Shown here one piece after another: positions 1 through 55,136 of a stretch of DNA of 55,136 nucleotides. The stretch comes from Dictyostelium purpureum. Lineage: Eukaryota. The notes beneath the pieces were generated by a model. The model was not told the DNA's origin and made no database searches. It saw only the letters and a program-made list of their open reading frames with translations. Positions within the stretch are counted from its first letter, which is position 1. The number at the start of each line of letters is the position of its first letter. Where the stretch lies: assembly GCF_000190715.1 (NCBI RefSeq), contig NW_003519547.1, positions 1-55,136 of the forward strand, given 5' to 3'. A program made the position numbers and the translations under genes.

Positions 1-1318
1 TGAAAAAATTTAATATATACTTTTTATTATCAACTGATCCTGATTTATAATTTGATTCAATTGATAATGATGGGGATAGTGAGGTTGATGAGGAGGTTGG
101 AGATAAGGAGACTGTGTTTGTTGTTGGGGTGGATGGGGAAAGAATACTACTATGGTCCATAACATATGGTTTTGGTTCGGAAAGTTGATATTTATCTTTA
201 AGAGATCTAAATTCTTGTTTTAAAGTATTATATTGTTGAGCATTATAGACACTGTTATAGAGAGTGTTCTTTAATTGTTGTAAAAAGATTTTAAGTTCTT
301 CATTGCTCTTTTCTTTTAAATAAGTGTCAAGATATTCGATTATTGAGAACAAAAAGTTTTGGTCTTGGGCAATTTTTTGTTTTAATTGTTGTTGTTGTTG
401 TTGTTGTTGTTGTAATTGTTGGTTTGTTGGGGAAAGCTGAGGTTGGCTTATTGGTAATGGGGTTGGGTTCATTGACTTTGGAATATTAATATTGGCGATA
501 CTGGCAAAGTAAGATGGGACACTACCTGTATTGGTTGGGCTATTTGTAATATTATTATTCATATTGCTATTATAATCGAAACTATAGTTAAAATTTGAAT
601 ACATATTATTTTGATTATTATTATTAAAGTTATTGATATTGTTATTCATGTTCTGGTTATTGAAAACATTTTGATTCATATTATTATTGATATTATTATT
701 CAAATTGTTATTCATATTAGTATTTATATTATTATTCAAATTATTATTATTAAACATATTATGATTTGGTTGCTGATTATAAAAACTATTTTGATTTGGT
801 TGCTGATTATAATTCATTTGATTTGATTGATTTCTCATCATATTTTGATTCATATTCATATTATTTTGATTCATTGGATTATTATTATTATACATATTTT
901 GTTGATTAAATTGATTATTTACCATATTATTGTTGCTATTATTATTATTATTATTCGAACTCATATAGCCAAAATTTTGAGGAGCACTTCCTTTAAATCT
1001 TGGATCAATGTTATTTTGGTTTGATTGCATTTGATTATTTTGGTTGAACTGTCTTTGGTAATTTTGATTTGGTTGCATTTGATTATTTTGATTTTGGAAT
1101 CTATTTTGGTTTTGATTTGATTGAAACTGTTGTGGACCTTTATTCATTTGATTAAATTGGTTATGTTGTAGTTGATGATTTTGTTGTAATGGTATATTTG
1201 GCTTGTTAGCACCACCTTGAGATACTGATACCGGTGATCTTGATGGTGAAGGTATAGATGGTTTGTTTGGTTGTTGTTGTGGTGGTGCAGTTGCTATTGG
1301 TGAAGAAGGCTTAGGTGC

Positions 1319-1358
<40 letters not shown>

Positions 1359-1804
1359 GGTTGGTGTTGTTGGTGTTGTTGTTGTGGTTGGTGTTGTTGG
1401 TGTTGTTGTGGTTGGTGTTGTTGGTGTTGTTGGTGTTGTTGGTGTTGTTGGTGTTGATGGTGATGTTGGTGTTGTTGTTGTTGTGGTTTTTGTGGTTTTT
1501 GTGCTTGTTGTGAAATTGAGGATGAGGACGAGGATGAAGATGAGGACGAGGACGATTTGTTTTTTTTTGGAAATTGAATTGAAATTCTTTGAATTTCTTG
1601 TGATAAATGTTGATGAATTTGAGTTAATAATGCATTGTCAATTAATTCTCTTTCCTTCCAAATGTTATATAGGTGGACAAGTGAACCTTTAGTTGGATCA
1701 TCTACTGATTGGAAAGTGTCAATGTAAATATTTACAATATTTCTTGAAAATAATGAATTGTAAACTCTTTTAACATTTTTATTTAATGAATCGAGCAGAT
1801 ACAT
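1..1804 (-). CDS. Q/H/N/S-rich low-complexity protein; N-terminal ~600 codons only, gene continues past the window start (single open frame from ATG at 1804-1802 down to nt 1).
   Basis: Reverse-strand translation from the ATG at 1802-1804 (in-frame TAG upstream) reads MYLLDSLNKNVKRVYNSLFSRNIVNIYIDTFQSVDDPTKGSLVHLYNIWKERELIDNALLTQIHQHLSQEIQRISIQFPKKNKSSSSSSSS..., followed by (QQHQ)n/poly-Q encoded by CAA/CAC (the plus-strand ttg/gtg repeats at 1318-1500), then poly-N (plus att repeats 600-950), then a non-repetitive C-terminal part (…IIEYLDTYLKEKSNEELKIFLQQLKNTLYNS…). The plus-strand ORFs here are antisense artefacts of the codon repeats. Confidence 0.6.
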
Positions 1805-1978
1805 AGAACATAGTTTGGTAGCTGGCGTTTCACTCTAATAAAAATAAAAAAAAAAAAAACAAAAGAATTAGAAAAATGTTAAAAATTAAATTATATAAAA
1901 AAAAAAATAAAAAAAATTGTGTATATAACTCAAATAACAATAAATAATAATAATGATATAATAATAATAATAATAATA

Positions 1979-2069
1979 TTTATTTTTATTTTTATTTTTA
2001 TTTTTATTTTTATTTTTATTTTTATTTTTATTTTTATTTTTATTTTTATTTTTATTTTTATTTTTATTT
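1979..2069. repeat. (ATTTTT)n microsatellite, ~15 units
   Basis: Direct reading: tatttttatttttattttt... repeated; intergenic between two minus-strand genes. Confidence 0.9.
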
Positions 2070-2245
2070 CGTTTTTTATAAACATATAGTTATATGTATA
2101 AATATAAAAAATGAAACAAATAAAAGATATTATGTTTTGTTTTTAATTTTATTTTATTTGTTGTTTTCGTTTTTTTTTTTTATTTTTTTTTTTTTTTTAT
2201 TTATATTAAACCTGTTATTAAGAAAAAAAATTATATGTTATTTAT

Positions 2246-2512
2246 TTAAATTTTAATTATAGTTACCTCTTTAATTTTATTTTCCCCTAAAGAAACGATT
2301 TGTTCGGCAACAGGGTTGGAGTTAGCGGCCAAACGAGTTAAGTCAGAAATGAGAGTCCCATCATTGTTATTTAAAAGCTTCAATTTTGAAGTAAATAGGC
2401 TAATCCTATCATAGGGTGTACCTCCTTCCATGGTTTTGTTAAAGCTGTGTTCTTGTTGTTTCTTTAATTGATAGTTTGGTGTTAAAATAATTGTACTGTT
2501 ATCTTCTGTCAT
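2246..2512 (-). CDS. Small hypothetical protein, 88 aa (MTEDNSTIILTPNYQLKKQQ...ENKIKEVTIIKI)
   Basis: ATG at 2510-2512, stop at 2246. Codon usage looks non-repetitive and Dictyostelium-like, flanked by poly-A/T intergenic DNA. No family recognised. Confidence 0.45.
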   Translation of the reverse strand: MTEDNSTIILTPNYQLKKQQEHSFNKTMEGGTPYDRISLFTSKLKLLNNNDGTLISDLTRLAANSNPVAEQIVSLGENKIKEVTIIKI

Positions 2513-3052
2513 ATTAAAATTGGAAAAAAAAAAAAAAAAAAATATAATATAATAAAAGCTATTAAAAAATAAATATTATATATTTAAATTATTAATTATT
2601 AATATTATATATATTTATAAATAAAAAAAAAAAAATAAAGATTTTTTTAAAAAAAAAATTAACATATAAAAAAAAATTAATGTTTGAAAAAAAAAAAAAA
2701 AAAATTAAAAAAATTTAAAAAAAAAATTAAAAAAATTTAAAAAAAATAAAAATAAAAAAAAAATTAAAAAAAAAAAAAAAAAAGCTATTTATTAAAATAT
2801 TTTCTTAATAAAATCAAATAAAATATAATAAGTAAAATAAAATATAAATAAAATAAAAAATAAAAATAAATAATTTATATTATTTTATTTAACTTTATTC
2901 CATTGTATTTTATTTTTCTTATTATTTTATATTTTTTCTTAATTATTTTTGTAAAAATTTGTTTTTTTACTTTTTTTTTTTTTATTTATTTTTTAAATTA
3001 AAAAAATTAAAAAATCAAAATCAAAATTTTTATAATTTGTTTTTATAAAAAT

Positions 3053-4282
3053 ATGGATTGTTATAATAAAGTTTTTAATAATTTATTTATCAAAAAAGAA
3101 ATATTTAGACATTTAAATTTATTTAATGTTAATTATTCAAGAAATTTTACAGTACAGGAATTTAAAGAGTTTAAAAGAAAAGATTATTTAATCCAACTTA
3201 AACTACAGCTATGTGAAGATGATATAGAAAAGGATGGGGATTTATTGTTATCATTGGTACCAGATAATGTTGAGTCAATTGTTTTGTCCAGCAAAAGATC
3301 CCAGCATTTTAATGAGGATATATCAATAAAGTTACCAAGCATACCAAATTCTATAAAGAAATTTAAAACTCCCAAATGGTTCATAGGACCATTTCCAAGA
3401 TTTTCAAATGATGGTTTATCAAGTTTAAAGGTTTTGATTCTTGGTGAAAATAATTCATTGGATCAGAAGTTAAACCAACTACCAAGTTCACTAGAGGTGT
3501 TAAAGATTATAGGTTACTTTCATTCAATTGAAAAAGATATATTACCAAACAGCCTAAAACTATTTCATGTAGAGGCCGGAGGCAAAACACCGCTTTTTAT
3601 TGAAAGGAATGCTCTTCCAGATTCGTTGACAGAGTTAAAGGTAGTGGGCTTTACATTACCGTTTGAAGAATCAAGTTTTTTACCAAATAACTTAAAAACA
3701 ATTTCGATTACAAATTATGATATTCAAAAAGTCGAAATTTCAAAACACTTTTTCCCAAGCAGCCATTTAGAAAATTTAGAGATCGTATTTTTATGTGATG
3801 ATAATTTCGATTTTTTACAAACTTTAACCAATTTAAAAACTTTTAAAATTAAACATCATAACCAAAACATTTCAAAATTACCAAAGTCATTATCAACATT
3901 AACTGTAAATTCAAATGCATCAAATTTATACCAACTTAGCACAATAGGATTAAAGCATTTAGAATTTGGTTACTTCTTCAATGCCTTATTGACAAAAGAT
4001 GGGAAGTCTATTTTGCCTCATGAAACTATAGAGAAAATAGAGTTTGGTTTTTTATTTAATCATGAAATCGGGTTAAAGGAATTTATAAATTGCAACCAAC
4101 TAAAAGAAATTCATTTTGGCTTAAACTTTAACCAAAAATTATTACCAAATATATTACCAAAGAATCTTGTGCGTTTATCTTTCAAAGGTTTTAATAATGG
4201 CGACACTCCACTAATAAACAGTGGCGAGTTATTCCCAAAGACTCTCGAGTACTTAAAGTTTGGAAAGTTTTCGATCAGTTAA
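3053..4282 (+). CDS. FNIP-repeat-containing protein (Dictyostelium FNIP/LRR-like repeat family), 409 aa
   Basis: ATG at 3053. Repeated ~22-aa units with the signature L..LP.SL..L.FG..FN(Q)... (e.g. LKHLEFGYFFNALL, IEKIEFGFLFNHEIG, LKEIHFGLNFNQKLLP, LEYLKFGKFS). TAA at 4280-4282. Confidence 0.7.
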   Translation: MDCYNKVFNNLFIKKEIFRHLNLFNVNYSRNFTVQEFKEFKRKDYLIQLKLQLCEDDIEKDGDLLLSLVPDNVESIVLSSKRSQHFNEDISIKLPSIPNSIKKFKTPKWFIGPFPRFSNDGLSSLKVLILGENNSLDQKLNQLPSSLEVLKIIGYFHSIEKDILPNSLKLFHVEAGGKTPLFIERNALPDSLTELKVVGFTLPFEESSFLPNNLKTISITNYDIQKVEISKHFFPSSHLENLEIVFLCDDNFDFLQTLTNLKTFKIKHHNQNISKLPKSLSTLTVNSNASNLYQLSTIGLKHLEFGYFFNALLTKDGKSILPHETIEKIEFGFLFNHEIGLKEFINCNQLKEIHFGLNFNQKLLPNILPKNLVRLSFKGFNNGDTPLINSGELFPKTLEYLKFGKFSIS

Positions 4283-4412
4283 TCGGTGACGCTGTTTAGT
4301 TAATTTACTCAATTTAAAAACATTAAAACTGGGCCCAACTTTTAATCAAGTTATTTTAAAAGATTCTCTACCACCAAATCTCACCTCATTAGAACTCTCA
4401 AATTATCTTTAC

Positions 4413-4964
4413 ATGTATGATTTTGAATTACCTTCACCATCAATTATGGTAAAGGCCAAGTTTTTCAGAAATTCACTGCTCCGAGATTCATGTTTTAAAA
4501 GAATTCTAAATCATATCGAATATGTAGAAAATTCTTATGATGATTATAACCATGTTTTTACCTCTTACCCAAAAAATTTAAAAGTTTTTAAACTTTATTC
4601 CGAATTCAAACACCCTTTGGAAACATTATGTTTAAAAAAAAAATCAAAATTAGAATATTTGGATTTGGGATTTTCATTCAACCAACCAATTTTTAAAGAT
4701 TGTTTACCATTAGAAAATTCAATTAAAGTTTTGGTACTGGGTAAATGTTTCTCACAAAAGATAATATTAAACTGGTTTAGTAATTTAGAAAATTTGGTAA
4801 TATTTGGTGATCCATTGGTTTTATTAAGTGAAGAAGATGAAGGCAAAGAACATTGTTTTGGTTGCCTTAAATATATTTCAACACCTATAAATAATTATAA
4901 ATTTTTAAACAATTTAAATAACATATTTTATCCATTTTTAAAATTTTTAAAAAAAAATAAATAA
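4413..4964 (+). CDS. FNIP-repeat protein, second part. This frame is open from 4290 with no ATG until 4413 and continues the repeat in a different frame from the upstream ORF, so it is either a frame-disrupted continuation (pseudogene or sequencing error) or a tandem paralog.
   Basis: Frame-0 reading from 4290: RCLVNLLNLKTLKLGPTFNQVILKDSLPPNLTSLELSNYLYMYDF...LEYLDLGFSFNQPIFKDCLPLENSIKVLVLG. The FNQPI/FNQVI motifs are the Pfam FNIP hallmark. Stops in all three frames between 4280 and 4299 mean two indels are needed to join this to 3053..4282. Confidence 0.4.
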   Translation: MYDFELPSPSIMVKAKFFRNSLLRDSCFKRILNHIEYVENSYDDYNHVFTSYPKNLKVFKLYSEFKHPLETLCLKKKSKLEYLDLGFSFNQPIFKDCLPLENSIKVLVLGKCFSQKIILNWFSNLENLVIFGDPLVLLSEEDEGKEHCFGCLKYISTPINNYKFLNNLNNIFYPFLKFLKKNK

Positions 4965-5255
4965 AAATATTGTCTCCTTGTTTTATAAACATAAATATAT
5001 TAATATATTAATACAGTATTTTTTTTTTTTTTTTTTATAAATAAATATAGTTAAGATGTTTTGAAATTTATTTTATATTTTTTTGAATTATTGAAATTAA
5101 AATTATTGAAGATAAATAAAAAAAAAAAATTTTTAAAAAAGGGGGTCAAAACTTTTGCGAAATACTGTATTTAAATGTAAAAACAATTTAAAATTTTGAT
5201 AAATTATTTATTTTATATATAAATATAAAAAATAATACAATTGAAGTCATCAGTT

Positions 5256-5341
5256 GCTCCATTAACTCAGTCGGTTAGAGTGAAGTACTTATAGAATAGT
5301 ATGATATGCTTTGGTCCCGAGTTCGATTCTCGGATGGAGCA
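5256..5341 (+). tRNA. tRNA-Ile (anticodon UAU) with a 12-nt intron
   Basis: Cloverleaf folded by hand. Acceptor stem GCTCCAT/ATGGAGC with discriminator A; D-stem ACTC/GAGT with loop AGTCGGTTA; anticodon stem AAGTA/TGCTT (one G-U pair); loop CTTATAA with TAT at positions 34-36; intron GAATAGTATGAT between positions 37 and 38; T-arm CCGAG-TTCGATT-CTCGG. This matches the intron-containing eukaryotic tRNA-Ile(UAU) architecture. Confidence 0.85.
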
Positions 5342-5937
5342 ATACCTTTTAAGAAGCTTTTATCTTTCCGGTGATCTTTCCGGTGATTTGAAATATGTAG
5401 ATGATTTAAAAAAAAAAAAATTAATATAAATATTTTAATCAAGAGATATGCATCGAAACATTCCCACCCAAATTACAGGTTTTTTATTTATTTTGTACTA
5501 TTTTCTACTCTAAAACCACTTTATAAAGAATTTCATCATGATGTTTAAGAATAAAGAACATCTTTAACAATTTCTAATAACAAATATAATTTCCAAAATT
5601 TGATCGGATAAATAACTGTTAGAAGAGCAAAAAGGTTATAATTTTAGAAAATAGACTATAATGCCTCATTTATTTTGCCCCTAATTGAATATGTATAACC
5701 ATTAGAAGATAAACATGGAAAGGATAAGTATGACAATTAGTTTTCAAATGCCACACCAAAACAGTATTAATTCTTTGTTAAAATAAAAATAATAAAAATA
5801 TTTATCTATTACAGTACCCGAGATATATATTTATACCCTGATGATATTAAATATTTATTTTATATTATTTATTTGAACAACCCAAAACAATTGATATTAT
5901 TAATAAATAATTTTTGAATCAAATCCTTATATTTTAA

Positions 5938-5995
5938 TTAGGGAATAAAATTAGTCTAAGTTTGACAAAAAAAAAAAAATTTCTAAGTTTTCCCC
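5938..5995. repeat. Direct-repeat copy 1 of a terminal-repeat-like motif (TTAGGGAATAAAATTAGTCTAAGTTTGAC...A-run...TTTCTAAGTTTT)
   Basis: Near-identical sequence recurs at 6588-6650 in the same orientation. The motif begins TAGGG like hAT/Ac terminal inverted repeats and brackets the hATC coding remnant. Confidence 0.55.
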
Positions 5996-6124
5996 TCACC
6001 CACACCACCCACTTGACTAATTTTTTCATTTTAAAAACTTAAAAAAAAAAAAAAAAAACTTAAAATTACATTATTTTTTTGTATGAAAAAAATTAAAATT
6101 CTTGAGCAATTTTATTTAATCATA

Positions 6125-6476
6125 CTATTTTTGAAATATTTGAATAATAAAAATGACAGAGTTTTCGACAATATCTACTCTTGAAATGTTTACCCATTCC
6201 CTTAATAACACACATTGTTCTATTCTTTCCCAAACCAAATTTGATCTGTTGTCTGTAACCAACAACTTAGCACCCGAAAATGTTCTTTCAATTTCAACGG
6301 ACGAAGAAGCAACTGAAAGTACAATTGAATATAATGTTGGATATTCAATACTATTTTCTTTCCAATTTTTTTTGACTAGATCTTCAATTGAATTTCTATG
6401 ATCTAAACTTTCTTCTAAGTATTTTTGGATTTCTTTATACTTTGAAATATATGTATTTGTTTCTTTTTTTTCAAGG
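6125..6476 (-). mobile_element. Remnant of a hAT-superfamily transposase: C-terminal hATC dimerisation domain, ~115 codons ending at TAG 6125-6127; the 5' part is missing or degenerate.
   Basis: Minus-strand translation: ETNTYISKYKEIQKYLEESLDHRNSIEDLVKKNWKENSIEYPTLYSIVLSVASSSVEIERTFSGAKLLVTDNRSNLVWERIEQCVLLREWVNISRVDIVENSVIFIIQIFQK*. It matches the hATC consensus W...YP.L..lA...L.ip.SS...ER.FS.ag.l.t..R..L....ve.l..l..w. No ATG and stops upstream, so the track only lists antisense plus ORFs (6153..6401, 6388..6594). Confidence 0.7.
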
Positions 6477-6587
6477 GGAATTGAAAATTGAATTAAAGGT
6501 TCATCATAGTTACTCTATACTATCTCTTTGGCAAATTAGGTATCATTTGAAAGATTGTTTTTTTCTCTATATTTTTTTGTTGTATAA

Positions 6588-6650
6588 TAATTAGGGAATA
6601 AAATTTAGTTTATTTTTTGAAAAAAAGGGGTTTCTAAGTTTTTAATTAAA
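6588..6650. repeat. Direct-repeat copy 2 of the TAGGGAATAAAATT... motif
   Basis: ttagggaataaaatttagtttattttttgaaaaaaaggggtttctaagttttt matches 5938-5995. Confidence 0.55.
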
Positions 6651-6689
6651 AGGTGTTCAAAATTTTTATTTATATTCAACAGATGTATA

Positions 6690-7610
6690 TTCTTGAATGT
6701 GTATAATGAAATAAATTTTATAAAATTATGGTAAAAAAAATCCTTATTTGTTTTAATGCTAAATAAACCTTGATTATATTTTAATGATACACAATTGTTG
6801 ATATTTTTATATGCAATTAAATTCTTGATATTTTTAATTATCCATAATATTTGATATATAATGAATGAAACACAATACTTGATAATTTTTAATGATCCAT
6901 AATATTTAATGTTCTTGAATGTAACGCAATACTTGATATGTTTTATTGATCCAATAAAATAATTAATTTATAATTATTATACAATAAATCTTGATTTTAT
7001 TGAATGATCCTATCCAATTGTATATTCTTGAATGAGAATAATAATAATAAATTTTATTAAAAAATAAATTATTGATATGTTTTAATGCTAAAAAACCCTT
7101 GCTATGTTTTGATTATATATATATTAAAGCTTGATATGTTTTAATGCTAAAAAATCCTCTATATGTTTTGATAATATTTTTTTTTTTTTTTTTTTAATGA
7201 TATGCTTTAATAATCTAAAATAATTATTTTGATCCAATAAAAAGATAGCTTTAATGCTAAAAATCCTCGATAGTTTTAATGCTAAAAAATCATTTATATT
7301 TTTTAATGCTAAAAATCTTTTATATGTCTTAATGCTAAAAAATCCTGGATAGCTTTAATGCTAAAAAATCCTCTATAGTTTTAATGCTAAAAAATCTTTT
7401 ATATGTCTTTATAATGATATAAAATTATGGTATCAAAATAAAAAAAAAAAAAACTATAGTTGAATTATAATAATTAAATGCAAAAAAATCCTCGATATGC
7501 TTTAATGCTAAAAAATCATTGATGTGTTTTAATGCTAAAAATCCTCGATATGTTTTAATGCTAAAAAATCCTCGATATTTTTTGATAATATTTTTAATTA
7601 TTTTTTATTT
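6690..7610. repeat. Degenerate tandem array of ~28-31 bp units (core TTGATATGTTTTAATGCTAAAAAATCCTCGATATG and variants with TGATCCA / AATGCTAAA / TTGATAT motifs)
   Basis: Visible periodicity: ...tttaatgctaaaaaatcctcgatatgctttaatgctaaaaaatcattgatgtgttttaatgctaaaaatcctcgatatgttttaatgctaaaaaatcctcgatatttt... (about 30 units). Confidence 0.85.
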
Positions 7611-7619
7611 TTTATACTA

Positions 7620-8060
7620 TTAGCCACTCTTTGTAAAGAGTGTTTCCAGCTCTACCACGGGGAGGTTAGTATATTAGAGCCGAATGGTTAATTATGTATC
7701 CAACCACGCAGAATACATAATTAACCACCACTTACCTGAATGTATATATTTGTGAATTGTTTTTATATATTAGTAGTTAATTATGTATCCCACAACGCAG
7801 AATACATAACTAACCACCATATTGATAATAGAATGAAATGAAATGTAATGGGTGAATAAAAAAACAGCAAATAAATGTAGTGGGTGAGAATATTAGAGCC
7901 GAATGGTTAATTATGTATCCCACCACGCAGAATACATAATTAACCACCATATTGATAATAGAATGAAATGAAATGTAATGGGTAAATAATTAAAATAACA
8001 AATAAATGTAGTGGGTAAAAAAACAACAAATAAATGTAATGGGTGAATAAAAAAACAAAC
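7620..8060. repeat. Complex repeat block: three copies of a perfect 14-bp-stem hairpin (GGTTAATTATGTAT-N13-ATACATAATTAACC) embedded in ~115-bp units, plus repeated AAATAAATGTA(A/G)TGGGT(G/A)A motifs
   Basis: Hairpin copies at ~7686-7727, ~7775-7816 (one arm substitution) and ~7905-7946. The ~115-nt unit gttaattatgtatcccacaacgcagaatacataactaaccaccatattgataatagaatgaaatgaaatgtaatgggtgaataaaaaaacagcaaataaatgtagtgggtga is duplicated at 7775-7890 and 7908-8010. Confidence 0.8.
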
Positions 8061-8229
8061 AAATAAATGTAATGGAAATTTGACTTGACAAAGATAAAAT
8101 TTTTTAATGCACTTGTTTCTTGTTGGTGTTGCTAAATAGTCCTTGGTATATTTGGATATTACACAATAGTTTATATGTTTATTTTTATTTTTATCTATAT
8201 TTATATTCTATTTCTTTCAAATTTGATTT

Positions 8230-8990
8230 CTATACTTGATATTTTTGTGTGATCCATATTACTTAATATTTTTTAAATGCTATATAATATTTGATATTTT
8301 TTATGATCCATAATACTTTTTATTTTATAAATGCTAAATATTTGATACTTTAACATGATCCATATTACTTGATATTTTTGTATGATCCATATTACTTTTT
8401 ATTTTATCAATAATACTTACCAATAATCATTACATTCAATAAAAAAACAAAAGATAATTGATTGAAAACTTAATTGAATGATAAATAATATTTGATATTT
8501 TTTAATGATAAATAATACATGATATTTTTAAAAGATAAATAATACTTGATATTTTTTAATGATAAATAAAACTTTATATGTTTAAATGCTAAATAATACT
8601 TGAAAATTTTAAATGATTCATAATATATGATATTTTTAATGATAAATAAAACTTGATATGTTTAAATGCTAAATAAATATTTAAATGCTAAATATTACTT
8701 GATATTTTAAATGGTAAATAATACTTGATATTTTTGTATGATCCAGGTTATTTGATATTTTTTAAATGCTAAATAATACTCGATATTTGTTTGATCCATA
8801 TTACTTGATATTTTTTATGCTAAATAATATTTTTGATTTCTGTATGATCCAAAATACTTAATCAATTTTTTATTTACTTGTATATTATATATTATAATTG
8901 ATTTTTTTTATTATCACACTACATTTTCCAAAATATTTAATATATTTTTTATTATCACGCTGCATTTTCCAAAATATTTATTTATATTAT
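8230..8990. repeat. Second degenerate tandem array (~30-bp units such as TACTTGATATTTTTGTATGATCCATATTAC and AATGATAAATAATACTTGATATTTTTTAATG), followed by two 40-bp copies of TTTTTTATTATCAC(A/G)CT(A/G)CATTTTCCAAAATATTTA
   Basis: Direct reading; shares the TTGATAT / AATGCTAAAT / TGATCCA motifs with the 6690-7610 array. Confidence 0.8.
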
Positions 8991-9122
8991 TTTTTTTTTT
9001 TTTTTTTTTTTTTCTTTTAATTTTATTTTAAATCAAATATAAATATTTATTAATTTTTAAATAATTTTTTTGAAATTATTTCTTTTTCTTTTTTTTTATA
9101 GCTTTTAATAAAATTTTATATA

Positions 9123-9159
<37 letters not shown>

Positions 9160-9169
9160 GAGGCAAAAA

Positions 9170-9385
9170 AATCATTTTTTTGTTTTTTTGAAAAAAAACC
9201 CCCAAAAGTTTTAAGGCAAAAAAACCCCCGATAGTTTTTTGGCTAAAAAACCCCCGATAGTTTTAAGGGAAAAAAAATCTTTTAATTATTTTAAGGCAAA
9301 AAAACCCTGGAAAGTTTTTTTGCAAAAAAACCCAAGAAGGTTTTAAGCCAAAAAAACCCCCGGGAGCTTTAATGCTAAAAAAATC
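9170..9385. repeat. G/C-substituted version of the tandem unit (TTTTAAGGCAAAAAAACCCCCGATAGTTTT, ~7 units), ending in one canonical AT version (gctttaatgctaaaaaaatc)
   Basis: ggaggcaaaaaaatca...aaaaaaacccccaaaagttttaaggcaaaaaaacccccgatagttttttggctaaaaaacccccgatagttttaagggaaaaaaaatc...gccaaaaaaacccccgggagctttaatgctaaaaaaatc. Confidence 0.8.
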
Positions 9386-9745
9386 TTTTATATATTTTAG
9401 ATTAAAAATTTAATTTAAAATTAATTAATTAATTAATCTATAACTATTTCCTAATTTATTTAAAACATCAATCCCAAAATAAGTAAAAACTTGTATTGCA
9501 GAAAAAAATGTAGATCTGCTACAATCAAAATTGGTAATAATTTGAAACAGGGGAGGTTTTTTTTTTTCAAAATTTTTTATTTTTCAAATAAATTAAACAC
9601 ATCTTCCTTTTAAAGAAATCATTTTTCCATTTATATTATTTTATTATAATTCATTTCATAATTGATATGTGGAAAAGGAATAAAGCAAGAATTTAGTAGT
9701 TCATTATATGATAATGAAATTCGTATGATTGTTGAATGAAAATAC

Positions 9746-9779
<34 letters not shown>

Positions 9780-9970
9780 ATTTAATTTTATAATTTTATT
9801 TTTTTTTTAAATTTCTTTAAAATTTTTTTGAAGATTTTTTATTTTTTTTTTTAATTACAATGAGCGCTTTTTTTAAAATTTTTTTTTTTTAAATTTTGGA
9901 ATTTTATTAATTGTAACATTTTTATTTTCCTTTTCAAAAACCACCACAAAACCATATTGATAAATAAAAA

Positions 9971-10126
9971 ATGAGTGAAGAAATATCAGTTGGAGTCGAA
10001 CGAGATTCAATAGAAAAATTAAAGAGAAACGATTTACAAAGATTTTGTAAAGAATTAAATTATAAAGGAACATCAAAGAATTCACATTTAATAGATGCAC
10101 TTTTAAATTATAAAAATACATTATAA
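9971..10126 (+). CDS. Small ORF, 51 aa (MSEEISVGVERDSIEKLKRNDLQRFCKELNYKGTSKNSHLIDALLNYKNTL) with a SAP-motif-like helix-turn-helix pattern; below the ORF-track length cutoff.
   Basis: ATG at 9971, TAA at 10124-10126. Non-repetitive codons inside an otherwise A/T-homopolymer-rich spacer. Pattern L..L.K.DL...C.EL...G......LI..LL resembles SAP DNA-binding motifs. Convergent with the helicase gene, whose stop lies 14 nt away. Confidence 0.35.
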   Translation: MSEEISVGVERDSIEKLKRNDLQRFCKELNYKGTSKNSHLIDALLNYKNTL

Positions 10127-10139
10127 AATAGTTTTATTT

Positions 10140-11922
10140 TTAATCAATATTTACAATTTGTTTTTCTCTGTTGTGATTATTATTATTATTGTTATTATTT
10201 ACACTTGAGTTTATATTTCTATAGCTAATGTTTTGTTTTGTTGGTGTTTGTTTAGTTGGTGTTTGTTTAGTTGGTGTTTGTTTAGTTGGTGTTGATTCTC
10301 GAAGATATGATATTTCCTCATCGTTAAATGTGCTATCTTGACTTTTATATCGAAAATTGTTATGGTTTATATTATGATTATTGTTTTTATTATTATTATT
10401 ATAAGATGAGGCAATTGTTGGAGATGTTTGTCGTGGGGTACCATTGTTGATATTATTATTGTCCATGTTGTTAATATAAAAATCTCTAAATAAAGCCTTT
10501 ATATCTTCTACAGATAATCGACAATTATCAATAAATTCGAGGGTGTCAAAACTATCTGATAAAATAATATTACTATTGATTTTTTTTGTATCTTGCAATG
10601 CCATGATTCTTTCTTCAATGGTATCTCTCATAACGAATCTTTTGATTTTTAAATCACGAGTTTGATTTAAACGGTCAACTCTTCCAATAGCTTGTTCTTC
10701 AACAGCAGAGTTCCAATAAGGGTCGCACATGTAGACCATGTTAGCTCTATGTAAATTAAGACCAACGCCACCACATTTTAACGAGATTAACATAACTCTA
10801 GGGCCACCACTTTCCCTGCTAAATTCTTTAATGATACTTTCTCTTTTTTTAAGTGGAACTTTACCATCATATCTACAATAATGTTCATCTAAATTCCAAC
10901 CATTATGTTTAAAACATTCCTCAATTAAATCTAAAAATCTGGTCCATTGTGAAAATACTAAACATTTAAATTGATTTTTCCCTTCTGGCAATGGTAGTTT
11001 GCTTAGTTCTTCGTCTCTTTCCTTTTCAATTTGCTTTTGACTCTTCTTCTTTGGTGTTGGCACTTTCTTTTCTTTTGATTTTAATTTCTTTTTCTTTGGT
11101 TCATTTATTGTAAATTCTTTTTCAAACTCTTCTTCATCTTCGGAATTAATTAATTCATCAAAACTATTGTTGATTTTGGTTCTGTTTCTGGTTGTTGATG
11201 ATTCTGATGATTCTGATGATATTGATGATTTTAGTGGTTTGTATTCATCATCATCATCATCATCATCTATTATATAACTATCATTTGAATGTTCATCTAT
11301 TTCATTATTACTATTATTATTGTTACTAATGCTATTTTTATTTATTTGGAAATCATCGTGGTCATCTTCAATATAAGAATAATTGGTATCAACCATATTG
11401 TTTTGAATATCTTCAAAAAGGGCTTTAATTTTAGTTGAATACAATCGGCACTGATATCTTTGAATATTTTCTTGGGCCATTAGTCTTTCGATAGATCCAA
11501 GAATCTCTTTGTCTAATTCTTCTTTTTCTTTTCTAAACTCTTGTTCTTCTTTATCATCTTTCTTTTTTTTGGTAAGGTTTTTAATTTTCTTTATCTTTAC
11601 ACCTTCTGGAATAACATCATTTAAAAGCTCAATCATCTCTTCTGTTTCACTTTTTTCTACTACCTTTACTTTTATTTCTTTTGTGAAACCATTTTTATAA
11701 ATAGTTGAGTCACATCTTTCACATAAAAATGAATTGCACCTTGAAAATATGTTGTCAATACATACTTGGCAATAAATATGGCTACATTTGCTATATAGTA
11801 GGTCTTTAGTTACATCATTACATAAATTGCAAACTTTTTCTTTTTCCAGTTCTGAAATCTTTGGGGCAACCAAAGTAATATGATCACAGCATGTTCTTAG
11901 TCTTGTAATCAACGAAAAAATT
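10140..11922 (-). CDS. SNF2/RING helicase, exon 3 of 3 (RING C3HC4 + helicase C-terminal domain); full protein ~1514 aa
   Basis: After intron 11923-12006 (84 nt): (L)IFSLITRLRTCCDHITLV (the conserved LLRLRQ.C.HP motif of the RAD5 family); RING CNLCNDVTKDLLYSKCSHIYCQVCIDNIFSRCNSFLCERC; helicase-C motifs FSQWTRFLDLIE, LISLKCGGVGLNL, CDPYWNSAVEEQAIGRVDRLNQTRDLKIKRF. Stop at 10140-10142. Confidence 0.8.
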
Positions 11923-12006
11923 CTAAATTATTATTTAAATTGATATTAGTAAAAAAAATTTTTGGGAATAATTAAAACTTTACAAATATTATAATATAAT
12001 ACCTAC

Positions 12007-12354
12007 AATGCATAATGTCTCATTAAGCCGCCTTTATTTTCAATTTTTTTGAGAGCCTCTGATGATTCTTTAAATACCAATGAATAAGCCATCTTTTCTT
12101 CTTTATCGAAATCCAATTTAACAATCTCTTCATGTCTTTTGACTTGTCTAACACCAGAGTCATTTTTATTTCTTGTAATAAGAATTGGATTTACAAACTC
12201 TTTAACACCAGCAACTTGATACCTATTGACTATTTCATCCCATGTTTTTGTATTTTGCGCAATTGGATAGCAGTTTAGAAAATGTAACATAGGATATAAA
12301 TCGTGAACTGTATTTGGTGTGGGCGTTGCAGTTAAACACCAACGATTAATCGAA
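12007..12354 (-). CDS. SNF2/RING helicase, exon 2 of 3
   Basis: After intron 12355-12442 (88 nt, GTAAGA...TAG): DSINRWCLTATPTPNTVHDLYPMLHFLNCYP... (motif III LTATP). Ends ...GGLMRHYA with split codon TT| and donor GTAGGT at 12006. Confidence 0.75.
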
Positions 12355-12442
12355 CTAATGTTATAAGGAAAATAAAAAATATTATTAGAATTTAACTAAA
12401 TATATTTTATTTGATATAAATTTGCCAAATTATAATTCTTAC

Positions 12443-14856
12443 TCTAAATTTTGAATACCTCTAAAAAATATAGTTTTTTTACCGAACCTGTGTGCTTCGT
12501 CAATAATAACACGCCACCAATGAACACTTAATAATGGTGGTGGTGAAGGATTTTTGGATGTACCACCACGAATAGCTTGTTCAAAGACTCTATATTCAAT
12601 TGTGAATGTTTCTGGACTTGTAATTACGAGATCAGCCTCGAGTAAATCATTGATGGTGTATTCTTTTCTTTTTGCATTTTTATATATAACAATTTTTAAG
12701 CTATTGAATATTTCTGGTTTTATATGCTTCTCCATTTCTCCTTTCCATTGTTCAGAAAGATTAGATGGACAAATAAGCAGAGTTGCCTTTGGCTTTGTTA
12801 AATATTTTGAATTTGTATTGACCATACTACTTCTTTTAAGATGACTGCTTCTATTTGCAATTTGCTTCTCAAAGTCTTTATATGCTCTTTCTTGATATTT
12901 ATTTTTTGAAAACTCTGGATGGTTGGTTAGTATTAACGTAATACTTTGGATTGATTTACCAAGGCCCACTTCGTCACAATTTAGCCCACCATATAGTCTT
13001 CTTTTTGTAATCGGTTCAAAAAATGTTATTTTATCACAGAAAGAGTTTAAATAAAATGGAATTTCGTCCTTTGCTGTTGTATACAAAAACCAATATTTAT
13101 CTTGAGCATCGCTAAATGTTACATACGGATGAGTTTCTCTCTTTAGCATCCACCAAATACCTTCTCTTTGAAAACCAAGTAATGATGTTCTTAAGAAATC
13201 TGGTTGTTGAATCTTTTCTAATACTTTTTTTACTTTTTTATCGTCATTGGTACGATTATAGCCTTTAATTGAACCATTAACATCTTCTGTTGTACCATCT
13301 GTGTCAAGTTGAAAATCCCTATAAATTAATCTACTCTTGAATAATTTGTTTAAAAACTGTTGTAAAACATCAATTCTTTGACTTGACTCACTTTTATTTG
13401 GGCCTGGTTTGACTTTGTCAACTTTATCGTTTAACAGATTTTTATGTGTCAAATAAATATCTATATCACACTTATCTAAACTAAACTCAGTAATCTTCCC
13501 ATTAACTTTAATAAAACCAGCTGTTATCAAAAGATGTAATTCGCTTTGATAGTTGGTACTTTTCTTTTCATCTGATCTTAAAACACCAATTGTATCTTTT
13601 GGTTCTCTGGCTAAGGAAACATAAAGTGAACCCATACAAGATTTGATAAATATTTCATCACCAAATTTCACACGTTTCTTTTTATAATTGCTGTCATAGA
13701 TAATTCCAATTAGTTGATCGTGGCAAACATGTAATAACCATTTCTCTGGGATTTGAAAATTTAAAATTCTTCTAAAACCGTTACTATTTTCAAAAACCGA
13801 AAAATCTTCATCATCATTTTCACTATCCTCCTCTACTTTAATTGTTTTATTGGTACTATAAAAGTGATGTGGCTTTAATAATCTTTCATCAATTTGTCTA
13901 TACCAAAATTCATCATCATTACTTCTTCCTTGGATTATTTGTTTTTTTATTTCCTCCGGATTTGGGTTAGGTATTTCCTGGCATTCTTCTTCTTCTTCTT
14001 TGTCTAATTCAAAAACTATATCAGAATCAATAATACGACTTCTTTCATAATAAATTTTTGCACCTTTTTTATATTGATCTTTAATTTTTTTAACATTTTG
14101 GTCATCAATTTTTTGATATGCTGTAAAATCTAAATCATAAAATCTGCTATTGTTGTTTGAGGATATTGTTGATAGGGTATTTGTTGTGGTTGTTGTAGTT
14201 GTTGTTTTTGGTGCTTTAACTGGTGATTGACTCGGTAGTTTATTAATATTTTTATAATTATTATTATTATTATTATTATAATTACCATTATTATAACTAT
14301 TATTACTATTATTTACTGAAGCATTTCTTATTTCATCTATTTTGTGTTTGTTCATATTATTTACATTATTTATTTTTACAATTTGAATATCATTATTGTT
14401 ATTTTTACTATTTATTTTTGCCGAGAATGGTGAGGTGACCAATTTTAGTTGAGAACTATTATTTACCCAAACAATATCTTCATTGGATCTCTTTTTATTA
14501 TTTAAAATCGGTTTGTTATTAATATTGCTGTTATTTACTGAAACTATACTAATTTCTTCTTCTAAATCTATACTTTTATTTACATTATCATTACAATTTT
14601 TATTATTATTATTATTATTATTATTAGAGCCATTAGTGCTATTGTTGTTATTATTATTAATATAAATATGTTTTATTTGTTTATCATCATCTGACCACTC
14701 TATATTATTCTTTTCATATTCCTCCATTTCATTTTCATTCTCTTCTACAAGAAATCCATCTACATATCGGGTGGGAGTTGAATATTTGAATTCTTTGCTA
14801 TTATCCCTCAAAAATTCGTCATCGCTATCATCTTCGATTGTTATGCAATCTGTCAT
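12443..14856 (-). CDS. SNF2-family ATPase with RING finger (RAD5/RAD16/HLTF/SHPRH-like), exon 1 of 3 (ATG at 14856-14854, 804 codons + 2 nt)
   Basis: Begins MTDCITIEDDSDDEF; N/S-rich low complexity; HIRAN-like segment (…HVCHDQLIGIIYDSNYKKKRVKFGDEIFIKSCMGSLYVSLAREPKDTIGVLRSDEKK…); SNF2_N motifs I (LGGLNCDEVGLGKSIQ), Ia (LLICP) and II (WWRVIIDEAHRF). Donor GA|GTAAGA at 12442. Confidence 0.8.
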
Positions 14857-15557
14857 TTTAATTTATGGAAAAAAAAAAAAAAAAAAAAATTAAAATTTGA
14901 CAAAAAATTAAATAAAAATTAAAATAAAAAAAAAATAAAAATAAAATTTTTTTTTTTAAAAATATTTAAACAATTTATACAATGAGTATATTTTTAAACA
15001 GATTTAGAAATTTAGTGTTTCTGAAATATTTGATTTTTATAAATAAATTTATCAATTTAATATGATTCTTTTATAAAAACTAAAAGTTTCTCTTTTACAA
15101 AAATTTTTTTAATAATAAATAAATACATACCTTTGTGTCAAATTGGTTAACAATCAATTATATTTTTATTATATATCGAGAATGTGTGGTTTTTATTTGA
15201 TTAAAATTTAAAACTCTATAATATTATTTCTATAACATGTTATAATATTTATTTTATTTTATTTTATTTTTAATGTGATACGATTTAAAAAAATAAATTT
15301 TTAAAAGATTAAAATGTTATTTTTAAATTATTAATTATTAAAAAATAATTTTGTTATTAAAACACAATTGGATATATGAGGAAAATTAGGCGCCCATTTT
15401 GTTATTTCCAAGCAAAAAAATTAAATTTAAAAAAAAAAAAAAAATTTTAAAATAAAAAATTATTTTTTCAAAAAAATAAATAAATAAACAAATAAATAAA
15501 TAATTAACATAAACATTCATTTAAAACATTTTAAAAAAGGAATTAATAAAGTTTTAA

Positions 15558-18356
15558 ATGAGTTCTACCACACTTAAAAGAAAAAAACCACAAACAAACA
15601 ATGATAATAATACTGTAATAACTATAGATGGAGATGATGATAATAATAATATAAGTTCAGCAGATAATACTATAGATAATAAAAACAATGATAATAATAG
15701 CAATGATTATAATAATAACGATATTGATAATAATAATAATAATAATGTCAATGACCATATCAATATAGATAATGAAAACAATATTGAAGGTGAAAAGAAA
15801 AAGAGAAAACCTTACAAAAAAAGAAAAACAGATGGAAATGATAATAATGATGAAGATAAAGGCACAGATATATCAAAACCAAAAAAACCAACTGCAAAAA
15901 AAGAATCCAAAGCCAAAGCTAAAAAATCAAATGAAGCTAGCAGTAATGCACTTTTAAATTTTTTGGGTCATTCTACAGCAACAACAACATCAACATTAAC
16001 AAATGAAGAAATTATTCACAATAGTAACAACAACAATAATAATAATAATGAACAAAACAAAGAATCACCAATGTCACCATTATCAGATGACTCCTCCAAA
16101 CCATTACATCCATTTTTTGGTGAGACAGATAAAAAAATTAAAAAAAAGGCTCAAAAAATTCTGAATGAACAACTTTTCGAAGAGAAATTAAAAAACAAGG
16201 TTGGTAATGTTCCCGATATGTTTTTAAGTAAACAAGAAAAAGACGAAATTTTTACAAGAAATGAACAAGAAAAGTTTAGAAATGAAATTATAAAAACCAA
16301 TCAAGATTATGATAAGATGTACTCAAATAAACCAATTCACCCATTCTTTTTTGCACCAGTTACCAAACCTCAACCAACTTTAACAACAGTAATCGATGGT
16401 GAAATTATAGTTTTAGATGATGACAACCACAGTTTTAAACCAAAATACACTATTCAAAGACTATTGGAGTTCCCAGTTGATGATCAACATATAGGCCACT
16501 ATAATATTAATGATGACCAAGATATTTCAAAAAAACCAATGGATCCAACATTACTGAGAAGGTTTAAAGCATCAGTCTCAAAAAAAGAATCACCAGACTA
16601 CAGCAGTATGGTTATATCAAGAAATGAATTAATTCAGAACTTTTCAAATATTTTAGATATCATCGAAAGAAATGAATCTCTATTATCCCAATCATCGCAC
16701 TCCATTGATTCATCTTTTATTGAACCATCACAATCATCCCAATCATCACAATCATCACAACCATCCCAGCAATCACTCCAACTACCCTCACCAATATACC
16801 AACAACAGGACTTCATAGATATTACATCCTCCCCAATCTCACAGTCTCAATCCCAACAACAACAGCAACAACCAATTGTTGAAGATAAATTATTTGAAAT
16901 ATTATTTAACTATTTTAAAAACTATAATGAAATTATTACAGTCGATGATATAAAATACTACTATAATGAATTTAATACATATAATAAAAGCAATAACAAT
17001 AACAATAACAATAACAATAACAATAACAATAACAATAACAATAACAATAGTCTATTAAAAAACAAATATCATTTACCAACAGATTTTTTACTTTTTAATA
17101 AAGTGAATGAAGAAATTATAACGTTTTTCGGCGATTGGATGAAAGGGTGGAAAGATAAATTAGAATTGAAAAAGAAAGCAACAAAAAAAAAAAAGGATGA
17201 TATACTGGATTCATCCATTTTAATTGTTGGTCCACATGGTTGCGGCAAAAGCTCGTTGGTTGCAAACAAAGCATATCAATACAACTTTACAATTTTAGAA
17301 ACCAATCCATCAAATAAAAGAAGTGGCAGAGCGACCATCGACTATTTAGGTGAAGCAACTCAATCAAAAGCATTAAATATCAATAAAAAGAAAACGAATG
17401 AAGAGATTCAAAGGGAATTACAAAAACAACAAGAGCAGGAACAAGAGCAACAAGAAAAAAAGAAGAGAGGTAGAAAATCTTTAAAATCATCCAACTCATC
17501 CACTTTATCATCATCACAAAATTCAATAACGAACGACGATGAATTTAATAAAAACTTAATTTTATTTGAAGAAGTTGACATCCTATATGAAGATGATAAA
17601 GGCTTTACAAATTCAATTTCGTCATTATTAAACTCCACCAAGGTTCCAATCGTTTTAATTTGTAATGAAATCAACTCATCAATATCGAAACTGGTCAATG
17701 ATAGCGGTATCATTACTCTCTATATGGCAAAACCATCGAGTTTATCATTATCACTTTACTGCTGCTTTATTTTAATTAACGAAGGTAAACATCATATATT
17801 GGAAGAAATGATGGATAAACTTGATATTTGCTCATTCATCGAGAATAATGACTGTGATATTAGAAAATCATTAAACAATTTAGAATTTATATTTAAAAAC
17901 AATGATAATTATAGTAATAATAATAACCTAAATTTAACATTTTATATGTTTAATAACTTATTAAAAAAATATAATAATAACTTTTTAAATCTATTATTTA
18001 ATAACAATAATAGTACCATAAATAATAATAATAATAATAATAACAACACAAATAATAATAACGATGAAATATGCCCTATAGAACTATTCAATGACAGGTT
18101 TGACGTATTAAATTTCTCATTAGAAGATTTTGATATTGATTTGTATTTTAATAACTTTTTACAATTTATAATAAATAATAATATTTACAATAATAGTAAT
18201 AATAATAATAACAATAGTAATAATAATGATAATAATAGTTTACCACAAGATACAAATTATATAAGTTTCGAAGATATATGGAAAATATCTGATGATTTTT
18301 CAACAAATGATGTTTTATTAAAAAGAAATTTCCCATATGAACCATCAAATAAAACT
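15558..18356 (+). CDS. RFC-like AAA+ clamp-loader large subunit (ELG1/ATAD5-like; CTF18/RFC1 paralog not excluded), exon 1 of 2 (933 codons)
   Basis: ATG at 15558. N/D/K-rich N-terminus with two IHPFF motifs (PLHPFFGETD, KPIHPFFFAPV). Walker A ILIVGPHGCGKSSLV, Walker B LILFEEVDILYEDDKGF, sensor-1 KVPIVLICNE (the PIICICND pattern typical of RFC1/CTF18/ELG1). No BRCT domain seen, so not RFC1. Donor ACT|GTAAGC at 18357. Confidence 0.7.
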
Positions 18357-18420
18357 GTAAGCTAAAATATTGTTTTGCACGTTATATTATTTTTAATCTA
18401 ACCTTTTTTTTTTTTAATAG

Positions 18421-18909
18421 GATGATGTTGAATTATTCGAAATTGTAGAAAACTCACCAACATTTATTGCATCACCAGAATCAATCCACAACGATGACTT
18501 TTCATATAAAAACTATTTTCCAAAATCATTGGACTATGAGATACCAACAGCAATTTCAATCGAATCAATTAATTGTAATTTATTAAAACCATTGTCATAT
18601 AACAACAGCAGCAATATCAACTATGATGGCGGTATCAATACACTAACTATTAAACATCAATATAAACAAATTAAGAAAACACCTATTGAAGATAACCACT
18701 TTAAAGGAATTATAGATAATCTATCTCTTATAAATGGTTATATTACATCCAGTAAATTGTTTGTCGAATATACACCATTTCTAACAGACATTTGTTCATC
18801 CGAACTAGAAAGACAATTAAATAATCCAAAAAGAGGCGGTCGTTTCAAACATTATTTAGATTTAACCGATGATCAAGTTGATGTTATTTTAAAATACAAA
18901 ATAAAATAA
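18421..18909 (+). CDS. RFC-like AAA+ subunit, exon 2 of 2 (163 codons; total ~1096 aa)
   Basis: Intron 18357-18420 (64 nt, GTAAGC...AATAG), phase 0; continues DDVELFEIVENSPTFIASPESIHNDDFSYKNYFPKSLDYEIPTA... in frame with track ORF 18529..18909; TAA at 18907-18909. Confidence 0.7.
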   Translation, partial: DDVELFEIVENSPTFIASPESIHNDDFSYKNYFPKSLDYEIPTAISIESINCNLLKPLSYNNSSNINYDGGINTLTIKHQYKQIKKTPIEDNHFKGIIDNLSLINGYITSSKLFVEYTPFLTDICSSELERQLNNPKRGGRFKHYLDLTDDQVDVILKYKIK

Positions 18910-19076
18910 AACAAAATATTTATATTAATAATATAAATATATATTTAAACAAATATTTTTTAAAAAAAAAACCTTTATTTTTTTAAAATAAAATGAATTA
19001 TATTAATAAATTGTAATTATTTGAGGGTGTGTATATTTATAGGGGTGATTTGATTTGGTAAATTAAGTTTTTTAAA

Positions 19077-20053
19077 TTAATTTATGTTTTGGGGTTTGCA
19101 TTGGGATAACTTGCAAATGGGTTGAAAGTAATTCAGATTTATCGTGATTGTATAATTTAATAGTTGCGAGATAACCCAACCGGTTGGATTTAATTTAGAT
19201 GAATCATTTTCGAATTCAACTTCTTTTTCGATTGTTTTTTCAATGACAACTGGAGCAACTTCTTCATAAACAACTTTTTCTTCTTCAGCTGGTTTTTCTT
19301 CTTCAACTGGTTTTTCTTCTTGTTCTTGTTTTTCTTGTTCTTGTTCTTGTTCTTCTTGTTCTTGTTCAACTGGTTTTGATTCTTCTTCAGTTGATTTTTC
19401 TTCTTGTTCTTCTTCTTCAGCTGGTTTTTGTTCTTCTTGTTCAACTGGTTTTTGTTCTTCTTCAACTGGTTTTTCTTCTTGTTCTTCTTGTTCAACTGAT
19501 TTTGATTCCTCTTCAACTGGTTTTTGTTCTTCTTCAACTGGTTTTTGTTCTTCTTGTTCTTCAGCTTTTGGCTCTTCATTAGCAGCAACTTCATTAAGAT
19601 AATATGAACCTTCAAATTCACATTCAATAATATTAGTGGTATCTTCTGGTAATGAGTTTGGTTTGACGCTGATAACAATCTTTTGAACACCATCTGCAGA
19701 TGAGACTTCTTTTGAAATTAAATATTTGGTTTCGGTTAATGGAGCAAATGAAAGGTATTCTGATCTCTTGAGTTCGTTTAAGATCTTTAATGATTCTTCA
19801 ACATCACCTTTTTCGTAAAGAATGGTAGCAATATTGTTTTGGCAAGAATTTACAACGCTTTCAATGTTAGCTTTGTTTAATGTTGGTTCTTTTTTAACTA
19901 AAGTAATCATCTTTCTTTGGGTTTTAATATATAAATCATACATATTATTCTTTTTAAAGTTTGTACAAAGAAGTCTGAAGATTGGAACTAAAAGTTGAGT
20001 TGAAACAAGTTTTTCGATTTCTTTCATTGATTCTTCAATTTTTTCAACATTTT
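19077..20053 (-). CDS. Same gene, exon 3 (325 codons): helical repeat region then acidic (EEQKPVEE)n tail; inferred total ~580 aa
   Basis: After intron 20054-20171 (118 nt): (K)NVEKIEESMKEIEKLVSTQLLVPIFRLLCTNFKK...ILYEKGDVEESLKILNELKRSEYL...VISVKPNSLPEDTTNIIECEFEGSYYLNEVAANEEPKAEEQEEQKPVEEEQKPVEEE...VVIEKTIEKEVEFENDSSKLNPTGWVISQLLNYTITINLNYFQPICKLSQCKPQNIN*; in frame with track ORF 19077..20027. Confidence 0.7.
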
Positions 20054-20171
20054 CTATAAAAAAAAAAAATTAATATCATATAATTATATTGATTATTGAT
20101 TATTGATTATTATTATTATTATTAATAGGGGATGATATTATATTTAATTTAAAAATAAAATGATAACTTAC

Positions 20172-20506
20172 TAACTCTAATATAATATTGAATTAATTCG
20201 TAAAGATAATTTGCATAAGCATTTTTATCACCAGTATTTTTAGCATATTCAACACATTTTAAGTTAGCATCTAATTCTTTTTTGAGGTATTTTTCATTCT
20301 TTTTGTAGATTGAAGCTAAAATTGAATATAAATGAATCTTGTGAATTTCACTAAAACTATATTTCTTGTTTTTGAGAATTGATTTGGCAAAATCGATAGC
20401 TTCTGAAATACTGCCTAATGTGGTGAGTTTTTCTGTAACTTCTTCAGTGCATTTAATGATTTCAAAGAGCTCTTCAGTCTTTGGATCTTCGAAAGTTTCA
20501 ATATAA
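20172..20506 (-). CDS. Same gene, exon 2 (111 codons)
   Basis: After intron 20507-20689 (183 nt, contains the (ATT)22 microsatellite; acceptor ACTATTAG): (A)YIETFEDPKTEELFEIIKCTEEVTEKLTTLGSISEAIDFAKSILKNKKYSFSEIHKIHLYSILASIYKKNEKYLKKELDANLKCVEYAKNTGDKNAYANYLYELIQYYIRV; donor A|GTAAGT at 20171. Confidence 0.6.
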
Positions 20507-20583
20507 CTAATAGTAAAAGAAAAAGATATTAATATTTATAACTATTATTGTTTTCGATGTATTCCAATTATTATAACTATAAC

Positions 20584-20584
<1 letters not shown>

Positions 20585-20650
<66 letters not shown>
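20585..20650. repeat. (ATT)n microsatellite, ~22 units, inside the putative first intron of the gene above
   Basis: Direct reading. Confidence 0.9.
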
Positions 20651-20653
<3 letters not shown>

Positions 20654-20689
20654 ATTATTAATTAATTAATTAAATAAATAGAAATTTAC

Positions 20690-21120
20690 GCTTTGTTATA
20701 TTTAACAAATAATTCTGGTTCATCAGCTTCTTGAGCAATTCTAACTAAGAATAAATTAGCATTTCTGGCATATTGGAAGAATGGTGGGTATTCGTGTGAG
20801 ATTTCAACAATACGATCGAAACATTGGAAAGCAAGCTTGTAATCACCTTTATCAAAAGCATTCTTACCACGTTGTGATAAAAGAGCTAACTCTTCAAGGT
20901 ATGATTCTGCTAATTGTTGTTGGTTTCCTTTTCTTTGTTGTTTCTTTTTTGGACGAGTAATTTCATCACCACCTTCAAATCCAAAATCTGATAAATTATA
21001 TCCGTCTTCTAAAACAAAGTTTTTATATTCTTTAACCAAGTTGTTGATATGATAACTTGCATATAAGAAACCAGTTCCAATTAAAATTTTTGATAATTTT
21101 GTCATTTTCGAAAAAAACAA
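20690..21120 (-). CDS. Exon 1 (tentative join) of a membrane-anchored TPR-like protein: N-terminal TM anchor + basic stretch + TPR-like helices (TOM20-like layout)
   Basis: MFFSKMTKLSKILIGTGFLYASYHINNLV...RPKKKQQRKGNQQQLAESYLEELALLSQRGKNAFDKGDYKLAFQCFDRIVEISHEYPPFFQYARNANLFLVRIAQEADEPELFVKYNK. The downstream exon (20506..) has no ATG and opens right after an acceptor, so a splice AAAGC|GTAAAT (donor at 20689) into exon 2 is inferred; the alternative is a stand-alone 144-aa TOM20-like gene ending at TAA 20686. Confidence 0.45.
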
Positions 21121-21806
21121 ATAATTAAATAAAACTTTAATGATTTTATTTAAAAAAAAAAAAAAATAAAAAAAAATAAAAAATTTTGAAAAAAAAGAAA
21201 AAAAAAAAATTTTATTAAAAAAAAAAAAAAACGAAAAAATTAAAAAAAAATAAAAAAAAAAAAATTAAATTTTCATTGATTTTAATTTATTAATTATTTA
21301 TTTTCATATTGAATAATATTATTAAATGATGAAGTTCTTCCCTTTATTCTAAATAGGAAAATATTTAAAAAATCAAATAAATAAACATACTAATTAAAAT
21401 GGTTTATATAGTTTTCCTCCTTTTCATTTTTTTTTTATTTTCATTTTTTTTTATTTTTTATTTTTTAATTTAATTTTTTTTTTTTGTTTTTAATTTTTTA
21501 AACAGTGATTTTAGTAGTCCAAAACAGATTAAATAATAGTTTTTATTTATTTATACCAGTGAATTTTATTAAAATATAAATTAATTTTATTATCTATGAA
21601 TTTCTGTAATATTTTAAATTAATTTATTTATTTATTTTTATTTTTATTTTATTTTTTTTATTTTTATTTTTTTTATTTTTAAAACGAGTTTTTTTTTTTT
21701 TTTTTTTAAATTATAATTTTTTTTTTTTTTAAATTAGCAACAACTAATACTAATTACTTTATAATTGTGTTTAATTATCAAAACATTTATTGTAAATTAT
21801 AATAAT

Positions 21807-21877
21807 ATGGCATCAGTATATACAACAAAAAGAGGTAAAACTAAAAAAGCAAAGTTAGGCATTAGAAAAGATGCAAA
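21807..21877 (+). CDS. MYND-type zinc-finger protein, exon 1 of 4 (MASVYTTKRGKTKKAKLGIRKDAK)
   Basis: ATG at 21807; donor AA|GTATGT at 21878. Confidence 0.65.
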
Positions 21878-21955
21878 GTATGTAAATAGAAAACTCATAA
21901 AACTTAACTTTTAAATATAGTTTATAATGATACTAAATATTTTCATTTATTATAG

Positions 21956-22184
21956 CAATAATGCAGCAAACAAATTAAATTCTAAATTAAAAACAGAAAG
22001 TAAAAAAGTAACAACAGAGCCAAAAGAACTTTTTAAATCACAACAAGAATTACTTTTAAAACAAAATGGTGAATTATTTAACCCAACTCTAGCATTAGCA
22101 GCAAAATGTTCAAATAATAAATGTAAAAGTGGTAAAATCGATAATACAAAAACCAAACTTTTATTATGTTCTGCTTGTGGCACT
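21956..22184 (+). CDS. MYND zinc-finger protein, exon 2
   Basis: Acceptor TTATTATAG at 21955; NNAANKLNSKLKTESKKVTTEPKELFKSQQELLLKQNGELFNPTLALAAKCSNNKCKSGKIDNTKTKLLLCSACGT (first half of zf-MYND); donor ACT|GTATGT at 22185. Confidence 0.7.
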
Positions 22185-22252
22185 GTATGTATTAATTTAT
22201 ATAAACACATTCATTAGGTTTTTACTTATTAACCAATTTTTTAATAACTAAG

Positions 22253-22376
22253 GCATCATATTGTTCTAGAGATTGCCAAGTTGAACATTGGAGCAATGGT
22301 CATAAAGAAAAATGTATTAAAATACGTCAAAAGAAAGAAGAGGAGGCTAAAAAAAATTTTGATTTTTTAAACTCAC
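22253..22376 (+). CDS. MYND zinc-finger protein, exon 3
   Basis: Intron 22185-22252 (68 nt); ASYCSRDCQVEHWSNGHKEKCIKIRQKKEEEAKKNFDFLNS completes C-x2-C-x13-C-x2-C-x4-C-x3-C-x7-H-x3-C; donor C|GTAAGT at 22377. Confidence 0.7.
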
Positions 22377-22446
22377 GTAAGTTATATTTAAATAATAATA
22401 TAATATAATCATAGGTCATTCATTTATAATCTTATTTTTATTTTAG

Positions 22447-22712
22447 AAATTGATGCTTTAAGTAAAGTGGAGATAAAGGAAAAGAAAGTTTTAGATTTTT
22501 CAACATTTGTTAAAGATGAACAACCAGATATTATTAATATTGGGAAAAAATCAGAAGAAGAAACATCAGAAGAAACAGCAACAGATAATAAAACTAATGG
22601 TAATAGTGTAAATTGGGAATTATTTAAAAATGATGATATACCGGAAATTGAAGAGGAATATGATGAAGAAGAAGAAGAGGAAGATGATGAGGATGAAGAG
22701 GATGAAGAATAA
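22447..22712 (+). CDS. MYND zinc-finger protein, exon 4 (acidic E/D tail; total ~229 aa)
   Basis: Intron 22377-22446 (70 nt, ...TTTTAG); (Q)IDALSKVEIKEKKVLDFSTFVKDEQPDIINIGKK...EEEYDEEEEEEDDEDEEDEE*; in frame with track ORF 22467..22712. Confidence 0.65.
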
Positions 22713-22811
22713 TTTAAACAATAAATAAAAAAGTAATAGAGCGTAGTATTAATGTATAAAAATATAATTTTTAAAAGAAACCCAAAAAAAAAAGTTTTTT
22801 TATGTGTTTAT

Positions 22812-25243
22812 TTATTGCATATCTTTTAGTTTGACATCTATATTTTTTAAAAATCTTTTGTTTACTTTTTTTTTGTGAATAATATATATTACAGATACCA
22901 CAGCAATGATTGTAAAAGCAGCACAACCAATAGCAATTCCAGCAATTTTGGTATTTGATAATTTTTGATCATTGTTTGCGCATGTGGAGTTTGATGATAA
23001 AGAGGCAGAGTTACTATCAACCAACACTGAAAAGTCAGGATCTATAATTATATTATTTTCGAACCATGGCATTAATATTCCTATATAGGTTTGAATTTGG
23101 TGTGGATTTGTTATTGTATTCATTTCAGAGTCTATTAAATCATTTTGTAACGATACTGTTGCGGCTCCATCATTAATAATAGCTCTTTTTATGAATCTGC
23201 CATATAACGATTTGTTTTCTATTTGAATTTTTAAATAATTTGAATTATCACCGGATGTGGTTTCGTCAAATTCTTTTAATGAGCAGGTATCTTTAGTTTT
23301 GCTTGAAATAAATGATGCTGACATTATAAGTTGAAGAGAGTTTATACGATTTTCAAATGGATAGTTGGAAATTTCTATGGTATATTTAATTGATGATGGA
23401 TTCATGGTTAGATTTTGATTTGCAAAATTAATATTTGTAATATTTTCAAACCATTTTAATGTTGCCGTAATATGAACTGTTTGTGATGATATTGTCAAGT
23501 TGGTATAGTATTGGTTTGTCGATTGATCTATAGGTTTCAAATACCACTTATCAAAATTATATGTTCCTATTGCACTATTATTAATATTTGATATTTCTCT
23601 AATCGATACTATAGATACCAATGAGTTGTAGAGAACATTATCAACTTCATCGTCATCATTTATTGGAATTTGAACAGTTGGCTCAGTGTTGTTGACTGAT
23701 GGCTTGGGTACAATAATAACCTGGGATGAGCAATCTATACCAACATATGGGGAATTGCACACACAACCTTGATTTTCAACACAATGGCCACGAGATGGGC
23801 CACCACATGGAGGTGTTCCTTGACATTTTTGTGGTTTGTTTGTAGTTGGAGGCATTGGTCCTGTAGACCCGCCATCAATTGGGTAGATTGTAATTATATT
23901 GGTTCTATTTGATTGTGATATGGCAGTAACTCTAAATGGACCAGTAATTTCTATACTTTCATCTCTTTTAATTATTAATACTGTTTCACCAATAATTCTG
24001 CTAGGTTTATATGACTTTACAACATTATTTGAATATTTAATCATAGTGGATATTGTGTTTTTTAGAGATTTGCCATATATTACAATATCTGATGTTGAAT
24101 ATATATAAACTGGTTCATAGCTGATAAGCATTGGGATCATTGAATAGATTACCTTAACTCTTGAATGGTATATAAGCACATCTGCATCATTTGAAAACCC
24201 ACTATAAAAGCCACCATTATTAATGAAACCATGCACAGATACTAATAAGTCATTTGGATAACCAAATCCAAGAGGTACTTCTATGTCACATTGATACGAG
24301 GTCATAGATTCTTTTTTTTCAGTAATTATTGACTCACATTGAAGTAATTGCATATCGGAAGCTGTTAAATATACTTTGGGTTTTTGAGATGGCATTAAGC
24401 CACTTTCAGTATCCTCAGCAGTAAACCAAAATGATATTGTTCTATCAACTCCACCAACATCAATTTCATTCTTTGAATAATTAAACGATAGAAGATCTGG
24501 TGAACGAGTTCCATTATTGATAATTGAACATATTGTCATTGTTTTGTAATCTTCTATTGATTCTTCTAAATTTCTGAAGGGATTTCTTGCTGCAATATAC
24601 TTTGAACCAAATTTTGAATATTGAGAAAATCTTTTACCTGTGTCTTCTAAATAAATAAAATCAATTTCATATTCTTGAACTGTGCAGAGTATATGAACAT
24701 TTATTATTATATCATAGACACCATTAAAAATAGTGCCACTAGTTGCATTTTGAAAGGTGAAATTAAAAGTGAATATTGAAAAATCGTTTAAACCTATTGC
24801 TTTAATATATCCATTGCTAAACCCATTGGTTTCATCGGTAATTGTAATTCTCCATCCAGTTTTTTCGAATGTATTTGCGTTTGTAATTTTTGTGATCATT
24901 GGGCCATCATTATCATAGTTGGTTTTTGCTACCCTGAGTGGTGAATATGCTGCAGATTTAATTGTAGTATAAGGTGTTTTAAATTCGTAATCTATTTCGT
25001 ATGCATCTGTATTCTTTGGTACCATAAAATTACAATAGAAAAGCTGAAGTGAGCTACTCCATTTGACAGGTAAAGGCTGTATAAATCCTTCAAGTTGATC
25101 ATAATAAGATATGGTGTCAAGTAGTTGGAAAGTAATAGGATAGTCCTTTGGGAGATTTGATGAATAAAAGTAAATTGAATTGTTGGAAGGTTGATTTAAA
25201 ATATCGATATCATTCTTTAAAAACCTAACATCTTCTATTATAA
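22812..25243 (-). CDS. Membrane glycoprotein, exon 5 (809 codons; whole protein ~1343 aa): Cys-rich EGF-like module, TM helix, short basic cytoplasmic tail
   Basis: Intron 25244-25310 (67 nt); (F)IIEDVRFLKNDIDILNQ...MVPKNTDAYEIDYEF... then CQGTPPCGGPSRGHCVENQGCVCNSPYVGIDCSS, many N-x-S/T sites, TM IAGIAIGCAAFTIIAVVSVIYII, tail HKKKVNKRFLKNIDVKLKDMQ*. Confidence 0.7.
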
Positions 25244-25310
25244 CTAAAAATGTAAATATAGGAGTTAGAATATTTTTTTTTAAAAAAATTTAATAAATAG
25301 AAATACTTAC

Positions 25311-25628
25311 AATCGACGTATGGAACCTGCTTAGGAGTTATCAATAGTGGTATGTTATTTGGATAAACAATTGCTATTGCGTTTTCAGTCATTTCTATTT
25401 TATTGGAAAAGTAGTCGTAAACACTAAAAAAATTAAATTGAAATATATCTATAATCATTTCAAAGATACCATCCTTTGAATCTCCACTAACCAAGGTCTC
25501 ATAACCAAATCTTTTATACAATAGGAATGTTGAAATTGAGGTTTGGTCCTGGGCACCTACCCTTAATAGATATTTATTTGCTATAATTTGTTCTAGTTCG
25601 AATATATAAATTGTTGGTGGTAAAGTGT
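25311..25628 (-). CDS. Membrane glycoprotein, exon 4
   Basis: Intron 25629-25692 (64 nt); (D)TLPPTIYIFELEQIIANKYLLRVGAQDQTSISTFLLYKRFGYETLVSGDSKDGIFEMIIDIFQFNFFSVYDYFSNKIEMTENAIAIVYPNNIPLLITPKQVPYVD; donor T|GTAAGT at 25310. Confidence 0.65.
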
Positions 25629-25692
25629 CTAAAAAAAGGAACACAATAAGTATTAAATTTTTAAACCAGTATATCTATATAATATTACATAC

Positions 25693-25995
25693 CTGTTGAA
25701 CTCTCTTCATCAAGAGGGGCATTATAATTAATCCCGGTATATACTTGGGAAACACCTAAAGCATTATCAAAAGCAGCATTTGCTAATTTAAAATGGTAAA
25801 AGCTTTTAAAAGTAAACTCTGTAGGTGATCCTTCAACTATACCATAAGGATACTCAGCTTCAAAACTAAGACCGAAATATTGATACTTTATTGGGGAGCT
25901 ATTTAATGGACAGTTTAATTTAACACATCCTATTTTATGGCTAAAGGTATCTTCAACTCTTAAGGTTGATTGTAAAGGAGATTGGGGAGATTTTA
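25693..25995 (-). CDS. Membrane glycoprotein, exon 3
   Basis: Intron 25996-26065 (70 nt); (I)KSPQSPLQSTLRVEDTFSHKIGCVKLNCPLNSSPIKYQYFGLSFEAEYPYGIVEGSPTEFTFK...NYNAPLDEESST; donor G|GTATGT at 25692. Confidence 0.65.
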
Positions 25996-26065
25996 CTGTT
26001 TAATAAAAAAATAGTAAGAATCCTTTTATTTATATAAATATAATACTTTAATTAAAATATCTTAC

Positions 26066-26686
26066 TTTCAAATTCAATAGAATTTTCCAATGTAGCTAAA
26101 TTTGGACCATTGTTGTATTTAATGAAATATTTTTGATCCCCATTACTACCAGTGTAAAAATTGAATGGTGCAATATAAGTATATAGCAAATTTCCATTAC
26201 TATCAACTTGTTGACCTATTTTTTTTATATATTCACCTAGGAAATTTGTTGTGTTATATATCAACATCGAATTGGAGTTGGTTAGGTTAGATGTTAAAAA
26301 TAGACCTGGTGCTGAAAATGGATAGTATATAAAAGGTCCTGCAAGAGAACTGGGAAATGACTTTACTTTTAATAACTGATAAGAGGATGATTGGTAAATT
26401 GGTTTTAATGTAATAGAAAATTGCTTTGACTGAATAGATATATTTATGATTATATTAACATCTATTATTTTTTCAAATTCTTTATTAATTTTTAAATTGT
26501 AAAGCTCTTTATTTAATCTTTCTGTATTAATTACTTCATTTGAGAAAGTAGGTGATGTTGCCAATAGATCTAATGGATACTTTAAATCTTTAATTGAAAC
26601 ATATATATAATAAAAATTTACCGTGTTTTTATCTGGTAAGGGTTTATCGAACAAAGCTTTAATTTGCAACTTTTCTGTATCTATAC
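26066..26686 (-). CDS. Membrane glycoprotein, exon 2
   Basis: Intron 26687-26777 (91 nt); (S)IDTEKLQIKALFDKPLPDKNTVNFYYIYVSIKDLKYPLDLLATSPTF...NGPNLATLENSIEFE; donor A|GTAAGA at 26065. Confidence 0.65.
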
Positions 26687-26777
26687 CTATATGAATGATA
26701 AAATAAAAAAAATGGTTATTATCAAATCCCAAGGCAATATATTTTATAAATGTAATATGGCTATTAAATATAATTAC

Positions 26778-27135
26778 TTTCACATAAAAAGTTAATTGTA
26801 TATTGTGATTCCGACAAAGAGGAGGTATTTGTAATAATTAAATTAAATTTATAAATATTTGATGATACTGGAGTGTTTAAGGTAAAAACTAAAACATTTT
26901 TAGTATTTCGGGTGAATGGAATGTTTGGTTGAATATCTTTAATTTCAAAAGTATTGCTGGGCATCCAATACACAAGATCGTTATTACAAATTGTATTTCC
27001 ATTTTTGGTTCCATAACTTGAATAAACATTTGATGGGTAATCATACAATTTAATGTCCCCATTATTATATATGATTTGGCTATTATTTATTTTAAAAATA
27101 AAAATAAATAATAAAACAAATATTTTTTTTATCAT
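26778..27135 (-). CDS. Large type-I membrane glycoprotein (signal peptide, EGF-like module, single C-terminal TM; possibly Tgr/IPT-TIG-type adhesion protein), exon 1 of 5
   Basis: ATG at 27135-27133; MIKKIFVLLFIFIFKINNSQ looks like a signal peptide; donor GAAA|GTAATT at 26777. Confidence 0.65.
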
Positions 27136-27799
27136 TATTTTCGTTACCCTAAAGATTTTATTATAATGGGTATTTTCAATTCAAATTATTTTAAAAAAAA
27201 AATCAAAAAAAAAAATTAAAAAAAAAAAAAAAGATTTTTTTTCAATTATAAATAAATTCATCCAATTTCCAAAAAAAAATCTAAAAAATATCATGCTAAT
27301 AAAAAAAAAATTATAACAATTATTCTTTCATTAATTTTCCTTAACTGTTTAATAATTATCATAATAAAAAATAAAAACTGTAAAAATATTTTAAATCATT
27401 ATTTGCAATTTATTTGTAAAATTAGATATCGATTTCTAAATGATGGGTTATATTAGATATCTTATTTAGCTTTTAATCATATAGTTTTCATTTCTTTTAT
27501 ATTTCCTCTATACTTTTATTTTTATAAAAAAATAATCAAAGATTGTGTGTGAAATCAAAGAAAATTAAACAAAAAAAGATTTTTACACGAAATTTTTTTT
27601 TTCTTTATTATCTCCCAAAATTTTAATTTAAAAAATTTGAAATTTTTTTTTTTCTATAATTTATTTATTTATTGATATCAACAAAATAATAAATATTTTT
27701 TATTTGATAGATACTATCAATTTTTCTTTTTTTTTTTTATTTTTTTTTTTTTTATTTTTTTGATTAAACAAATTAAATATAGTAAAAATTTTATAAACC

Positions 27800-27876
27800 A
27801 TGTCTTCTATGGCTTTAATTAAAATCCCACCATTCTATTATGCACATATTTTAGATACTAATACAAATATTGCAAG
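27800..27876 (+). CDS. Major vault protein (MVP)-like, truncated paralog, exon 1 of 3
   Basis: ATG at 27800; MSSMALIKIPPFYYAHILDTNTNIA matches the MVP N-terminus (human [27 protein letters not shown]); donor AG|GTAAAT at 27877. Confidence 0.8.
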
Positions 27877-27961
27877 GTAAATATTAATTATTATAGTAAT
27901 TGTAATTATTTTCTTCAAAATTAAATATTAAAATTTTTTTTTTTTTATTAAAATTTATTAG

Positions 27962-28045
27962 AATGGTTAGTGGACCATTAACTTTATTAGTTAAAGAATC
28001 TGAAAAAATTATTGTTAATCCAACAAAAATGCATACCATTCAAAG
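27962..28045 (+). CDS. MVP-like, exon 2
   Basis: Intron 27877-27961 (85 nt); (R)MVSGPLTLLVKESEKIIVNPTKMHTIQ; donor AG|GTATGT at 28046. Confidence 0.75.
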
Positions 28046-28107
28046 TATGTTTTATACTTTAAGCTTTTATAAAAAATCATATTAACTCTTTATAATTTTT
28101 CAGGTAG

Positions 28108-29218
28108 CGAATATTGCATTATAGAATCTCCTGTATTATTAGACGATGAAAAAAAAATAATTATAGATAAACATGGACAGGTTAAATTAAAGCATGGACA
28201 AAGAGAGGTTAGATTCGAACAGAGTGAGCCTTTCCCCCTTTACCCAGGTGAGTTTATGGTTGGTAAAATTTCGCCTCTTCAAGTTGTATTAAATAATGAA
28301 GCATTGGTTATTAAAGCATTAGTGGATTTTATTGATACCGAAACAAATAAACTTATTAGTGCTGGTGATGAATGGTTATTTCAAGGACCTGCAACTTATA
28401 AACCCCGTGTGGAGGAACAGGTAAAAGAATTAAGAAATGCTACCATTGTTAAGGCACATTGTGGTTTGAAATTAGAAGCAATAAATGACTTTACAGACAA
28501 GGTTTACGGAAAGAAAAGAAAAAGTGGTGACGAATGGTTAATGACTGTTGAGGGTCCCTATATATTGGATGCATATGAAAGATTAAAAGAAGTTGTTATG
28601 CCATATGTTTTAAATGACAACAAAGCAATCATTGTTAAGGCAACTAGAAAATTCACCGATGATGATGGTATCGAAAGAAAAAAAGGTGACACTTGGTTAA
28701 TAACAAAAAGTGATACCCCACTATATTTACCACAACCAACTGTAAAAGTAGAAAAAGAAGTTAATATCACATCATTAACAGCACTTCAATATACAATTAT
28801 TGATAACCCATGGGATGAAGAGACTCAATCCAATAAACTTGGTGAAAGAAAAATTGTTAAAGGTCCAAAGAACTTTTTTACATTCCCCGGTGAAAGCTAT
28901 ACCACTGTCCACAATGTTATGGTTTTAGAAGCAGAAGATGCAGTTCATGTTAAAGTTATGGAAAACTTTGAAGAAACCATTGTAGTTCCAGGTGAGAATA
29001 ATAACAATACTATAAAGACTATTCAACGTAAATCAGGTACCAAATATGATGTATTCGGACCTAGAGAATATATACCACCACTAACTGTTGAAGTTATTAA
29101 AAGAAAAAAAGCAATTTTTAAATTGGAAGATTTCAATATCTATATTTTCAATATCTCCTTTGTTTATGTTTTATCAATAATTTTATTTTTTTATTTTTTT
29201 ATTAAATTATTCTTTTAA
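28108..29218 (+). CDS. MVP-like, exon 3. MVP similarity (vault repeat domains) persists to ~29160, then a 20-aa hydrophobic junk tail and TAA; total 423 aa against ~850 aa for full MVP, so the shoulder/cap-helix half is absent.
   Basis: Intron 28046-28107 (62 nt; acceptor GGTAG). (S)EYCIIESPVLLDDEKKIIIDKHGQVKLKHGQREVRFEQSEPFPLYPGEFMVGKISPLQVVLNNEALVIKALVDFIDTETNKLISAGDEWLFQGPATYKPRVEEQVKEL... carries the diagnostic MVP strings PFPLYPGE, PLQVV, GDEWLF.GP.TY.PR and repeated (K/R)xGDEWL(I/M/V)T. Last similar stretch is KRKKAIFKLEDFNIYIFN (human QAIPLDENEGIYVQD); no frame continues the homology. Confidence 0.8.
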
Positions 29219-29899
29219 ATAAAAGTAGTTTAAAAACATTTCTAATAAAAATAATTTTCTTTTTATTTTTTTATTCCCTCCTTTCCTATTCAATGAGAAT
29301 TTGTAATATTAGATTGTTTATGCCTAAAGTAGCTTTCCCCCATTTATATTTTATTCATTCTACTATTTAGATGATAGTAGACTTCGAAAATAATCGAAAA
29401 AGAAAAAAAGATTATTATTACTATTGTTATTATTTATTGAGCTATTTTAAAAACTGTGTTGAAAAAATGTATTTTTTATAAAAAATAATAGTAAAACATA
29501 CATTTTCTTTTGATTTTGGATTTTTTGAGGTTTTAGTTATGAATATGTATTATATTATTTTATGTTGATTATTGTTTTTTGAAAAAAAAAAAATTTCAAC
29601 CTTTTCTTTTGGTTTTGAATTGGTTGAGGTTTTTATATTTATTGTATTTTTATTAATGGTAGTTACGAAAAAAAATTGGAATCATTATGTTTTTTTTAAA
29701 TAAAAATATTATTTATTATTTTTTTTAAAATATTATATTGTTAGTTTATTATTGAAGAGATGTGAATATAAGCATCAATACAGGTATGACTATAGCACCC
29801 TATAACTATCATTATCCATAGTTATTGTAGTTTACCAAGATCAGATATATCAAACTAACTTGATTTATTTTTGATTTAATATATTGAAATAGGTTTGTG

Positions 29900-30103
29900 T
29901 TTAGTTGTATATAGACTTTCTTTTTTTTTTAAAAAGTGAAGATGATTCTTAATGATGCATTAAGTCATCAGTTTGTTTATTGTGTTTGTTTGGTATGTGT
30001 TTAATACTTATATGAGTTTTACCACACTGCATACAAGTTGGGCACAGTTCGTGTGTGATTTAGAAAACCTACTGAGACTGGGTTTCGAAATTCGTTGGAC
30101 CAA

Positions 30104-30136
<33 letters not shown>

Positions 30137-30260
30137 GAAGATAAGTTCGACCAATTGGCTATCATTGCTTCCTCAGAAGATAATTCCGAAAGCATGTTTT
30201 TATGGCCCCATAAAAAAAGTTTCCCAAAAATCACCCGGAAGATTTTTAGAAACTTAAAAT
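29900..30260. mobile_element. Putative remnants of a tRNA-targeted non-LTR retroelement: two direct copies of ATCTTCACTTTT + oligo/poly(A) read on the minus strand (plus: T10-AAAAAGTGAAGAT at ~29921-29943; T25+-AAAAGTGAAGAT at ~30106-30142), ~130-340 bp downstream of the tRNA-Ser gene
   Basis: Direct reading. Poly(A)-terminated duplicated 3'-end-like segments and less AT-biased composition than surrounding intergenic DNA; position relative to a tRNA gene recalls Dictyostelium TRE-type elements. Family not identifiable by eye. Confidence 0.3.
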
Positions 30261-30263
30261 AAT

Positions 30264-30345
30264 CGACAGCTGCAGGGTTCGAACCTGCGCCTCCGAGGAG
30301 ATCTGATTTCAAGTCAGACGCGTTAGACCACTTCGCTAAGCTGTC
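30264..30345 (-). tRNA. tRNA-Ser (anticodon UGA), 82 nt with long variable arm
   Basis: Minus-strand read: GACAGCT-TA-GCGA-AGTGGTCTAA-CGCG-TCTGA-CTTGAAA-TCAGA-TCTCCTCGGAGG(variable arm)-CGCAGG-TTCGAAC-CCTGC-AGCTGTC-G. Anticodon loop CTTGAAA gives TGA; class-II tRNA with Ser-type D-loop. Confidence 0.85.
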
Positions 30346-30521
30346 AAGTTGTTGAAATTTCTTTATTCGGTTCCTTACAAGGTTTTTTTATTCCATAACA
30401 GGATAAAAAACACATTGTTTGGGCTATAAAATTGAAAGGAAGGTGTAAAAAACCTATTAACTGCTAATCTGGAGTTGGTGTTTGAAAATTAATATACGGG
30501 GTACATAAATTTCAACAACTT

Positions 30522-30554
30522 GACAGGTTAGCGAAGTGGTCTAACGCTTCTGAC
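30522..30554 (+). pseudogene. Truncated tRNA-Ser 5' half (positions 1-33, 2 mismatches), inverted relative to the intact copy and preceded by the same 15-bp 5' flank (AAATTTCAACAACTT)
   Basis: gacaggttagcgaagtggtctaacgcttctgac vs intact GACAGCTTAGCGAAGTGGTCTAACGCGTCTGAC; the flank at 30507-30521 is the reverse complement of 30346-30360. Homology stops inside the anticodon stem. Confidence 0.6.
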
Positions 30555-30559
30555 GTAAT

Positions 30560-31600
30560 AAATTTCGACAACTCAACTTACAACTGAAAAGCATATCGAA
30601 ATCATCAACAACAAACCTATTAACCAAACCAATGCTCACTCCAAGGAAAACAGATCCAACAAGAAAGAAAAAAGAAGTCGTTCTACCAGGAGAAGACCAC
30701 ATGGAAATAGAGGAAAAAGTCAAGGAGAATTATTTAAAACTCCTAAACAGAAATAGGCTCACAAAACAAACAAAAAAGAACCCTATCAACAGAGGACAAA
30801 AAGAAATGTTGAAAACTCAAATCCAATTTTGTAAGCATGAACTAAATTCAAAATATTCATGCTTACCTTTTTTCTGATCAGGAATTGAATGGTTTGAATA
30901 ATTAGGTTTTTCGAACTCTACATATTATCAGATTGAAATTATGACGTAGGTAGCTGATAGAAGCCAAATTAATTCTTCGTTTTAAAACTGACCATTATTT
31001 CTCGATAATACTAGGTTATGGTGAATAGGGCAGAATATGACTTCTATTTACTTTTTCATAGCAAAAGGTCAAAAATGCGGTCTAATGAATTGAGCAATTG
31101 AAAGAAGCACATCATCAGTAAAACTCTACTTTGCCATAAAGTGCCTCTATTGACATAAATATTTTTTGGCATTTGTGTTACCCTTGATAGACATATACAA
31201 TAGTACCAAAAGTGTTAGACAATTGTAAGTGGTCGCTCATTTCACCACTTGGTCTTCGTTGGCCAAAATATTTATTTGACCGTTTCTTTCTCCCTGAGTC
31301 GATTTTGTAGTTTCCCATTTATAAGAATATAGTTTTATCAGCAAAAAACCAGCCCTTTTCCAACTCAACTGTCTAATCTTGAGAATTGGATATTTCTGTA
31401 TGAAAAAGTGAACATTTTGAACCTTTAAAAAACATTATTATTTTGTAGAGACCCGCTTATATAAATTGAAATATTTATTTGAAAGTTTTTTCGAAGGTAT
31501 CTTTTTATTTTACCTAAATTATGGCTTTGCCAAATTAAAATTAATCTTCTATTTTATCTTTCACTTGACTAATTGCACTCTTTAGGTAACAAACATTTTT
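30560..31600. mobile_element. About 1 kb of atypical, only moderately AT-rich sequence abutting the tRNA-Ser fragment: ORF 30632..30877 with non-Dictyostelium codon choices (AGG, CTC, GTC, AAG, GAG), a perfect 11-bp stem-loop (GTAAGCATGAA-N14-TTCATGCTTAC, 30827-30862) and further short non-AT-biased ORF fragments. Probable degenerate mobile-element DNA, family unknown.
   Basis: Base composition and codon usage read directly (about 60-65% A+T vs about 85% in neighbouring spacers); one minus-strand fragment ~31210-31390 reads ...FIQKYPILKIRQLSWKRAGFLLIKLYSYKWETTKSTQGERNGQINILANEDQVVK*, weakly hATC-like. No intact ORF. Confidence 0.3.
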
Positions 31601-32131
31601 TTGATTAAGTATAAATTGAAAAAGACAATCTTCATATTTAAGTTGAATTTTTATATTACCATTATTTGAATATTCAAATTTAATGATGGAAGTATTTAAG
31701 AATAATTTAAAATATTGATATAAAAATGATTAAAAATCTTTAAAACAACTTTAAATAAAAAAATAATTTTTAGGTTTACCCAAGTAAGTTTAAGGTTTTT
31801 AAAAAATTAAAAATTTGAAGTTTATTTATTATTTTAATATTTTTGTTGGATTAACAATCAGCATAAATTATATCTTTAATAAATTGAAAAAAGTTTATTA
31901 TTGTTTTAATAAAAAATTAATAAATAAAATTAAAACAAACTTTTAAAATGTGTTAAGTGGTTATTGATCACAACCAAATCTTAAATCTTGTTTTAAATGT
32001 ATGTGTGTGAATTTTTTTTTTTTTGTTTTTTTGTGTTTTTGTTTTTTTGAAAAAAAAAAAGACCATATTAAAAAATTGTAGATACACAAAACAAATAAAC
32101 AAAAAAATAAATAAAAGAAATAAAAAAAAGA

Positions 32132-32692
32132 ATGAAAATTTTTAAAATTATATTGTTAAATTTAATATTTTTTAAAATTGTATTTTGCCAAGAATGGGTA
32201 AATTTTGTTGGATATAGTAACCAAAATTGTAGTGGAACAGGAATATTGGCAATAATGAAAACAAATGAATGTATAGGACATAGCAAATATATGTGTGATG
32301 AAAAAACAACGATTAATAAACAATATGCATATAATGATTGTGTTAAAGAATACAACTATAAAACAAATGAAAATAACCAATGTTCAGATAAAGGTTTTAC
32401 AACAAGCTGTACAAAAACCGTAAACTTACCAAAGATGTCATATATAATAGCAATGCATAAAAACACTTCTTTAGGCTGCTCTGATGAATCAATTATCCTG
32501 TATAATACTATTCCTCTAGGTATTTGTGATTCTGGTAAGATTTACACATCATGCAATTCTGGTGGCACCGTTTCCTTTGAAATCTATAAAGACTATGAGT
32601 GTAATGAATTAACAAACACTGTAGAAGAACCCATTGGTTGCCACTTTGTTGATTCAAGTGATTCCTATTTGATCAATACATTTTGCACATAA
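32132..32692 (+). CDS. Secreted cysteine-rich small protein, 186 aa (signal peptide + ~16 Cys; ponticulin-like class suspected)
   Basis: ATG at 32132; MKIFKIILLNLIFFKIVFCQ looks like a signal peptide; Cys pattern NCSGTG...ECIGHSKYMCDEK...CSDKGFTTSCTK...GCSDES...GICDSGKIYTSCNSGG...CNEL...GCHF...FCT; TAA at 32690. Confidence 0.6.
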   Translation: MKIFKIILLNLIFFKIVFCQEWVNFVGYSNQNCSGTGILAIMKTNECIGHSKYMCDEKTTINKQYAYNDCVKEYNYKTNENNQCSDKGFTTSCTKTVNLPKMSYIIAMHKNTSLGCSDESIILYNTIPLGICDSGKIYTSCNSGGTVSFEIYKDYECNELTNTVEEPIGCHFVDSSDSYLINTFCT

Positions 32693-32865
32693 AATAATAA
32701 ATAAAAAACTTTTTTTTAGAAATTTAAATAAAAAAAAAATTAAAATAAAAAATAAAAAATAAAAATAAAAAAATAATTCCTAAAATTAAAAAATAATTAT
32801 TTTATAATTTAATTTTTTTTTTTTTTTTCGTAAATTTCAAATTGTCAACCAATCAATCAAACAAA

Positions 32866-33118
32866 ATGGATCAATCACAAAAACCTTCATTTACATACTT
32901 TACAGTACTTGTTTTAGGACAATTCCCAAGATTTTTATTAAACTATTTAGATATTGATTTCGAAGATAAATACATTGACAAAATCGAAGATTCATTCAGA
33001 GCCCAACTCAAATATGGTCAAGTACCATATTTTGTTGATAATGATGGTTTCAGCTTAACCCAAACCGGTCCAATCATTCGTTACATTGCCTCAAAGTATG
33101 CCAATGCTGATTTCCTCG
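32866..33118 (+). CDS. Glutathione S-transferase, exon 1 of 3 (thioredoxin-like N-domain)
   Basis: True ATG at 32866 (the track starts earlier at an alternative codon). [84 protein letters not shown](G) has the GST-N signature ...GQVP.f.d.g..l.Qs.aIlrYia.ky; donor G|GTATGT at 33119. Confidence 0.75.
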
Positions 33119-33177
33119 GTATGTATTAATTATAAACCCCTTAAAAAATAAATATATTAATACAGTAAATTAAACAG

Positions 33178-33269
33178 GTAAAACTCTTAAAGATAAAGCT
33201 ATTGTTGATGAAACTATTAATGCCGTTCTCACTGATGTCGTTTTACAAGGCTATAAAGTCCGTAAAGGA
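33178..33269 (+). CDS. GST, exon 2
   Basis: Intron 33119-33177 (59 nt, ...AAACAG); (G)[30 protein letters not shown]; donor GTAAGT at 33270. Confidence 0.7.
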
Positions 33270-33343
33270 GTAAGTATTTTTAATTTATTTATTTTTTAAC
33301 TAATAAATTAAAAAATAAAATTACTAATCAAAAAATTAAAAAG

Positions 33344-33619
33344 GTTGAAGATATTAAAACTTTAGATACCATTATTCCAAGATACTTTGGTTCATTTGAA
33401 AAATCATTAGCCTCAAGCACTGGCAAATTTATTTGTGGTGACTATGTTACCTTAGCCGATCTTTGTGTCTTCATTGCTTTCCATTATTTCATTTATTTAG
33501 GTCATTCTGAAAGTTTAACCAGCTACACTCATTTACACGAATTAAAAGCACACTTTGAATCAAATGCTGGTATCCAAAAATATATTACCACCAGACCAGT
33601 TTCTGAAAAGGGCATTTAA
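33344..33619 (+). CDS. GST, exon 3 (alpha-helical C-domain); total ~206 aa
   Basis: Intron 33270-33343 (74 nt); VEDIKTLDTIIPRYFGSFEKSLASSTGKFICGDYVTLADLCVFIAFHYFIYLGHSESLTSYTHLHELKAHFESNAGIQKYITTRPVSEKGI*. Confidence 0.75.
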   Translation, partial: VEDIKTLDTIIPRYFGSFEKSLASSTGKFICGDYVTLADLCVFIAFHYFIYLGHSESLTSYTHLHELKAHFESNAGIQKYITTRPVSEKGI

Positions 33620-33953
33620 AATAAAATTTAATTCTCTTTAAAAGAAAAATTTAAATAAAAGTAATATTTTTTTTAAAACCAAACTTTTAAATGTATATTT
33701 ATTTTTTAAAGAAATAAAAACATTCGAAGAAAAATAAATATATTTTTTAAAATAATTAAATTAATTTTTTTTTTTTTAATTTCGTTTTTTTAGTCAAGGC
33801 GCCTTTTCAAACATAACAAGTTTATCATAACAAGAATGAAAAAAAAAGATATTTAAATGATTTTTTTCATTTTCATTTGGCTTAGCAAAACAAAACAATA
33901 AATAATACAAGTTTATCAAATAAAAAAAAATTAAAAGAAATAGTAATAAACAA

Positions 33954-34565
33954 ATGGATAACACTATTAGAGATGCAAATGATGAAGAAATTGAATTATT
34001 AGAAACTTCAAAAGTTGAAAAAACACTCGAAAATTCCATTCAACCTTATATTGGCCAACCTTCAGATCAAGTAGATGATTATGACAAGTACAGAGCAAAT
34101 TTAATTAAAAAAGCAAAAGAAAGAAAAGAATGGACCGAAAAATATGAAAGAGAAAAAAGAATAAAGAAAGGTGAAATTGTCCCTGAACCTATCCCAACTA
34201 CAGATGATAGCGATGTAACCAAAGAAACCGTTTTAACTGAAAATAAGATTGAATATATTATTTGTCATATTGAAGATTACAATGATATCGAGGCTTTTAT
34301 TAAAATTACCAGAGACTCTTCAAAACATCTTACCGATTTCGAATTATTGGCTATCTACACAAAAGCTTACCAATGGATGTACAAAGAAGAAGAAATAAGT
34401 AACGGTGGTGACCCAGGCCATATCGCAGGCTTAATGAATCGTGAACGTAGTGCAGGCAGATTTGAAATTTGGGGCCATGATATTACAGACCTCATCTTTA
34501 ATGGTTGTAACGAGATTAAAATATATGAAAACTTTGTATACTGCGATTTTGGTGTAGACTCTTAA
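33954..34565 (+). CDS. Hypothetical protein, 203 aa (acidic N-terminus, K/E-rich helix, C-terminal globular part ...GDPGHIAGLMNRERSAGRFEIWGHDITDL...)
   Basis: ATG at 33954, TAA at 34563; single exon, normal codon usage; no family recognised. Confidence 0.6.
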   Translation: MDNTIRDANDEEIELLETSKVEKTLENSIQPYIGQPSDQVDDYDKYRANLIKKAKERKEWTEKYEREKRIKKGEIVPEPIPTTDDSDVTKETVLTENKIEYIICHIEDYNDIEAFIKITRDSSKHLTDFELLAIYTKAYQWMYKEEEISNGGDPGHIAGLMNRERSAGRFEIWGHDITDLIFNGCNEIKIYENFVYCDFGVDS

Positions 34566-34765
34566 ATATTTAAATAAAAATAAAATAGTAATATATTTAA
34601 AACAAATAATTTTTTTTAATTTTAATTTTTTATATTTTTTTTTATTTAATTATAATTTTGTTTATAAGTTGAAAAAAGATTTTAGTTTGTTGCTGTGGTT
34701 GGTTGTGTTGTTGGTGTTGATGTTTTTTTTTTTATATTTTATTATATATTTGAGTTTTAATCTAT

Positions 34766-34930
34766 TTAGTTTCTTCTGCTGATCCAACCTAAGAAAGCTA
34801 ATAAGAGAACGAAAAACATAGCAATACCAATTAATAAAGCAATGGTATCACCAGCATTCCAACTGCCAGCAGCAGCGGTGGCAATAAGGGCAAAGAAAGC
34901 ACTAACTGAAAGAATTTGTTTGCTGTCCAT
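34766..34930 (-). CDS. Small ORF, 54 aa, single-pass membrane peptide (MDSKQILSVSAFFALIATAAAGSWNAGDTIALLIGIAMFFVLLLAFLGWISRRN); below track cutoff
   Basis: ATG at 34930-34928, TAA at 34768-34766. Coding-like codon bias (GCC/ACC/GCT/GGC) makes this the most GC-rich 160 bp in a >2 kb AT desert; a CA/GT-rich promoter-like element lies 200-300 bp upstream. Confidence 0.4.
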   Translation of the reverse strand: MDSKQILSVSAFFALIATAAAGSWNAGDTIALLIGIAMFFVLLLAFLGWISRRN

Positions 34931-35129
34931 TTTATATTTTTTTATTTATGTGTTGATGTGTGAATGAAAAACTTTTTTTTTTTTTTTAATTAAATATACA
35001 AAAATCTAAATATAGAAGTTAAAAAAGATTTAAATTAGTATAATTATAAAACTATAAGATTGATTATTTGATTATCAAAAAGAATAAAAAGAAAAAGAAA
35101 AATGACGAGTAATTGCGTTTTAATAATTC

Positions 35130-35225
35130 GTTATGGTGTGATATAAATTGTGGTTTGATCTTGTGTTTGTGAGATGTAGATGTGTGTGTCAGAGTCTGTG
35201 AGTGTGAGTGTGAGTATTATTTTTA
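35130..35225. promoter_or_regulatory. GT-rich (plus) / CA-rich (minus) element, ...gtgtttgtgagatgtagatgtgtgtgtcagagtctgtgagtgtgagtgtgagt...; candidate G-box/CA-rich-element-type regulatory site upstream of the 54-aa ORF
   Basis: Direct reading. Dictyostelium developmentally regulated promoters characteristically carry G/T-rich (G-box, GBF-bound) or CA-rich (CAE) elements; that link is established knowledge, its function here is inferred. Confidence 0.3.
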
Positions 35226-36853
35226 TGTAAAATCTATGTTGTAGTTTTATAAATAATATCTGTTGTGTTAAAAAAAAAAAAAAAGATTTTAATATTTGAT
35301 TTTAATTTTGATTAGGTTATTAATGAAATAATACAACAAAAAACAAATGAACAAGATTGAATAAACAATTAACAATATATTTTATTCTATTTTTTTTTTG
35401 TTTTAATATTTATTACTTTTTGGTAATAATATCTATTTTGCAACTATTAATAAAAAATTTGTATGGTTAAAGAATCAATCAAAACTTTTTTAAAAAAAAT
35501 AAAAAAAAAAAATAAAAAAATTTATAAAAAAAAAAAATTTATAAAAAATAAAAATTTTAAAAATATTTTTCTGCTAACCTTTCAAAATGAGCTTTGGTAT
35601 GTGTTTATACTCTCTCACCTAAATAATGAGGTGCCAAGATAAAATAGTAATAATTCAAAAAAAAAAAAAAATAAAAAAATAAAAAAAATTAAATTTTATT
35701 TCTTTTCCTTAATTTTCGCAATTAAAATGAAAAACTAAACTTTATATTAAAAATCAAATTTATTTTATAAATTTTTTTTTTGGTAATTAAAAGTATGATA
35801 TATGGACCGAATAAAATAATAATCAAAAAAAAAATATATATATATATTTAATTGTTTAAAAGTGTATTTAAAATAATAAAATCTCAATTTGGAAAAATTA
35901 TTTAAATAAAAGAGATTAAAATTTAAATAATTATTTGCACGGGTGATAATAAAAACTAGTTTGTTGTATGGCTCACATTCGAGAAAGATACCGCATATCC
36001 ACACACCATTTTCACACACCAAACACAGACTCATCAATTTATATTTTTAATTTTTAATTTAATTTTTTTATTTAAATAATTTTCTAAAAATAAACACCCA
36101 CCCAATTTTTTATTTTTTTATTTTTAAATTTAGTTCATTTATAAGGATATAACTTTAAATATTTGGAATATAAATATATAAAAATAGTTTAATTTTTTTA
36201 CTTTTTATTTTAATAAAATCATTTTTTTTAAATCAAAAAAAAAAAAAATAATAAAAAAAAATAATAAAAAAATAATTTATTTAATTTAAAAAAAAAAAAA
36301 ATAAAAAAAAAAAAAATAAATATAAAAAAAATAAAAAAAAATCTTTTTTTTTTTTTTTTAAAAAAAAAAAGTTAGTTGGTTGTTTCAAAACTACATAAAA
36401 AAAAATATTATTATTTATTATTAATCATTATATATATATATAAAATTATTATTGTTTTACATATAATCATAAATAATTATATATAAATAATTTTGTATTT
36501 TATATAAAAAAACAAACAACAACAACAAACAAAAAAAAAAAAAAAAAAAACAGAAAAAAAACAACCTAAACACACTCCCCCCAATTTCTTTGTATATTTT
36601 TTTATTAATATTATAATTTATTTTGATCTCTTTATAATTTTTTTTTCTCTTTCTTGCTTGCTTTTTTTTTTTTTTTTTCATTTAAATATATATAACTTTA
36701 ATCAAAGAAAAAAGATATATTTATAAAAAAAATTGTTGTATATTATTTATTTATTATTTGTGTTGATCTATAGTTATATAGATACCTTTATATAATATTA
36801 TTTATTTATTTATTTTCATACACACATACACACTTCACACAAAAACACATAAA

Positions 36854-36987
36854 ACACAATTAAATGGATAGAATGGACAGTTCAGACGAAGAGATTGAGA
36901 ATATTTCAGACGAAGAGTTCGAAGGGGATGATGATGAAATTGAAAGTATAAATTCACCATTAAGACAAAATTATATAGTAGGAAATG
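36854..36987 (+). CDS. Ser/Thr protein kinase, CaMK group (MLCK/CaMKI-like), exon 1 of 4
   Basis: ATG at 36854 after a CA-rich leader (cacacatacacacttcacac...); acidic N-terminus MDRMDSSDEEIENISDEEFEGDDDEIESINSPLRQNYIVGNEIG; donor AG|GTAATA at 36988. Confidence 0.8.
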
Positions 36988-37063
36988 AAATTGGAAGGTA
37001 ATATAGATTTTAAAGGGTACAATTTAATAATAGTAATAAAATATTTATAATAATATTTTTTTT

Positions 37064-37267
37064 TTCAATTTAGGGGTGCATTTTCAATTGTTAGAGAAGC
37101 AACACGTAGATCTACAGGTGAAAAAGTTGCAATCAAGAGTATCAACACCAGATTTATTAAAAACAAGTTATTAATGAGAGAAATAGAAATTATGAAAAAA
37201 GTGGGTGACCATCCAAATATTTTAAAGTTATACGAAGTTTATGAAACAGATAAACATCTTCATTTGG
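37064..37267 (+). CDS. CaMK-like kinase, exon 2
   Basis: Intron 36988-37063 (76 nt); (R)GAFSIVREATRRSTGEKVAIKSINTRFIKNKLLMREIEIMKKVGDHPNILKLYEVYETDKHLHLVLE (subdomains I-V: G.G.FS.V, AIK, E); donor TT|GTAAGT at 37268. Confidence 0.8.
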
Positions 37268-37382
37268 TTTTAGAATTGTAAGTTTTTCTTTTAAATTTTA
37301 TCAATAATAAATCAAATTTCGTATAAATAAATAGTGTATCGGAATAAAACAGAAATATTAATATCATAAATAAATAATATAG

Positions 37383-37576
37383 GGTTTTAGGTGGTGAATT
37401 GTTTGATAAAATTGTACAAAGAGGCGAATATTCAGAACAAGATGCATCAAAGATCGTTAGACAAATAGTTTCGGCTGTAGGCCATTTACATGCTAATGGT
37501 ATTGCACATAGAGATTTAAAACCACAAAATTTATTATGTGCCGGTGAAGAAGGTGATGATATTAGAGTAGCAGATT
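37383..37576 (+). CDS. CaMK-like kinase, exon 3
   Basis: Intron 37268-37382 (115 nt); (L)VLGGELFDKIVQRGEYSEQDASKIVRQIVSAVGHLHANGIAHRDLKPQNLLCAGEEGDDIRVAD (HRDLKPQN catalytic loop); donor T|GTATGT at 37577. Confidence 0.8.
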
Positions 37577-37658
37577 GTATGTAGGAAAAAAAAAGAAAAA
37601 AAAAAGAAAAAAAAACTTTTTACTAATTTATTTTATTTTTTTATTACGAAAACTACAG

Positions 37659-38095
37659 TTGGGCTTAGTAAAATTTTTGGTGATGGTGATTATTTAGAGA
37701 CTTGTTGTGGCTCACCAGAATATGTAGCACCAGAAGTATTAGAATGTAAACCATACGATAAAGCATGTGATTTATGGAGTGTCGGTGTTATCACATATGT
37801 TTTATTAACAGGTTGTTTCCCTTTCTGGGACAAAAACAATGCCGTTTTATATGAAAAGATTAGAAACGTCGATTATGGTTGGCCAGAGGGTTTAGAAGTT
37901 TCCAATGAAGCAAAAGATTTAGTTTCCCACCTTATCGAAAAGAATCCCGAAAGGAGATTTACTTATGAACAATGTTTAGCTCATCCATGGGTAAATGGTA
38001 CAGGCGTCAGTATGGTTAAGAAGATTAAGCCATTTATTCAACAACAAAATCCAAACCAAAGATATTAAAACAAAAAAAGCAAATTAATATTTGAC
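37659..38095 (+). CDS. CaMK-like kinase, exon 4; total ~322 aa
   Basis: Intron 37577-37658 (82 nt, ...CTACAG); (F)GLSKIFGDGDYLETCCGSPEYVAPEVLECKPYDKACDLWSVGVITYVLLTGCFPFWDKNNAVLYEKIRNVDYGWPEGLEVSNEAKDLVSHLIEKNPERRFTYEQCLAHPWVNGTGVSMVKKIKPFIQTTKSKPKILKQKKQINI* (DFG, APE, DLWS.G motifs); TGA at 38093. Confidence 0.8.
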
Positions 38096-38393
38096 CATTA
38101 ATAATAATAATATAATAGATTTACTCTATATCATGCCATAATTCTAAAATAATTATATAATTAATAAAAAAAAAATATAAAACTAAAAAAAAAAAAAAAG
38201 AAAACATAATTTAATATTTAAATTAAAAAAAAGTAATAATAATAATAATAGTAGGTACAAGATGGTAATAAAAAGAGTAGCATTAGTATTTAATAAAATA
38301 TTGGATGAGAATGGATTATAGATATTTAAATAACAAAATATTATTAAAGCTTTTTTATTTTTTATTTATTTTTTATTTATTTGTTTAATTTAT

Positions 38394-38678
38394 TTATTCG
38401 TCTTCGTCTTCTTCATCAGTTTCTTCTTTCTTTCTTTTCCCTAATGATTTTTTTGGGGTTTTTGTTTCTTCTTGACCAATAATGGCTTTTGGTGGTCCTT
38501 CATATTTATTTTCTAAACAACCTGGGCACTTATAAATGAAATGTTCGTTTTCGAGATTATCGGTAATAATTGAATCACAATCATCATGCACAAGTTTACC
38601 ACAATAGGTACATTGGGTTGTAGAGTCTTCTTCCTCCTCTTCTGATTTTAGTGAGTGTCTACAGATTGAACAATATTT
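38394..38678 (-). CDS. HMG/PHD protein, exon 2 (third PHD-like Cys/His finger + acidic C-terminus); total ~636 aa
   Basis: Intron 38679-38746 (68 nt); KYCSICRHSLKSEEEEEDSTTQCTYCGKLVHDDCDSIITDNLENEHFIYKCPGCLENKYEGPPKAIIGQEETKTPKKSLGKRKKEETDEEDEDE*; in frame with track ORF 38394..38591. Confidence 0.75.
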   Translation of the reverse strand, partial: KYCSICRHSLKSEEEEEDSTTQCTYCGKLVHDDCDSIITDNLENEHFIYKCPGCLENKYEGPPKAIIGQEETKTPKKSLGKRKKEETDEEDEDE

Positions 38679-38746
38679 CTATTTGAAAAATAAAATTAGT
38701 TAATATGGTTATTTTAATAGTGTTTATTTTATATTTATATACTTAC

Positions 38747-40372
38747 ACTTTTATCTGAAAAGCCTTTAGAGAAACAACTATCACAGCTTGTATAGTTGTC
38801 TTTCCATTTAATGTTTTTGTTTTCGGAATTTTCTGGTCTAATATAACAGTGGGTACAAAATACACAGTTTGAGCATCTCCATCCACCCGATGGGGGTGAG
38901 CTAAGGGGTGGGTTAAGACAATAGGTATGGAAACCTTTATCACAAACATCGCAGATTATTATCTTACTTTCATCAACATCATTTTGGCATACTTCGCAGT
39001 TCTTACAATCTGTACATTTCCATGCTAAGGTATTATTTCTAATAGAGTCGACACAAGTTTGATGTAGTCCTAAACATTGTGGGTGGAATTTTTTTTGACA
39101 TTCTGAACATTTAATTAAATTAATTGGTTGATCACTATTGTTACATGTTTCACAATGTTCTGTTTGGTGTTCTTGTTCTTCTTCTTGTTCTTCTTCATGT
39201 TCTTGTTCTTCTTCTTGTTGGTCTTGAGACTCTTGTTGTTGGTCTTGATGTTGTAATGGTTGTTGCTGTAATGGTTGTTGCTGTAACTGTTGTTGCTGTA
39301 ATTGCATTTGTTGAATTCTTATTTGTTGTTGGTTTTGTTGTTGGTTTTGTTGTTGATTTTGTTGTTGTTGTTGTTGTTGTTGTTGTCTTTGTGGAGGTGA
39401 TTCGGCTAATAGATAGAAATTAATTTGTGGGAAACTTTCGGCAACTTCTTTTGTTTTTTGATGATATTCGACCATTTCATTATCAAAACGTTGTTTATCT
39501 TCTCTTGCTCTATCATAATATTCTTTTTGTTCGTCTGGGGTTAATTGTTTCCATTTTGCACCTAAAATTTTAGAAATATCACTTGGGGGTACATCTGGAT
39601 TTTTTTGTTTTTCTTCTTCACGGTTTATATTCATATAGTGGAAATAGGCCGATACATTAGTTCTTGGTAGTGGAATATTTTTAATTGCTTCTTCAATTTT
39701 TTTCTCTCTTTGTAATTTTAATTCGTTATATTTTTGTAGTTGTCTTTCGGTTTTTTGTTGAGTGGATAGTAATTCCTTTTGAATTTCATGAATATCCCTT
39801 TGTTGTTGTAAATAAAGATATCTGTTATTGACCATTTGTTGATTTTGAAAGTTGATAAGCTTCTTTTCATATTCTGGTATTTCATTCCATTTTTCAGATA
39901 CATTAATACCCCAACTGCTAATAACTTGAATGGTTTTGGTATGTGGATCGAAATAGTGTGGATATCTTTCTTGTCTTTCTAATAATAAAAGTGAATTAAA
40001 ATCTGATGCACTCTTTTCTCTTGCTTTTTTTTGTTCAGGTGATAAAACGCCAAATTGTGATGCATTATTAACCAATTGTTCTAAAAGTATTTGATGTTGA
40101 AATTGTGTTTGCATTTGTTGTTGTAATTGTTGTTGTTGCTGTTGCTGTGGTGTTTGCATTTGCTGTGTTTGCATTTGTTGTTGTGTTTGATTGTATTGTC
40201 TTCTTGTTGCCATAGGTCCTTGCATACCAAGAAATTGTGGCATAACACCAACTGATGCTGCTTGTTGAACCTCTTTTTCTTTTTTCTCTGGACATATATG
40301 TCCTTTTTTAATTTGGCCACATTTTGAACACAAATAGGTTCCTGGCGTATTATCAATTTCCATAGTATTCAT
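38747..40372 (-). CDS. HMG-box and PHD-finger protein, exon 1 of 2 (542 codons)
   Basis: ATG at 40372-40370; N-terminal Cys knuckle (YLCSKCGQIKKGHICP); poly-Q; HMG box (KNPDVPPSDISKILGAKWKQLTPDEQKEYYDRAREDKQRFDNEMVEYHQK); second poly-Q/E region; tandem PHD fingers (CETCNNSDQPINLIKCSECQKKFHPQCLGL...WKCTDCKNCEVCQ...IICDVCDKGFHTYCLNPPL...GWRCSNCVFC); donor AGT|GTAAGT at 38746. Confidence 0.75.
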
Positions 40373-40855
40373 ATTTAAATTTAAAAATATAAATTATAAA
40401 AAACAAAATACAAAATACAAATTGGTAAAATCTAAATTTATGAATTTTAATTTAACAAAAAAAAAAAGATTTAAAAAAAAATGACCTCGACTAAAATCAA
40501 ATTTTTAAAAATTTAAATACAATGTAATGTGAAATTAAAAATAAACAAAAAAAATAAAAAATAAAAAAATAAAAAAAAATTAATAAAAAATTCAAAAAAA
40601 AAAAAAAAAAAAAAAAAATTTTTATTTTTTTTTTAAATTTTTTCAAACTAACAGCTCATTTTTTTTTAATTATATATTTATATATTTATAAATTATTTCT
40701 AAATTATTTCTAAATTAGAAAAGAAATAATAATAAAAAAAAGATTATTTTTCAATCATTAATAATCTTTATTTTTTTTTTATTTTCCTAAATTTTTTTAC
40801 AAATTTTTTTTTTTTTTTTATATTTTTTTTGTAAAATTTTTGTATTTCGACAAAT

Positions 40856-40980
40856 ATGCCTAAACGAGGTAGACCACCCAAAAATAAACCATTAAATAGC
40901 GCCGATCCTAGCGGAAGGGGATCATCATCACACCATTCATCTCATTCATCTGCAAATGAAGAGGATGACAATCCAAAAAA
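40856..40980 (+). CDS. AT-hook-containing nuclear protein, exon 1 of 2 (MPKRGRPPKNKPLNSADPSGRGSSSHHSSHSSANEEDDNPKK)
   Basis: ATG at 40856; PKRGRPPK is a canonical AT-hook; donor AA|GTAATT at 40981. Confidence 0.6.
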
Positions 40981-41055
40981 GTAATTAATTATTAAAATTT
41001 ATATTTCAATATTTAAATATTAATTTTATTATTGTTTTTTTAATAATAACTATAG

Positions 41056-42994
41056 CGAACAAACAGATTTAAAATTATATTTACCTTCAGTTGACTTGGT
41101 CCCAAAACTATTAGAAAATGGATATATAACAAAACTATCATCGATGAGTACCATCGAGTATCACAGTGATGAAGATTCTAATATACCGATGACAACAGAT
41201 GGGGCACCTATTAATATAGATCAAGAAGATTTGGAGCATGCATGCAAAGATGCTTTATTGTTTAAAAAGTATATTAGGGATTCAAAGAATTTAATAAATA
41301 AACAAATTGAAAAATTAGAAAAATATGAGGATAGGTTCCAAACACCTCCTACATCACTAGAATCATCCCCAACACCCGCACCAATAAAAGCAATTGTACA
41401 AAGAAACAAATATAAACCAAAAGTTAGAAAGCAAACTACAAAATCAAATATAACATCATCCAGAATCAATATTGACAATGATTTTCAAGATGTTGAAGGT
41501 AACAGTGTCATAGATGCACCAAAAAGTTCAGAATATGAAAGTGCATCCGAGATTCAAACTCAACATAGTATTACCGATGACAACGATGACAATGATGACA
41601 ATGATGAAAAAGATGATGAAGATGATGATAATGATGATGATGACGATGATAATAATACATCCTCAGCAACACAACAACCACAGCAGCCACAAAATAAAAT
41701 AAATAATAGTAGTAGTAGTAATAATAATAGCAGTAACAATTTGAACCCAACTCCTAATAAAACAATTGGTGGAAAAACAGCATCAAAGGGTAATGGTGGT
41801 AAAGTAAATAAAAATGTTAATACCAATAGACCTACAGGTAAAGTGAATGAAAGTGATGAGGATGTAGATATTGTCGAAGTTGATGATCATCAACCAGCAA
41901 ATGTAAATAGACTAGGTACCGGTAAAAACCATAGAAACAGCACTATGGATGTAGATATGTTTCAGGATACAGATGAGCAACCAAGTGAAACAGAGTCAGT
42001 TCATTCGAATAAATCTCATCAAACCAACAATTCAAAATCAACATCAAAGAATAGAAAAGGTGTTTCAAAGAATAACAGTAAAAAGAAGGGCGAAGATAAA
42101 AAGAGAAAAAAGCAAGAGGAGGAAGCCAGACATCACTATGTTGGACCAGGTGTTTTTTGGGCATCAATGGAGAGTTATCTTAGACCAATTAAAGATTCAG
42201 ATATCGAATTTATAACGCCAAGATCGGAGGAGCAAGATGCAAAGTTTTTTGAAATTCCACAATTGGGTACTCACTATTCCGAGGCATGGCAATTAGAGGA
42301 TTTGGAAAGACTTCAACCCTCGGGTAGTGGTGGCAAACATCGTCAAAATATAAGAAATAATAGATCAGCTATAGATCAAACTCAGGATGATATATTTGGT
42401 AATTCATTACCATCGCTATCATTTGGTGATCCAAAAGAATCAGATCAGCTTTCAATATCAACCGACGAAATTATTTTAGGTGATCTCTCGATGAGATTAT
42501 TATCAACACTTATTGATGAAAGTATGTTGATATCAACACCATTGAATCAAACACAGCAACAACAGCAACAGCAGCAACAACAACAAGGTTCAGGACCTGC
42601 AATAAGATTAAATCAACAAATATTTACCTCATATACACCAAACAGCCAATTGACCCTTGAGCAACGTATTCAACAAGAGTTAAGAAGCTTAAATTTATAT
42701 GACGATTATAAACTACCAACCTCAGTTAACCAATTAATACCTACAAAAGAAAAAGAAAGAGATAGAGAAGATGACGAAATTTGTGAGGAGTTAAGAATTT
42801 TACAAAACTCACTTCGTGCTCAATTGGCCATCAACAATGATCTTAGATTAAAGGCTCTCAAAGAAATTAAATCTATTTTAGTAAAACAAGACATTTTAAA
42901 GAGGAAAATATCAAGCCATGCAGTTTCAGAAAAGAATTATCAAAAATTAATGAAAAGAGATAAAAAAAAGAAAAAGTTAAAAATCATTTCTTAA
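41056..42994 (+). CDS. AT-hook protein, exon 2 (645 codons; total ~687 aa): acidic D/N-rich region, basic K/S-rich region, conserved-looking middle segment, poly-Q, C-terminal coiled coil
   Basis: Intron 40981-41055 (75 nt, ...ACTATAG); (N)EQTDLKLYLPSVDLVPKLLENGYITKLSS... in frame with track ORF 41096..42994; ...RHHYVGPGVFWASMESYLRPIKDSDIEFITPRSEEQDAKFFEIPQLGTHYSEAWQLEDLERLQ...; ends ...LKALKEIKSILVKQDILKRKISSHAVSEKNYQKLMKRDKKKKKLKIIS*. Confidence 0.6.
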
Positions 42995-43342
42995 TCATTT
43001 TATCTTTTTTTTTTTTTAATTTCACCTTTTTTTTTTTTTTTTTTTTAAAAGTAGTACTTGGTTTAAAATCAATAAAAAAATTAAATTAACACCAAAAACC
43101 ATTTATTTTTATTTGTGTGGTGATCGAGCAATTTTTTATTTTTTTCTTAATTTTATTTGGTAAAAAAAAAAGAATTTGGGTCAAAAAAATCTTTTTTTTT
43201 ATTAAATTTTTTATTATTTTCTTTCTTTCTTTTTTTTTTATCAAATTTTATTAATTTATACAAGCACAAAACAGTATAAATTATTTTTCAAAAAATTACT
43301 TTCATTAAATATAAAAATAAATACAAAGATTAATATAAAACA

Positions 43343-43488
43343 ATGGAAGAAGAAAACCAAGTTGTTGTTGAAGAAAACAATAGATTAGGCAAAGATTTTA
43401 AAAGTGCTATTATTATAGGGGTTCCGGAGGATTTAAATGATCAAATTCAAGAGTTTAGAAAGAAGTATGATAAGTCATTTGTTAGATG
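43343..43488 (+). CDS. 2H-phosphoesterase-superfamily (LigT/AKAP7-like) protein, exon 1 of 4
   Basis: ATG at 43343; MEEENQVVVEENNRLGKDFKSAIIIGVPEDLNDQIQEFRKKYDKSFVR; donor TG|GTAATT at 43489. Confidence 0.55.
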
Positions 43489-43564
43489 GTAATTATAAAA
43501 CATTATTTATTTTTTTAAAATAAATTACTAAATAATTAATTTTTACTTATTATTTTTATCAAAG

Positions 43565-43582
43565 GATGCCTCACATTAATCT
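43565..43582 (+). CDS. 2H-phosphoesterase-like, exon 2: 18-nt micro-exon encoding (W)MPHINL, the candidate first H-x-[T/S]-x motif (N in place of T/S)
   Basis: A GC-normal island (ggatgcctcacattaatctg) inside an otherwise ~95% AT intron; flanked by CAAAG| acceptor and |GTAATT donor. Joining exon 1 directly to exon 3 would create TGA, so this exon is needed for phase. Confidence 0.35.
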
Positions 43583-43644
43583 GTAATTTTCTTAACCAAA
43601 ATTATATAAAAAAAAATTATTTATTAATATTTATTTTATAATAG

Positions 43645-43927
43645 AATCTTTCCATTTGTTAAAATTCATGACTTCTCTTCAGTCTACGAAGAGTTACGTA
43701 GGGAAATGCTAGAGTTTAAAACATTTAAATTACAATTCAACGAACTTTCATACTTTCAACATGGAAACAGTTGTGTTGTTTGGCTAAAACCATCAACCCC
43801 AGAGTGTGAAAATATCATTAATAAAATTCAAAATAAACTTCAAGAGTTATTACCAGGTTTTGATGAATTAAGCAAAAAATCAGATAAAGGTTTCCAACCT
43901 CATTTAACAATAGGACAATTTTCATCA
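43645..43927 (+). CDS. 2H-phosphoesterase-like, exon 3 (contains second H-x-T-x motif PHLTIGQF)
   Basis: Acceptor TTTATAATAG at 43644; (L)IFPFVKIHDFSSVYEELRREMLEFKTFKLQFNELSYFQHGNSCVVWLKPSTPECENIINKIQNKLQELLPGFDELSKKSDKGFQPHLTIGQFSS; donor GTAAGT at 43928; overlaps track ORF 43706..43948. Confidence 0.55.
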
Positions 43928-44092
43928 GTAAGTGTTATAATATTTTAAAATAAACCAATAATCATTAATAGCCAAATAGTAAAATAATTACAATAATTAA
44001 ACTTAATAATAACTTAATACATTAAAATTAAAATTAATTTTTTTTTTTTTATTTCTAACTTTTTTTTATTTTTTTTTTTTTTAAAAAAATAG

Positions 44093-44236
44093 AAAGGAAT
44101 AGAACAAAAAATCCAAAGCTTACAAAAAGAATTTAAACCAATCGAGTTTGATGTTAATGAAATCTATATGATCCATCGTCGTGGCGATGTTCCATTCGAA
44201 ATCGAAAATGTATTAAAATTAAAATCTAGGGATTAG
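44093..44236 (+). CDS. 2H-phosphoesterase-like, exon 4; total ~196 aa
   Basis: Intron 43928-44092 (165 nt, poly-T rich, ...AAATAG); KGIEQKIQSLQKEFKPIEFDVNEIYMIHRRGDVPFEIENVLKLKSRD*; TAG at 44234. Confidence 0.5.
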   Translation, partial: KGIEQKIQSLQKEFKPIEFDVNEIYMIHRRGDVPFEIENVLKLKSRD

Positions 44237-45614
44237 ATGTTTTAAAATTTGTGTATAATAATTTAAAGATAGTGTGGGTTTTCTGTCGCTTCAAAAAGTT
44301 TATTTTTATACATATACTTGTTTCAATATAATATATTTCAAACAAATTAAATTTAAATGTATTCCTAATAAATAAATAGTTTTTTATTTTTATGTTAGAG
44401 TTGATAGATTTGCTTTTTCGGTTTCTTCTTCAAAATTTCGATAATTTCTTTTTATATATATCCCAATTTGCATTTTTTATCTAAAACTTTAAATCTAGGC
44501 ATTAATTCATTTGAATTTTGTGGAAATGTAGCTTTCGAAGCTATGATTTAATAGTGTTTATAATCTACAATTTTAGGTTGTTTCCCTTTTTATTCCCCAA
44601 TATTATTATTATAACATATTATGGTATTTGATAATATAAAAGTACATCTATTTAATCTGAATTTTTTGATGTTCCTTTTATATTCAATTTTAACTCATTA
44701 CAAAATTTTTGTAAATTGTTTGCCTTTAATTTTTATAATGAATTCCATTCGATTTCAACTGAAATTTCTTCATTTATTTTGTATTTATTGAACAGTTAAA
44801 AAAATTATTATAATAAATTATTAATTAATATTAAATAATTAATTATAATAATAATGTCTTTAAGTTTTTATCAGTTTTTACTTGTAAAAAATAATATCGA
44901 AGAAATTAATTGGTTCTATTTTTACTAAATTTAAAAAAAATATTAAAAAAAAAACAAAAAATCATAATAATAATTGAAGAAAAAAATTAATTTTAAAATA
45001 TTAAAAAATTAATATAAATTTTTTAATTTTTTTTAATTTTTTGGTGTGTTAACTCCTTTTCTCCCAAAAAAAGATTAATTTAATTTGGCAAAAATACAAA
45101 AAAAAAAAAAAAACTTAAAAAAATATGGGTGGTTAATTTAAACCTTTCAATTTTTTTTTTTTTTGTTCGACGAAAATAAAATAATAATAATAGAAGAAAA
45201 AATTTAATAATAATTAAAACCTCTTTAATCCCCCGAAAAATGATTAAATTTAACTTTTGATAACAAAAAAAAAAATTTGGTGCATGTGGTTAATTCAAAC
45301 CTTTCAAAATTTTTTTTTGAATGTTAACCTCTTACATAATAAGGGAGTGATTTTTTAATTTTGGATATTAACCAATTACAAATTATGAAGTGATTTTCAA
45401 ACTTTCCAAATTATTTAATTTTTATTTTTATATTTATTTTTTTTTATAAAATCTTTTAAAAAAAAAAATATTTAAATCAAAATTTTTTTTTTAATAATTA
45501 TTATTTTAATATCATTTATATTTATTTATCATCCTTATAAATAAATAGTTATTATACATTTTTTATTTCTTAGCTATCTAGTTATTTCAAATCTTCAAAA
45601 AAACCAAATTCAAA

Positions 45615-45867
45615 ATGTCAATCCCACCAGGTAGTGTTGCATGTTTATTCAATTCTTTATTAAACTTACGTACTTCAACTGACCATAATGCTGATCATGG
45701 TGCTAAAAACTCTATGTTAAACTTTACCAACTCAAAAGAAGCAAATAGATTTGATGGATCTGAATCATGGTCTGCTTCAATCAATGATGATAAACAATAC
45801 ATCATGGCAGGAAGTCTAGTAGTAAGCGAATTTGTTGCTATTGCAACTCAAGGTCGTGGTGATTTTG
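45615..45867 (+). CDS. Discoidin-family lectin (discoidin II-like: discoidin/F5-8C domain + H-type lectin domain), exon 1 of 3
   Basis: ATG at 45615 (track). MSIPPGSVACLFNSLLNLRTSTDHNADHGAKNSMLNFTNSKEANRFDGSESWSASINDDKQYIMAGSLVVSEFVAIATQGRGDF aligns with the discoidin N-terminus (…CL.N.LLNLR.ST.YN..H...NS.LNF.N.....DGSE.W..S......Q.I.AG........A...QGRGD); donor G|GTATGT at 45868. Confidence 0.85.
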
Positions 45868-45941
45868 GTATGTATAGTTTTTTATAATTATTTATTTATA
45901 AATGTAAAATATTATTAACATTTAAACTATTTAAAATTAAG

Positions 45942-46131
45942 ATCAATGGGTTACTTCATATAAAATTAGATACTCATATGACAATGTTCAATGGTTTGAC
46001 TATAACAATGGCCAAATTTTCAAAGGAAATACTGATAGAAACACTGTTGTAACTCATGTCTTCCCACAACCACTTCGTGCTAGATCAATTGCCCTCCATC
46101 CAGTTACATTCAATGCCCACATTTCACTTCG
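45942..46131 (+). CDS. Discoidin-like lectin, exon 2
   Basis: Intron 45868-45941 (74 nt); (D)[62 protein letters not shown] ([10 protein letters not shown] and RARSIA.HP..[WY]N.HISLR are near-invariant discoidin strings); donor CG|GTAAAT at 46132. Confidence 0.85.
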
Positions 46132-46206
46132 GTAAATAATTAAAAAAACAAAATTTAAAGTTAAATTTTAAAAAAACTAACTATATTTATTATTTTTTGC
46201 AAATAG

Positions 46207-46522
46207 TTGGGAACTTTATGCCAAATCACCAGAAAGTAACTTTGTACAAGTTGGTACCGTTTCAATTGGTGATAGAACTCTTAATTCCGGTAATGGACCC
46301 CGTGAAGCTGTTCGTCATGTTGATTTCGATAGACCATTCGGCAAAGTACCAAAAGTTGCTCTCGGAACCACCCATGTCGATGGTACAACTGATAATAATC
46401 AATTGAGATATCGTGTCGATGTTGTCAATGTCACAGCAACAGGCTTTGATGTTAAATTTTCTACATGGGTTAATAACATAATTTATGATATCACTGTTGA
46501 CTATGTTGCAGTTGAACATTAA
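46207..46522 (+). CDS. Discoidin-like lectin, exon 3 (H-type lectin domain); total ~252 aa
   Basis: Intron 46132-46206 (75 nt, ...AAATAG); (R)WELYAKSPESNFVQVGTVSIGDRTLNSGNGPREAVRHVDFDRPFGKVPKVALGTTHVDGTTDNNQLRYRVDVVNVTATGFDVKFSTWVNNIIYDITVDYVAVEH*. Confidence 0.85.
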
Positions 46523-47817
46523 TTATAAAGTTATAAAGTCCAAATCAAAATTATTTCAAATAAACATTTTATTTAACAATAATAAAAACTTTATGTTAAA
46601 AATAAGTTACAAAAAATATATTTTAAAAAATTATTATTTTATTTTATTATTCTGAGAAAATTGTTTCACGATAGTAATATTTAGGTATTTTCTTTTTTGA
46701 TAATTCATTTAAAGTGAAACCATTGTCATTGGAACTATTTATAAAACAACTCTTTTTATTTTTATTTTCCTTATTTAATTGTAATATATTTGAGACAAGA
46801 GATTCTAAAATAAAATTATTAAAATAAGTAAAATAATAATTGAGATCTTCTAAATTGTATTATAAACTTACTAAAGATCATTTTTAAGGTTTATTAAGAG
46901 TATACAACTGGGTTTGTTTTTATCAATATTTAAAAAAAAAAAAAATCAACTTAAATAGTTTTTTTTTTTATTGTATGCTCTATTATTATAAAAAAATAAT
47001 TGTTTAGTAATATTTATTTTTTAAAAAAAAAGTTAAAATACTTTTTTAAAATATATGTATCCTTATATGGAAGCATCCAATTGATTTCTAAAACAATCAC
47101 CTCTCCCTTTATGAATTTCGTTTAAATTATTATTTTGTTTTTTTCAGTTACAAAAACCAATTTGGTTAAAAAAAAATTAAATACTATAGCAGTATGTATT
47201 ATACACATAAAAATAATTGTACCCCCATCAAATTAAAAAAAAAAAAAAAATAATTATACCCATAAACACACAAAAAAACACACAAAACTAAAATACTAAA
47301 AATAATTATAATAAAAAATATTTTGATATTAATTAGTTACTTATCTCATTATTATAATAATTATCTTTACTTATCAATCAAAAAAAAAAAAAAAAAACAA
47401 TGATATGATGACATTTAAAAATAAAAATATTACCCTCCTTAATATTGGCATGTGGGTTTTTCCATTTTTTTCTTTTGATATATTTAAAAATATTTTTTTT
47501 GTTAAATAATTTTACAATAATTTTTTTCCTTTTTGGTTTTTTAAAAAAATCAATGATTTATTAAAAAACACATTTTGTTGGTTTTAAATAAAAACAATAT
47601 AATGACGATACATTATTTTATAAATGAAGTAATTTGTAGAAATACTATTAGCAGGAAGGTGGGTGGTTGTAGCACTATTTGGTAGTAATAATTTTATTTG
47701 TTTTTTTATAAACAACTATTTATTATTATTTATTATTTATTATTGTTATATAATATTATTATTTATTATTTATTAATTATTATTTATGATTGTTATTGAC
47801 TCTTTAAATTGTTATTA

Positions 47818-48121
47818 TTATTCATTCTTTAACTTTGGTATTCTCTTGAATATACGATAGAAAGAGAGTAAAATTAAAAAAACTACATAAAAACAACTAA
47901 AATACACCATATAGCCTCTTTCTGGTCTAAACAACTCTGCCTTTTCAATATTTGGGTTTAACTCTATATTTGGTAAAGCGGGTTGTCCACCACTGTTAGC
48001 TGATATCCATTTAGTAATTGAATTATAATCCTTTGATCCTTTGTATTTTATCAAAGTGTCATTTAGATGAATGAAAAGAGTTGGAGTGGTTCTTGTATGA
48101 AAATGAGATTTTAAGAAAATT
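47818..48121 (-). CDS. TXNDC15-like, exon 3 (rest of Trx-like fold + C-terminal TM); total ~338 aa
   Basis: Intron 48122-48254 (133 nt, ...TTATTTAG); (A)IFLKSHFHTRTTPTLFIHLNDTLIKYKGSKDYNSITKWISANSGGQPALPNIELNPNIEKAELFRPERGYMVYFSCFYVVFLILLSFYRIFKRIPKLKNE*; in frame with track ORF 47818..48054. Confidence 0.55.
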
Positions 48122-48254
48122 CTAAATAAAATTATTAATTTATTATTAAATTTATGGTTAGTATAAAAAATTAAACTTGGTTATAAAATCAAATTTTTTA
48201 AAAAACAAAGATAAACACAAAATTATTAATATAATTAATATTTTAATCACCTAC

Positions 48255-48358
48255 GCATAACCCTGTGCTTGATAAAATGTTATGTTTGGGAATGTTCTAG
48301 ATAAGGTTTCTATTATTGGTAATAATCTTTGGCTGAATGGACATGACGTATGGTATAA
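48255..48358 (-). CDS. TXNDC15-like, exon 2 (contains SCPFS CxxS motif)
   Basis: After a 350-nt intron (48359-48708, acceptor AATCCTTAG): LYHTSCPFSQRLLPIIETLSRTFPNITFYQAQGYA; split codon GC| and donor GTAGGT at 48254. Confidence 0.5.
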
Positions 48359-48708
48359 CTAAGGATTATTAATAAATAAAAGTTTAAAACCAAAAATAAA
48401 AAAAAAAAAAAGACATTTGAAAATAAAAAAAAAAAAAAATATATTAGATAATCTTTTTATTTGATTTTATAAATTTTATCTTTATTTTTTAAAAAAAAAA
48501 AAATAAAAAAATTATTATTTTATTTGTTAAATTTATTTATAAAAATAAAATTTGATTATTTTTTGTAATTTTGTTTATGTTATCGTTTTTTTAATCACAC
48601 CATGTGGTGTGATTAATACAACCGATCATTATAACAAGTAGCAAGGACAATAAAATAATATTTTATAATAAATGGTACAAAAAATAAATAAAATAAATAA
48701 ATACTTAC

Positions 48709-49317
48709 AAACAATAAATATGTATTGGTTTGATTTATAACCTCTTCTAAATTATTTTCATTTTTAATTTCTTCACCCTTTTCATCAACTATAACTATTT
48801 TTTCTTTATTTTTTGTTTCTTCTGTATTTAAATTACTATTATTATTATTATTATCTTTGTTTTCTTTATTACTATTATTTTTTTTATTATCTTTATTACT
48901 ATTTTTATTCTTCTCTTCTTTGTTTTGATTAACAACGTCATATGTTTTATTTTTTAAAAGGCTATATAAATACTCGCTTGAAACTTCGTAATAATTTGGT
49001 GAAAATGCTACTTTTGTTTGATTTAGTTTATTAAGATCCAATGTATTGGGATTAATGATATTTGGGTCGAATTTTGAAGATGCCTCTACTTCGACAAACT
49101 TTATAAAATAATCGCTGGTTAAAAGGAAAACTATTAAAAATATTGCTACATATCGAAGAGTTGTTATAAGTGGGTGTCTTTTTTTCTTTAATACTATTGG
49201 TTTTTCTTCTATTATTTTATTATTATTAGTATCATTATTGTTTTTATTATTATCGTCTATTTCTTTTTTATTTCTTTTTTTTATTATATTGTGGTTATCA
49301 ATATCGGACTCTATCAT
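48709..49317 (-). CDS. Thioredoxin-fold transmembrane protein with CxxS motif (TXNDC15-like), exon 1 of 3
   Basis: ATG at 49317-49315; basic/N-rich N-terminus, TM LRYVAIFLIVFLLTSDYFIKFV, N/K-rich linker, ...IVIVDEKGEEIKNENNLEEVINQTNTYLLF; donor TTT|GTAAGT at 48708. Confidence 0.55.
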
Positions 49318-50204
49318 CTTTTATTTAACATTTATGGATTCTTTTATTATAATTATTATTTTAGAATTATTAATCATAAAAAAATAAATAAAAAATAAAA
49401 AAAAAAAAAATTTAAAAAAATTTAAAAATTAAAAAAAAAAATATTTTTATATTTCAAAAAAATATTAATTGTTTTTACTCATTTAAGAAAACACATTCTG
49501 CATTTTGATAATTACATTTGTTTAATTTTAAAAGATAACCACAAAAATATAAAAAAAACAAAACAAAAACAAAAGCAAAAACAAAAACAAAAAAGTAATT
49601 ATATCAGAATCAAAAAGAAATCGATGATCATTTTTTTTTTTTTTTTTTTTTTGTAATTTTAATAATGTCAAATAATTTTTGTTTATTGTTTTTTTTTATT
49701 TATATTGAAACAAAAAAACTTTTTCTAAAAGCAGTTGCATATTATTTGTTTTTAATTTTTAATTTTTTTTATTTATTTAAATTTTATTTTTTTAATTTTT
49801 ATTTTTATTTTTTTTACCCCATTTTTTAAATTTATATTTTTTTTTATTTTTTAATTTTTAAATATTAATTTATACTTATTATTATTATTTGTTAAGTCAG
49901 AAATGTTTGTATATTTGTATATATAATTTGGAATTTTATTTTTTATAAAAATATAAAACGAAACAAAAAAAATATAAAAAATATTCAAAAAAAAAAATAA
50001 AATTAAAAACAAACTGCTCATCCTCGATCCCAATTAATTTTATTTTTTTTTTTTATTTTTTATTTTTTATTTTTTAAAAAATTATCATTCATTCCACAAA
50101 TTTATAATATTTCTAATATCATATTTTTATTTTTTAAAGAAATAGATAAATAAATAATAATTTTATTGAAAGAAAAAAAAAAAAAAAACTCAAAAGATAA
50201 TATT

Positions 50205-50970
50205 ATGGTTAATAAAAGAATCGATAACAATAATATCAAAAATGATATGAAAGATCCATTAATTATTTCATCAACAACAGGACCCGATGAAGCACATTAT
50301 TCATTAAAGAATAGAAAGAATGAAGTTATTGGCAAAACCAACTCTCCACCATCATCACCAAAGAATATTATTCCACCAACTAAACAAACCAAAAAACAAT
50401 TAAGTCAAAAAACAAACTCCAAAACCACAGCCACCAAAAAAGAATCGATTGGATTTTTATCAGCCCGTTTCAATAATAACAAAACATTTATAAATTGTGT
50501 TGGTGTATTTATGTTTGTTTATTATTTGTCAATGATGTATGTCCGTTATCAACATAGAGGTATTATTGGTTTTGCAGATACCCTTTGGTTGTGTAATTTA
50601 GCTGTGGTTTGTGGTATCCTTTCAATTTTTTTCAATAGACCTTATCTTATGGGTCTTGCCGTTAATTCTACATTTATCGTCCATTTAATGTGGGTCATCG
50701 ATGTAGTTGTTTATTTTACATCAGGTTCATTCCCATTAGGTAATGCTGAATATATCTCATGGCCAAATATTACTTGGGGTGAAATTATTACTACTACTCA
50801 TCATGCTTGGTTCATTCCATTATCAATGTGTTGTCTCCATAGAAACGGTGGTTATCCAAAGAAATCTTGGATCGGGGCTATGTTATTAATCATTCCAGTT
50901 ACTTATTTATCTCAATTATTCCCAAAAACCATTCAAATATCTGAAACAGAAACTTTTTATTTAAATATTA
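50205..50970 (+). CDS. Multi-pass membrane protein of unknown function, exon 1 of 2 (ATG at 50205; the track start 50166 is a TTG)
   Basis: MVNKRIDNNNIKNDMKDPLIISSTTGPDEAHYSLKNRKNE... then at least 5 hydrophobic helices (FINCVGVFMFVYYLSMMYV, LWLCNLAVVCGILSIFF, LMGLAVNSTFIVHLMWVIDVVVYF, WFIPLSMCCLH, IGAMLLIIPVTYLSQLF); donor ATT A|GTAGGT at 50971. Confidence 0.6.
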
Positions 50971-51050
50971 GTAGGTTTAGTTTATAAAAGATTTATATTA
51001 TATTTTTCAATTTTAAATTCTAACATTTATCTTTTTTAATCACTATTTAG

Positions 51051-51217
51051 ATATGTCATTAGAGTTTTGGAAAGATATGTCAGGTTACCCATTCAATTTA
51101 ATCCCAACCGAAAGAACACAATATTATCAATTTTTATTCGTAATGGCCTGTGTCATGTTTACAGTTTCACATAATATTATGAAATTTATTGGCTTTATTT
51201 CAATTAAAAAGCAATAA
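51051..51217 (+). CDS. Multi-pass membrane protein, exon 2; total ~310 aa
   Basis: Intron 50971-51050 (80 nt, ...CTATTTAG); (N)MSLEFWKDMSGYPFNLIPTERTQYYQFLFVMACVMFTVSHNIMKFIGFISIKKQ*; TAA at 51215. Confidence 0.55.
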
Positions 51218-51613
51218 GCACTGTTAAATAAATATATAAAATAGAAAAAAAAAAATAGATAGAAAGAGGAGATAGGTATTAAGAAATAGGGTGTGTTTGC
51301 AAATCATTTTATAATTAATTTAAAGTGAATAAGATATAAATACGATTTCATTTTTTTAAATGTATTTTAAAAAAAAACAAAAAAAACAAAAACAAATAAA
51401 AATAAAAATATGTAGTTTTATAAAAAAAGAAAAAGAAAAGAAAAAAGAAAAGATGTATTGTTTATTAAAAGTACAATAATATACTATTTATATTTTTTAT
51501 TTTTTTTAAAGTACAATTTTTTTTTATTTATTAGATAATAATTAATAATAATTATTTTCTTTTATTAATATATAAAAAAAAAAAATTTATATAATTATTT
51601 ATAACATTATCTT

Positions 51614-52804
51614 TTATAATTTCATTGAGTTTACTAATTCTGTACAAATATCTTTATATTTCCAAGTATCTCCGCTTAATCTTTTTAGTTGAATACCTGT
51701 TAGATCTAAATTACTAATCTTGACGATCTCTATTTGGAATTTTACAGAGTTATCTTCGTCAAAACACAAGAAAAGATATGGACCTTTCTTTTTTGTGAAC
51801 AAACCACTTTCTTCTAATGATCTCTTTAATTCGATTATTGTCTTTTCTGGTGATTTGGTTGTTGTTGTTGATGATTTGAAAATTCCTTTTGAAGTTCTGG
51901 GACTTGCCATATGTTGATTCTTTTCGATTAGTGATTGTTGATCTCCATTAAGAATACGTGAATCTAAACTCATTCTTCTAGTTTTTGGTGCTTCAATAAT
52001 TGGTTCTTGTTTATCGATAATCTCCTCTTGAACTTCACCGTTTATTGAACCTAAAGAACCTCTATTAATTATTGGATGAGTATTACTATTGATATCCAGT
52101 TTTTCTATATCATTCTTTATTGATGAATCTTGCTCTGGTAAATTGCCACAATAAAGAGAAGATACGGCAATTGAGTTTCTTCTTGCATATTGTTGTGGCT
52201 GTTCAGTATCACCAGGTTTTATTGATTGATGTTGTTGTAGGGAATAATAGGTTGGTATAGTGTTATCATTATTATTGATGCTATATTGATTATTGTTAAA
52301 AGGCGACGAGGTGGTGCCAATTGTATTTTGCTTTTGTTTTAATTGTTGAAGCTCTAACTCTTGTAATTGCTTTATCTTTTTTTCAATACCGGGGGATTGT
52401 TGTTCACCACTATGAGTTGTAAATTCTGGGTGATAGATATTATATTCGTTAGAGAATTGTTGTAGTTGTTGTTTATTTTTATAATATTCATAGTTTTCAT
52501 CATGCTTTGGAACACCTGGGGCAGAATAGCTCGACTTCATACCTTGAGTTCTATTGGCTTCTTCAGATTCATTACTAGGTTCTGATGATCTTCTAGGAAG
52601 TATAGTTGGCATTTGTTCTTCAATAGATTCTTCATCCTCGATTAAATCCTTTTCTAAATCATCTATATTTACTTCTTTAATAGAATTTTGAGAAGGTGAA
52701 GAGTCATTTGATGATTTCAATTGTTGTGATACTCCATCATTTGAATCTTCTGGGATTGATGCTAATGAGTTCGATGAAGGTGTTTTTTTCTCTGAAAAAG
52801 ATTT
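51614..52804 (-). CDS. MARK-like kinase, exon 3 (S/Q/N-rich spacer + C-terminal KA1 domain); total ~776 aa
   Basis: Intron 52805-52882 (78 nt, ...TAATATTAG); KSFSEKKTPSSNSLASIPEDSNDGVSQQLKSSNDSSPSQ... in frame with track ORF 51614..52720; ends KKGPYLFLCFDEDNSVKFQIEIVKISNLDLTGIQLKRLSGDTWKYKDICTELVNSMKL* (KA1 signature ...FE.E.c.l.......R..Gd.w.yk..c..i...l.L). Confidence 0.8.
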   Translation of the reverse strand, partial: KSFSEKKTPSSNSLASIPEDSNDGVSQQLKSSNDSSPSQNSIKEVNIDDLEKDLIEDEESIEEQMPTILPRRSSEPSNESEEANRTQGMKSSYSAPGVPKHDENYEYYKNKQQLQQFSNEYNIYHPEFTTHSGEQQSPGIEKKIKQLQELELQQLKQKQNTIGTTSSPFNNNQYSINNNDNTIPTYYSLQQHQSIKPGDTEQPQQYARRNSIAVSSLYCGNLPEQDSSIKNDIEKLDINSNTHPIINRGSLGSINGEVQEEIIDKQEPIIEAPKTRRMSLDSRILNGDQQSLIEKNQHMASPRTSKGIFKSSTTTTKSPEKTIIELKRSLEESGLFTKKKGPYLFLCFDEDNSVKFQIEIVKISNLDLTGIQLKRLSGDTWKYKDICTELVNSMKL

Positions 52805-52882
52805 CTAATATTATAAAATTAATATTTTTATTTTTAAAAATATATTTTTTTTTGGATATTAATAAAATAAAATAATATTTAC

Positions 52883-53815
52883 CTTTCTTTTTGATAATAA
52901 TTCTAATTTTGATTTTAAAGATTCGACTTCTTTATGAGCATATCTATCCAATAATAAATGGTATACATTAACTATGCCACAATTTTCGTTTCTTAAAATT
53001 ATTTCTCTTGTTTCGTTTGTATTCGGGAAGCCTAATGAAACCAAATGATTATAAATATCCTCTTTAATTTCGTAAACTGGCTCTCTTGGTGGTAAAAAGG
53101 ATCTTGGTGGTTCATCGTAATCCATATTTGTCCATTTATGTTTTTTTAATTCTTGAATAGTGGCTCTCTTTTTTGGATCTGGTACTATCATTCTACGAAG
53201 AATGCTCACTGCCTCTTGAGTTAAATGGGTTGGGTCTTCATAATTACCATGAACACTATTATAACTAATTTCAGCTTGAGATTCCCCTTCCCATGGCAAA
53301 TTGCCACAAAGCACTGCATACATAATAACACCCAGACTCCATATATCAACTGGTGGGCCTAAATATTTTTCTGCTTTTAATATTTCGGGTGCTGCATATA
53401 ATGGTGAGCCACAAAATGATTCGAGTAGTTTGCCAGGTTGAATATTATTACTTAAACCAAAATCCGAAATTTTTATATTACCCTCTGCATCCAAAAGTAA
53501 GTTTTCTGGTTTTAAATCTCTATGGACAATTAGATTTGCATGGCAGTATTCGATTGCTGATAACATTTGTCTAAAAAATTTTCTTGCTTCTTTTTCTTTT
53601 ATATACTCCCTTGCAACAATGTAATCAAACAGCTCACCACCTGATACGTATTCCACTATTAAATAGGTTACCCCTTCTTCTTCTCTTTTATCAACAACAT
53701 CTAATAGTTTAACAATATTTGGATGGTCTAATAATTTCATAATATCAATTTCTCTGAAACATGTTTCTTTTTGTTTATTTGATAATTTGTTATTTTTAAT
53801 AAATTTAATTGCAAC
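52883..53815 (-). CDS. MARK-like kinase, exon 2 (catalytic domain + UBA-like domain)
   Basis: Intron 53816-53907 (92 nt); VAIKFIKNNKLSNKQKETCFREIDIMKLLDHPNIVKLLDV...HRDLKPENLLLD...DFGLS...GSPLYAAPE...DIWSLGV...; UBA-like EDIYNHLVSLGFPNTNETREIILRNENCGIVNVYHLLLDR; ...ELLSKRK then donor |GTAAAT at 52882; corresponds to track ORF 52859..53740. Confidence 0.8.
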
Positions 53816-53907
53816 CTTTATTTAATTTAAAAAAAAAATTTTTAATAATCAATGATTATAAAAAAAAAAAAAAAAAAATTAAAAAAAAAAAAAATTAAAA
53901 AACATAC

Positions 53908-54114
53908 TGTTTCTTTTGTAAATACATTTGTTCCTAATTTAACCTTTCCAAACGTTCCATTACCCAATGTTTTGCCTACTTCAAATGATCCAACGTGCAT
54001 AATCCTATTTTTTTTTTTCTTTGGTATTATATTACTATCATTATATAAATTGTTGTTGAAAGTTGCAATGACATCTCCATGTGATGTTGACCTGTTTATA
54101 TTGTTATTATCCAT
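53908..54114 (-). CDS. MARK/Par-1/KIN1-like Ser/Thr kinase (AMPK-related), exon 1 of 3
   Basis: ATG at 54114-54112; MDNNNINRSTSHGDVIATFNNNLYNDSNIIPKKKKNRIMHVGSFEVGKTLGNGTFGKVKLGTNVFTKET (Gly-rich loop GNGTFGKV); donor ACA|GTATGT at 53907. Confidence 0.8.
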
Positions 54115-54936
54115 TTTTTCTCTTATTAATAACTATAGTTATAGTATTAATTCAAAAAAACTATTTATATTGTATTTTTATTAATTAAAAATAATAAAAT
54201 TAATATAAAAATAAAAAAATAAAAAATATATTTTATAGATAATATTATTTTTTTTTTATTTTATTTGGTGGTGTGATAAAACAATACAAAGAAAAAACAA
54301 AAAAAAAACGTAAAATAAAAATAATATCATAAAAACTAATGATTTAAAATAAAAATTAAAAAATAAACACTTCAGGAAGAATTTAGTTTTATTGAAAATA
54401 ATATTAAAATTTGCAAAATAAGGTGAAACTATAATTTTAAAAAAAACGATATATTCTTTTGATAATTTTGGTGGTGATTATTTTTATTTTTATTAAAACA
54501 TAACAACAAGAATTTTTAATTTTAATTTTAAAACAATTAAAAAAAATAAAAATAAAACCTTTATAATTTTTTTTTAATATTACAGTTTTCTTTTTGCTTT
54601 TTTTATTTATAATATTAATATTATTCTGAGCTTATGATTATTGGTATTTTTTAATTTGGAAAGTTAAATTAACAAAAAAAAAAAAAAAATTAAAAAAAAA
54701 AATATAAAAAAAAAAAATGAATGAATGAGAGAATCTAAACTTTTTTAATAATAGATATTTCTTTTTAGCTTTTACAAAAAGAAAGAATAGTATAGTTTTT
54801 GTTTTAAAGAACAAACTATAAATGGGTAAACTTCACGATTTTGTGTTTTTATTTCTTTTTACATTTGATTAAAATTTAAACATTAGTGTATAATTGATTA
54901 ACAAAATCTATTAAATTTTTTATGAGCACTAAAAAA

Positions 54937-54975
54937 CTGTGTGGGTGGTGTGGTGTGAGAATTTTTTTAAGGTGT
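54937..54975. promoter_or_regulatory. G-box-like G/T-rich element ctgtgtgggtggtgtggtgtgag
   Basis: Direct reading; resembles the G-box (GBF-binding) consensus of Dictyostelium post-aggregative promoters. It lies ~830 bp upstream of the MARK-like kinase ATG and could also serve a gene beyond the window end. Confidence 0.25.
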
Positions 54976-55136
54976 AACACAATATTTCTTTACTAAAAAA
55001 ATAAAATAATTTAAGCGTACAGGTAAAAAATAAAGGTATATATTTAGGGATTAAGATTTTATAAAATTAAAATATTGCTAACAAAAAAACAAATTAAATT
55101 GATATATGAGTGATATCACTCTTGCTTATTTCTAAA

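Follow-up and report, generated by a model that had tools for sequence, protein, structure and literature searches.

The DNA downstream of the tRNA-Ile(UAU) gene analysed here appears to consist of inactive repeat remains of three or more unrelated origins: the 3' end of a hAT transposon, a minisatellite, and an insert carrying hairpins and a predicted ribozyme. We give this reading a probability of nearly four in five. The window, i.e. the whole stretch of 55,136 nucleotides that was analysed, is an entire Dictyostelium purpureum scaffold and does not come from D. discoideum. The intergenic space concerned measures about 5 kb and is bounded by an FNIP-repeat gene and an SNF2-helicase gene. 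The elements described there in an earlier note, made from the letters alone, were all found in the sequence, with small corrections of their coordinates.

The tRNA gene and its surroundings

5255-5342, plus strand: tRNA-Ile(UAU) gene (anticodon TAT at 5290-5292; 12-nt intron at 5294-5305)

The tRNA gene was confirmed by ARAGORN in intron mode and by Rfam (RF00005, 55.5 bits); the default run of ARAGORN called it, wrongly, as Tyr(ata). The repeat block begins about 590 bp downstream, in agreement with the spacing of about 600 bp given previously. The clustering of Dictyostelium mobile elements at tRNA genes had been invoked as context for the hAT fragment. We found nothing that ties this fragment to tRNA targeting, and its position near the tRNA gene is most readily explained by a shared safe-haven intergenic site rather than by targeting on the part of hAT elements.

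The hAT remnant

6125-6514, minus strand: remnant of a transposase C-terminus, 129 codons plus stop (annotated as DICPUDRAFT_80946)
6515-6579, minus strand: truncation zone (stop at 6517-6515; upstream frames without transposase homology)
5939-6124, minus strand: 3' subterminal untranslated region with short motif repeats in both orientations
5927-5992, plus strand: copy A of a 65-bp direct repeat, with a putative hAT 3' terminal repeat, TAGGGAATAAA, at 5939-5949
6580-6643, plus strand: copy B of this repeat (TAGGG at 6592; CTAAGTTT at 6634)

All that is present of the transposase is its last ~115-130 codons, i.e. the dimerisation domain. The reading frame runs from 6514 to 6128 on the minus strand and closes with a stop codon at 6127-6125; it contains no ATG, and a further in-frame stop (6517-6515) lies directly upstream. 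The peptide quoted in the earlier note, which had proposed an hATC domain and called for a profile check, matches our reading of the sequence exactly. It is recognized by Pfam PF05699 (Dimer_Tnp_hAT) with E=9.1e-10 and 38.6 bits (cutoff 21.4 bits) over profile positions 1-84 of 84, corresponding to 6433-6191 on the minus strand. No further Pfam domain was detected upstream when all three minus-strand frames over 6400-7100 were scanned at E-values up to 10. The dimerisation domain is the sole transposase domain present; lacking a BED finger and a DDE catalytic core, the element is unable to encode a transposase. The domain and the upstream stops bear out the proposal of a dead transposase C-terminus that lacks a start codon.

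The peptide is 100% identical to the annotated model DICPUDRAFT_80946, which UniProt labels as containing a HAT C-terminal dimerisation domain. Its paralogs, which number at least 20 D. purpureum gene models, lie on other scaffolds, form 11 clusters and show 60-89% identity. Several of these models are frameshifted and every one contains at most ~125 aa of hAT-related sequence; the peptide is therefore assigned to a repeated element rather than a host gene. Compared with this family, the window copy is degenerate: 3 aa are deleted from the conserved stretch YSIV(RNV)LSV, there is one insertion and the C-terminus is frameshifted, and the better-preserved paralog P0002 reaches 64.2 bits with the hATC profile, versus 38.6 bits for the window copy. 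The P0010 group reads a shifted frame that is also present in the window (ORF 6220-6348). In Hermes transposase structures, the family profile picks out the very end of the C-terminus (E=1e-7). Among 1.84 billion representatives, we found no full-length relative; after the D. purpureum fragments came hATC sequences of plants and rotifers, at 74 bits or less. Within the predicted proteome, the hAT family is represented by short C-terminal pieces alone, often frameshifted, a pattern compatible with an old and dead family as well as with a Ds-like deletion derivative.

The earlier note had supposed that hAT elements are missing from the Dictyostelium catalogue, and that the fragment might belong to an undescribed lineage. 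The D. purpureum genome paper already records 105 kb of hAT elements, amounting to 9.5% of transposons (Sucgang et al., 2011; PMC3188802). The lineage is therefore not undescribed, as the UniProt label also indicates, and the main hAT claim becomes an ordinary one. The remnant would belong to the hAT family already counted in that paper.

Both direct copies reported in the earlier note are real; their TAGGG motifs are located at 5939 and 6592, the latter having been placed at 6588. The gapped local alignment of copies A and B scores 51, versus 23.8 +/- 3.4 (maximum 38) in 300 shuffles, and an exact 15-mer of the repeat occurs at two sites alone in 55 kb, in copy A and at 6591. In copy A, TAGGGAATAAA reads inward on the plus strand; it agrees at 9 of 11 bases with TAGGGATGAAA, which we take to be the Ac terminus. 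TAGGG at 5939 sits 186 bp past the hATC stop codon in the right orientation for a 3' end, and such an orientation and stop-to-end distance are typical of hAT elements (Ac/Ds). In the subterminal region, CTAAGTTT occurs at 5956 and 5983 and AAACTTA at 6035 and 6056. TAAGTTT/AAACTTA is thus found 4 times in 186 bp, versus 0.07 expected from its window-wide frequency, and the 3 occurrences of CTAAGTTT in 55 kb all fall within the two terminus copies. Judged by its likeness to the Ac terminus, its orientation, its distance from the stop codon and the motif repeats, TAGGG at 5939 is well placed as a hAT-type terminus, as had been suggested, and is plausibly the true 3' end of the element. Its status as the exact end is slightly weakened, since copies A and B stay alike for ~12 bp (9/12 matches) beyond TAGGG. 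There is no inverted TAGGG partner in the window at up to 2 mismatches, and no CCCTA to the right of 5940, so that no complete element, TIR pair or 8-bp duplication can be demonstrated.

We infer that the remnant represents ~650 bp from the 3' end of an Ac-like cut-and-paste transposon on the minus strand, which would include 186 bp of 3' subterminal DNA, with repeated motifs like those bound by transposases, and a TAGGG terminus at 5939. Since just one end is present, it is not mobilisable in trans either. Copy B would be another solitary 3' terminus of a hAT element, oriented like copy A and produced by a second truncated insertion or by local rearrangement or duplication.

Hairpins and a predicted HDV-like ribozyme

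7685-8097, plus strand: hairpin block with three palindromes (7685-7727, 7773-7816 and 7904-7946)
7612-7681, minus strand: predicted HDV-like self-cleaving ribozyme, with predicted cleavage 5' of G7681

The hairpin units mentioned in the earlier note correspond to three palindromes, two of which (7685-7727 and 7904-7946) have 15-bp stems, the stem of the imperfect 7773-7816 being interrupted. The block also contains partly duplicated monomers of 90-130 bp and a 28-33-bp tandem repeat (AAATAAATGTAATGGGT...) at 7966-8075.

The one new item of the region, overlooked previously, is a predicted HDV-like ribozyme fold. It is well formed in the model, with every helix and the catalytic C present. P1 pairs 7681-7676 with 7653-7648, with a G.U at its base; P2 (7 bp) pairs 7673-7667 with 7619-7613; P3 is ACC/GGT, with UCCCCGU as L3; P1.1 pairs GG (7647-7646) with CC in L3; P4 is a 7-bp hairpin; and the candidate catalytic C is at 7623. 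The covariance model RF02682 scores 36.7 bits at this site (E=2.5e-4 in a 4.4-kb scan, 3.1e-3 for the whole window), short of its gathering score of 44, and RF01787 matches too, likewise under its gathering threshold. An E-value just as small was obtained with a miRNA model at 11194-11267, within ORF 10140-11912. This match is taken to be spurious, and the E-value alone is therefore not decisive for the ribozyme. A structure descriptor, composed after the covariance-model match had been seen, finds a single match in the window; the observed helix lengths were attained by 1 of 3000 shuffles. Minimum-free-energy folding recovers the nested helices. Transcription of the minus strand would be expected to yield an RNA that cleaves itself 5' of G7681. 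In the literature, we found no report of an HDV-like ribozyme in dictyostelids.

The palindromic hairpins and the structurally complete predicted ribozyme would together form an insert of ~490 bp within the minisatellite; this insert could originate from the 5' end of a retroelement or from a piece of a self-processing repeat transcript. The opening 11 nt of the ribozyme recur upstream (7891-7901), which means that cleavage would not fall at a clean element boundary.

HDV-like ribozymes are typical of the 5' ends of non-LTR retrotransposons (R2, RTE, L1Tc), where they set the 5' end of the RNA. Given the complete fold predicted on the minus strand, the arrays, hairpins and ribozyme could together be what is left of an element that inserted downstream of the tRNA gene: a retroelement, or else a non-autonomous retroposon or satellite bearing a ribozyme. 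The hAT piece would then be a bystander. Retroelements that target tRNA genes (TRE3, Skipper-2 and NLTR-A) do occur in D. purpureum, and the RNase H domain of NLTR-A has been analysed phylogenetically with those of ingi, L1Tc and other non-LTR elements (PMC5006619). We nevertheless consider this origin unlikely. No reverse-transcriptase or other ORF follows the ribozyme, which lies ~2.3 kb from the tRNA gene, well outside the 67-450 bp reported for TRE3. The nearby T19 run (7177-7196) is an expansion within one minisatellite unit and not a poly(A) tail, the 5' part of the ribozyme is duplicated along with upstream sequence, and no further copy of the block is covered by a gene model.

The minisatellite arrays

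6735-7600, plus strand: minisatellite block 1, 26-27-bp units with core TGATAT(G/T)TTTTAATG plus 10-11 variable nt
8098-8870, plus strand: minisatellite block 2, unit family of block 1, subtypes ...GATAAATAATACT and ...GATCCATATTACT
8904-9158, plus strand: two copies of a 41-bp repeat, then long T tracts (8990-9029 and 9129-9158)
9160-9400, plus strand: minisatellite block 3, G+C-richer variant of the block-1 unit, GTTTTAAGGCAAAAAAACCCCCGATA

The tandem arrays of the earlier note are real, with a period of 26-27 bp in place of ~30 bp. They comprise about 70 unidirectional units in three blocks; block 1 has the subtypes ...GATCCATAATACT and ...GCTAAAAAATCCT, and the final unit of block 3 returns to the AATGCTAAAAAA type. 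The 19-mer core has 12 matches, versus 0.24 expected, all on the plus strand between 6745 and 8673. The arrays are one unit family in a single orientation, confined to this locus; replication slippage or unequal exchange is the probable cause of their growth. They may represent MSAT1_Dpu, a minisatellite that accounts for 126 kb in D. purpureum (PMC3188802), but this identification is a guess.

The arrays had been proposed as the subterminal repeat zone of a non-autonomous element. On that proposal, the whole of 5939-9400 would be one hAT derivative of an undescribed dictyostelid lineage, with the arrays and hairpins as its subterminal or internal zone. The second TAGGG terminus (6592) directly adjoins the start of the arrays, the hATC fragment, both termini and the predicted ribozyme have one polarity in common, and the arrays are unidirectional, although polarity is undefined for them. 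A single derivative is nonetheless quite improbable. Over 6735-9400, ~2.7 kb comprising the arrays and the blocks between them, TAAGTTT/AAACTTA occurs once, and the arrays are therefore not a hAT subterminal zone, CTAAGTTT/AAACTTA being essentially absent from them. Moreover, the termini are direct and not inverted, the inverted copy and the CCCTA being missing as described above, and the genome paper catalogues hAT elements and names the minisatellite separately (PMC3188802). The minisatellite would accordingly be separate from the hAT element.

Finally, there is very little chance that the hATC frame is a genuine host gene, DICPUDRAFT_80946, whose product would be a small dimerisation protein domesticated from a hAT element. 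JGI does have a gene model here and one member of a paralog cluster is labelled 'expressed protein', but the genomic frame has no ATG, so that an upstream exon ('MII') had to be invented for the model, a stop codon lies 7 codons upstream of the sequence common to the paralogs, the window copy differs from them by its conserved-core deletion and C-terminal frameshift, several of the 20 paralogous models are in a shifted frame, and no orthologue outside D. purpureum exceeds a generic hATC score.

Comparison with known systems

Ac/Ds of maize, an Ac-like hAT system, and the D. purpureum hAT family have a C-terminal hATC domain (PF05699), as here. The terminus TAGGGAATAAA resembles that of Ac, TAGGGATGAAA; as in Ac/Ds, short subterminal motifs are present in both orientations and the stop codon lies ~190 bp from the end; and, as with Ds, many internally deleted or truncated copies survive. 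Unlike Ac/Ds, the remnant, a dead fragment and not an element, is one end in two direct copies; it lacks BED, DDE and an inverted partner, and no 8-bp duplication can be demonstrated for it. The last ~70-85 residues of Hermes transposase (PDB 2BW3, 4D1Q, 6DWW and 8EDG), which form its C-terminal hATC (dimerisation-domain) region, align to the family profile with E ~1e-7, and ~85% of a Hermes-type protein has no counterpart in the remnant.

MSAT1_Dpu, a Repbase name, is abundant in D. purpureum and is tallied beside transposons. The present arrays, its possible representatives, are minisatellite-like, with a 26-27-bp period and ~70 units.

Unlike the HDV-like families RF02682 (drz-Fpra-1 type) and RF01787 (drz-Agam-1), the predicted ribozyme scores below both gathering thresholds, and unlike the 5' ribozymes of R2, RTE and L1Tc it is embedded in a minisatellite with no retrotransposon ORF behind it. 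It has in common with all of them the nested double-pseudoknot layout. Its L3/P3 reads ACCUCCCCGUGGU, versus the HDV-like consensus ACCUCuaCGUGGU, and, as in HDV-like ribozymes, it has the G.U at the cleavage site, the GG/CC P1.1 and a GGCUAA containing the candidate catalytic C.

Results

The window is strongly A+T-rich (78% A+T). On its minus strand, a reading frame runs from 6514 to 6128, closed by a stop codon at 6127-6125 and directly preceded by another in-frame stop at 6517-6515. A Pfam search confirmed the hAT C-terminal dimerisation domain that the earlier note had proposed for this peptide: the match to PF05699 covers the full length of the profile (E = 9.1e-10; 38.6 bits against a cutoff of 21.4), and in a profile alignment the family profile matches the C-terminal 70-85 residues of Hermes transposase as seen in its crystal structures. 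Neither a BED zinc finger nor a DDE/RNase-H-like core with its insertion domain was found by Pfam in any minus-strand frame of 6400-7100, and no ORF longer than 82 codons is present in 5200-9500. Given the upstream stops, the lack of any other Pfam domain in the minus-strand frames of 6400-7100 and the lack of any ORF above 82 aa, the locus is a fragment of a hAT superfamily member and not an element; the description of a dead transposase C-terminus was thus correct. Compared with its relatives, the window copy has lost 3 residues of the conserved YSIVRNVLSV stretch, gained an insertion and undergone a frameshift close to the C-terminus. Its score is 38.6 bits, whereas P0002, a related D. purpureum gene model, reaches 64.2 bits, and it is among the more degenerate copies of the family.

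Word-indexed and exhaustive profile searches retrieved 20 D. purpureum gene models forming 11 clusters on different scaffolds, with 60-89% identity to the window copy, the evidence for copy number being at the protein level throughout. The window peptide itself is 100% identical to the hypothetical protein DICPUDRAFT_80946, a model that UniProt labels as HAT C-terminal dimerisation domain. The hAT-related sequence spans at most ~125 residues in every one of the 20 models. Two of them are chimeric, the fragment being joined to unrelated sequence at the N- or C-terminus, and six of them, along with P0011, read a shifted frame (YFQLLLRPLKLKEHFRVLSCWL...) that is also open in the window (ORF 6220-6348). 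A profile search of 1.84 billion representatives recovered no full-length transposase of this subfamily, only D. purpureum fragments and, as the best matches outside D. purpureum, generic hATC domains from plants and rotifers, none of which exceeded 74 bits. The lack of a full-length transposase carries little weight, because JGI repeat masking preceded gene calling (PMC3188802). That only C-terminal pieces were recovered would fit a Ds-like deletion derivative but, given the same masking, does not prove one.

These sequences belong to a decayed family present in many copies and are not those of a domesticated gene. The genome paper lists hAT (105 kb, 9.5%) with Gypsy, Mariner and MSAT1_Dpu (126 kb) among the largest transposon families of D. 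purpureum (PMC3188802). Both the spread of models over 11 clusters and this genomic total uphold the view that the peptide belongs to a repeated element instead of a host gene, and the window remnant is a member of the hAT family already catalogued for this species. The central claim to novelty, that of an undescribed lineage, therefore fails, since the family is in the published catalogue and the UniProt label already exists.

The JGI models placed over hAT fragments (6125-6514 in the window, and the proteins P0001, P0004, P0006, P0008 and P0010) resemble annotation artefacts. The first exon of DICPUDRAFT_80946, 'MII', has to be invented; in P0004 and P0006 the hAT fragment is joined to a Cys-rich N-terminus, and in P0008 to an unrelated 150-aa tail; the P0010 group starts in the shifted frame.

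Terminal inverted repeats of hAT elements are short and begin with (T/C)A(A/G)NG. Two TAGGG-bearing repeats had been proposed as such termini, and two same-orientation copies of a 65-bp direct repeat are indeed present, which we call copy A (5927-5992) and copy B (6580-6643). They align with a score of 51, against 23.8 +/- 3.4 in shuffles, and an exact 15-mer of the repeat occurs in the window only in these two copies. The TAGGGAATAAA terminus is found twice, in direct orientation, but an inverted partner is lacking: no inverted copy of TAGGGAATAAA exists anywhere in the window, nor any CCCTA to the right of 5940 in it. Read inward, TAGGGAATAAA of copy A resembles the Ac terminus, TAGGGATGAAA, and it lies 186 bp past the transposase stop, in the correct orientation for a hAT 3' end. 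Two copies of CTAAGTTT and two of its near-complement AAACTTA lie in the intervening 186 bp, where 0.07 would be expected in all, and the only three occurrences of CTAAGTTT in the 55 kb all fall within the two terminus copies. On the basis of the Ac-like terminus, its distance and orientation relative to the stop, the enrichment of the subterminal motif and the confinement of CTAAGTTT to the terminus copies, we accept 5939 as the probable end of the element, the geometry of copy A being that expected of a hAT 3' end.

The similarity between the two copies extends ~12 bp outside TAGGG. For copy B, the best reading is that of a further solitary 3' end, derived either from a second truncated insertion or from a local rearrangement. 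The locus has one end of the element only. As regards the 8-bp target-site duplication of hAT elements, the octamers flanking the termini, ATTTTAAT and ATAATAAT, both fit the nTnnnnAn preference, which is weak evidence in 78% A+T DNA. A candidate for a right-hand terminal inverted repeat in degenerate form, CTATTTCCTAATT at 9447-9459, was rejected, as only ~11 of 15 positions agree when counted by eye, including a shared CCTAATT. At 55044-55058, ~80 bp from the scaffold end, TTAGGGATTAAGATT differs from the hAT terminus by 2 mismatches, which is at chance level by a shuffle control; it would be no surprise for a scaffold to terminate in a repeat.

The tandem arrays reported with a unit of ~30 bp are real, but their period is 26-27 bp. 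Segmentation of the region resolved them into one unit family, with a core TGATAT(G/T)TTTTAATG followed by a variable stretch of 10-11 nt. About 70 units, all in a single orientation, are distributed over three blocks.

Minisatellite blocks
6735-7600: block 1
8098-8870: block 2
9160-9400: block 3, a G+C-richer variant

Within the window, the core 19-mer has 12 matches (0.24 expected), all at this locus, and self-BLAST of 5256-9400 revealed only low-complexity A/T matches elsewhere in the window. The arrays had been suggested as a possible subterminal repeat zone of a hAT derivative; they are not, since the hAT subterminal motif occurs only once within them, and they constitute an independent minisatellite. 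They are a plausible candidate instance of MSAT1_Dpu, which is named without a consensus sequence in the genome paper (PMC3188802). A T19 run at 7177-7196 was considered as the poly(A) tail of a retroposon and rejected, as the Ts form an expanded run within one of the minisatellite units.

The minisatellite is split by a block of ~490 bp (7601-8097), which holds hairpins, a tandem repeat of 28-33 bp and partly duplicated monomers of 90-130 bp. Amid these monomers lie three near-identical palindromes (TGGTTAATTATGTAT-13 nt-ATACATAATTAACCA), directly upstream, on the minus strand, of the predicted ribozyme described below.

Palindromes of the hairpin block
7685-7727: palindrome 1, 15-bp stem
7773-7816: palindrome 2, imperfect
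7904-7946: palindrome 3, 15-bp stem

At the left edge of this block, the minus strand at 7681-7612 matches models of HDV-like ribozymes. RF02682 scores 36.7 bits against a gathering threshold of 44 (E = 2.5e-4 in a 4.4-kb scan and 3.1e-3 in the whole window), and RF01787 scores 20.7 bits against a threshold of 37 in the same register, so that neither match reaches its Rfam gathering threshold. In the predicted fold, every element of the nested double pseudoknot is supplied, including the pseudoknot helices that lie beyond covariance-model scoring.

Elements of the predicted HDV-like ribozyme (7681-7612, minus strand)
P1: 6-7 bp, GGCUCU paired with AGAGCU, with a G.U at the cleavage site
P1.1: 2 bp, GG paired with CC
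P2: perfect 7 bp, UAUACUA with UAGUAUA
P3: 3 bp, L3/P3 being ACC-UCCCCGU-GGU
P4: 7-bp hairpin
Candidate catalytic C (J4/2): window 7623, within GGCUAA

A descriptor of this architecture finds exactly one site in the window, that at 7681-7612; set at the observed helix lengths, it matched in 1 of 3000 composition-preserving shuffles, a figure to be read with the fact that the descriptor was composed after the match had been seen. The structural evidence from the predicted fold is stronger than the covariance-model scores. The score alone is insufficient, because a presumed spurious miRNA match obtained a similar E-value in the same scan. This match to mir-598, at 11194-11267 on the plus strand inside ORF 10140-11912 (E = 0.0032; 33.4 bits against a gathering threshold of 69), is almost certainly spurious, and it calibrates the trust to be placed in sub-threshold covariance-model E-values in A+T-rich DNA.

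The predicted ribozyme is followed by no ORF, and a second copy of its first 11 nt lies upstream, at 7891-7901. Concatenated six-frame peptides were used to look for the ribozyme and hairpin block elsewhere and gave no match at E up to 10. Two metagenome matches to the 21-nt ribozyme core are G+C-rich, bacterial-looking and unrecognised by Rfam, and were dismissed as chance.

ARAGORN in intron mode and Rfam in the 4.4-kb scan identified tRNA-Ile(UAU), with a 12-nt intron, at 5255-5342; the label Tyr(ata) given by ARAGORN with default settings is an artefact of this intron. Whole-window Rfam scans, with either gathering or E-value cutoffs, missed this gene, which the 4.4-kb scan alone reported. 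A second tRNA gene of the scaffold, tRNA-Ser(UGA), lies at 30263-30346 on the minus strand. The spacing of about 600 bp that the earlier note had indicated between tRNA-Ile and the hAT block was confirmed, with ~590 bp from the tRNA to the start of the remnant.

The interval of 600 bp that separates the tRNA from the hAT end (5343-5938) consists of complex, non-repetitive sequence. A 12-bp unit, ATCTTTCCGGTG, is tandemly duplicated there (2.2 copies at 5362-5387), and 66 bp beyond the tRNA there is an A13 run (5408-5420). At the ORF and coding level, no retroelement coding remnant is recognisable in this interval. The tRNA-targeting retroelements of dictyostelids (TRE3, Skipper-2) insert 7-450 bp downstream of tRNA genes (PMC5006619). 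The interval falls in the zone that these elements use in D. purpureum, so that remnants of a retroelement or of a solo LTR may be present in it. Nothing suggests tRNA targeting for the hAT remnant, ~590 bp away. The simplest explanation of the association is that both occupy a gene-free safe haven of a compact genome. On either side lie ordinary genes, one for a FNIP-repeat protein to the left and a SNF2/helicase gene to the right.

Discussion

The finding as originally submitted matters little, as it concerns one decayed copy of a transposon family that had already been counted. The locus nevertheless supplies a candidate 3' end, TAGGGAATAAA with its CTAAGTTT motifs, for a dictyostelid hAT family whose prior mention amounts to one sentence. 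In addition, the DICPUDRAFT_80946 'gene' should be read as a pseudogene fragment, and the case of tRNA-Ile(UAU) calls for caution with automated tRNA calls in the D. purpureum genome.

The predicted ribozyme is the only item at this locus that is possibly new. We found no report of an HDV-like ribozyme in Dictyostelium or other dictyostelids in the searchable literature. Judging from its modelled structure, it is a good in silico candidate. We would put at about 0.35 the probability that the 70-nt fold is an active self-cleaving ribozyme belonging to a repeated ribozyme-bearing element or to a dictyostelid satellite transcript. If this is true, it would be, as far as we could find in the literature, the first HDV-like ribozyme from Amoebozoa. 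If active, it would add social amoebae to the organisms with this ribozyme class and provide a handle on the transcript processing of an abundant minisatellite or retroposon. It is tempting to suggest that the predicted ribozyme might lie at the 5' end of a non-autonomous retroposon not yet characterised, which could for instance be related to NLTR-A. An analogy for such a ribozyme-bearing retroposon related to NLTR-A is offered by L1Tc, with its Pr77-bearing SIDER and NARTc.

Follow-up and report, generated by a model that had tools for sequence, protein, structure and literature searches.

A conserved, predicted tail-anchored short major vault protein in Dictyostelium purpureum and other Amoebozoa

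A gene of Dictyostelium purpureum, located on contig NW_003519547.1 within a stretch of 55,136 nucleotides (the window), begins as a major vault protein (MVP) and ends partway through one. The locus raises the question of whether this is the remnant of a broken mvp gene or a protein that is short by design. The initial annotation, made from the sequence alone, described MVP homology that stops mid-protein and is followed by junk. It offered two explanations: a truncated pseudogene that arose by rearrangement or insertion, or an expressed truncated MVP that interacts with MvpA and MvpB. Judged from comparative sequence evidence, the product, DICPUDRAFT_95079, is very probably a conserved, predicted tail-anchored short MVP that is ancient across Amoebozoa.

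The gene lies on the plus strand at 27800–29218 and comprises three exons (Table 1). Its spliced translation and the annotated D. purpureum protein DICPUDRAFT_95079 (XP_003290203.1) are identical; the coding sequence of 1275 nt specifies 424 residues and a stop. Both introns are short and AT-rich with GT..AG ends, and the first is not present in the orthologs of the D. discoideum group and Tieghemostelium lacteum.

Table 1 Features of the short-MVP gene and its downstream flank in the D. purpureum window
Feature	Position	Strand	Description
Exon 1	27800-27876	+	ATG, codons 1-25 and 2 nt; begins MVP repeat R1; from spliced translation
Exon 1, tblastn support	27800-27877	+	Matched by MVP queries
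Intron 1	27877-27961	+	85 nt, GTAAAT...TATTAG, 93% AT
Exon 2	27962-28044	+	Remainder of R1; from spliced translation and tblastn
Intron 2	28045-28103	+	59 nt, GTATGT...TTTCAG
Exon 3, repeat-coding part	28104-29152	+	R2-R7 and first R8 hairpin, up to residue 403 '...NIYIFN'; from Pfam, PDB MVP alignment, AlphaFold, Foldseek and invariant alignment columns
Exon 3, tail-coding part	29153-29215	+	Residues 404-424, ISFVYVLSIILFFYFFIKLFF; predicted transmembrane tail anchor
Stop codon TAA	29216-29218	+	Equivalent codon in D. discoideum, D. citrinum and D. dimigraforme orthologs
Two AATAAA hexamers	29218-29223, 29244-29249	+	Immediately 3' of the stop (the first overlaps it); candidate poly(A) signals
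ORF-poor block	30000-31500		31-36% GC, without long ORFs
tRNA-Ser(UGA)	30263-30346	-	
Inverted partial copy of tRNA-Ser	30507-30554		48 bp

Pfam analysis of the protein identified Vault_2 (PF17794, E 2e-28) and four Vault repeats (PF01505, E 3e-51), with no match to Vault_3 (PF17795), Vault_4 (PF17796) or the shoulder domain (PF11978). In a phmmer search of the PDB, residues 5–415 aligned to MVP residues 6–404 (E 6e-86), and convincing similarity stopped at '...AIFKLEDFNIYIF', which faces 'AIPLDENEGIYV' in the first hairpin of MVP repeat R8; this is where the break point, whose mapping had been proposed as a check, is located. The MVP-like portion spans residues 5 to ~400, encompassing R1–R7 and the first hairpin of R8, and the protein terminates 21 residues past that hairpin. 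Relative to MVP, it has no R9, shoulder, cap-helix coiled coil or cap-ring and lacks the greater part of R8; these regions are established requirements of cage assembly. The initial annotation was accurate in this respect: the three-exon MVP paralog with about seven repeats and homology ending mid-protein was recovered by both Pfam and phmmer, every motif listed at the time was found (IPPFYYAHILD, PFPLYPGE, PLQVV, GDEWLFQGPATYKPR, GDEWLM and GDTWLI), and the hydrophobic residues preceding the stop number 21, followed by TAA.

The predicted structure is consistent with this boundary. An AlphaFold2 model computed from an 18-sequence family alignment (mean pLDDT 90.1) consists of all-β repeats followed by a single helix at residues 404–423. 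The top Foldseek matches of the model are the crystal structures of mouse MVP R1–R7 (3gng and 3gf5, target TM-score 0.72–0.75), followed by full vault shells. Since the best match is the mouse R1–R7 fragment, the natural protein ends almost exactly where the crystallised fragment does. The modelled architecture is R1–R7 and the first R8 β-hairpin joined directly to a single predicted C-terminal transmembrane (TM) helix.

An early stop of this kind could reflect a gene-model artefact, in which an unrecognised intron after '...IYIF' leads to exons, located on this scaffold or a different one, that encode R8, R9, the shoulder and the cap-helix. The D. purpureum assembly is fragmented, the scaffold being only 55 kb long, and the Heterostelium album ortholog is annotated with an atypical GTTTTT intron within its tail. 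Using six long MVPs and three C-terminal halves as tblastn queries, we detected no match in the whole 55-kb window to MVP past residue ~400; shoulder or cap homology was missing both there and up to 10 kb away from five orthologous loci. The absence of these domains, and of any continuation downstream, had been noted correctly; the downstream exon restoring MVP homology, which had been named as the observation that would overturn the reading, was found neither in the window nor at the five orthologous loci. MVP C-terminal homology is likewise absent from the 10 kb downstream of the gene in the five other species. Transcripts from at least six amoebae in Trinity and MMETSP transcriptomes finish with the TM tail and a stop, an AATAAA hexamer overlaps the stop in D. 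purpureum, and the H. album tail, left unspliced, reads ...FFKLLVYMFFG* and resembles those of other species. A missed set of exons is, on this evidence, exceedingly improbable. Two other tblastn signals were recorded in the window. Weak coiled-coil-like matches occur 8 kb upstream of the gene (19188–19595, minus strand) with E >= 0.003 without composition correction, and a weak match to MVP residues 258–379 at 53087–53407, considered as an MVP exon, belongs to an ordinary protein kinase ORF.

The 21 hydrophobic residues of the tail are encoded by DNA of 11% GC. On the Kyte–Doolittle scale, the most hydrophobic 19-residue window of the protein is the C-terminal one (mean 2.40 at residues 406–424, 0 residues from the C-terminal end). 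Hydropathy analysis revealed no other TM segment, and the N-terminus corresponds to the conserved first strand of MVP R1 and is not signal-like according to hydropathy and alignment. The protein thus carries one ~20-residue hydrophobic segment at its C-terminus, as expected of a tail anchor. Across 56 TM-tailed homologs, the best 19-residue window scores 2.05–3.13 and is located no more than 20 residues from the C-terminus, whereas ordinary MVPs reach a maximum of <=1.7, so that hydropathy is bimodal between the two forms. In this family, the stretch comprises 19–21 uninterrupted apolar residues, often followed by basic residues and a short polar extension, and its hydrophobicity, length and stop position are kept across the 56 homologs. 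In many of them, the TM core is made of A/V/G/L instead of F/I/Y/K/N, which argues that the tail is no by-product of AT-rich DNA. Residue identity is poorly conserved while hydrophobicity is retained, a pattern more in keeping with a helix that faces lipid than with a specific interface to another protein. The break point is common to all members, and the family alignment shows no variation at F402, immediately ahead of the helix. Based on hydropathy and the predicted helix, we consider the tail a conserved predicted membrane anchor.

Orthologs of 415–437 residues with an equal break point and a hydrophobic C-terminus were present in every dictyostelid retrieved, namely D. discoideum, D. citrinum, D. 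dimigraforme, D. firmibasis, T. lacteum, Acytostelium subglobosum and H. album. The D. discoideum AX4 ortholog is DDB_G0282033 (Q54T29, XP_640422.1), and DICPUDRAFT_95079 shares 64% identity over 100% of its length with a D. discoideum protein from the same 90% cluster. TM-tailed homologs were also found outside the dictyostelids in Balamuthia, Luapelamoeba, Gocevia, Mastigella, Paramoeba, Flabellula and Nolandella, which we take to be genera of Discosea, Archamoebae and Tubulinea; several of these homologs are complete ORFs from the Trinity or MMETSP transcriptomes. Searched exhaustively with a profile, 1.84 billion cluster representatives yielded 2430 MVP-like proteins, the best 150 of which contribute 29 further TM-tailed cluster representatives. 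Two apusomonad-type short forms (P0083 and P0068) group with the family and end in only ~12 aromatic or hydrophobic residues.

For five orthologs, we extracted the coding sequence from the genomic locus and estimated dN/dS by the Nei–Gojobori method. The ratio was 0.058 for D. discoideum–D. citrinum, 0.108 for D. discoideum–D. dimigraforme, 0.113 for D. citrinum–D. dimigraforme and 0.18 for D. purpureum–D. discoideum, a pair in which dS is saturated. The ORF is intact in all species compared, with no frameshifts or premature stops, and on these sequence data the short-MVP gene is under strong purifying selection. The tail taken alone gave 0.35–0.65 on ~60 sites, evolving faster in sequence while keeping frame, length and hydrophobicity; selection on its sequence is weak, as expected for a TM helix, and this value is not decisive. 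At the DNA level, the tails of the three close species align with zero indels and stop at the same codon, and immediately past the stop the alignment breaks down into indels. The low dN/dS, the indel-free tail, the fixed stop and the AATAAA hexamers together indicate a maintained coding sequence, not a pseudogene.

These data bear directly on the proposal that an mvp gene was severed by a rearrangement, or by insertion of a retroelement that targets tRNA genes, leaving AT-rich read-through as its apparent tail. Several features of the D. purpureum locus are compatible with such an event: the GC content of the tail is like that of intergenic DNA, its translation matches AT-rich DNA weakly throughout the window in tblastn searches, a 21-codon open stretch in such DNA has an estimated chance of ~0.1, and a tRNA gene and degenerate DNA lie 1–2 kb downstream. 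Yet the break point and the tail are common to >40 distinct homologs across Amoebozoa, including transcriptome ORFs and GC-richer species with A/V/G/L tails, dN/dS between close species is 0.06–0.11, frameshifts and internal stops are absent, and the stop position is conserved. The D. discoideum locus, moreover, is flanked by other genes, and nothing in it matches the sequence downstream of the D. purpureum gene. A pseudogene origin is therefore most improbable, and we reject pseudogene, rearrangement and junk alike as explanations. Set against MVP the protein is truncated, yet the truncation is ancient and functional.

The genomic surroundings differ between species. The tRNA-Ser reported downstream of the gene was confirmed as tRNA-Ser(UGA), accompanied by an inverted partial copy and an ORF-poor block (Table 1); in the degenerate region 3' of the gene, described initially as retroelement-like debris, an 81-aa ORF gave no Pfam match. 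In the D. discoideum-group loci, a polyketide synthase lies upstream of the short-MVP gene; downstream are an unnamed gene of 358–383 aa, one with an eIF-5/eIF-2B domain and one that is NSUN2-like. The gene called next in T. lacteum and H. album is on the opposite strand and begins ~140 bp past the stop. A tblastx comparison of the 21-kb D. discoideum locus with the window, carried out as the synteny check, matched the short-MVP gene only. Because the flanks are non-syntenic between D. purpureum and D. discoideum, the tRNA-Ser and the degenerate DNA are local features and not the cause of the truncation. By this comparison, the tRNA-Ser, its inverted partial copy and the ORF-less block form a D. 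purpureum-specific neighbourhood outside the conserved unit. The description of the gene as followed by junk did not hold, given a tail conserved across species and flanks that differ in D. discoideum, and neither did its interpretation as a pseudogene, in view of the shared architecture and the low dN/dS.

To place the short form among full-length MVPs, we lengthened the query with random sequence, since matches seemed to be limited to ~1.75x the query length. The best full-length matches of this padded query came from assorted eukaryotes, with 36–42% identity over ~400 residues. Dictyostelid short orthologs scored 399–594 bits, and dictyostelid MvpA and MvpB were not among the best 120 matches (>=295 bits); a search with the full-length MVP query P0141 likewise returned no named dictyostelid MVP. 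The short form is thus no closer to dictyostelid MvpA and MvpB than to animal MVPs, and these scores argue that it is no recent derivative of either. On the question of which paralog it derives from, recent descent from MvpA or MvpB could be set aside, as neither protein appeared in those best 120 matches.

Neighbour-joining analysis of the repeat region without the tail placed 34 of the 35 short forms in one clade containing 0 of the 54 full-length MVPs. A clade with at least 30 of the 35 short forms and no full-length MVP appeared in 44% of bootstrap replicates, or in 63% if one was allowed. Exact bipartitions for short-form monophyly were found in 0–15 of 200 bootstraps, owing to rogue long branches, and the dictyostelid short forms formed a clade in all 200. 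Support from these trees for a single origin of the short forms is moderate; a one-time ancient event is favoured by the common break point and by the invariance of F402. In leave-one-out profile comparisons, all 35 short forms preferred the short-form profile (+5 to +84 bits) and 34 full-length representatives preferred the full-length profile. Full-length MVPs overall ranged from -64 to +20 bits, a further 177 of them falling between -35 and +20 bits and slightly overlapping the short forms, so this separation is supportive, not decisive. Per-repeat identity between short and full-length forms is 0.35–0.44 over R1–R7, equal to that among full-length MVPs. For the R8 hairpin, the corresponding values are 0.17 between the two forms and 0.67 among full-length MVPs.

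The conservation of R1–R7 at the level of shell-forming MVPs would also be expected of a truncated MVP that is soluble and either co-assembles with MvpA/MvpB shells or caps or poisons them. Its C-terminus would then take the place of the cap-helix as an oligomerisation or protein–protein helix, or serve as an anchor lying in the membrane plane or on lipid droplets, and the ~12-residue tails of P0083 and P0068 are indeed too short to span a bilayer. Against such a role, the family tail presents 19–21 apolar residues with Kyte–Doolittle values of 2.0–3.1 at the extreme C-terminus, the standard signature of a tail anchor, and it preserves hydrophobicity, not residue identity. We consider a soluble form unlikely. 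The second explanation of the initial annotation, an expressed truncated MVP interacting with MvpA and MvpB, is nevertheless closer to the truth than the pseudogene; it overlooks the predicted anchor.

Tail-anchored proteins such as Sec61β, cytochrome b5 and SNAREs are inserted by the GET/TRC40 pathway. The short MVP resembles them in its C-terminal hydrophobic segment, the lack of an N-terminal signal and a predicted cytosolic N-terminal domain; they differ from it in constituting a topological class, not a homologous family. By the rules that apply to such proteins, the short MVP would be made in the cytosol and inserted post-translationally, most likely into the ER or another endomembrane, with its MVP-repeat rod facing the cytosol, R7 beside the membrane and R1 distal. 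Assembly of the vault cage depends on the cap-helix and shoulder, and that of the 39-mer half shell is driven by the cap-helix coiled coil and cap-ring. By analogy with this architecture, a protein that has neither should be unable to drive vault assembly alone. Since R1–R7 are conserved as in shell-forming MVPs, MVP-type contacts are most likely kept; these may include lateral repeat–repeat packing, the R1 waist contact or the binding of vault partners. Extending the analogy, we tentatively suggest that the anchored short MVP could act as a membrane tether for vaults, half-vaults or their partners, or form a wall-like array on the membrane, a role that is possible without being the expected one. 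A still more doubtful extension is that it serves as a membrane receptor or nucleator of vaults. C-terminally anchored R1–R7 rods would in that case pack like the barrel wall with their free R1 edges toward the cytosol, and a half-vault would dock waist-to-waist on the membrane, or a vault-like cage would be built on the ER or nuclear-envelope membrane.

Compared with MVP (rat and human; D. discoideum MvpA and MvpB), the short form shares the N-terminal seven repeats, the Vault_2 and Vault domains and the same predicted fold, and it differs in having a predicted TM segment in place of the C-terminal regions. Its D. discoideum ortholog, equal in length and tail, has been catalogued: Table S3 of a study of trypanosome vaults (J Biol Chem 2025, PMC12547018) includes XP_640422.1/DDB_G0282033 under 'MVPshort (truncated MVP homolog)', spanning only TbMVP1 residues 6–414, together with Mastigamoeba MBAL_000468 and MBAL_014565. 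In its accessible parts, this study regards many short forms of other taxa as assembly artefacts, and we found no comment there on a TM tail, conservation or selection of MVPshort (PMC12547018). The MVP-like proteins of Naegleria (~530–560 aa, judged complete) are also MVP relatives well below 850 aa. Two of them, D2V5B9 and D2W0Z9, are still annotated with a shoulder domain and are reported to be missing part of the repeats, thus retaining the opposite half to the short MVP, and a TM tail is undescribed there; a 2013 paper reported N. gruberi to be without vault-specific C-terminal folds (PMC3595041, PMC3762200). In the searchable literature, none of the identifiers DDB_G0282033, Q54T29, XP_640422 and DICPUDRAFT_95079 turned up in a main text, and no paper connected MVP to a tail anchor. 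The gene was therefore already annotated and catalogued, and its tail and conservation appear undescribed in that literature. MVP knockouts show little phenotype, according to the trypanosome study (PMC12547018).

In AT-rich genomes, a real TM tail can mimic non-coding read-through, and only cross-species comparison tells the two apart. The function of vaults has been unresolved ever since their discovery; mutants of D. discoideum MvpA and MvpB exist. Barrel-wall repeats joined to a predicted anchor and held under purifying selection across Amoebozoa imply that an MVP rod may have a membrane-associated role independent of the cage, and DDB_G0282033 offers a concrete handle on that role in Dictyostelium. 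The receptor or nucleator reading, if true, would provide the first direct molecular link between vaults and a membrane, in a genetically tractable organism.

-EL termini were found in 8 of the 18 short MVPs that extend at least 8 residues beyond the TM core, the hydrophobic C-terminal segment of these proteins. These ends are VQEL, VKEL, QNEL, TVEL, MSEL, EAEL and HVEL, together with VEL in the annotated Heterostelium album model, and the homologs recorded with an -EL end are P0009, P0012, P0022, P0065, P0133, P0136, P0144 and P0233. P0133 likewise ends in -EL (KPEL), and P0066 terminates in ADL. In a tail-anchored protein this C-terminal end would be lumenal, and the -EL ends are reminiscent of K/HDEL-type ER retrieval signals; among them, the strict PROSITE pattern for such an end is matched by QNEL only. 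The remaining dictyostelid short MVPs, including that of D. purpureum (DICPUDRAFT_95079), have 0–3 residues past the TM core and lack the -EL motif.

The annotation of the H. album protein P0007 places an atypical GTTTTT...AAAG intron within the tail, which would yield a spliced product of 437 aa with the C-terminus ...CIDVEL. Read without splicing, the ORF ends in ...FFKLLVYMFFG*, as in other dictyostelids. Intron positions in the short-MVP orthologs differ between species: the D. purpureum gene has two introns, the D. discoideum-group genes have one, and the T. lacteum gene (locus L002) has none.

Features of the window and of ortholog loci
Sequence	Positions	Strand	Feature	Details
Window	5255-5342	+	tRNA-Tyr call (ARAGORN)	88 nt; anticodon 'ata' at position 37
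Window	19188-19595	-	Weak match to MVP cap-helix region	8 kb upstream of short-MVP gene, opposite strand
Window	26764-27135	-	ORF upstream of short-MVP gene	123 aa; no match in Pfam search
Window	27877-27961	+	Short-MVP intron	After codon 25, phase 2
Window	28045-28103	+	Short-MVP intron	After codon 53, phase 1
Window	30000-31500		Block with tRNA-Ser	31-36% GC; no long ORF
Window	30263-30346	-	tRNA-Ser(UGA)	
Window	30507-30554	+	Inverted partial tRNA-Ser copy	48 bp, 96% identical
Window	30632-30877		ORF	81 aa; no match in Pfam search
Window	32132-32692	+	Next ORF downstream of short-MVP gene	186 aa, with abundant cysteines and an N-terminus resembling a signal sequence; E 1e-10 to Pfam CfaA_B_C (counting factor-associated protein)
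L001/L004/L005 (D. discoideum group)	10142-		Short-MVP intron	After codon 47, phase 0
L003 (H. album)	11245-11405		Annotated P0007 intron	Within tail

The cap-helix similarity in the window is weak, matching several long MVPs with E values of 0.003–0.2 without composition correction, and most likely represents a generic coiled-coil match. Part of the 5′ half of the tRNA-Ser gene is repeated in inverted orientation ~160 bp away, and gene and copy both lie inside the block at 30000-31500. A mobile element that targeted the tRNA and has since decayed may account for this arrangement, but no remnant of a reverse transcriptase or endonuclease was identified. Elsewhere in the window, the tRNA-Tyr call is probably an intron-containing tRNA-Tyr with a wrongly parsed anticodon.

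Among the remaining homologs, P0050 from the rotifer Rotaria socialis is an MVP-like protein of 551 aa in which Vault_3/Vault_4 are present and the shoulder is absent. At a distance of 27 residues from its C-terminus lies a segment of strong hydrophobicity (Kyte-Doolittle 2.69), which may either have arisen independently or reflect an error in the gene model. P0083 from Thecamonas trahens (447 aa) and P0068 (422 aa) are short MVPs that carry the junction motif common to the short-MVP family, cluster with the TM-tailed forms in the neighbour-joining tree and favour the short-form profile by +43 and +57 bits. Their C-terminus comprises only ~12 aromatic/hydrophobic residues (…EGWLNAFFWLTTHSFA). 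These two proteins hint that the short MVP form is older than Amoebozoa, or else that the apusomonad lineage lost part of the anchor.

Follow-up and report, generated by a model that had tools for sequence, protein, structure and literature searches.

A tRNA-Ser(UGA) gene of Dictyostelium purpureum as a probable recurrent landing site for tRNA-gene-targeting non-LTR retrotransposons

Elements of the TRE3 type in Dictyostelium discoideum lie downstream of tRNA genes, at about 40-150 bp and in the orientation of the tRNA (PMC5911963; PMC5006619). In D. purpureum the elements Dp_TRE3-A, -B and -C are found 67-450 bp downstream of tRNA genes and the listed LTR lengths range from 206 to 563 bp (PMC5006619 Table 1), while TRE5 was not found in this species (PMC5006619). 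Sequential targeting of one tRNA gene by TREs is possible, and tandems are formed in this manner (PMC5006619 supplementary Table S2 note). Here we describe a tRNA-Ser(UGA) gene and its flanks in a 55-kb window (55,136 nucleotides), which constitutes a complete D. purpureum scaffold. Taking the downstream and upstream history of the locus together, we consider it probable that this gene has been used repeatedly as a landing site by tRNA-gene-targeting non-LTR retrotransposons. The D. discoideum repeat library (TRE5, DIRS etc.) was rejected as the wrong reference for the locus, since the host is D. purpureum, where TRE5 was not detected (PMC5006619).

The intact tRNA-Ser gene that the initial annotation had placed at 30264-30345 on the minus strand was recovered both by ARAGORN, which calls a tRNA-Ser(tga) at 30263-30346 (minus strand), and by the Rfam model RF00005 (30264-30345, minus strand; 63.8 bits, E = 9e-13). 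It displays the features of a eukaryotic tRNA gene, namely a cloverleaf with a long variable arm, an A box (TAGCGAAGTGG), an internal B box (GGTTCGAACCC, 30275-30285 in the B-box scan) and a downstream T-run. This run, TTTT at 30256-30259 on the minus strand, lies 5-8 nt past the 3' end of the tRNA and is likely to be the RNA polymerase III terminator. Also on the minus strand, 22 nt downstream of the tRNA, is the motif TCTTCCGGGTGAT (30230-30242), of which a motif count found only three occurrences in the 55 kb, each downstream of tRNA genes and including one in the 3' flank of the other tRNA gene of the window. The B-box scan further recovered ATTTCGAAACC at 30081-30091 (minus strand), which is in tRNA orientation, agrees with GGTTCGAANCC at 9 of 11 positions and, by analogy with the ex-B box of D. 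discoideum (PMC5911963), is a candidate external B box. Rfam searches of 29000-32500, of the whole window and, under permissive settings, of 30346-31650 returned tRNA only, plus four chance-level matches. A reading of CCTTACAAGG (30379-30388) and CCCCATAA (30206-30213) as class I RNA/DUSE signals was rejected, the positions being wrong and Rfam giving no support. Among all the pieces of this locus, the tRNA-Ser gene is the only one expected to be functional today.

On its downstream side, the 12-mer ATCTTCACTTTT is present exactly twice in the window, both times on the minus strand and each time leading into an A-run: at the proximal site (30131-30142) it is followed by A27 (30104-30130, minus-strand reading) and at the distal site (29932-29943) by a T and then A10 (29921-29930, minus-strand reading). 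The proximal occurrence belongs to a putative, very heavily 5'-truncated stub (30106-30144, minus strand) made up of TT, ATCTTCACTTTT and ~25 A, that is, ~14 nt of element plus its tail, at 119-121 nt from the tRNA 3' end. A direct-repeat search revealed that this stub is immediately bracketed by a 12-nt direct repeat, with the left copy AATTGGTCGAAC at 30145-30156 and the right copy AATTGGTCCAAC at 30094-30105 (both minus strand), which are identical at 11 of 12 positions and carry G or C at 5 of the 12. The window contains 122 A-runs of 10 nt or more, of which only 2, that of the proximal stub included, are accompanied by a non-low-complexity 12-mer repeat of this type. We regard it as a target-site duplication, and as such it is direct evidence of a reverse-transcription-primed insertion. 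The distal, apparently older stub (29921-30080, minus strand) ends in AATCATCTTCACTTTTT(A)10; its 5' boundary is undefined, which leaves it a length of at most 160 nt, and its 5' end would be no further than ~132 nt from the tRNA once the 51-bp younger insertion is subtracted. A direct-repeat search gave no clear target-site duplication for this stub. Both stubs read 5' to 3' on the minus strand, in the orientation of the tRNA, with their tails distal to it.

Thus, the downstream pieces combine the poly(A) tail, downstream distance and tRNA orientation typical of TRE3 with, in the case of the proximal stub, a target-site duplication, and on these grounds it is highly likely that they derive from TRE3-type insertions. 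Their probable assignment to the Dp_TRE3 type in particular is based on their location ~120-130 nt downstream, in tRNA orientation and with poly(A) tails pointing away from the gene. The earlier proposal that the two ATCTTCACTTTT(A)n units represent the 3' ends of retrotransposons stacked beside a tRNA gene is supported, with orientation, TRE3 distance and the 12-nt duplication all fitting. No Pfam domain expected of ORF2 (APE, RT or zinc-finger) was recovered in the six frames of 29745-31655; given that the stubs are at most 160 nt long, this silence does not speak against a TRE3 derivation. A metagenome scan for the 3'-end motif produced nine unrelated chance matches, none with tRNA genes, the ATCTTCACTTTT 12-mer was absent from the literature full text searched, and no TRE3 sequence is given in text form in the PMC5006619 supplement.

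On the other side of the gene, an inverted-repeat search and a self-BLAST of the window recovered an inverted copy of its 5' end at 30507-30554 (plus strand), comprising the 15-nt 5' flank and tRNA nt 1-33. The arms of the inverted repeat (30313-30365 and 30502-30554) are 53 nt long, 92% complementary and 136 nt apart (self-BLAST E = 2e-16). The flank, AAATTTCAACAACTT, is identical at 15 of 15 positions and the tRNA part at 31 of 33 (46/48 overall, with sharp ends), the two mismatches being C6>G and G26>T in standard numbering; hence the truncated inverted copy with a common 15-nt flank that had been described earlier is borne out. The tRNA part of the copy begins 176 nt from the gene and breaks at C32, the first base of the anticodon loop, and the rest of the tRNA beyond nt 33 was absent across the 55-kb window. 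As it retains only nt 1-33 and has no B box, the piece at 30522-30554 is not predicted to be a functional tRNA gene, and Rfam did not detect it even at E<=10. Between the two 15-nt flanks is a unique spacer of 146 nt (30361-30506), shorter than any listed D. purpureum LTR and without the TG...CA ends sought in an LTR-end search. Bacterial and archaeal genomes were also scanned and yielded no match to the tRNA or the junction.

Beginning at the breakpoint of the tRNA copy is a stop-free frame of 107 codons (30554-30877, plus strand), of which the ATG-initiated ORF previously reported at 30632-30877 (81 aa) forms a part; that ORF is indeed present, but the frame is already open from 30554. A length of 106 codons was reached in none of 2000 shuffles. 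The sense strand of 30554-30877 is A-rich (AT skew 0.4-0.58). The codon usage, which had been called foreign, proved to be only mildly atypical, with a GC3 of 0.32 for the ORF vs 0.19-0.24 in ten host ORFs. Overlapping the end of the ORF is a stem-loop of 11 perfectly paired bp and a loop of 14 nt, with T6 following it (30831-30866, plus strand; -9.2 kcal/mol, z -3.1). This stem-loop is the one noted in the initial annotation, whose coordinates (30827-30862) need correction, as the arms occupy 30831-30841 and 30856-30866. Beyond it, ~0.7 kb (30878-31600) has an elevated GC content (0.23-0.39) and neutral strand skew, and yielded neither an ORF longer than 46 aa nor a match to any protein or RNA family. 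More generally, GC lies between 0.27 and 0.48 over ~29750-31600 vs 0.13-0.20 in the flanking intergenic DNA. Only its composition and the long open frame suggest that the upstream block may be dead coding sequence.

Comparisons with sequence databases returned nothing for this block. For the 81-aa ORF, all six-frame stop-free segments of at least 25 aa from 29745-31655 and the 107-codon frame, no homologue emerged from k-mer/HMMER searching of 5.8 billion proteins or from a full phmmer scan of 1.84 billion representatives, and six-frame Pfam searches of 29745-31655 gave no match at E<=1. The D. purpureum proteome in the database contains neither a gene model at this site nor a paralogue. Within the window, self-BLAST found no second copy of the upstream block, recovering only the tRNA inverted repeat and low-complexity runs, and the distal stub does not resemble the block significantly on either strand (106 of 300 shuffles reach an equally good score). 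A search for direct repeats of 10 nt or more gave no target-site duplication linking 30346-30560 with 30600-32200, and the plus strand of 30555-31700 has no A-run longer than 6 nt. One candidate, the 12-nt repeat AAACCTATTAAC at 30450 and 30613 (an estimated ~0.1 expected), was discarded as a target-site duplication because the 151 bp it brackets are tailless; likewise, TG...CA pairs with short flanking repeats, including a 207-bp candidate at 30890-31096, were rejected as LTR ends, being at chance level. The raised GC of the only moderately AT-rich DNA beyond the fragment is confirmed, but its origin as retroelement debris, also claimed for this kilobase, remains unproven, with no Pfam match, homologue, target-site duplication, poly(A) or stub similarity in its favor.

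The neighboring MVP gene had been suspected of having been truncated in the same event. However, six dictyostelid species have a conserved vault-repeat protein of 415-437 aa that ends in the same hydrophobic tail, and in the alignment the C-terminal tail of these orthologues coincides with the end of the window ORF, at 29218. The suspicion is thus dispelled: the gene is an intact, short vault-repeat paralogue of MVP, unrelated to events at the tRNA locus. At the orthologous loci of D. discoideum and of D. dimigraforme there is no tRNA for 10 kb to either side and no neighboring gene in common with the window, so that the proposed comparison of orthologous loci is not informative across species.

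Putting these observations together, we propose that two members of one family, most likely of the Dp_TRE3 type, inserted in succession downstream of the tRNA-Ser gene, and that both are now dead 5'-truncated stubs, the younger of which would retain its target-site duplication. By extension from what is known of the family, the endonuclease of the element would introduce a nick whose distance from the B-box/TFIIIC-bound tRNA gene is fixed, reverse transcription of the poly(A) RNA would begin at the nick and abort early, and a staggered second-strand cleavage would produce the duplication. Upstream, the 48-nt piece may have arisen by inverted duplication of the gene's 5' end at the DNA level; most likely there was formerly a head-to-head pair of tRNA-Ser genes, of which the second copy was stripped of all sequence past nt 33. 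A 5'-truncated coding fragment (30554-30877 and the ~0.7 kb that follow) would then have been joined at the nt-33 break, so that it sits on the downstream side of the broken tRNA and has the same orientation, an arrangement that a TRE3-type insertion with a target-site deletion would give. We advance this upstream sequence of head-to-head pair, truncation and joined coding fragment only tentatively, as something slightly short of an even proposition. A head-to-head pair with truncation calls for an extra deletion event, which counts against it. The agreement of 15/15 in the flank vs 31/33 in the gene body fits a short-patch copy equally well. The upstream fragment, with no poly(A), target-site duplication, second copy or homologue, may not be a mobile element. 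The earlier notion of repeated TRE-type insertion at the tRNA gene accordingly finds support in the downstream ends, while its upstream part is unproven.

Three other explanations bear on parts of this history. For the downstream side, the two ATCTTCACTTTT(A)n units could instead be the ~22-27-nt duplicated target site of a single insertion of 160-170 bp, or the edges of a local 199-bp duplication, and indeed 27-nt copies with 93% identity lie 199 nt apart with unrelated sequence between them. Yet the segment so defined would have its A-run at the minus-strand 5' end or a T-run at the plus-strand 3' end, which is unfit for a poly(A) retroelement, and the A-runs differ, the proximal one being pure and 27 nt long and the distal one 10 nt. 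Moreover, the proximal motif on its own lies between the two copies of a separate 12-nt duplication, AATTGGTC(G/C)AAC, and these would be left unexplained if the motif were itself a target-site copy. We consider this single-insertion account very improbable. On the upstream side, the kilobase could belong to the host, as sequence that is either decayed or lineage-specific (the last exon of an orphan gene, for instance), with the 48-nt piece as templated filler from end-joining repair; a break would have been repaired with a copy of the adjacent gene, and no retrotransposon would have been involved on that side. Shortness, inversion and a local character are common traits of templated insertions at repair junctions, and the copy seen here shows all three. 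Further in keeping with such a repair are the lack of any repeat, protein, Pfam or Rfam sign of a mobile element in 30346-31650, the lack of a target-site duplication, poly(A) tail or convincing LTR ends, and the position of the locus where the gene order conserved with D. discoideum ends, with no neighbor in common. It is at odds with the GC3 and the strong A-richness of the sense strand, which are unlike those of ten host ORFs, and with a database D. purpureum proteome that has no model here and no paralogue; insertions are also known to concentrate at tRNA genes, and this gene was demonstrably hit twice on its other side. On balance we think an origin from host sequence unlikely, though not negligible.

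The upstream junction could also be the product of a template switch. LINE reverse transcriptases can switch templates, which makes chimeric retrocopies such as the U6-L1 chimeras of mammals. Here, a reverse transcriptase copying an RNA of 30554 onwards would have jumped onto a leader-containing pre-tRNA-Ser, or its 5' half, with the 3' end at C32, copying would have run to the 5' end of the pre-tRNA at -15, and the chimera would have been inserted upstream of the transcribed tRNA gene. The tRNA fragment and the open frame abut directly in the same orientation, the frame starting exactly at the junction as with a 5'-truncated template, and the patch is short with sharp ends at -15 and in the anticodon loop. 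Position -15 is a plausible start for RNA polymerase III, which initiates ~10 bp upstream (PMC5911963). One of the two mismatches, moreover, is a G>T at position 26: G26 is modified in tRNA-Ser (m2G or m2,2G) and reverse transcriptases misincorporate T or C there (PMC11831618), and both G26 and C32 give reverse-transcription signatures in D. discoideum tRNAs (PMC8163159). However, one of two mismatches would fall at a signature site by chance in an estimated ~5-10% of cases, and the second, C6>G, is at no known modified site. The chimera would be bounded by neither a poly(A) tail nor a target-site duplication, its downstream part has no proven retroelement identity, and an insertion 161-209 bp upstream in head-to-head arrangement agrees with none of the target preferences on record for the elements of D. 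purpureum (PMC5006619). We therefore judge such a switch to be decidedly unlikely, and see only a slim chance, a shade lower still, that the 48-nt piece is a fossil of a reverse transcriptase switching templates onto pre-tRNA at the very gene where the integration complex was docked. If it did occur, it would leave a genomic record of retrotransposition physically coupled to ongoing polymerase III transcription in a dictyostelid, and would be the first tRNA-element chimera of this type reported in these organisms.

Returning to the preferred history of successive TRE3-type insertions, the locus is an ordinary example of a known habit, the landing of dictyostelid retrotransposons beside tRNA genes. 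It offers a clean, small instance of the published sequential TRE3-type targeting of one tRNA gene in the compact genome of D. purpureum. The proximal insertion, with ~14 nt plus tail, is so short that repeat-library masking would miss it, and micro-insertions of this kind could allow more complete counts of past integration events at tRNA genes. The upstream block and the tRNA fragment would be significant only if a genome-wide comparison showed them to be a repeat or a template-switch product, and would otherwise be neutral debris.

Among described systems, the U6-L1-type chimeras share with the upstream junction a sense-oriented small RNA polymerase III transcript fused to a 5'-truncated coding fragment and, here, one mismatch at a base-modification site, but the unit in D. 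purpureum is without a poly(A) tail or target-site duplication and its 3' partner gave no protein or Pfam match. TRE5, NLTR-A and DGLT-A resemble the locus in having foreign-looking sequence on the upstream side of a tRNA gene and directed away from that gene. In contrast to NLTR-A, which inserts 2-6 bp upstream, and DGLT-A, at 10-34 bp, the foreign piece here begins at 161-209 nt, each copy has an unbroken flank of 15 nt or more, and there is no RT, RNase H or integrase remnant. As sources of the upstream piece TRE5 (~50 bp upstream), NLTR-A and DGLT-A were rejected on account of the wrong insertion point and the absence of domain matches and LTR ends. Dictyostelium tRNA pairs, triplets and pseudogene fragments likewise have a second copy of the same family less than 200 bp away with a flank in common, whereas the copy here is a 33-nt, inverted piece, broken in the anticodon loop and without a B box, and no remainder of it is present within 55 kb. 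The closest parallel is with the TRE3 type (Dp_TRE3-A/B/C; D. discoideum TRE3-A to -D). The stubs, which retain only 14 nt and at most 160 nt of putative element sequence, too little to show an ORF or domain, are, as in that type, poly(A)-tailed, 5'-truncated and stacked at one tRNA gene, ~120-130 nt downstream and in tRNA orientation, with a target-site duplication at the proximal one.

The tRNA-Ser(UGA) gene at 30264-30345 on the minus strand is intact and was called by both ARAGORN and Rfam (63.8 bits); its internal B box reads GGTTCGAACCC (minus strand), and beyond its 3' end, at 5-8 nt, there is a TTTT run. Self-BLAST recovered an inverted repeat pairing 30313-30365 with 30502-30554 (53 nt, 92% complementary, E = 2e-16), the second arm of which contains, in register, the 15-nt 5' flank AAATTTCAACAACTT (15/15 identical) followed by tRNA nucleotides 1-33 (31/33). 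The likeness of this copy (30507-30554, plus strand) to tRNA-Ser ends sharply at the first base of the anticodon loop, and no further tRNA-Ser pieces were found anywhere in the 55 kb window. The two tRNA calls and the inverted repeat bear out the initial annotation of an intact tRNA-Ser with a truncated inverted copy sharing its 15-nt flank.

Upstream of the gene, the 81-aa ORF at 30632-30877 is present as described, and its frame is open from 30554, right after a TGA from the last bases of the tRNA fragment, to 30877 (107 codons). A stop-free run of this length arose in none of 2000 shuffles of the segment. Its plus strand is strongly enriched in A (AT skew 0.4-0.58), and GC3 of the open frame is 0.32, while ten host ORFs range from 0.19 to 0.24. 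The segment resembles a coding sequence reduced to its 3' part, with the cut on the 5' side falling exactly at the end of the tRNA fragment. Word-seeded searches of 5.8 billion proteins with the ORF alone and with a six-frame query (29745-31655) yielded no homologues, nor did a full phmmer scan of 1.84 billion representatives with the open frame; no Pfam domain was found in any frame and no RNA family in the upstream block. The ~0.7 kb following the open frame, to ~31600, shows neutral strand skew and short ORFs only. The block displays no poly(A) tail, target-site duplication or convincing LTR termini, no likeness to the downstream poly(A) stub and, by self-BLAST, no second copy in the window. 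GC content is raised over ~29750-31600, and the 11-bp stem is real, lying 4 nt to the right of where it had been placed. The proposal of retroelement debris at the tRNA gene stands for the downstream side, whereas the upstream block, which lacks a repeat, protein or Pfam match, does not bear it out.

On that downstream side lie the only two copies of the 12-mer ATCTTCACTTTT in the window. They are on the tRNA strand, one followed by A27 and the other by T plus A10, and mark a proximal (30106-30144) and a distal (29921-30080) stub. Read on this strand, the tRNA is succeeded by a 107-nt spacer, AATTGGTCGAAC, TT ATCTTCACTTTT and A(~25), and then by AATTGGTCCAAC, GAATTTCGAAACCC, ~140 nt more and AATC ATCTTCACTTTTT A10; a B-box-like ATTTCGAAACC lies between the stubs. 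The proximal motif is bracketed precisely by a 12-nt direct repeat (11/12 identical, 5/12 positions G or C). When every A-run of 10 nt or more in the window (122 in total) was tested for such a flanking repeat, 18 scored, 16 of them pure A/T low complexity, and informative repeats were confined to the proximal stub and one other site. The proximal motif is therefore genuine: an element RNA was inserted here by target-primed reverse transcription, cut to its last ~14 nt and the tail. The distal stub (at most 160 nt) has the terminal 12-13 nt in common with it and no recognisable target-site duplication, and is the older of the two. Both are oriented as tRNA-Ser, with insertion points ~120 nt (proximal) and at most ~132 nt (distal) from its end; repeat, orientation and distance agree with the earlier view of stacked retrotransposon 3' ends at a tRNA gene. 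It is very improbable that both poly(A) motifs are copies of one duplicated target; the separate 12-nt duplication around the proximal one contradicts this.

For the upstream side we favor a history that would start with a head-to-head pair of tRNA-Ser genes; in Dictyostelium, some tRNA genes are arranged in pairs or triplets (PMC8163159). The joining of a 5'-truncated coding fragment at nucleotide 33 would then have destroyed the second copy, and an insertion with target-site deletion would give exactly this arrangement. The coding fragment lies downstream of the broken tRNA copy and shares its orientation, a mirror image of the TRE3 arrangement across tRNA-Ser. It is less likely that the tRNA patch represents templated filler DNA at a repair junction, beside non-mobile host debris. 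More doubtful still is a template switch, by a reverse transcriptase, onto a pre-tRNA-Ser with its leader; this would suit the shortness of the patch and its sharp bounds at -15 and C32. Of the two mismatches in the patch, one is G26>T, at a base that is m2,2G in tRNA-Ser, a modification at which reverse transcriptases misincorporate T or C (PMC11831618); reverse-transcription signatures are also recorded at G26 and C32 in D. discoideum tRNAs (PMC8163159). However, a template switch leaves the second mismatch unexplained, and the unit has neither tail nor duplication.

The ORF at 28256-29218 (plus strand) is 100% identical to DICPUDRAFT_95079 of D. purpureum and, with upstream exon(s), constitutes a short paralogue of MVP (major vault protein) of 424 aa with Vault repeats and a C-terminal hydrophobic tail. 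Orthologues of 415-437 aa are found in D. discoideum, D. citrinum, D. dimigraforme, Tieghemostelium lacteum and Heterostelium album, and the tail, the same in all of them, aligns with the end of the window ORF. By these lengths and the shared tail the gene is intact: it encodes a short vault-repeat protein that is conserved as such and did not arise by truncation, and the suggested link of MVP to the event is wrong. A vault-repeat protein anchored in the membrane would be unusual. Within 10 kb of the MVP loci of D. discoideum and D. dimigraforme there is no tRNA, and these loci have no neighbor genes in common with the window, so the event is undatable by between-species comparison. The D. discoideum neighbors (PKS, a 378-aa gene, eIF5 and NSUN2) are all absent from the window, and gene order around the short MVP (27000-33000) in D. 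purpureum is not that of the D. discoideum group. The block of tRNA and debris is next to a site at which conservation of gene order breaks off. Beyond the debris, the next gene (32132-32692, plus strand) codes for a member of the counting-factor-associated (CfaA/B/C, PF11912) family whose N-terminus resembles a signal peptide.

Elsewhere in the window, the other informative flanking repeat (ATAATT(G/A)TACCC, 12 nt) encloses CCATCAAATT(A)16 at 47210-47262 (plus strand), with no tRNA gene nearby; this is a candidate for a second micro poly(A) insertion. The motif TCTT(T)CCGG(G)TGAT has only three sites in the 55 kb, at 30230-30242 (minus), 5363-5375 (plus) and 5375-5387 (plus), all 20-45 nt downstream of two tRNA genes and in tRNA orientation; it is possibly an element conserved in the 3' flanks of D. 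purpureum tRNA genes. The second of these genes (5255-5342, plus strand) was labeled Tyr(ata) by ARAGORN and had no Rfam match at the gathering score; read by eye, it is an intron-containing tRNA-Ile(UAU), whose acceptor stem is GCTCCAT/ATGGAGC and whose anticodon loop, CTTATA, precedes a ~14-nt intron. An (A)13 run ~70 nt downstream of it (5410-5422) could be another retroelement tail.

The element families named in the initial annotation were wrong, D. purpureum and D. discoideum differing in their mobile elements. Of the elements that target the upstream side, NLTR-A inserts 2-6 bp and DGLT-A 10-34 bp from tRNA genes, and TRE5 was not found in D. purpureum (PMC5006619). These do not fit the upstream block: the flank is intact for 15 nt on both tRNA-Ser copies, and the 146-nt spacer is shorter than any D. 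purpureum LTR listed in PMC5006619. In D. purpureum, Dp_TRE3-A, -B and -C insert 69-161, 98-154 and 67-450 bp from tRNA genes (PMC5006619, Table 1), and one tRNA gene can be targeted by TREs in sequence, giving tandems (PMC5006619 supplement). From position, orientation, tail and duplication, rather than sequence identity with Dp_TRE3, we infer that the stubs are of TRE3 type: their distance, orientation and stacking at one tRNA gene all match the TRE3 rules, and the stacking at tRNA-Ser is a further instance of a phenomenon already described.
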